DNA from: a virus
Taxonomy: Duplodnaviria > Caudoviricetes
IMG/VR virus record: IMGVR_UViG_3300025543_000209
Location: 1-24,167 of that record
Reading direction: 5' to 3' (one strand)
Length of the DNA: 24,167 nt
Both the position numbers and the translations under genes were made by a program. The notes below the pieces were generated by a model. The model did no database searches and was not told the DNA's origin. It saw only the letters and a list, made by a program, of their open reading frames with translations. Of this stretch, positions 1-24,167 are shown in pieces (the first letter of the stretch is position 1; each line of letters starts with the position of its first letter).

Positions 1-1
1 G

Positions 2-367
2 TTACTTTATCTTTGTTCTCTTGTCCACGGTCCTTACTGCAAAGTACCCGCCTATCACTGTTACGCTTACCAACTCCCATAATCCAATCCATCTTTCGTT
101 AACACTACTAATACCAAAGCCTTCAAAGAAGGTCATAAGTACAAGGAATATCATAACAGTTGCAAGGGTTAGTGGCCTAACGTTTTTACTTAACCAAGAA
201 TCGGTAAGGCTATCGGCCTGCCAACGCTTGGTAATCTCTTGTTCTATGCTCTGACGCACAGCTTCTTTCTCTTCGGGTGTAGATACAAATCTATCTACCG
301 CATTGGCAACTGCTTCCACAGTTTCCTTCGCACTCCCCGTAAATAGTTTCGTTATTGGATTTCCCAT
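2..367 (-). CDS. Holin (3TM/GTA-holin-like)
   Basis: Amphipathic N-terminus, DSWLSKNVRP motif, hydrophobic helices, GGYF..R..DK and a basic C-tail; downstream of the endolysin. ATG 367 (MGNPITK) preferred over the 382 start. Confidence 0.75.
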   Translation of the reverse strand: MGNPITKLFTGSAKETVEAVANAVDRFVSTPEEKEAVRQSIEQEITKRWQADSLTDSWLSKNVRPLTLATVMIFLVLMTFFEGFGISSVNERWIGLWELVSVTVIGGYFAVRTVDKRTKIK

Positions 368-369
368 AA

Positions 370-495
370 TTAGCTGCCGCAAGCTTCACACTCTGGATTA
401 TCAATGGAGCATTGAGCATTATCATTTTTCTCGTCATTAGATAGTTCGTCTACGAAGTCAGCGAATGAGTCGCTTACATCAAAATCATTTTTCAT
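370..495 (-). CDS. 41-aa acidic micro-protein with C-terminal CSIDNPECEACGS motif
   Basis: Not in the ORF track; translated by hand: MKNDFDVSDSFADFVDELSNDEKNDNAQCSIDNPECEACGS. TAATG coupling to the endolysin stop; fills the gap to the holin. Confidence 0.8.
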   Translation of the reverse strand: MKNDFDVSDSFADFVDELSNDEKNDNAQCSIDNPECEACGS

Positions 496-872
496 TAGTA
501 GGTCCAAATTACATCTTCATTCTTACTTGGGTCATCATCAACGTGGATAAAGTTTTTAGCCACACCAATACGATTAAACCCAGCTTGAAGAAGAGAGTTA
601 ATAATAATATATTTTTGTCTTGAGGTAGGTGCGTAGATATCTACAGCGTGTCCAAGCGTATGACTTGAATTAGGAACTCCTCCTACCTTCTCATTATGTT
701 CAGGAGTTCTGTATCCACTTGTAATTTTAAATCCAATAGCTGCGAGTTCACGAGCCTTGGTTAGCTTGTTAAGAAAAGGCACACTCATTTGCTGGTAGCT
801 ACCTTTCTCATCGGGTGAATCAAACTCACCATACTCAAAGAACATATGAAATGCTCTTGTTAATCCTTCCAT
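495..872 (-). CDS. Endolysin, peptidase M15 family (Zn peptidase)
   Basis: ITSGYR..HN..VGG..NSSH..G.AVDI and FIHVD Zn-ligand motifs; in a cassette with the holin. Confidence 0.9.
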   Translation of the reverse strand: MEGLTRAFHMFFEYGEFDSPDEKGSYQQMSVPFLNKLTKARELAAIGFKITSGYRTPEHNEKVGGVPNSSHTLGHAVDIYAPTSRQKYIIINSLLQAGFNRIGVAKNFIHVDDDPSKNEDVIWTY

Positions 873-874
873 AG

Positions 875-1030
875 TTATTTTACTTTTTTAATTTCCGATG
901 TCCAAGAAGTGTAGCACACTCCTAATCTTTGTGATGTGTCGGGGTATTCCTCAATCATTTTAGGATTACTCATACATCTTTCAATAAATTCAGGTCTTGT
1001 TTCCTTTAGGTTCGGAACAGGTATCGGCAT
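875..1030 (-). CDS. Small phage hypothetical protein (MPIP..E...FI.RCM...EYPD..QR..VC)
   Basis: ATG 1030 preferred over 1090; pattern recalled from small proteins of aquatic phages. Confidence 0.7.
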   Translation of the reverse strand: MPIPVPNLKETRPEFIERCMSNPKMIEEYPDTSQRLGVCYTSWTSEIKKVK

Positions 1031-1051
1031 TGTCGTTAGTATTAGAGTTAG

Positions 1052-1084
1052 AAAAAAGAGGCTCGTCCCAATAAAGGAAGAGCC
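1052..1084 (-). terminator. Possible intrinsic terminator/attenuator ahead of the lysis cassette
   Basis: Minus strand GGCTC-T-TCC...GGA-C-GAGCC stem followed by TC-TTTTTT; imperfect stem. Confidence 0.4.
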
Positions 1085-1113
1085 AACCACTGTTATAATT
1101 TACATTTTTCTCT

Positions 1114-1362
1114 TTACTCATTAACTAACTTTCGGTAAGACAGCTCTGCGATAAAAGCTGTATAAATGGCGTATAAGGGATTAACTCCAAGGTAACTATA
1201 CAAGAGTAGGCTACACCAAAAAGAAAGGCACAGAACGCAGTTAAATGGCTTAAAAGGCAATACTCTTTCCATCACCCAACCATAGGGTTCAAAAATAAAA
1301 AGAAAACTAAACATTAATCCTACCGAACTGACAAGTATCCAATCGTTATAAATATCCATCAT
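1114..1362 (-). CDS. Small membrane protein with KPFNCxxCLSFW motif (DUF1360-like)
   Basis: Two to three hydrophobic segments and a CxxC; ATGA overlap with the upstream gene. Confidence 0.65.
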   Translation of the reverse strand: MMDIYNDWILVSSVGLMFSFLFIFEPYGWVMERVLPFKPFNCVLCLSFWCSLLLYSYLGVNPLYAIYTAFIAELSYRKLVNE

Positions 1363-1763
1363 AATTTCTCACTTAAATAATCATCCTTAATGTAGCGTTT
1401 TAATTTGGTAACGCTCTCACCATCCTCTATATAGGTGAGGTAACCTTTTATGTTGTGACCATAGACATCACTGTGGTTAAGTGATACTATCTTGTTAGTC
1501 ATTGTTGAGTATATAATACTAATAATTAGATTTGCAGCAGACTTGCCTCTCTTGTAATAATGCAGGAATTTTTCACAGGTCCTCATTACAGCGGCGTCGA
1601 TCAACGCCTGCTTGAGTTCTTCGCTACCATCAGTGACAAATGCGGATCCCGCAACCTCTATGCTCCGCTGTAGTATGAAATTACCCAGCTCTTCAGACAA
1701 CTTACCCTCTTTCTCGGAGCGTATAGCTTCTTTTTCAATTAGAGCTTTGTCGTACCTCGGCAT
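1359..1763 (-). CDS. Putative sigma-70 region-2-only factor (T4 gp55-like late sigma)
   Basis: Pattern GKLSEELGNFILQRS...EELKQALIDAAVMRTCEKFLHYYKRGKSAANLIISII resembles recalled gp55/sigma region 2 architecture; no region 4. Confidence 0.5.
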   Translation of the reverse strand: MPRYDKALIEKEAIRSEKEGKLSEELGNFILQRSIEVAGSAFVTDGSEELKQALIDAAVMRTCEKFLHYYKRGKSAANLIISIIYSTMTNKIVSLNHSDVYGHNIKGYLTYIEDGESVTKLKRYIKDDYLSEKL

Positions 1764-1968
1764 ATTCTTCCTCTACTTTAGTTAATATAGTTACGATAGT
1801 AGGTAAGTAATCAGCGAGTTCTTGAGGGCTTACGCCAAGCTCAAATCCCAGTCGCACCAATGTAACTGACTGGTCGTAGTATACCAAAGAGTCGATGACC
1901 CGATATATATCGAGAATGAAATCTGCTTCATCTGCACTTAGATCTTCGTAGTAATTTTCAGTCCACAT
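1735..1968 (-). CDS. Small helical/HTH-like protein (possible gp33-like co-activator)
   Basis: ATG 1968 (MWTENYY) just after the upstream stop; LVRLGFELGVSPQELADYLP helix-turn-helix pattern. Confidence 0.45.
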   Translation of the reverse strand: MWTENYYEDLSADEADFILDIYRVIDSLVYYDQSVTLVRLGFELGVSPQELADYLPTIVTILTKVEEEYAEVRQSSN

Positions 1969-1969
1969 A

Positions 1970-2176
1970 TTAATAAGAGGAGCGAAGCCTTTCAGCCTTT
2001 TCTGGATCAAGCTCTGCAATTAATTCAATGTATTCCTTTTCCCTTCTATAAGCATCTTGAATCTCTTCTACAGTAGAATCTGTACCTATATAAGTAAAGA
2101 GTCGAGCCATCTCATAGAGATAAAGGTCGATTCTATTCTTAATTAATTTACAAGTCTGGTAGTTCCTTGTATCCAT
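1970..2176 (-). CDS. Hypothetical protein (GTDST motif)
   Basis: Tight operon packing; GTDST..E motif recalled from small Bacteroidota phage proteins. Confidence 0.6.
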   Translation of the reverse strand: MDTRNYQTCKLIKNRIDLYLYEMARLFTYIGTDSTVEEIQDAYRREKEYIELIAELDPEKAERLRSSY

Positions 2177-2543
2177 AAAGCTTTAAACTAACAAGGATTT
2201 CGTTCTTCTCAACATCTTCTCCATCATCAGCAACACGAATGCTAAGGCCTTTGAAGTATTTCTTAGAATCATCTGTGACATAGCCGTTGTCTTTAAGATA
2301 GTCCGAGATAAACTTAATGGTAATAATAACATTATCGCAATCATAGCGAGTGTTATGAACGAGATCAATCTTATAGGTATCAGCAAAAAACTTATCATAC
2401 CTATCAAAAACGTTTTTAATTTCTGCATTGTATTCTTTTTTATATTTCTGTCTTACTGAGTAGTGGCGACCAGCATAGAACTGGTTAAGACTTGGAGCCT
2501 TTGGTAGCAAAAACCTTACCTCCCTGTAGTCTTCTTTACTCAT
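2148..2543 (-). CDS. RusA-like Holliday junction resolvase
   Basis: PSLN..Y, D.DN, K...D.L...G...DDS catalytic Asp pattern. Confidence 0.75.
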   Translation of the reverse strand: MSKEDYREVRFLLPKAPSLNQFYAGRHYSVRQKYKKEYNAEIKNVFDRYDKFFADTYKIDLVHNTRYDCDNVIITIKFISDYLKDNGYVTDDSKKYFKGLSIRVADDGEDVEKNEILVSLKLYGYKELPDL

Positions 2544-2934
2544 ATTTCTTTGAATTACTTATATTAAAATATCCCACCTCCTTATCTACGAACTGGCGCT
2601 GACTGAAGTGGGATGTCTTTGGCATACCTCTGGTTTCCCATTGAGGCTGAGGTAGTGAAGCGAGATTAAAAGCGAATATACCTTCGGGAGTTTGACAAAT
2701 GTATACTGGTATTGTAAGGTACTTTTGCGCTCTCATAAGGAGCTTATCGTACTTGTACTTCTCTATCAGTAGTTCGTCGTAGTGCTTGTTTCTACACTTA
2801 AGTTCTATATCACACTCATACTTAACAGAGTAGCAATCGTAGTGCGAGAACTCGTGACCGGACCATTCAAGGTCCTGTATGTAGTTAGACTTTAGGTGAT
2901 TGAATAACTCTTTTTCATTCTTCTTCCAACTCAT
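2536..2934 (-). CDS. PD-(D/E)XK family endonuclease
   Basis: E...YD.....IELKCR..HYD.LLIE..KYD motif. Confidence 0.7.
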   Translation of the reverse strand: MSWKKNEKELFNHLKSNYIQDLEWSGHEFSHYDCYSVKYECDIELKCRNKHYDELLIEKYKYDKLLMRAQKYLTIPVYICQTPEGIFAFNLASLPQPQWETRGMPKTSHFSQRQFVDKEVGYFNISNSKKYE

Positions 2935-3193
2935 TCTCTTGGTGTATAGCGATCTTCAAGAGGATAAGGTATCCTATCAAGTCCTGCACAGTATCTTCAG
3001 TGGCGTCGGTAATGCCTCGGCTCTTGATACGCATAAGCTTATCATCGATCCGGGCACATAGGCTTTCAATGGCGTTACCTCTCGAGAAGATGCCTACGGG
3101 GTTAAGAGCCGAGTCCCCGTAAGCAGCGTTCTTCTCTAAGAGTAGATTAGTTACCTCTTGAGAGGTTTTTATAATCAATTCTTTTGTGTTCAT
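2915..3193 (-). CDS. DUF1599 / nucleotide-modification-associated domain 1 protein
   Basis: KN..YGDS, RI.DKL.RI and EDT..DL.GY.IL motifs. Confidence 0.8.
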   Translation of the reverse strand: MNTKELIIKTSQEVTNLLLEKNAAYGDSALNPVGIFSRGNAIESLCARIDDKLMRIKSRGITDATEDTVQDLIGYLILLKIAIHQENELEEE

Positions 3194-3211
3194 ATAGTAA
3201 ATATAATGAAA

Positions 3212-3481
3212 TTAATCAAGTAATCCGACCTCAAATTTATAAACTTTTCTACGGCCCTCATTTTCAATGACCATACGCCCGTTCGTAGGGTTAAAGAATA
3301 TATACCGCTCAGATATTCCGGTGTAGTCCGTTATGTCAACTTTGTAGTCTTTGCCCTTGATCTTGATGATGTTATAATCTACGACCTCAACATCGTCTAC
3401 AAGGTTGAACTTTATGTAGGCGCGAATCATCTCGCACCAACTCTTTCTATAGGCTTCTGCCCAACTTCTTTCTGCTTCCAT
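3212..3481 (-). CDS. Hypothetical protein
   Basis: TAATG coupling to the helicase stop. Confidence 0.65.
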   Translation of the reverse strand: MEAERSWAEAYRKSWCEMIRAYIKFNLVDDVEVVDYNIIKIKGKDYKVDITDYTGISERYIFFNPTNGRMVIENEGRRKVYKFEVGLLD

Positions 3482-4452
3482 TAAAATTCTAATTCTTCTT
3501 GTGATGGTGTAGGTATAACTGGTGTTGGCTTATCGGGATTGTCATAGGCAAATCGCTTACCTCCGAACTCATCCAGCTCATAGTATCTATTCTTTACTTT
3601 ATCGTAGTATAGTGTAACACTACCTAACTTACCTACAATCTTTGGCTTTGCTTTAACAACAGTGATCTCTACTTGATTAGGCTCGTAAGGAACGCCGTTA
3701 GCATCCTCAAGTCCATACGGACATCTCCATACATTTATGATCATCATACCCTTTCTGGACCACTGCATACCTCCAGCGATATCGTTCATTGTAGGCTTAT
3801 CTACATAGGGTATACCATTCTTATACTTAGCTTGCTGGTGCTTTGTATGAACGGTAACTATTGTGTGGTAGTTATTATCACTACTATGCTTGCGTACTTT
3901 AGTCAGCACTTGGCCAATAGCGATATCGTCTCTAACTCCAGCACTTACATCTGTCTTAATCTCCGTAAACGGATCTATAAGACATCCATCTATTGTTATA
4001 CCTTTACTTTCTATCTCACTGACGCAAGTATAGAAACCCTCTACGCTGAGGTCCTGTAGACCGGAGTCTATGATATAGAAGTGTTTGTTGATAAATTCCA
4101 CTGCTCTTTCAGCCTCTTCATTAGAAGCAGTTACCTTGTCGTTAACGAGATAAGGCTTACGCAGATATACCCAAAGTAGTTCTGCGAACACTTCGGTAGG
4201 TGATCCAGTCTCCGGGCTATACACGGCCCAAGTCCAACCCGAATATTCTGATAGGTTCATCATCAGTTCAAATCCAAACTGGGATTTACCTTGGTGGGCA
4301 CCAGCATAGATATATGTGGTAGATCCCTTCTTTACGGAATACTTGTCAAACAGGGAATCAAATCCCGTCCAAGCTCCTTTGCTTACTCCGTTCTCACGAA
4401 GTTGTGTTAGTGAATCCTTTAACTCCTCGGCTCTATAGATAAAGTTTCTCAT
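3481..4452 (-). CDS. Superfamily 4 (DnaB/T7 gp4-like) replicative helicase, no primase domain
   Basis: TGF..L motif, Walker A AGAHQGKS, YSPE, Walker B CLIDPF, VH, DIAGG and K.K arginine-finger region. Confidence 0.85.
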   Translation of the reverse strand: MRNFIYRAEELKDSLTQLRENGVSKGAWTGFDSLFDKYSVKKGSTTYIYAGAHQGKSQFGFELMMNLSEYSGWTWAVYSPETGSPTEVFAELLWVYLRKPYLVNDKVTASNEEAERAVEFINKHFYIIDSGLQDLSVEGFYTCVSEIESKGITIDGCLIDPFTEIKTDVSAGVRDDIAIGQVLTKVRKHSSDNNYHTIVTVHTKHQQAKYKNGIPYVDKPTMNDIAGGMQWSRKGMMIINVWRCPYGLEDANGVPYEPNQVEITVVKAKPKIVGKLGSVTLYYDKVKNRYYELDEFGGKRFAYDNPDKPTPVIPTPSQEELEF

Positions 4453-4470
4453 CGTTATTTATTTAGTTAA

Positions 4471-4764
4471 TTATAAATAGACTTCATTAAAGTCTTCCAT
4501 CCAAATTGGTGTTTTCTTTCCTACATAAGCACCAAATATATTGTACTCAGCAAACTCAATGCAGTCACTCTCACTCCATTCGTCGTTCTGCATAAACAAT
4601 TGACGCACCACATCGTACTTGGAATACACTACGCGCCACGAGGCTTCATCAAAACCTACTATGCAATCATCATATCCATCCGCAAAGAGAACGTCCTCTG
4701 TAGGAGCGAACAGCTCTTCTATTAGAATACGGTTTCTACTCTTCTTTTCCAAATTCTCTTTCAT
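4471..4764 (-). CDS. Conserved phage hypothetical protein
   Basis: LFADGYDDCIVG, VVYS, EF..YNI.GAYVG..TP motif recalled from aquatic phages; ATG 4764 preferred. Confidence 0.7.
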   Translation of the reverse strand: MKENLEKKSRNRILIEELFAPTEDVLFADGYDDCIVGFDEASWRVVYSKYDVVRQLFMQNDEWSESDCIEFAEYNIFGAYVGKKTPIWMEDFNEVYL

Positions 4765-5050
4765 AATCTCCTTCTTTATGTGCAAAGCTTCTACTTACTT
4801 CTTTTCTAAAATACTCTTCTTTAACGTGGAAGTCATAAACCTTTTTACCAGTCAGCTTTAAAGAAGCCATTATATTCATTATCATTTCCGGTGAAGAGTT
4901 GATGTCTTCAATAGACTTCATTCTGGTTGGGATCTCTATCGTTCTGTAGTTATTGATATAACCGTTACCCCTCTTTATTTTGTAGGCTAACTTTAAACCT
5001 ACAAGGTAAATCATTTGCCCTTCTTCGCTGGGCTTTTGCTGTTGTTCCAT
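4736..5050 (-). CDS. Hypothetical protein
   Basis: Operon context; alternative start at ATG 5014 (ATGA overlap). Confidence 0.6.
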   Translation of the reverse strand: MEQQQKPSEEGQMIYLVGLKLAYKIKRGNGYINNYRTIEIPTRMKSIEDINSSPEMIMNIMASLKLTGKKVYDFHVKEEYFRKEVSRSFAHKEGDYEREFGKEE

Positions 5051-5154
5051 TTATTAATCTGTTTAAGTTTCTTAGCTTTCTTCACCTTACGTTGTTGCTT
5101 TAGGTCTTCGAAATATTCTTTCTCCCAGTTATCTTCGTGAGGTATGTATCTCAT
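5011..5154 (-). CDS. 47-aa basic hypothetical protein
   Basis: Hand translation MRYIPHEDNWEKEYFEDLKQQRKVKKAKKLKQINKWNNSKSPAKKGK; ATGA overlap with the upstream ORF. Confidence 0.55.
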   Translation of the reverse strand: MRYIPHEDNWEKEYFEDLKQQRKVKKAKKLKQINKWNNSKSPAKKGK

Positions 5155-5300
5155 TCCTTTTTAGGCTTAATGGTTTTAAGGATATCATTATCAATAGTAA
5201 GGTAAGAGAAGTATATATCTTTGTTGTTCCCGTATACATACTTCTTTCTATCTTCTGCTGTCATATCAATTAAAGCAAATAACTCTGTGAGCCTTCCCAT
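5151..5300 (-). CDS. 49-aa hypothetical protein
   Basis: Hand translation MGRLTELFALIDMTAEDRKKYVYGNNKDIYFSYLTIDNDILKTIKPKKE; TGATG and ATGA couplings at its ends. Confidence 0.6.
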   Translation of the reverse strand: MGRLTELFALIDMTAEDRKKYVYGNNKDIYFSYLTIDNDILKTIKPKKE

Positions 5301-5509
5301 CACATCATTATTAATCTTAACCTACGTTGGTACTTTCGGATCAACAAGGCAGAATTTGTTAATTGATTCTGTAAGTCACTGGTCCAACCGAACCTACTTG
5401 CGTGAAGGGAAAGGTTTACATTGTCCAACATCAACATCTCCAGATATTTCTCTACCTCACGTATGTGGCGTTTCTTTCTGTTGTAAGATTTAATCGTACT
5501 CAATACCAT
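5300..5509 (-). CDS. Hypothetical protein
   Basis: Overlapping operon packing; helical, basic. Confidence 0.6.
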   Translation of the reverse strand: MVLSTIKSYNRKKRHIREVEKYLEMLMLDNVNLSLHASRFGWTSDLQNQLTNSALLIRKYQRRLRLIMM

Positions 5510-5663
5510 ATTCTGTTAAGTCTCTTTCGCATAGATGAACAATGCGGTTGTACAATTCTGATTTAACCTTTGTCTTTTTAGCATTAGCCATTGCGTAACT
5601 GCGTATACTGCTAATTACCCTTTTGCTTCCGCTTGTTCTTTTGGGTTGATAGTTTGTTTTCAT
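5490..5663 (-). CDS. Hypothetical basic protein
   Basis: ATG 5663 (MKTNYQPK) preferred over the 5693 start. Confidence 0.55.
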   Translation of the reverse strand: MKTNYQPKRTSGSKRVISSIRSYAMANAKKTKVKSELYNRIVHLCERDLTEYGIEYD

Positions 5664-5822
5664 AAGCAAATTTATTTGCGGTGAGGAGTGCAACGACTCA
5701 TCTCTCTTTTGTTTTAAAGGTTTTTAATTTGCGCCTATTATTATTGGTGTGCGCCTATTTTTATATGCTTGAAGTATCATTAATGTTACAAATAAGCAGA
5801 TTGTAATCTGTTTATTGATACA

Positions 5823-6017
5823 TTACACTCGTAAGGTTTTACATCTGGGATAGGTGCAGTTGTTATTGAGCGTACAACTCTCACCTTCTCTTTTGATGTG
5901 CTTACACTTTTCTAATTTCTCAAGCGTGTCCTTCAGTATCACATTCCAAGACCACTTGTCCTTGTCAGCGTTCCAAAGTTTCTCGTACATCTCAAGTAAT
6001 ATCTCTCTATTTGTCAT
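5823..6017 (-). CDS. Hypothetical protein with 4-Cys C-terminus
   Basis: CKHIKREGESCTLNNNCTYPRC; possible Zn binding. Confidence 0.55.
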   Translation of the reverse strand: MTNREILLEMYEKLWNADKDKWSWNVILKDTLEKLEKCKHIKREGESCTLNNNCTYPRCKTLRV

Positions 6018-6094
6018 TTTACCCTTGTTTTGTTACAAACAATTAACATTTTTACCCTTATTTTGTGACAATTTAAGGTTCATCGTTGTGAGGA

Positions 6095-6235
6095 TTATAA
6101 ATCCTTTTCTATGTTCTGGCGTTCTACATACCTGCGCCACATATTAGCAGCCCAAGCCTTTCTCTGTTGCTTGTTAGGATACACCTTCTTTAACCTCGCA
6201 TTAGCAATGCGTAGGAATTGATTCATCTTATTCAT
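6095..6235 (-). CDS. 46-aa basic hypothetical protein
   Basis: Hand translation MNKMNQFLRIANARLKKVYPNKQQRKAWAANMWRRYVERQNIEKDL; A/T-rich leader. Confidence 0.6.
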   Translation of the reverse strand: MNKMNQFLRIANARLKKVYPNKQQRKAWAANMWRRYVERQNIEKDL

Positions 6236-6247
6236 AGTAATTAATTT

Positions 6248-6316
6248 TGGAGGGGAGAGGGGAATCGAACCCCTCTATTAACCTACTCCGCAGTAAAGCT
6301 ATTTGCCTTTTCCCCT
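6248..6316 (-). ncRNA. tRNA-like element (T-arm, acceptor stem and CCA present; D and anticodon arms non-canonical)
   Basis: AGGGG...AGAGGGG-TTCGATT-CCCCTCT-CCCCT-CCA. Confidence 0.5.
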
Positions 6317-6323
6317 TTGACGT

Positions 6324-6572
6324 TTAAAACAAGTCGTCGTCTTGAGTGTTAGCTGCTGCACCCGGAGCTGGTTTCTTTTGCTCCAATTCAGCATACATAC
6401 CACCGTCTCTCTTGCTTAAGAGATTGATGTTCACCCAACCGCGATCGTTTAGGTTGCCCGACAATAGGTCGATGTCTTTCTGGCTAAAGCCAACATTGAT
6501 GATCTGACCATACTTACCCTCTTTAACGCGGGTGCTTCCTACGAAGACTTTGTCCTTTCTGTCTTGTGACAT
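6324..6572 (-). CDS. Putative single-stranded DNA-binding protein
   Basis: Small beta-rich core (FVGS, WVNINL, YAELE), P/A linker, acidic tail QDDDLF; located in the recombination module. Confidence 0.65.
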   Translation of the reverse strand: MSQDRKDKVFVGSTRVKEGKYGQIINVGFSQKDIDLLSGNLNDRGWVNINLLSKRDGGMYAELEQKKPAPGAAANTQDDDLF

Positions 6573-6603
6573 AACTAATTAAATTAAAGGATTAAAAAAA
6601 TAC

Positions 6604-7029
6604 TTATTCAAGAATCAATTTTGAGAGGTGATTCACCCTCTGTTCTAAACGCGCAACTCTCGAGTTCATATTATCTACCGCTTGCGATAGATCGCCATTC
6701 TCCTCCGAGGTGTGCTTAAGGATGCCTTTGAGTTTGTTATAGTTAAAACTATACATACCATCGGCCATTCGGTTTTCGTGGGAATGGATGTACTCATACG
6801 CCATACGCTGACTAACACCCAAAACTTTACCGACTTCCGTACTTGCGTACTCTTGTTCCGATAACACCCGTGCGATCAGCGCACGAGCGGTAACTACCTT
6901 TCTGTTCTTGCTATTCTCTACGATCTTATCTACTGGGACATCCATAAGATTACAGGCAGTCTCAATAATAAATCTCTCAAGGGGACTATAGTTCTCCCAC
7001 AATAGCATAGTACGGTCTAAACTCTCCAT
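6604..7029 (-). CDS. DnaA domain IV-like HTH protein with coiled-coil tail
   Basis: V..I...SK.RKVV.AR.LI......EVGKVLG.S pattern. Confidence 0.6.
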   Translation of the reverse strand: MESLDRTMLLWENYSPLERFIIETACNLMDVPVDKIVENSKNRKVVTARALIARVLSEQEYASTEVGKVLGVSQRMAYEYIHSHENRMADGMYSFNYNKLKGILKHTSEENGDLSQAVDNMNSRVARLEQRVNHLSKLILE

Positions 7030-7741
7030 TTAAAAATAATTTTTCATATAAGTTAATTGACTTGTGCAGTTCCATCGCTCCGAAGTTTAGGAAATTCTCC
7101 GATGCTTTGTAGATGCCTACTTCATAAGGGAACTCTTTCTCTATAACGAGGAAGTAAAACTCATCGCAATTGAAGATCTCAGAGTATAGGTACGCTTGTT
7201 GAGCGTACATCCACTTGGCGTTTCTGGACCATTCCTCCAGCGGTTTAGCAGTTGTCTTTAGATCAACAAGGTATCTACGTCCGCCCTCTTCAACAATTGA
7301 ATCGGCCTTACCTTTTAGTTTAACAACCTCCCCAGATTCTAACGACCATTCCATTACACCGGGAATCTCGGGTTGGAAGTCAAATCCCATAAGGTCAGTT
7401 ACCTCACTTACCTTTTGTAGTTTATCGTACATCCCTTGGACGCAATCGTAGTCTTTGGTAGGTAATACTAACTTACCAGTGTTCTCCGCTTTAAACGCCT
7501 TGTAGTCGTTTCCTCTACGCGTTCCGTTCCACTTCACAGAGATATCTTTTCCTTCGAGGAACAGAGAGTGTAGGGCTTGGCCTACGTCGAAGTACGACGC
7601 ACTTGGCCAAGACCATTTACCTTGTCTCCATAAGTGAAACTTTGTAGGAGACTTAGTCATCAACTTCAGCGAACTATTGGAAAGGTAGGACCTATCTGCG
7701 TAGTACGCCTCGTCGTCATTAAAGCGAGTAACATCATCCAT
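6986..7741 (-). CDS. RecE/exonuclease VIII-like PD-(D/E)XK exonuclease
   Basis: YY...LS.S.LK, G.A.H...LE, KGKAD, DLKTT, Y..Q..LY, F.V.EK..PY motifs. Confidence 0.85.
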   Translation of the reverse strand: MDDVTRFNDDEAYYADRSYLSNSSLKLMTKSPTKFHLWRQGKWSWPSASYFDVGQALHSLFLEGKDISVKWNGTRRGNDYKAFKAENTGKLVLPTKDYDCVQGMYDKLQKVSEVTDLMGFDFQPEIPGVMEWSLESGEVVKLKGKADSIVEEGGRRYLVDLKTTAKPLEEWSRNAKWMYAQQAYLYSEIFNCDEFYFLVIEKEFPYEVGIYKASENFLNFGAMELHKSINLYEKLFLNGEFRPYYAIVGEL

Positions 7742-8283
7742 TATGCAAGGATTTCTTTATTTTGTTCAGCGGTCGTGTTGTATCCGGCTAACGCCTTCTC
7801 TACTGCTTCCTTCTTACCAGAGGCAACTGCGGCCTTCATCTTCTCAATGATCTCCGGAGTAAGTTCCTTTAGTGATGGCGTAGAAGCCTTCTTAGCTGGT
7901 GCAGTAGTCGTACTTCCTGTAGAGTTCTGCTTTGCGATGGCGATCGCAACCTCGTTAGAACTTGCAATCGAAGTATCAATACCAATACCGAGAGCAGCCA
8001 ATGCACGGCCCCAAGCACTCGTCTCACAATTCTCCACATAGCTTGTCTTGTTAATGTAACTACTGGACTTATCCTCTTGAGCGAAACCAGTTGCTTTAAC
8101 CATTCCGTTCTCATCTGTAATGAGAGCTTTTATTACACAACTCCCTTCATCAAGGTGGTGGATCTCTGAAGATAGCGACCATCCCTTGTAGTCTCCGCTC
8201 TCGCGGAAGTACTTGATTCTTTCATTGACTTCAACATACTCTTTACCTTTGATGTTTGTAGTCTTAAACTTGTAGCGACTCAT
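7741..8283 (-). CDS. Single-strand annealing protein (Sak/Rad52-like)
   Basis: KGK.Y..V..R, ATG.A.E, ENCETSA.GRAL..LGIG, AS..EV motifs; TAATG-coupled to the exonuclease. Confidence 0.75.
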   Translation of the reverse strand: MSRYKFKTTNIKGKEYVEVNERIKYFRESGDYKGWSLSSEIHHLDEGSCVIKALITDENGMVKATGFAQEDKSSSYINKTSYVENCETSAWGRALAALGIGIDTSIASSNEVAIAIAKQNSTGSTTTAPAKKASTPSLKELTPEIIEKMKAAVASGKKEAVEKALAGYNTTAEQNKEILA

Positions 8284-8315
8284 ATATAATTGTTTGAATT
8301 AATACTCTTTGTGGG

Positions 8316-8373
8316 GGTTTGGTCGGGGGCCGGAGCGTGCCCCCTTTACAAACCAAAACCTTAAGATGCTCCG
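8316..8373 (-). ncRNA. Structured 5' leader (hairpin with loop pairing, pseudoknot-like)
   Basis: GGTTTG/CAAACC and GGGGGC/GCCCCC stems; loop GCTCCG complementary to upstream CGGAGC. Confidence 0.5.
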
Positions 8374-8402
8374 TTGTGCTTAAACAATGATTAACATTAC
8401 TG

Positions 8403-8432
8403 CTAATATACTAATAAATTACTAAAAAGCAA
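8403..8432 (-). promoter_or_regulatory. Bacteroidota primary-sigma promoter for the recombination operon
   Basis: TTG-N19-TATATTAG, one mismatch to the TAnnTTTG -7 consensus. Confidence 0.6.
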
Positions 8433-8961
8433 TACCAGCTATCTTTTTATTTAACATATTTAAACTCATCTGCTTCTCATAGTTGTCTGCCTTGAGTTGA
8501 TCTATCTCCTTCTGTAGTTCTTTTACAACTTCTTCCTGTAGTTTAAATTCCATCAAGACCTTTCTATTGCGACGACTCATCTTCATTAATCGATCACGCA
8601 TTTGATTGTTCTCATCCTTTAATCCGTTGTACTCAGAGAAGTCTATATCAAACATAAACATCTCAGCAAACTGATGGCTCATAATCTCGTAAGCCTTGTA
8701 ATATACTTTTGAGAAACGAAGATTTACTTCGTGATTCTTATTGGCCCATACCACCATTGCGTGATGCTTCCCCAGAATTTTAGCTATACTCGTTATGCTG
8801 AGTGAGGAATACTTATTTGCAGCAACCATAAATGCATTGCGGTACATTACATTTCTTTGGACTCTGTTGTCATCAACGGCCCATTGTTTTTTAACGTCCT
8901 TCCAGTAGTGTTCCAACATTACCTTTTGACCCATTGCGCTTAATACCTGTTCTTTTTCCAT
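8422..8961 (-). CDS. DnaA domain IV-like HTH protein with long coiled coil
   Basis: R.QRNV.YR...LSITSIAKILGKHHAMVVWA resembles the DnaA C-terminal SL..IG..FG.RDHTTV.HA; C-terminal heptad repeats. Confidence 0.65.
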   Translation of the reverse strand: MEKEQVLSAMGQKVMLEHYWKDVKKQWAVDDNRVQRNVMYRNAFMVAANKYSSLSITSIAKILGKHHAMVVWANKNHEVNLRFSKVYYKAYEIMSHQFAEMFMFDIDFSEYNGLKDENNQMRDRLMKMSRRNRKVLMEFKLQEEVVKELQKEIDQLKADNYEKQMSLNMLNKKIAGIAF

Positions 8962-8983
8962 AATTTACTTTGTTATAAACCCC

Positions 8984-9084
8984 TATATACTTAGTATACC
9001 TACTCTGTATATACTATATACTCTCTCTTATAGAGAGAAGTATATACTCTATATACTAAGAATATAATATATACTAAGTATATA
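8984..9084. repeat. AT-rich nested palindrome, element A (origin-like)
   Basis: Perfect 15-bp inverted repeats at 8984-8998 and 9070-9084; central hairpin 9015-9046; extra TATACTAAG at 9052-9060. Confidence 0.8.
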
Positions 9085-9224
9085 TCCAAAGTATATATGG
9101 TATTTTAATCGGGTATTCTTTTTTTTATATTCCTAAGTGATCACTATACTCGTCCTCTAAACGGCTATCGGTCCACAACTGATACCAATACTCATCATCT
9201 TCGTAAGAGTCTCTTAAATCGTCT

Positions 9225-9530
9225 CTAAGACATCTCTCTGTCGATGTATAGATTGAGTTTCCGTTCTGCTTCTTTCCAGTTCTCAAAGTATTGATTCCGT
9301 TCTGAAAGAACTTTGTAATACTTGAGGCGTGCTTTGTCAACACCTCTCTGTAGTTTAAGTAAGTCATTTGTTCGTGTTCTATGGATTGCCTCAAAATCAT
9401 ACAAGGCCATTAATATTTTTTTCTTCTCATCAGAGTCTTCTAACATACCAATGATCTCGGTCATCTCACCTACAATGTAGATCAGTAGAGTCATATCATT
9501 AGCGTATATCAATTCATCTGCGCTATTCAT
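9225..9530 (-). CDS. Hypothetical coiled-coil protein
   Basis: Overlaps the upstream stop; helical composition. Confidence 0.6.
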   Translation of the reverse strand: MNSADELIYANDMTLLIYIVGEMTEIIGMLEDSDEKKKILMALYDFEAIHRTRTNDLLKLQRGVDKARLKYYKVLSERNQYFENWKEAERKLNLYIDREMS

Positions 9531-9690
9531 CTTCCTTTAAAGAATTATAATTCTTTATCATAAACACCCAGTCATCTCTGGATATCTCTTCCTCACAAAA
9601 CTCTTGGGCAAGTTCTCTTGCTTTAGGACTAAACATATTGTAGGCTCCTAATTCTCTAACGAGTTCGTATGCTTTAAACTTCTCTTTCAT
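9523..9690 (-). CDS. 55-aa protein, DUF5049-like
   Basis: Hand translation MKEKFKAYELVRELGAYNMFSPKARELAQEFCEEEISRDDWVFMIKNYNSLKEDE; YE.VR..G..NMF and .KNY..L pattern. Confidence 0.6.
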   Translation of the reverse strand: MKEKFKAYELVRELGAYNMFSPKARELAQEFCEEEISRDDWVFMIKNYNSLKEDE

Positions 9691-9695
9691 AACTC

Positions 9696-9926
9696 CTATT
9701 TATTAAACAATACTTTATTCTTCCAATCATTAAGATCCATTGGCTTCAGATCTTCAGAGATATTCTCGTACTTGTAGTACGCAATAACATCTACCATCAC
9801 CTTATCCGGCACATCATTCCAAGCATATATAAGAGCGAGATCAGCGAGCGTTGGTCTACCATTACCTTCGGTACGATTCCATTTCATCACGACTACATTA
9901 AACTCTCTTAGTGTATTGATTTTCAT
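9696..9926 (-). CDS. Hypothetical protein
   Basis: ATGA coupling to the upstream gene. Confidence 0.6.
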   Translation of the reverse strand: MKINTLREFNVVVMKWNRTEGNGRPTLADLALIYAWNDVPDKVMVDVIAYYKYENISEDLKPMDLNDWKNKVLFNK

Positions 9927-10132
9927 AATTGATTATCTTTAAATGTTTTGTACTTGATCCGAGCTACCTTCAGAAACAAACGCTTATCAACTACATCGTA
10001 GAACTGGACCATTGAATGGTACAAGTAGTTTCTTTCTAATACATCCACTATTAGTTCCGCTAACTGATGGCCTGTAGGATCTATCTCTATTACAACCTTC
10101 TCCAGTTTTTTATACGCTTCGTTACTCTGCAT
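9923..10132 (-). CDS. Hypothetical protein
   Basis: Operon packing. Confidence 0.6.
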   Translation of the reverse strand: MQSNEAYKKLEKVVIEIDPTGHQLAELIVDVLERNYLYHSMVQFYDVVDKRLFLKVARIKYKTFKDNQL

Positions 10133-10331
10133 CTCCGATATTATTTAAAGTTCCACAATCACATATATGTAACTGGTTCACACCAATTACGATAGGTATC
10201 TGCTTATCACATCCACCACAAAAGAATACTTCTCTATGGTACTCTTCTTTTTTAGACGTTACTATTTTATCCGAAACCATCTTAGTAACAGTTCCATCTT
10301 TCCAGTGTATTTGATATCCTTTACGATCCAT
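10122..10331 (-). CDS. Small Zn-ribbon-like protein
   Basis: CGGC...CDCG. Confidence 0.6.
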   Translation of the reverse strand: MDRKGYQIHWKDGTVTKMVSDKIVTSKKEEYHREVFFCGGCDKQIPIVIGVNQLHICDCGTLNNIGDAE

Positions 10332-10335
10332 ATTA

Positions 10336-10623
10336 CTACTCGTTTACAAATTCATACTCGTTACCAAATGCACTAACCGATACCAATTGGTCCGGGATAA
10401 TCTGCATATACCGCTTACGATTGTTGTCCCAGATCAACCAGTTGCTTTCCTTGATGGAAGACTTGCCTCCCTTAGTAAACTTAGCAACACCCATACGGCC
10501 ATTGAAACTGGTAACCTCACCATTCTTTTTGATGTAGGTGCCTCCGAAGATTCTACCACTTGATTGTAGTTCTGACTTGAACTCTGCTGCGTAACCTTTA
10601 GTTACTGATACTTTAGTTTTCAT
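10336..10623 (-). CDS. SH3/Sm-like beta-barrel protein (WYL_2/DUF2693-like)
   Basis: G.IF...YIKK.G....N.R.GV....KGG...WD....Y..I pattern. Confidence 0.55.
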   Translation of the reverse strand: MKTKVSVTKGYAAEFKSELQSSGRIFGGTYIKKNGEVTSFNGRMGVAKFTKGGKSSIKESNWLIWDNNRKRYMQIIPDQLVSVSAFGNEYEFVNE

Positions 10624-10634
10624 TGTATATAGTT

Positions 10635-10880
10635 TTAGTAGTTAATATAAGATTCTTTGTGAGGATATACCACATTGCGGTTTTTGTCAAACATACCACA
10701 CTCAAATCTGCGTGTCTGTAGTGTTTGAGCTATATCTATTAGCTCTTCATCGTCAGCCCACTCTCTAAGAATGACCTCTAACATTTGTCCAGCAGTCCAA
10801 TGTTCCGCTTCCTGTGTAATTGCATTCACAGCTCTCTCCGAGTGCGAGTCGTTATGCAAGTCTATAGCTGTTGCTTTCAT
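10635..10880 (-). CDS. Hypothetical protein, first gene of the leftward arm
   Basis: ATG 10880 (MKATAID) lies downstream of the promoter; the longer start at 10934 falls inside the promoter. Confidence 0.65.
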   Translation of the reverse strand: MKATAIDLHNDSHSERAVNAITQEAEHWTAGQMLEVILREWADDEELIDIAQTLQTRRFECGMFDKNRNVVYPHKESYINY

Positions 10881-10904
10881 AATTGTAATTGTTTTGATTC
10901 CCTC

Positions 10905-10935
10905 CAAAAGTAATATAAAACTTCTAACTTGCAAA
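10905..10935 (-). promoter_or_regulatory. Consensus Bacteroidota primary-sigma promoter driving the leftward arm
   Basis: TTTG-N19-TACTTTTG, an exact -33/-7 match, with upstream A/T tracts. Confidence 0.8.
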
Positions 10936-11201
10936 CACTTCTGTTAAAAAGTCTAAAAAAAAATAATTTCCCCAGATTCTTCGGGCATTCGCGTTATGAA
11001 ATTTTCCAAAAAGTCCCCCAGATTTTTCGGCTTTCGCGATTTATTCGTATGACGTGCGCGTCCGTCACGCGTGTGGCGATTGCACCGGTGGACCCGGTAG
11101 GTATTTTCACTCAATTTAGCCCTAATTCGGGGACGATCAACTAAGCCCGCAGGCCAGTGCTGGCAAGGGATCCGGACTTTTTCACTCGATAAAACACTGC
11201 G

Positions 11202-11260
11202 AAAAATAAAAATATTTTTGGTCCCTATGTCGGGGATATTCTTTTATAGTATAATATTAC
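11202..11260 (+). promoter_or_regulatory. Probable rightward early promoter region
   Basis: A-tract, TATTTTTG (TAnnTTTG) at 11213-11220 without a spaced -33; TATAAT at 11250-11255. Exact element unresolved. Confidence 0.3.
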
Positions 11261-11317
11261 ACCAACAAACAACCGGCAACGATGCCGGGCCTTAATTAAT
11301 TTAACACCTTTTTAAAA

Positions 11318-11590
11318 ATGAAAACTTCAAACAGAATTACAAAAATTTGGACCAGCGAAACAGGACGCACAGAGTACGAAATAGGACGCGCGCACATTCA
11401 AAGCAATGACCCAGAATTAACCAACTACTTTTGGCGTTGTACCGGTGACGAGTACGAGGTAGGCGGCGAGCTTCAAATCTGGAAAGAGCCCAACGGCGTT
11501 AAATGTGTTAATGATTTCGATGGCGCCTTTGATCTACCCAAGGGAATTAAAACGCACTTAATTAATAAAGGCGTAGAGGTAGACTTTTAA
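11318..11590 (+). CDS. Early hypothetical protein
   Basis: A-rich leader (ACACCTTTTTAAAAATG) preceded by a GC hairpin. Confidence 0.7.
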   Translation: MKTSNRITKIWTSETGRTEYEIGRAHIQSNDPELTNYFWRCTGDEYEVGGELQIWKEPNGVKCVNDFDGAFDLPKGIKTHLINKGVEVDF

Positions 11591-11640
11591 AATAAATATA
11601 AACCCGGGCCGGATCCGTCCGGCCCTCAATACCTTAAACA

Positions 11641-11763
11641 ATGAAAACAAACAAACTACAAACCAGCACAACAAAACAAAAGAAAAAAAGCGAAGGCGGA
11701 ACGCTGGAAGCCCTCGCAGTAATTGGCGCCCTTTATTTGCTCGCGTCCTTTATTTTACGTTAA
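11641..11763 (+). CDS. 40-aa single-pass membrane peptide
   Basis: Hand translation MKTNKLQTSTTKQKKKSEGGTLEALAVIGALYLLASFILR; same ACCTTAAACAATG leader as the gene at 12050. Confidence 0.7.
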   Translation: MKTNKLQTSTTKQKKKSEGGTLEALAVIGALYLLASFILR

Positions 11764-11782
11764 CCCTTAAAAAGAAAAAAAA

Positions 11783-12031
11783 ATGTTTAAAGACTTAACC
11801 GAAATAGACACCGGCGCCGGGCTAATGATCAACGGCGAAGCCGAATTCAACGCCGCAGAATTAGACTATCTAAACGGCACCGGAATATCGGAAGGCTGGA
11901 CCGCTAATATATATGGCCTTATTATAGACGTAAACGGCAAAGAGTATACAATACCAGCCGCGGCACTCAGTCCGGACCTATTGAAGGCGCTAACCAGCAA
12001 CGCAGAAACAGAGCTAAACAATTACTACTAA
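11783..12031 (+). CDS. Early acidic hypothetical protein
   Basis: A-rich leader; D/E-rich. Confidence 0.7.
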   Translation: MFKDLTEIDTGAGLMINGEAEFNAAELDYLNGTGISEGWTANIYGLIIDVNGKEYTIPAAALSPDLLKALTSNAETELNNYY

Positions 12032-12049
12032 AATTTAAAACCTTAAACA

Positions 12050-12895
12050 ATGATCAACTTTGAAGAATTAGCCAACGCAGTAAACCCGAACCCGGGTCAA
12101 ACATTAAAAGCAGCACCAACGCCACCCGCGTATACGATCCCGGCCAAACTACTGAGCAAGGGAACAACCAACGCTAAAACAAGCAAAAACGCCCTTGAAA
12201 CCTTTATACTATATATGAGTCCAGCGGCCCAAAATAGTAAAGGCGCCGACCTTTGCCCGTTTCGTAGTAAAGGATGTACGGCCGCTTGTTTATACACTGC
12301 CGGCCGCGGAAAGTTTAACAACGTCCAACGCGCCCGAATGAATAAGAGCGAATACTTTATAAGGGACAAAAAAACGTTTTTAGCCCAGTTAGCGCTCGAA
12401 CTAATAGCAATAAACAAAAAGCAGTTAAAGAAGGGAACAAAGGCCGCAATCCGTTTAAACGGGACCACAGACGTGGACTTTTTGTACCTTCTTAAGAATC
12501 GCGCCGGACTTGACGCCCTGCAATTGGAAGGCCTTGTATTTTACGACTACACCAAAGACCCGCACCGCGTTAAAAGGTACGCCGGGACCAACTACACACT
12601 AACATTTAGCCGGGCCGAGGATAACGAACCGCAGGCCCTCGATATCCTAAAAAATAGCGGCATAGTTTCGGCCGTCTTCGCTGAGAAATTGCCCCAGCTA
12701 TATAAAGGCTTCGAGGTTATCGACGGCGACGCGTCCGACGATCTTATGATTAAAGCAGCGGCCGCCGTTGGCGTACTCAAACGCACCCGGAAAGGTAAAG
12801 GTATTATATTAGGACTAAAGGCCAAAGGAGACGCTAAAAAGGACCTTAGCGGCTTCGTAATTACCTCACACCTAAACACCGGCGGCAATGCATAG
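12050..12895 (+). CDS. GP88-family, radical-SAM-like Fe-S protein
   Basis: CPFRSKGCTAACLY (Cx6Cx3C), RLNGT.D, FYDYTK, YTLTFS, VIDGD..D and LKAKG.AKKD..GFV motifs. Confidence 0.8.
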   Translation: MINFEELANAVNPNPGQTLKAAPTPPAYTIPAKLLSKGTTNAKTSKNALETFILYMSPAAQNSKGADLCPFRSKGCTAACLYTAGRGKFNNVQRARMNKSEYFIRDKKTFLAQLALELIAINKKQLKKGTKAAIRLNGTTDVDFLYLLKNRAGLDALQLEGLVFYDYTKDPHRVKRYAGTNYTLTFSRAEDNEPQALDILKNSGIVSAVFAEKLPQLYKGFEVIDGDASDDLMIKAAAAVGVLKRTRKGKGIILGLKAKGDAKKDLSGFVITSHLNTGGNA

Positions 12896-13082
12896 TATTT
12901 TCGAAACGATCGAAGCGCGGCCCCTCAAAGTAAGAGAAGGAAAGCGCGCCCACTGGATAAAGACCAACGGCCAGCGTATAAACTTAGCCAGCCGAAACCA
13001 CCATAGCAGCCTAACCAACGGCCGGACCTTTATATTCTCAGAGGATCGGCGACACGTTAAGCAGTTAAAAAACTACATATAA
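12888..13082 (+). CDS. Early hypothetical protein
   Basis: Overlaps the GP88 stop; followed by the terminator. Confidence 0.6.
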   Translation: MHSIFETIEARPLKVREGKRAHWIKTNGQRINLASRNHHSSLTNGRTFIFSEDRRHVKQLKNYI

Positions 13083-13109
13083 GCACCTGTAAAGGATCAA
13101 CACCAAAGG

Positions 13110-13139
13110 AAGGGCACCCAATACGGGCGCCCTTTTTTT
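13110..13139 (+). terminator. Rho-independent terminator of the early island
   Basis: AAGGGC-A-CCC/GGG-C-GCCCTT stem followed by a T-run. Confidence 0.75.
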
Positions 13140-13210
13140 ATACCCTTAAACGGGACCAACTGAAGAAGGAACGACGGAAGGAAAAGAGGAAAAGAGGCCC
13201 GAGAGTTACG

Positions 13211-13247
13211 CCCCCCGGCCCCACCCCTTACAACACCCCGGCACCCC
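13211..13247 (-). other. Putative G-quadruplex / i-motif tract
   Basis: Five runs of at least 4 C on the + strand, separated by 2, 1, 8 and 4 nt. Confidence 0.5.
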
Positions 13248-13463
13248 TTCACCGGATCCACACCCCCAGCGGGCCAACTAAGGCCCCCACATTGGACCAA
13301 TGGAACCCCTTATATACTTAGTGCGGCCAAAAATGTAGGACCGACAAAGGACCCCCGGCCGATAGTGACCGGACGAAGGAGGCGAAGAGATAACTTAGCC
13401 CTCGGTGTCCGCGGGGAAGGTGTCTATGTGAATGCCAAACCAAATGAACTTAAAATATTCCCT

Positions 13464-13597
13464 TGTATATACATAGTATGTATACCTCTGTATATATATA
13501 CTCTTAGGAACTTAGTATATACTAAGGAGAACTGTATACTCTCCCCTTTAGGGGGAGTATATAAGGGTATACTAAGTGTCCACACTAAGTATATACA
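13464..13597. repeat. AT-rich nested palindrome, element B (related to element A)
   Basis: 14-bp outer inverted repeats with 1 mismatch; perfect palindrome CTTAGTATATACTAAG at 13511-13526; hairpin 13535-13561. Confidence 0.8.
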
Positions 13598-13719
13598 GGA
13601 AGTTTTTTAAGGCGGATATATTAATGAATAGATTTATTCACTATCTTGTAGATTCATTTAGAGCCTTTCTAAGGACTCCAATTAAACACTTCTATACAAT
13701 CGTACCAAAAGACCAAGAT

Positions 13720-14016
13720 ATGTCCTCTAAAGAACTCCTAATAGCTTTATTGAGCGGAACAATGCCTAAAGGTGATACCAAATCAGAGATGTTTAAGTTT
13801 TACAACTCTATGGTAGGGAAGAGTAAATACTTTCCAAAGAGTGAGAATCCTAAGACTGCGTGTGGTAGTTGTATCCAAAGGGTGAAGACTTCTATTTGGA
13901 AATGGTATCACAGTGATGAGACAGCTCCAACCTTTAGTGAGTTGACTTTTACGGGTAGATTAGGCGCACATAATATTCCATTATACACACTTACAGATGC
14001 CAGCAAAAAGAAATAA
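13720..14016 (+). CDS. Hypothetical protein with CGSC motif upstream of terminase
   Basis: PKTACGSCIQRV; ATG 13720 preferred, 13624 possible; the 13576 start lies inside element B. Confidence 0.6.
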   Translation: MSSKELLIALLSGTMPKGDTKSEMFKFYNSMVGKSKYFPKSENPKTACGSCIQRVKTSIWKWYHSDETAPTFSELTFTGRLGAHNIPLYTLTDASKKK

Positions 14017-14449
14017 TAGCGGTAAAATAGTTAAGGGCCAAGGTGCGGAACTAACAGATCTCCAGAGTAATTTTATTGATAGGATAGCTGAAGAGGGTAT
14101 GGAGGCATCGAGTAAGATAGCTCGGGAGCTTAATTATACTTCCTACTATCGGGATAGGAGAACCGTAGGTACTGCGTTCCATAGAGAGCTTATGGCTATT
14201 GCCAACGCGGAAATGAAGAGTATTGAAGCTGCTAAGGGTACAAATCTTACGGCATTGATTAAGATACGAGATGTAGCATTGTCTAACGGGGATACAAAGG
14301 CAGCGATGGAAGCCATTAAGATTATCAATGATATGCAAGGATACAAAGCTCCTACGAAGGTCCATCAGACGAAGATAGACGTTAAGGCAACTATAGACCT
14401 TACTGCTCCGGATCAAGAGGATGAGGATACTGATTATATTGATGTTTAA
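13997..14449 (+). CDS. terS: Terminase small subunit
   Basis: LT..Q..F HTH start, helical core, A...GD..AA..A......G..AP; TAATG-coupled to the large subunit. Confidence 0.7.
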   Translation: MPAKRNNSGKIVKGQGAELTDLQSNFIDRIAEEGMEASSKIARELNYTSYYRDRRTVGTAFHRELMAIANAEMKSIEAAKGTNLTALIKIRDVALSNGDTKAAMEAIKIINDMQGYKAPTKVHQTKIDVKATIDLTAPDQEDEDTDYIDV

Positions 14450-15699
14450 TGGAGATAAAGTTATACAACCCTACAAAGCCTCAGAAGGATTTCTTGAAGA
14501 TCATCTACGAAGAGGAGCCTTTTATAACCTTAGCCGCTATGGGGCGGCAAACGGGTAAGACCTTTGCTATGATGAACGATGCGGTAATGAGAGCCTTGAA
14601 TAACAAGAAGCACCGTATGTTCTGGGTAAGCCCTATACAGGAACAGGCCAACAAAGTGATGAAGGACATTGAGGGGATGTTTAGTAACCACCAAGAGTTG
14701 TTTGAGCAAATCATAACGAGGTTTGATAGAAAGCATAACGAAATATACTTTTACAACGGTAGCTTTATTAAGTTCCGATCTTCCGAAGCGGGGGATAACC
14801 TTCGTGGTGCGACATTGGATTTTATCTACATTGATGAGGCTGCCTTTATCAAGGAGGCGTTTATCAACGAGGTATTGCTGCCTATGGTTACCCGGACCAA
14901 CGGTAGGGTAGTGATGAGTAGTACCTTCAATGGTAAGAACTGGTACTGGGAATGGTACCAAAGAGGACTTAAGGAAGATAACTTTAAGCAGATAAAGTCT
15001 ATTAAGCGGACATATCTGGACCTCAACGACCATAAGGTCGAGGAGACGGTACTGGGTATACGCAAGAGTATGACTAAGGCGCAGTTCAATCAAGAGTTTT
15101 TATGTAGACCCGTTAGTGCGGATGCCTTGTTTTCCGATATTGAGGATTCCATTACTAAACACCTACCTCAAGAGTACGAGCGGGTATACATCGGTATGGA
15201 TATCGGGGTAGCGCAAGATTATACCGTGCTTACCGCAATGACAGAAGATTATAAAGTTATTGATATCGATAGGTTCAACTTTAAGGAGCAAGGGATGGAC
15301 TCTGTAGAATTCAAACAGCGCATTAAAGACTTTTACCTTAAACACTTTGATAAACTTGCGGCTGCATACTTTGAGGTCAACAACAACGATTTACTCTTTG
15401 ATGAGATTACCGATGATGACAGGATGTACAAGATGATACCCTTCCAAACGACAAGCAAGAGTAAACCAGAGATAATCAAGAACCTTATTAAGCTTTTTGA
15501 AGACCATAAAATTAAAATACCAGACTACGATGTGTTGGTAAAGGAATTGTACGATTACAAGAGTAAACGTAATCCTGTTACGGGAAACCTACAGTTCTCC
15601 AATACCGAAGGAAAGCACGATGACTGCGTGATGAGTCTTGCTATCGCAGCATACTGTGCTGTAGAGGAACAAGACGGTGGTATAACAATGTTCTTATGA
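14449..15699 (+). CDS. terL: Terminase large subunit
   Basis: Q motif, Walker A GRQTGKT, LRG, Walker B YIDEAAF, ST.NG.NW, F.QEF, nuclease GMDIG...DYT and HDDCVMSLA. Confidence 0.95.
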   Translation: MEIKLYNPTKPQKDFLKIIYEEEPFITLAAMGRQTGKTFAMMNDAVMRALNNKKHRMFWVSPIQEQANKVMKDIEGMFSNHQELFEQIITRFDRKHNEIYFYNGSFIKFRSSEAGDNLRGATLDFIYIDEAAFIKEAFINEVLLPMVTRTNGRVVMSSTFNGKNWYWEWYQRGLKEDNFKQIKSIKRTYLDLNDHKVEETVLGIRKSMTKAQFNQEFLCRPVSADALFSDIEDSITKHLPQEYERVYIGMDIGVAQDYTVLTAMTEDYKVIDIDRFNFKEQGMDSVEFKQRIKDFYLKHFDKLAAAYFEVNNNDLLFDEITDDDRMYKMIPFQTTSKSKPEIIKNLIKLFEDHKIKIPDYDVLVKELYDYKSKRNPVTGNLQFSNTEGKHDDCVMSLAIAAYCAVEEQDGGITMFL

Positions 15700-16400
15700 T
15701 ATCACTTCAGCAGCATATCAACCTTATGCAACACATTTTGTCTAAGGGAGATATAAACGAATACATAGACAAGATGAAGCCGCTTGAGGCCTTGACTTTT
15801 GTCAGATCTTCGGAACAGACTTATCCTATAGAGTCCAACACACTGAGGCCCAAGGACTTAAGAAGCGTTAATTTAAGTGTTAATTCACTTGTACTTGGTC
15901 AGTTCATAATGATAGAGCAGATAATAACAGGTAAAACTAAACTACCCGACCACTTAGTAGACTTAGAATTACTGAAGTTGATATGCCGACCACATCATCA
16001 TACCGAGTTTGACAATGAAAACACAATTGACGAGAAGAAAAACGAGCAACGTATACTAAATATGGATGTTCGTGAGTGCTATTGGATACTCACAGAGTTT
16101 ATAAAGAACAGAGAAAAGACATTGTTTAAGGATTTCGCGGGTGTATTCTACGATGCTCCAGACGATACGGAAGAGGAATCTACACAAGAGCCAGAGGAGA
16201 AGACTTCTGATATGTTGTTTAATCAGCAATGGTACTGGTACTCTATTGTTAGGATGTTGGCAAACGAAGATATAACCAGATATGGAGAAATTTATATGTT
16301 GCCAATGACTACAGTATTGCCCGAAATGTCTTATTTGGCGCAGCGCAACAAGATAGAGTCGGCAAAGCAAAGGCAAAGCCAAGCTATGCGTAAATTGTAA
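15696..16400 (+). CDS. Morphogenesis protein, possibly tail-assembly-chaperone-like
   Basis: LGQFI.IE, acidic linker, W.WY..V..LA..DI......L......L..MSY C-terminal motif. Confidence 0.45.
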   Translation: MISLQQHINLMQHILSKGDINEYIDKMKPLEALTFVRSSEQTYPIESNTLRPKDLRSVNLSVNSLVLGQFIMIEQIITGKTKLPDHLVDLELLKLICRPHHHTEFDNENTIDEKKNEQRILNMDVRECYWILTEFIKNREKTLFKDFAGVFYDAPDDTEEESTQEPEEKTSDMLFNQQWYWYSIVRMLANEDITRYGEIYMLPMTTVLPEMSYLAQRNKIESAKQRQSQAMRKL

Positions 16401-16417
16401 ATTAAGAAAAGACTACA

Positions 16418-16858
16418 GTGAACGATTTAGTAACGATATACGAACTATTTAAGGCTTTTGGAGATTCTCACGGTATGATTAATGAGTTCAAGCTCATAGG
16501 CTCGTTAGAAGACTTGCAAAACATCGAGGTATCACACAGAGGTATGTATGTGAACTTAGATAGCGCAAACGTATCGAGATCGGGTAACAGTCCGGTCTAT
16601 GATGTTACTTTTAATGTAATTGTAATTGACAAGGTGCCATTATACGATGAGCTGGCTCTTATGAACTCTAATCAAGAGAATCTATTCGTTATGGGTCAAT
16701 TGCAAGATTACTTTGGTCAAAATCTGTTAGGAGAAGAACGCTTTGACGAGGTAAACCTTCAAGGCTTTTCTGCTGACGATTACAATATAACTACGGCTAC
16801 TGGAAACTGTAGCTTCTCTATAGGTAGAAATCCAGACAATAGGAGTATAGACATTTAA
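16418..16858 (+). CDS. Putative tail terminator/completion protein
   Basis: Acidic 146-aa alpha/beta protein; GTG start; position upstream of the tape measure gene. Confidence 0.45.
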   Translation: MNDLVTIYELFKAFGDSHGMINEFKLIGSLEDLQNIEVSHRGMYVNLDSANVSRSGNSPVYDVTFNVIVIDKVPLYDELALMNSNQENLFVMGQLQDYFGQNLLGEERFDEVNLQGFSADDYNITTATGNCSFSIGRNPDNRSIDI

Positions 16859-16859
16859 T

Positions 16860-17585
16860 ATGGATAACTTAGAGAAACGTCTTCGTATCATATTAAGTGA
16901 GAAAACCCCTCTTAAAGCGACATATCAACAGCGAGGGGCTTTACAATTTTACCTACAAGACCAATTAAACAAGGGTAAGGTTATATCTCTGTTAAAAAGA
17001 AACCTCAGCGGTCCTCAGAACAAAGAAGGTAGGCCTTATGACCATAGGGCTACAGGATTTTTAGAGAAATCTATAATGCCTGCTACTGATGGAAACCAAA
17101 TCTGGACGAAGAGGTTCTTAAGGGTAAAGCTAACCGGAGACAGGTATTTAGGCTTAGGTATAAGCTTGGATGAATTCTCCGCTAAGATTGAAGCTGCGAG
17201 CTACGCACAAAAACTTAGTGACGGATTCTCTTCCTCTGGAGTGACTCAAGGAGAGATTGCAAATTGGATCTACGCAAAAGCAAGGAGAAACCCGGGTAGT
17301 AGATGGCAGGCAAGCTACAGAAGAAAGGATGGCTACAAAACCTTTGATTACTACGGGGATCAAGTAAGCTACTCTGTAGCTAAGTATATAGCAAAGCCGA
17401 TAACCCAAAAGCTGCAAGTAAATGGATATGCTGGTAGTGGCTGGATGGAATTCCTTCAAGGTCCTGCGGGACTAAAGGGAGCATTAACCCGTGCTTACGG
17501 TAGGTATCTAAAAGATTACCCAGCGTATACTTGGGCTACGATGACGTATAGAATTGAACAAATGTTAGAAAAACTCGAGAAATGA
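16860..17585 (+). CDS. Putative neck/tail-completion (virion morphogenesis) protein
   Basis: Basic; ATG.L..SI, YA....DG, I..WI..K pattern. Confidence 0.45.
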   Translation: MDNLEKRLRIILSEKTPLKATYQQRGALQFYLQDQLNKGKVISLLKRNLSGPQNKEGRPYDHRATGFLEKSIMPATDGNQIWTKRFLRVKLTGDRYLGLGISLDEFSAKIEAASYAQKLSDGFSSSGVTQGEIANWIYAKARRNPGSRWQASYRRKDGYKTFDYYGDQVSYSVAKYIAKPITQKLQVNGYAGSGWMEFLQGPAGLKGALTRAYGRYLKDYPAYTWATMTYRIEQMLEKLEK

Positions 17586-20500
17586 GTAACGATAAGAGAC
17601 TATCAAATTTACAGAATACTTTAACTACCGTAGCTGGAGTTGTAGAGCAACTTGCTAATAAGCTTAAAGACTTAAATACACAGATATCCCAACTCGCGGG
17701 TAACTCGTCTAAACTCGGTAAGGCTCAACAAAAAGTAGCTAAAGAAACCGCGCAAGCAGCTAAAGAGACTGAAAAGCAGGCTAATGCTACTGAGAAAGCA
17801 AACAAGGCAAACAAAGGATTCTTTGGTAATTTAGGAAAGAACATAAAGACTATTGTATCGTTTTATGGTGCTTACCAAATCCTTAATCTTGCAGTACAAG
17901 CCTTTAGCGAGTTAACTGTAGGATCTGCAAAAAGAGCTATTGCTTTTGAGAAAGCGTTATCAGACCTTAGAGCAATTGCAAACCTCACTGCGGCAGACGT
18001 ACAAAGATTAGAAAAAGTTGTATTTGAAGTAGCTGGATCTACGTCACTTACAACGCTTGAGGTGGTCGAGCTACAGAAGCAGCTCGCAAAATTAGGATCT
18101 TCTGTTTCCGACATAGAGAATCTTACTGGACCAATAGCTATACTCTCTCAATCATTAGGTGAGGAACCGGGAGGAGTTGCAGCAGCACTAAAGAAAACAA
18201 TCAACCAGTTCCAATCCACTACTGAAGAAGCTAATAGATTTGCCAATGTAATGGTCGGCGCTGTAAATGAAACCGCACTATCATTAAACGACTTAGGAAC
18301 ATCGTTATCTTACGTTGGTCCATTAGCATCTCAGTTAGGCGTGAGCTTTGAGGAAACAGCGGCACTACTCGGTATCCTTGCGGATAACGGATTTAAAGCA
18401 TCTAAGGCAGGTACTGGTCTTCGTCAATTTTTTATTACAGCAGCTAAAGATGGCAGACCTTTCAATGAATTTTTAAAAGATATAAGCGAAGGAAACTTAA
18501 ATATCTCTGAAGCTACATCGTTGTTTAATAAAACAGGAGCCTCACAAGCCTTGGTTATCTCCGAGAACTTAGAGAAGTTTGAGCGACTCAAGGAAGAGCT
18601 TTCAGACACTACTCGTTTGATGAAGGCAAATGCGGCTCAGATGGATAATACGCAGGGTCAATTAGACCTACTTGCTTCTGCTTATGATAAATTCTCTACT
18701 AAGCTTGGTGAAATATTCATACAGAACAAAACAGTTATAGGCATCACTCAGTTATTAGATGTTAAAACAGCAGCACTTGCAGAAACTTATGGAATCCTCG
18801 CTAACGCAACTGAAAAAACAGACAAAAGCATCAAGTCTCTTATAGATTCTTTTAGGTCTATATCTGAAGAGTCAGAGGGTTTTGAATTCACGAGTGTAGA
18901 AAAAGCATTGGAGATAATTGAATCAAGCGGTCAGTTTGGAGAATATTCTTTGTTTTTATTCCAGCAATACCTTGATATTTATAAAACATTAGGTAAAACA
19001 GAACAAGAGGCATTAAACTCTATTGAAGACAATCAAGGTAGAGCAGTTAGGAGAATTGCCGCTACAGCAAACGAACTTATAGATCAATCAAGAGAAAGAG
19101 CTGTAGAGTTGGATAATGAAGCGGTAGCTATCAAGGCGAACGACGATGTTGTAAAGTCTTACTCAAAAAGTATTACCGACTTACAATCACTTGCAGCTAA
19201 AGATATAGATGTCTTTAATCAAAAAGTAAACTTATATAAAGAACTTGAAGAAGAGATCCGTAAAAATGAAGAAGCTCAAGAAGATTTAAGAAATAAAGGT
19301 CTTGAAGCTAATGCTGAAGATGTTGTTTCCAGCAGGGTAACAGAAAAAAGAATTGCCTTATTAAAAGACTTACTTAAACAAATAAACGGAATAACCAACG
19401 GAGAAGATGAACTTGCGAGAATTCGTAAAAAATCAAATAAAGATTACTTTGAGGAGATAGATCTTCTTTTAGGGGTTGAGAAAGAATTGATTATAAACCA
19501 AAAGCAATCAAGACAATTCAATGCATTGCTTGGTAAATTATTTAGTGAGAATGCAGTAACAATAAGCACTCTTACAGACGAATTAGGAAAGCTGACTGAA
19601 GGAACTGAAGAATTTAATAGGAAGTTCGCCGAGATAGAAGATCTTGAAGGTTTACAAGAAGCTATCAAAAAGTACGAGCTTTCAGAAAAGGATATAGAAG
19701 GTATTGTAAAAAAACTTTACGATCATATACTTCTTGCGGCAGCAAGGGAAAATCTTAATGGACTAACAGAGATATTAAATGAAGCTTTCGACAAAGAGTT
19801 GAGCAGACTAACTTTTGGTGAAGATGGTACAGTTACAACAGAAGCTATAGAAACAGAGATCCCTTTAAGACCTATATTTAAGCCGGAAGGAACTGAAGAT
19901 GATCCTTATGGATTTATAGACCAGCTTAAGGATCAATCATTAAAGTCATTCCAAGAGTTAGCTCTTTACCTGCAAGAGAACGGATCTGAGTTAGTTAATA
20001 CAGCTTATCAAGATATAGCCGCAGAAAGACTTGCTACACTTCAAAGGGAGCTTGATGCCGAGCTTGATTTGATTGAAAACAGATATGAGGTAGAAGAGGA
20101 TATTTTAAAGTCTCAATTAGACAATCAATTAATAAGCGAGTCACAATTTAGACAAAAACAAAAAGAACTTCGTAAAGCGCAAGTAGCTGAAGAAAATGCT
20201 ATTGAAAGACAAAGGTTTAACGCAGAGAAGAAACAAGATATAAACAATGCTAAATCGGATTATTTATCTGCGATAGCTCAATCTTTTATAAATGAGGTTA
20301 TAGCGGGAGTTCCTTTTCCATTTAACGTGACTAACGCACTTATAACTTCTGCAAGTGCAGGCGTTTCTTTTGGAGCGCAAGTAGCAGCGATATCTCAGCG
20401 TAAGTATGTAGACAAGAAGTTTGCTGATGGTGGTATTGTAAATGGACCATCGCACGACCAAGGCGGTGTGCCTTTTACTGTTCAAGGAAGAGGTGGATAC

Positions 20501-20800
20501 GAAATGGAAGGCGGTGAGTACATCGTTAATAAGCGAGCCACTTCTATGCACCGAGACTTGCTTGAGCGCATAAACAAAAGCGGTAAGATGAATCCAACTG
20601 TAGGTAGAATGAAATTTGCCGAAGGAGGTTTAGTATCTTCGCCTATGAGTGAAAGTGTAGATTACCTAAAGGCTATCGCAGAGGCTACGACCTCAACAGC
20701 TATAGGCGTAAGCAAACCAGTTCGTGCTTATGTTGCAGACAAAGACTTGCGTGGTAACGCTACAGAACGTAGAATTAGAGATAGAAACGATAGAATATAA
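17582..20800 (+). CDS. Tail tape measure protein (TP901-like core)
   Basis: 1072 aa, helical and Ala-rich; LA..G, VGP.A..LG..FEET.A.LG.LA..G...S.AGTGLR core; C-terminal FA.GG, GPSH..GG and EGGE..VN motifs. Confidence 0.92.
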   Translation: MSNDKRLSNLQNTLTTVAGVVEQLANKLKDLNTQISQLAGNSSKLGKAQQKVAKETAQAAKETEKQANATEKANKANKGFFGNLGKNIKTIVSFYGAYQILNLAVQAFSELTVGSAKRAIAFEKALSDLRAIANLTAADVQRLEKVVFEVAGSTSLTTLEVVELQKQLAKLGSSVSDIENLTGPIAILSQSLGEEPGGVAAALKKTINQFQSTTEEANRFANVMVGAVNETALSLNDLGTSLSYVGPLASQLGVSFEETAALLGILADNGFKASKAGTGLRQFFITAAKDGRPFNEFLKDISEGNLNISEATSLFNKTGASQALVISENLEKFERLKEELSDTTRLMKANAAQMDNTQGQLDLLASAYDKFSTKLGEIFIQNKTVIGITQLLDVKTAALAETYGILANATEKTDKSIKSLIDSFRSISEESEGFEFTSVEKALEIIESSGQFGEYSLFLFQQYLDIYKTLGKTEQEALNSIEDNQGRAVRRIAATANELIDQSRERAVELDNEAVAIKANDDVVKSYSKSITDLQSLAAKDIDVFNQKVNLYKELEEEIRKNEEAQEDLRNKGLEANAEDVVSSRVTEKRIALLKDLLKQINGITNGEDELARIRKKSNKDYFEEIDLLLGVEKELIINQKQSRQFNALLGKLFSENAVTISTLTDELGKLTEGTEEFNRKFAEIEDLEGLQEAIKKYELSEKDIEGIVKKLYDHILLAAARENLNGLTEILNEAFDKELSRLTFGEDGTVTTEAIETEIPLRPIFKPEGTEDDPYGFIDQLKDQSLKSFQELALYLQENGSELVNTAYQDIAAERLATLQRELDAELDLIENRYEVEEDILKSQLDNQLISESQFRQKQKELRKAQVAEENAIERQRFNAEKKQDINNAKSDYLSAIAQSFINEVIAGVPFPFNVTNALITSASAGVSFGAQVAAISQRKYVDKKFADGGIVNGPSHDQGGVPFTVQGRGGYEMEGGEYIVNKRATSMHRDLLERINKSGKMNPTVGRMKFAEGGLVSSPMSESVDYLKAIAEATTSTAIGVSKPVRAYVADKDLRGNATERRIRDRNDRI

Positions 20801-21357
20801 TGTCAGATTTAGTATTTAAACAAGGTATAGCGCAGCAGTTTAACGGAATATCTTTAAACTTACTCGGTTCAGATACACTTCGTGAGTCAAGCCCTTCGGG
20901 TAACTTCCAAGCAAGAGATGTTGTTAAGATATCTTATTCGGATACCTATCAGAAAGCGGTTTATGCTATATGCACAGATGCCTCTGGAGCAGCTTCTTTT
21001 AAGTTTGATAGTAACATATATCCTGTGGGTCTATCAAGTATAACCGCAACTATATTCAGATACAACACTACAGATATAGATAGCGTTGATGTCTATAGAA
21101 TAGGTGTAGATATTGAAAATGGCTTATACTCAAAAGCATATACTCAATATGCTTCAAACAATTCGTATTCATTAATTGTGCCTGCAAGGAGAAACGATTA
21201 CTTTGGGATATCTTCTACGTTAGTAACTAATCCCGATGTTGTATTCGCAAATTACTGTGATGGTGTAGCTTATGGCGTAGGATTTAGTGACGGCTCATTT
21301 GATACACTAAACAATAGGTTTAAGTCTTCTTTAGAATTTAATATCGCAACTCGTTAG
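20800..21357 (+). CDS. Putative distal tail protein
   Basis: Beta-rich; TAATG-coupled immediately after the tape measure gene. Confidence 0.4.
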   Translation: MSDLVFKQGIAQQFNGISLNLLGSDTLRESSPSGNFQARDVVKISYSDTYQKAVYAICTDASGAASFKFDSNIYPVGLSSITATIFRYNTTDIDSVDVYRIGVDIENGLYSKAYTQYASNNSYSLIVPARRNDYFGISSTLVTNPDVVFANYCDGVAYGVGFSDGSFDTLNNRFKSSLEFNIATR

Positions 21358-21358
21358 T

Positions 21359-24046
21359 ATGGAGTTTAAGTTAGAGATTAGCAGGGATAATGTCACATAT
21401 AATGATGTTGACTTATTCCCAGAGCAGCAGTTAGAGTATGATTTAGATTTCTACGATAGCGTAGAGATTGACAAGGTAAAGCTACCTTTCTATACAAAGC
21501 TGCGTATACCACTAACAACAAACAATAAGGCTTCAAACAGGTTTAATTTTGAGCCTATAACATCACCCGCATTAGACTTCCCTAAAGAAGACTTTTACTT
21601 TAAGATAACCATATACGGTTCCTCTTCAACAGAAATAGCGGGTATACTCAATGTGATATCATTTGAGTATAATTCTTCTCAATCATACATTGAAGTTGAA
21701 TTGAAAGATTACTTGTCAAAGTATTTAGCACAAGTAAAAGACTTAAAGTTAGGTGAGTTATATACCGATAACTACTACACTACAAGACACACGCTGAATA
21801 ACTTCCGAGCAAACACTGCAAGCGGTGGTGAGGCAGGAATTAAAGGGACTAATCCCGACTATACAAGGCCAATGTCTTTTCCTTACATAGACTTCTGTAA
21901 TGATGTTGATGGAAAATTTGGATATGGCGCAAGACAGTTTCTTGAGTATGGTACGGGTATAGACAGAACGGGCATTATGCCTGTGTTCTCGGTGAGAGGA
22001 TTTCTTCAGTACCTAACAGCTTACATAAGTTCAGCATCTTTCCCACTCCGTGTGGACTCAAAGCTATTTGTATTAGGTGACTATGCTGCTGCACCCGCTT
22101 TTGCAGACTTTCAAGCTGAAAAGCTACATATGGTTATCCCTTCGCAATTACTTGCTAAAGAGGATATAAACAGAAGAAACTTCTTTGTCAGACAAGCACC
22201 TGCTTGGTCGGGTACTAATCAATCATTAAACTCTTGTGTTGACTTAAACAACAACACAAAGCTAATACACACCCAGTGGTTCGGCAATATGGAAACTGCG
22301 GGCAACTATGGAACTGATGCAGAGGGCAATCCATTGTATGCGAGTGTTGATTGGGGCGCAGAGAAAAGAATGGGATTCTACCCTGCTGACCTTGATGACA
22401 ATGGTGATTATATCTTTGACGGTATACGAGGTTTCTTCTGTCCAAAGGTTTCTTTCAATGCAGACATAAGATTAAACTCGGGTGCTACATCAGCAGTTAT
22501 AGAAAGACCAAAGTTAGAAATACCTATAGTGGGTGAGGACAAGCTTGTAGACGCTATATACACTAATAGTTCTAATATGAGGTTCAAAGTGTATGTAGGT
22601 GTTTATGAGGATGGGTTTATGGTCAAAAAAATTGCCTTAAGAGATTCTCAAGGAAATGACATCATCCTTGATATGTCTAATGTAATTTCTACTGAACAAG
22701 GCAACTCAAACAAAGGCAGTAACTCTGACCCTTATGATTACTTTCAGTGTGAAGAGAATCACGAGGACCACGGTGTGCTACTGTCTAACGGTGCTACTTG
22801 GAGAGACGTATTATTATTTGAGGACTTCACAGCATACTTTCCACAAGACCAAGAGTTATTTGTAAATGGTGGCAGTAGATATGGAGTAAACTATTTCATT
22901 GAGCCATTAGATGGAGAACTTGATGTTCGCTACGCTACAGACTATGCTCACGGAAGTTCTCATCACACTGCTACAGCATTTGCACAAAGTATGTTTAGTG
23001 TTGGTGAGTTAAGAAAACTTGTTACAAGAATATCAAGCTATGGCTCTTTAAATATTAAGTTCAATTCTAACGCAGATACATTGCTATATAAGCTTACGGA
23101 TGAGTTTATAATTAGTGATTCTATCAATCAGACTTGCCCACTGAATGTCTCTGAAATACTCACTGGTCTTTTAAAAAGATTTGATTGTGGATTGTTCTAT
23201 GAGTATGATGCATCTACATCAGAACACGTCCTTCGGATAGACCCATTGTCTATTGTTAGAACGGGAAGTCAAGACATCAATAATCTAATAGATGACCTCA
23301 AGTCCGTAAGGATAAGTAATGGTGGAGATAAGGTAAAGCTACTTGAGATAAACAACAAAGACTATAATCTTTACTTTGATGATATCAATAACGATGGTAT
23401 AACCATTGGTTCTACAACTCAAGAAATTAATCCAGAAGGTATAGTAGAAATAAAGATAGACCTTGACTCTTCCATATATAACCGTTCTGTTTGTGGTCCA
23501 GAAGCTTCAGATATGGAAGGCAATCAAAACTTTCAGAATGGAGCGTTTAGCGAAAAAGAACTTGGTTTCACATCAAATATTTTTACAAAGAATAAAGATG
23601 TAGGATTAAGGTTTGCTTATTTAGACAAGCCATTAGTTGACACTAACCTAAAGATACCACATATAAAGCTTAAGGGTAATGACCAAAGCGGTCAGATGAT
23701 TACTGAAACAGAGCGCATATACATAGACCTTGGTCAGCATACTTTTAATGGTAGAATTTTCCCAAGAAATACTGCGGGTTGGAATCTTATGTTTGAAGAT
23801 GAAAGTGGTAATACTACCGATACCTATGATAATATATTCGCTGTATCTGAAAAGATATTGCAAAGTGAGAACCCACGCATAGAGTTTGATATGGTTGTGC
23901 CTACATCTAATTTGGCTTCTTTAGATTTCTTTTTACAGACACTTACTTGTACAAGGATAACACCTAATGGCATACTCGTTAAGAGCGCAAGTGGTGATGT
24001 CTATGATGATTATGCTTACATTACAATAGAAGGGATATTACAATAA
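21359..24046 (+). CDS. Tail tip/baseplate hub protein
   Basis: N-terminal VDL.......F....RIP.T..N...F hub pattern; large beta-rich insertion; L.....KRF...F.......LRIDP. Confidence 0.6.
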   Translation: MEFKLEISRDNVTYNDVDLFPEQQLEYDLDFYDSVEIDKVKLPFYTKLRIPLTTNNKASNRFNFEPITSPALDFPKEDFYFKITIYGSSSTEIAGILNVISFEYNSSQSYIEVELKDYLSKYLAQVKDLKLGELYTDNYYTTRHTLNNFRANTASGGEAGIKGTNPDYTRPMSFPYIDFCNDVDGKFGYGARQFLEYGTGIDRTGIMPVFSVRGFLQYLTAYISSASFPLRVDSKLFVLGDYAAAPAFADFQAEKLHMVIPSQLLAKEDINRRNFFVRQAPAWSGTNQSLNSCVDLNNNTKLIHTQWFGNMETAGNYGTDAEGNPLYASVDWGAEKRMGFYPADLDDNGDYIFDGIRGFFCPKVSFNADIRLNSGATSAVIERPKLEIPIVGEDKLVDAIYTNSSNMRFKVYVGVYEDGFMVKKIALRDSQGNDIILDMSNVISTEQGNSNKGSNSDPYDYFQCEENHEDHGVLLSNGATWRDVLLFEDFTAYFPQDQELFVNGGSRYGVNYFIEPLDGELDVRYATDYAHGSSHHTATAFAQSMFSVGELRKLVTRISSYGSLNIKFNSNADTLLYKLTDEFIISDSINQTCPLNVSEILTGLLKRFDCGLFYEYDASTSEHVLRIDPLSIVRTGSQDINNLIDDLKSVRISNGGDKVKLLEINNKDYNLYFDDINNDGITIGSTTQEINPEGIVEIKIDLDSSIYNRSVCGPEASDMEGNQNFQNGAFSEKELGFTSNIFTKNKDVGLRFAYLDKPLVDTNLKIPHIKLKGNDQSGQMITETERIYIDLGQHTFNGRIFPRNTAGWNLMFEDESGNTTDTYDNIFAVSEKILQSENPRIEFDMVVPTSNLASLDFFLQTLTCTRITPNGILVKSASGDVYDDYAYITIEGILQ

Positions 24047-24061
24047 TTGTAAATTAATTTG

Positions 24062-24167
24062 ATGGCTACATACAACGACTACCCACAATCTGCTACTAAC
24101 AACGCCAAGAAAGTTCTTGAGTGGAAGAAGAAGTATGGTGATGAAGTTAAGGGAATGACTTCTGTGG
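24062..24167 (+). CDS. Partial head-module-type protein (5' end only)
   Basis: MATYNDYPQSATNNAKKVLEWKKKYGDEVKGMTSV; Y.DYP.....NA...L.W....G domain recalled from head morphogenesis/protease-associated genes; truncated by the window end. Confidence 0.55.
   Translation, partial: MATYNDYPQSATNNAKKVLEWKKKYGDEVKGMTSV

Follow-up and report, generated by a model that had tools for sequence, protein, structure and literature searches.

We analyzed a 24,167-nucleotide stretch of viral DNA from fresh water (hereafter the window), which likely derives from a siphophage of Bacteroidota. The features in and around a compositional island in the window are as follows.

10905..10935, minus strand: Bacteroidota-type promoter match (TTTG, 19 nt, TACTTTTG), facing away from the island into leftward genes
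10943..13416, plus strand: compositional island, an early-gene block, delimited by word counts, segmentation and shuffles
10962..11030, plus strand: pair of 23-nt direct repeats on the left border, a candidate terminus or packaging element
11213..11220, plus strand: weak candidate -7 promoter element (TAnnTTTG) of the island genes
11318..11590, plus strand: 90-aa ORF, without family
11641..11763, plus strand: 40-aa ORF with a hydrophobic C-terminus, without family
11783..12031, plus strand: 82-aa acidic ORF, without family
12050..12895, plus strand: GP88 (PF17338, phrog_1617), 281 aa
12888..13082, plus strand: 64-aa basic ORF, without family
13110..13140, plus strand: intrinsic-terminator-like hairpin with a T run
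13140..13419, no strand: site-rich non-coding stretch
13454..13600, no strand: palindromic AT-rich element immediately beyond the island, a candidate packaging or terminus element
13997..14449, plus strand: 150-aa ORF, putative terminase small subunit by position alone (no family match)
14449..15699, plus strand: terminase large subunit (phrog_2, E 2e-47)

The consensus behind the promoter match at 10905..10935 is one that we take to be of the Bacteroidota type, and no clear -33 element accompanies the candidate promoter at 11213..11220. The leaders of the island genes are A-rich and lack a Shine-Dalgarno sequence, as a first-pass annotation of this DNA had claimed. The island is an early-gene block that can be exchanged and lies immediately upstream of the packaging genes, a variable cassette of small early genes whose content differs between close relatives; in strain variants, the stretch 11301-11595, which holds the 90-aa ORF, is skipped or replaced. 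The stem letters of the hairpin at 13110..13140 vary among relatives while pairing is kept. The non-coding stretch at 13140..13419 contains a C-tract (13198-13239) whose minus strand is G4-like, as well as a conserved element with CCGCGGGG as its last letters that stops exactly at the right edge of the island. Scans of the island ORFs with Pfam and PHROG revealed no named anti-defence family, and no methylase was detected by PF00145, PF01555 or phrog_757 in a near-identical 36-kb record (G001).

Segmentation placed the island edges at 10943 and 13416. The counts of CCGG, GGCC and GGWCC given in the first-pass annotation were reproduced exactly: between 11040 and 13430 (2391 nt) there were 27 CCGG, 25 GGCC and 13 GGWCC, compared with 20, 24 and 23, respectively, in the other 21.8 kb. 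Counts of GGNCC (24 vs 31), GCGC (15 vs 28) and CGCG (15 vs 13) were similarly distributed, and GCSGC was also enriched. The GC fraction was 0.475 in this interval and 0.388 in the rest of the window, and strong and weak bases were clustered in the island. Further, a set of words was strongly depleted in the island, which the earlier annotation did not mention: GGAG (O/E 0.12 vs 1.23 in the rest), GATG (0.16 vs 1.38), ATGG, AGAT, CAAG and AGCT (3 vs 103 occurrences). GCWGC pointed in the same direction as AGCT (3 vs 35 elsewhere) without passing the test. Island codons were shifted from AAG and GAG towards AAA and GAA. CATG, CTAG and CCWGG were absent from the whole window.

We compared these counts with 500 mononucleotide and 500 dinucleotide shuffles of 11040-13430. 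Mononucleotide shuffles gave means of 7.2 for CCGG, 7.3 for GGCC and 4.0 for GGWCC, and none of the 500 reached the observed count of any of these words. With dinucleotide composition preserved, the observed counts were reached in 1/500 shuffles for CCGG (mean 15.1) and in 0/500 for GGCC (13.8), GGWCC (4.0) and GATC (3.5 vs 12 observed). Thus, the excess of CCGG, GGCC and GGWCC survived both procedures and exceeds what the raised GC alone predicts, as had been proposed. GCGC and CGCG are frequent in the island as described, but dinucleotide composition explains them fully (means 14.2 and 15.5; 233/500 and 305/500 shuffles reached the 15 observed). When codons of the island were shuffled synonymously within its own usage, a modest excess remained for CCGG (14 seen vs 9.6, p 0.03), GGCC (15 vs 10.0, p 0.035) and GGWCC (7 vs 2.7, p 0.003); with the codon usage of the rest of the window, 2.8, 2.3 and 1.2, respectively, were expected.

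A junction model with two parameters, GC and a penalty on strong/weak junctions, predicted 12.1 CGCG (12 seen), 12.1 GCGC (13 seen), 8.2 CCGG (14 seen) and 8.9 GGCC (15 seen) in the window. Because this model predicts much of the counts, most of the excess in the window needs no selection for palindromes. Rewarding palindromes and penalizing everything else are formally inseparable.

The signature was not confined to the window. Using fixed windows around the GP88 gene (7 of 51 clusters, which lacked a flank, were dropped), we found that strong/weak clustering exceeded that of the flanks in 43 of 44 non-redundant loci. Palindromes accounted for 71 of the 264 top-ranked words in islands and for 23 of 252 in control windows. 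At least one favored palindrome was present in 33/44 islands and 3/42 control windows, the favored words being picked on the same data in which they were counted. A second set comprised 21 loci with fitted island limits; L028, where there is no island, was omitted from this set and included in the set of 44.

The vocabulary is lineage-specific, each phage preferring its own classic Type II sites (CCWGG, GATC, CGCG or GCGC), some of which contain A/T. In L071, CCWGG (26 in the island vs 3 in the rest) and GGWCC (12 vs 0) were favored, and CCGG, CGCG, GCGC and GATC were absent throughout. In L072, the favored words were GATC (18 vs 10) and CTAG (9 vs 1), and ten GATC lie within 130 non-coding bases at the island edge of L169. 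Favored words, again picked on the same data, occurred at 11.9 per kb in non-coding island DNA and at 1.3 per kb in the backbone. The GP88 gene carries 35 sites in the window and 28 in L011, of which only five share a position; sites turn over in place while their density stays constant.

The signature followed position rather than the GP88 gene. GP88 was present without a signature in HMO-2011, CRP-143 (by the clustering measure), Sabertooth, Sansa and L028. Enrichment was found without GP88 in L260 (CGCG 13 vs 2, GCGC 24 vs 17) and L269 (CTAG 11 vs 28), and sister phages lacking GP88 likewise had the island upstream of the terminase genes. The Riemerella phage RAP44 had no island. In most annotated relatives, the terminase adjoins the island. 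In the T7-like phages HTVC120P, Bylgja and TRX32-1, the signature begins right after terL, and in HTVC134P, also T7-like, it occupies the first 2.5 kb. These positions, beside the terminase and after terL, support the earlier proposal of a segment that is terminal or enters first and is under different selection, and the island is probably such a segment. The window terL is only 24-27% identical to those of cultured relatives, too distant to type packaging. Contig depth over the island was not doubled in four runs (contig means were flat, from libraries of unstated type), and in a contig-level check contig starts and ends were not piled at one base at the island edges. Raw reads were sparse (77 Hi-C reads), and a pile at 13209 was considered as a genome end and rejected, as it came from very few start places.

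Restriction and methylation are probably the selective force acting on the island. Our tentative reading, held at slightly less than even confidence, is that a first-entering segment was purged of adenine-methylase targets and enriched for sites that the host methylates and that label it as self. Words resembling targets of adenine-methylase restriction systems would be kept scarce in the leading block, and palindromes likely methylated by the host would be piled up, such that the DNA arrives densely marked as self; the marking would protect it until the anti-defence genes of the block act. CATG, CTAG and CCWGG, absent everywhere, would be targets of restriction enzymes that are live and unblocked. 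AGCT, GGAG, GATG, ATGG and CAAG, tolerated in the backbone and purged from the island, would belong to systems that are blocked once early genes have been expressed and not before. CCGG, GGCC, GGNCC, GCGC, CGCG, GCSGC and GATC, rare in the backbone and crowded in the island, would be methylated by the host. Positive selection for methylated sites, taken by itself, is an even call. Of the three explanations offered in the first-pass annotation, the excess in relatives, which differs by lineage, fits the methylated self-signal best, and a decoy for restriction enzymes found no support; the third, a residue of purging, is weighed below.

Nine palindromic motifs from Bacteroidota methylomes had an O/E of 1.34 in islands and 0.44 in flanks, and were higher in islands at 19/21 loci. 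Twenty asymmetric Bacteroidota motifs were only mildly depleted (ratio 0.76; 8/40 letter-permuted sets were as low), and the eight IIG/III motifs among them showed no depletion in the window (19 vs 19.1). GANTC, which we take to be the conserved SAR11 methylation site, showed no enrichment at the end of HTVC120P, with 3 in 3.7 kb against 61 in 38.6 kb. In Flavobacterium psychrophilum, methylases are assigned to CCGG, CCNGG, GCSGC (predicted) and CGCG, and an orphan methylase to GATC (PMC11837570). Among relatives, 12/45 records encode a phrog_757 methylase and 7/45 a PF00145 methylase; the association of these genes with CTAG (p 0.026) and with CGCG (p 0.032, from two loci) was weak, both values being uncorrected. 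L140 is among the relatives with a methylase gene.

The main alternative, which we consider rather unlikely, is that the enrichment is purely a residue: the first-entering block would have been purged against many asymmetric adenine-methylase systems (Type I, IIG, III and BREX-like). Purging would drive G/C and A/T into separate runs, and palindromes without a live restriction enzyme would therefore rise passively, methylated or not. Consistent with this, GAG, CAT, GAT and CAG contexts were depleted over the 21 loci, and a IIG-like 6-mer vocabulary was reduced in 18/20 islands. Non-palindromic all-G/C words increased as much as palindromes, and pooled 4-mer palindromes stood at 0.99 of the second-order Markov expectation. 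In the window, this explanation accounts fully for GCGC and CGCG, as the junction model indicates, and for about 60% of CCGG and GGCC. Penalties on words alone lifted GATC in L072 from 6.3 to 9.9 of 13, but 24 word penalties raised CCGG in the window only to 4.6 of 14 and GGCC only to 3.6 of 15. Single words in relatives also lay far beyond composition: GC and junctions predicted 2.7 of 16 CCWGG in L071, 4.3 of 19 CGCG in L140 and 11.6 of 32 GCGC in L096. Further, pooled islands exceeded the second-order expectation for GATC (1.69) and CCWGG (2.04), and non-coding arrays built of GATC argue against a passive origin. In a neighbor-shielding test, purged words near favored sites were not spared (0.375 vs 0.420, p 0.006), which counts against a version of the self-mark reading in which favored sites shield their neighbors.

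Restriction-site avoidance, strongest in first-injected DNA, is the textbook expectation. A leading block in which chosen Type II sites pile up is the reverse of this, which would imply a benefit of methylatable DNA at entry and hence a defence that reads methylation density. The likeliest reader would be a defence of the DISARM DrmAB kind, which loads on incoming DNA and senses methylation irrespective of sequence, although we regard a DISARM-like reader as doubtful. The ATPase of DrmAB is reduced on methylated DNA and has no sequence requirement (PMC9142583). Avoidance in leading DNA is known; in the literature searched, we found no report of site enrichment. If self-marking is correct, the island vocabulary would reveal both the methylome of the host and the injection direction with no data beyond sequence; even if purging suffices, the signature would flag probable genome termini and anti-defence cassettes of phages that are not in culture. 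It would also separate the restriction motifs of the host into those that are blocked and those that are not.

The closest known system is the first-step-transfer region of T5/BF23, which, in the accessible part of its description, is likewise a terminal early block in which restriction sites decide sensitivity and which carries early genes without assigned function (PMC10644984). Sites are harmful there, unlike in the island, where selected palindromes are enriched: scarcity holds for AGCT, GGAG and GATG and is reversed for CCGG, GGCC and GGNCC. The T5/BF23 region spans 9.7 kb compared with 2.5 kb for the island, and nothing here supports the two-step injection that the first-pass annotation had raised or, given the depth, a long terminal repeat. 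The early-injected region of Murciavirus and other Autographiviridae, as far as the available text of the source describes it, is also a variable leading block under sub-genomic, restriction-driven selection (PMC12455610), and GP88 sits in the corresponding block of T7-like pelagiphages. In the Murciavirus case, the same text reports avoidance of a single Type I motif in a single host, with no compositional island or site enrichment (PMC12455610). The window phage is likely a siphophage, unlike the Autographiviridae. Conjugative plasmids have a leading region resembling the island in that first-entering DNA is GC-richer and compositionally distinct; in the portion of that study available, 4-bp palindromes do not clearly differ, and the signal is codon adaptation (PMC13478746). 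In the island, by contrast, specific palindromes rise several-fold, outside genes too.

Import from a donor of like composition, or codon adaptation for fast early translation as in GC-rich, codon-adapted plasmid leading regions (PMC13478746, in the same portion), would make methylation irrelevant and is improbable. Four loci (L190, L191, L192 and L197) are similarly clustered over 9-22 kb, a lectin tail module with such clustering has moved between phages, and the terL tree shows at least three gains or losses of GP88. Phages bearing a similar signature across a whole locus exist, which answers in part to the donor that the first-pass annotation named as a refutation; their favored words differ, however, with 4-mer rank correlations to the island of 0.26-0.52 (0.11-0.31 for four Bacteroidota MAG samples), and no whole-genome k-mer match was found among these few candidates. 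Moreover, the absolute zeros of the backbone hold in the island, the excess is equally strong in non-coding DNA, sites turn over in place, and the signature tracks position whether GP88 is present or absent.

The P1 pac site consists of Dam-methylated GATC repeats and is Dam-dependent. Its likeness to the island, namely clusters of methylase sites near terminase genes, suggests a methylation-gated packaging or terminus signal, and the GATC array at the L169 edge, a CCAGG array just after terL in HTVC120P and Bylgja, and the conserved right-edge element agree with this. P1 pac, however, is one short cis element with one word. Sites in the islands are distributed uniformly along 2-3 kb of coding sequence with up to six or seven words each, and a packaging signal leaves the purged words unexplained; we consider it quite improbable.

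The GP88 protein scored 107.4 bits against PF17338 (curated cut-off 24.4) and occurs in 269 phage records. C69, C76 and C80 are invariant across 114 sequences (L067 is absent from this alignment), with a spacing, CX6CX3C, that is non-canonical for radical SAM. The 19 best VIA-align rows for the GP88 model were all radical-SAM enzymes, at low fits (Z 4.3-5.8, rmsd 4.4-7.0); the top match, tied with others, was spore photoproduct lyase (Z 5.8, rmsd 7.0, 195 aligned). Foldseek returned nothing at E 0.001, a PDB sequence search gave chance kinase matches only, and an Atlas search returned GP88 clusters only. GP88 is thus predicted to be a radical-SAM partial barrel.

T3 reportedly carries a SAM lyase as an anti-restriction gene in the leading slot of its genome. 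T7 gene 0.3 (Ocr) is, in the accessible part of the source, an anti-restriction gene in that slot (PMC12455610). GP88 occupies the same slot, suggesting an anti-defence role; its fold differs from both, and the link to SAM would hold if the predicted radical-SAM activity is correct. This gives GP88 a predicted fold and a testable role. It is possible, if somewhat unlikely, that many aquatic phages write a methylation passport into their first-entering end, filling it with methylase sites of their host so as to get past a methylation-sensing defence, and that GP88 disarms SAM-dependent defences. If GP88 depletes SAM as the T3 lyase does, progeny would be under-methylated, in conflict with the self-mark.

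GP88 might instead modify DNA at or beside methylated sites, the island being a dense landing field for protective modification. Spore photoproduct lyase is a DNA-acting radical-SAM enzyme, and methylase genes adjoin GP88 in Sansa, HTVC134P, L067 and L072; enrichment without GP88 (L260, L269) and GP88 without enrichment elsewhere make this very improbable. Biased repair of T:G mismatches by the very-short-patch pathway in a region that recombines, which would make cytosine-methylase sites by mutation rather than selection, is expected to raise CCAG and lower CAAG and GATT, as seen beyond second order in pooled islands, but was largely refuted by the neighbor-word test and is the least probable: C-to-T neighbors of CCGG, GGCC, CGCG, GCGC, GGWCC and CTAG were not specifically depleted, the GATC transversion neighbor GATG was hit harder than GATT, and the codons AAG and GAG give way to AAA and GAA.

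Cultured hosts are Pelagibacter for HTVC120P and Bylgja and Nonlabens for P12024S. Contrary to the island pattern, the end block of the cultured phage P12024S exhibited plain avoidance (GATC 0 vs 82, CTAG 0 vs 143).

Segmentation of the window placed sharp borders at 10943 and 13416 around the palindrome-rich block (the island) that the first-pass annotation had located at 11040-13430. The counts given there were exact: 11040-13430 contained 27 CCGG, 25 GGCC and 13 GGWCC, compared with 20, 24 and 23 across the remaining 21.8 kb. As suggested, these words exceeded the expectation from base composition (0/500 mononucleotide shuffles reached each count), and they also exceeded dinucleotide shuffles (CCGG, 1/500; GGCC and GGWCC, 0/500), as did GATC (0/500). 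GCGC and CGCG, likewise described as frequent, were not enriched beyond dinucleotide shuffles (233/500 and 305/500 reached the observed counts). Much of the coding excess was covered by the island's own codons, although observed counts remained higher (CCGG, 14 vs 9.6 expected; GGCC, 15 vs 10.0; GGWCC, 7 vs 2.7) and the codon choice is itself skewed toward GCC, GGC, CGC, CCG, ACC and AGC.

Three word classes were observed. Depletion in the island, overlooked by the first-pass annotation, is as strong as enrichment: GGAG, GATG, ATGG, AGAT and CAAG occurred at 0.12-0.43 of expectation inside and 1.06-1.72 outside, and AGCT 3 times inside vs 103 outside. The whole window contains no CATG, CTAG or CCWGG. 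Strong (G/C) bases adjoined strong and weak (A/T) adjoined weak at a ratio of 1.23 in the island and 0.97 outside, and eight palindromic words held approximately 36% of island G+C (8% outside).

The window derives from a siphophage whose replication and lysis genes lie leftward; a near-identical record (G001) has 35,968 bases and is 95% complete. The features concerned are as follows.

10336-10623, WYL_2/phrog_2267 small proteins, just left of the island
10943-13416, island, with five rightward ORFs
12050..12895 (+), GP88 (281 aa), the only island ORF for which a family was found
14449, terminase large subunit
17582, tape measure

WYL_2/phrog_2267 small proteins also lie within the islands of other phage loci (L055:9419-9730, L049:9639-9932, L029:2553-2834). 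The first island ORF is missing or swapped in strain variants, and a conserved element stops exactly at the right edge in 5/5 aligned sequences. Other phages have contigs that meet the window sequence at 13715 and 13843 and differ upstream of these points, and therefore the gene at 13576 is more widely shared. Read depth over the island was not doubled and contigs span both edges; either edge could be the end of this phage. A match to the Bacteroidota promoter consensus, TTTG-19-TACTTTTG, and the leaders, A-rich as previously stated, point to a Bacteroidota host. The sequencing runs that covered the window best were freshwater or aquatic.

The GP88 regions of related phages, proposed earlier as a check, were compared in fixed windows around the gene (142 loci; 51 clusters below 80% identity; 44 with sufficient flank). 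Clustering of strong and weak bases exceeded that of the flanks in 43/44 loci, at least one palindrome was significantly favoured in 33/44 islands vs 3/42 control windows, and palindromes made up 71/264 and 23/252 top-ranked words, respectively. The signature is real and general across many aquatic phages, and each phage favours its own set of words: CCWGG (26 vs 3) and GGWCC (12 vs 0) in locus L071, where CCGG, CGCG, GCGC and GATC are zero; GATC (18 vs 10) and CTAG (9 vs 1) in L072; and CCGG (32 vs 6) in L011, yet GCSGC there was 0 vs 6. The pattern was bimodal, with CGCG raised in 18 loci, missing from island and flank in 17 and lowered in 0; only AGCT (4), GANTC (2) and TGCA (1) were ever lowered. 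Favoured words, picked on the same data, reached 15.4 per kb in island coding sequence vs 1.9, and 11.9 vs 1.3 in non-coding sequence. The window GP88 gene and its L011 counterpart are 61% identical in nucleotide sequence and carry 35 and 28 sites with only 5 positions in common, indicating that site density is maintained while places turn over.

In L169, ten GATC lie within 130 non-coding bases, preceded at the island's left edge by five copies of a 14-nt repeat (L169:4920-5350). Phased A-tract repeats resembling bent-DNA packaging elements occupy the right edge in L071 (3540-3660). A lectin (laminin G) tail module that has moved between phages (L085:6234-10702, record G002) is likewise clustered and has an excess of CGCG and GCGC, and L190, L191, L192 and L197 carry the signature throughout the locus.

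The island adjoins terminase in most annotated relatives. In a phage group whose complete records measure 55-61 kb (L059, L060, L062, L028, L076, L077), groEL takes terminase's place, adjoining the GP88 block on the upstream side. GP88 was present in 5/21 terL sisters, implying that it was gained or lost three or more times on the terL tree, and several sisters show little signature. In L267 (record of L127), GP88 lies on the strand opposite to terminase; the cassette can thus be inverted. In records of cultured phages, the distance from the start to GP88 is 0.3-1.5 kb for T7-like and other pelagiphages and for roseophages; in cluster A mycobacteriophages, GP88 sits ~2 kb short of the right end. 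In HTVC120P, Bylgja and TRX32-1, clustering begins directly after terL; it also fills the record start of HTVC134P and occurs in Limnohabitans phage DC31; among the GP88-carrying cultured phages examined, HMO-2011, CRP-143, Sabertooth and Sansa showed none. HTVC120P and Bylgja carry a CCAGG array directly after terL; its ~13 ACCAGGCA-like units (L081:41812-42184; L336, about 4.5-5.5 kb) lie at the presumed terminal repeat zone. The end block of cultured P12024S, without GP88, is a case of classic leading-region avoidance (GATC, 0 vs 82; CTAG, 0 vs 143; GCWGC, 0 vs 67); this small-gene block (L322:21400-23701) adjoins the phage's own DNA methylase.

We tentatively favour the explanation that a purge plus selected self-marks shaped the island. 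The island would enter the cell first, its favoured words would be methylated by the host, a defence may read the methylated words, and GP88 may play a role in this scheme. A purge alone is a real though minority possibility. Under exact codon models of the window's island ORFs, GC plus a strong/weak junction penalty predicted CGCG (12.1; seen 12) and GCGC (12.1; 13), and fell below CCGG (8.2; 14), GGCC (8.9; 15) and GGWCC (2.9; 7); 24 word penalties gave only 4.6 CCGG and 3.6 GGCC, and an all-trinucleotide model 2.3 GATC (seen 6). In relatives, the junction model left large residuals (CCWGG, 16 vs 2.7 expected; CGCG, 19 vs 4.3; GCGC, 32 vs 11.6; GATC, 13 vs 5.6). Diffuse purge thus accounts for much of the window, and word-specific preference is clearest in relatives; the two are formally inseparable. 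Words adjoining favoured sites were not spared.

Import or codon adaptation is unlikely: favoured words are also dense in non-coding sequence. A packaging signal in the manner of P1 pac, with which the place beside terminase is compatible, is quite unlikely. Modification made by GP88 itself is highly improbable; among the terL sisters, eight islands with favoured palindromes lack GP88 (L240, L243, L277, L278, L245, L253, L260, L269). Biased repair of the very-short-patch type, the least probable, does not fit the data. GANTC is a methylation site in SAR11.

Bacteroidota methylome motifs were drawn from PMC4752239 (29 rows of table S4) and PMC11837570. In islands vs flanks of 21 loci, ratios were 0.68 vs 0.91 for Type I, 0.79 vs 1.03 for IIG/III and 1.34 vs 0.44 for palindromic motifs; the depletion of asymmetric motifs did not exceed that of letter-permuted motifs (8/40 sets). 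Sites in first-injected DNA are reported to determine sensitivity in T5-like phages (PMC10644984) and Autographiviridae (PMC12455610), plasmid leading regions are GC-rich and codon-adapted with 4-bp palindromes without clear change (PMC13478746), and DISARM is reported to sense methylation independently of sequence (PMC9142583). The signature is probably a form of leading-region adaptation in which one component is inverted; that component would be surprising if confirmed. A literature search covering few subscription journals or preprint supplements listed no paper on site enrichment in leading phage DNA or on a radical-SAM assignment of GP88.

C69, C76 and C80 are invariant across 114 GP88 sequences. 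For the predicted model (pLDDT 84.7), the 19 best structure matches were all radical-SAM enzymes at Z-scores of only 4.4-5.8, spore photoproduct lyase and QueE ranking first; Foldseek gave no significant match. Fold and slot suggest that GP88 may be an early SAM-linked anti-defence enzyme. T3 lyase drains SAM; if GP88 acted similarly, progeny methylation would be lowered, which fits a self-mark badly.

Three profiles (PF00145, PF01555, phrog_757) detected no methylase in G001, and marks would therefore come from the host. Short methylase-like genes (phrog_757) lie near the island at L067:11920-12552, L072:6885-7721 and L078:15521-16138; GATC and CTAG are favoured in L067, L072 and L006. Two phage C5 methylases (L178 and L179, records of L154 and L140) are 63% identical, and both phages favour CGCG in the island.
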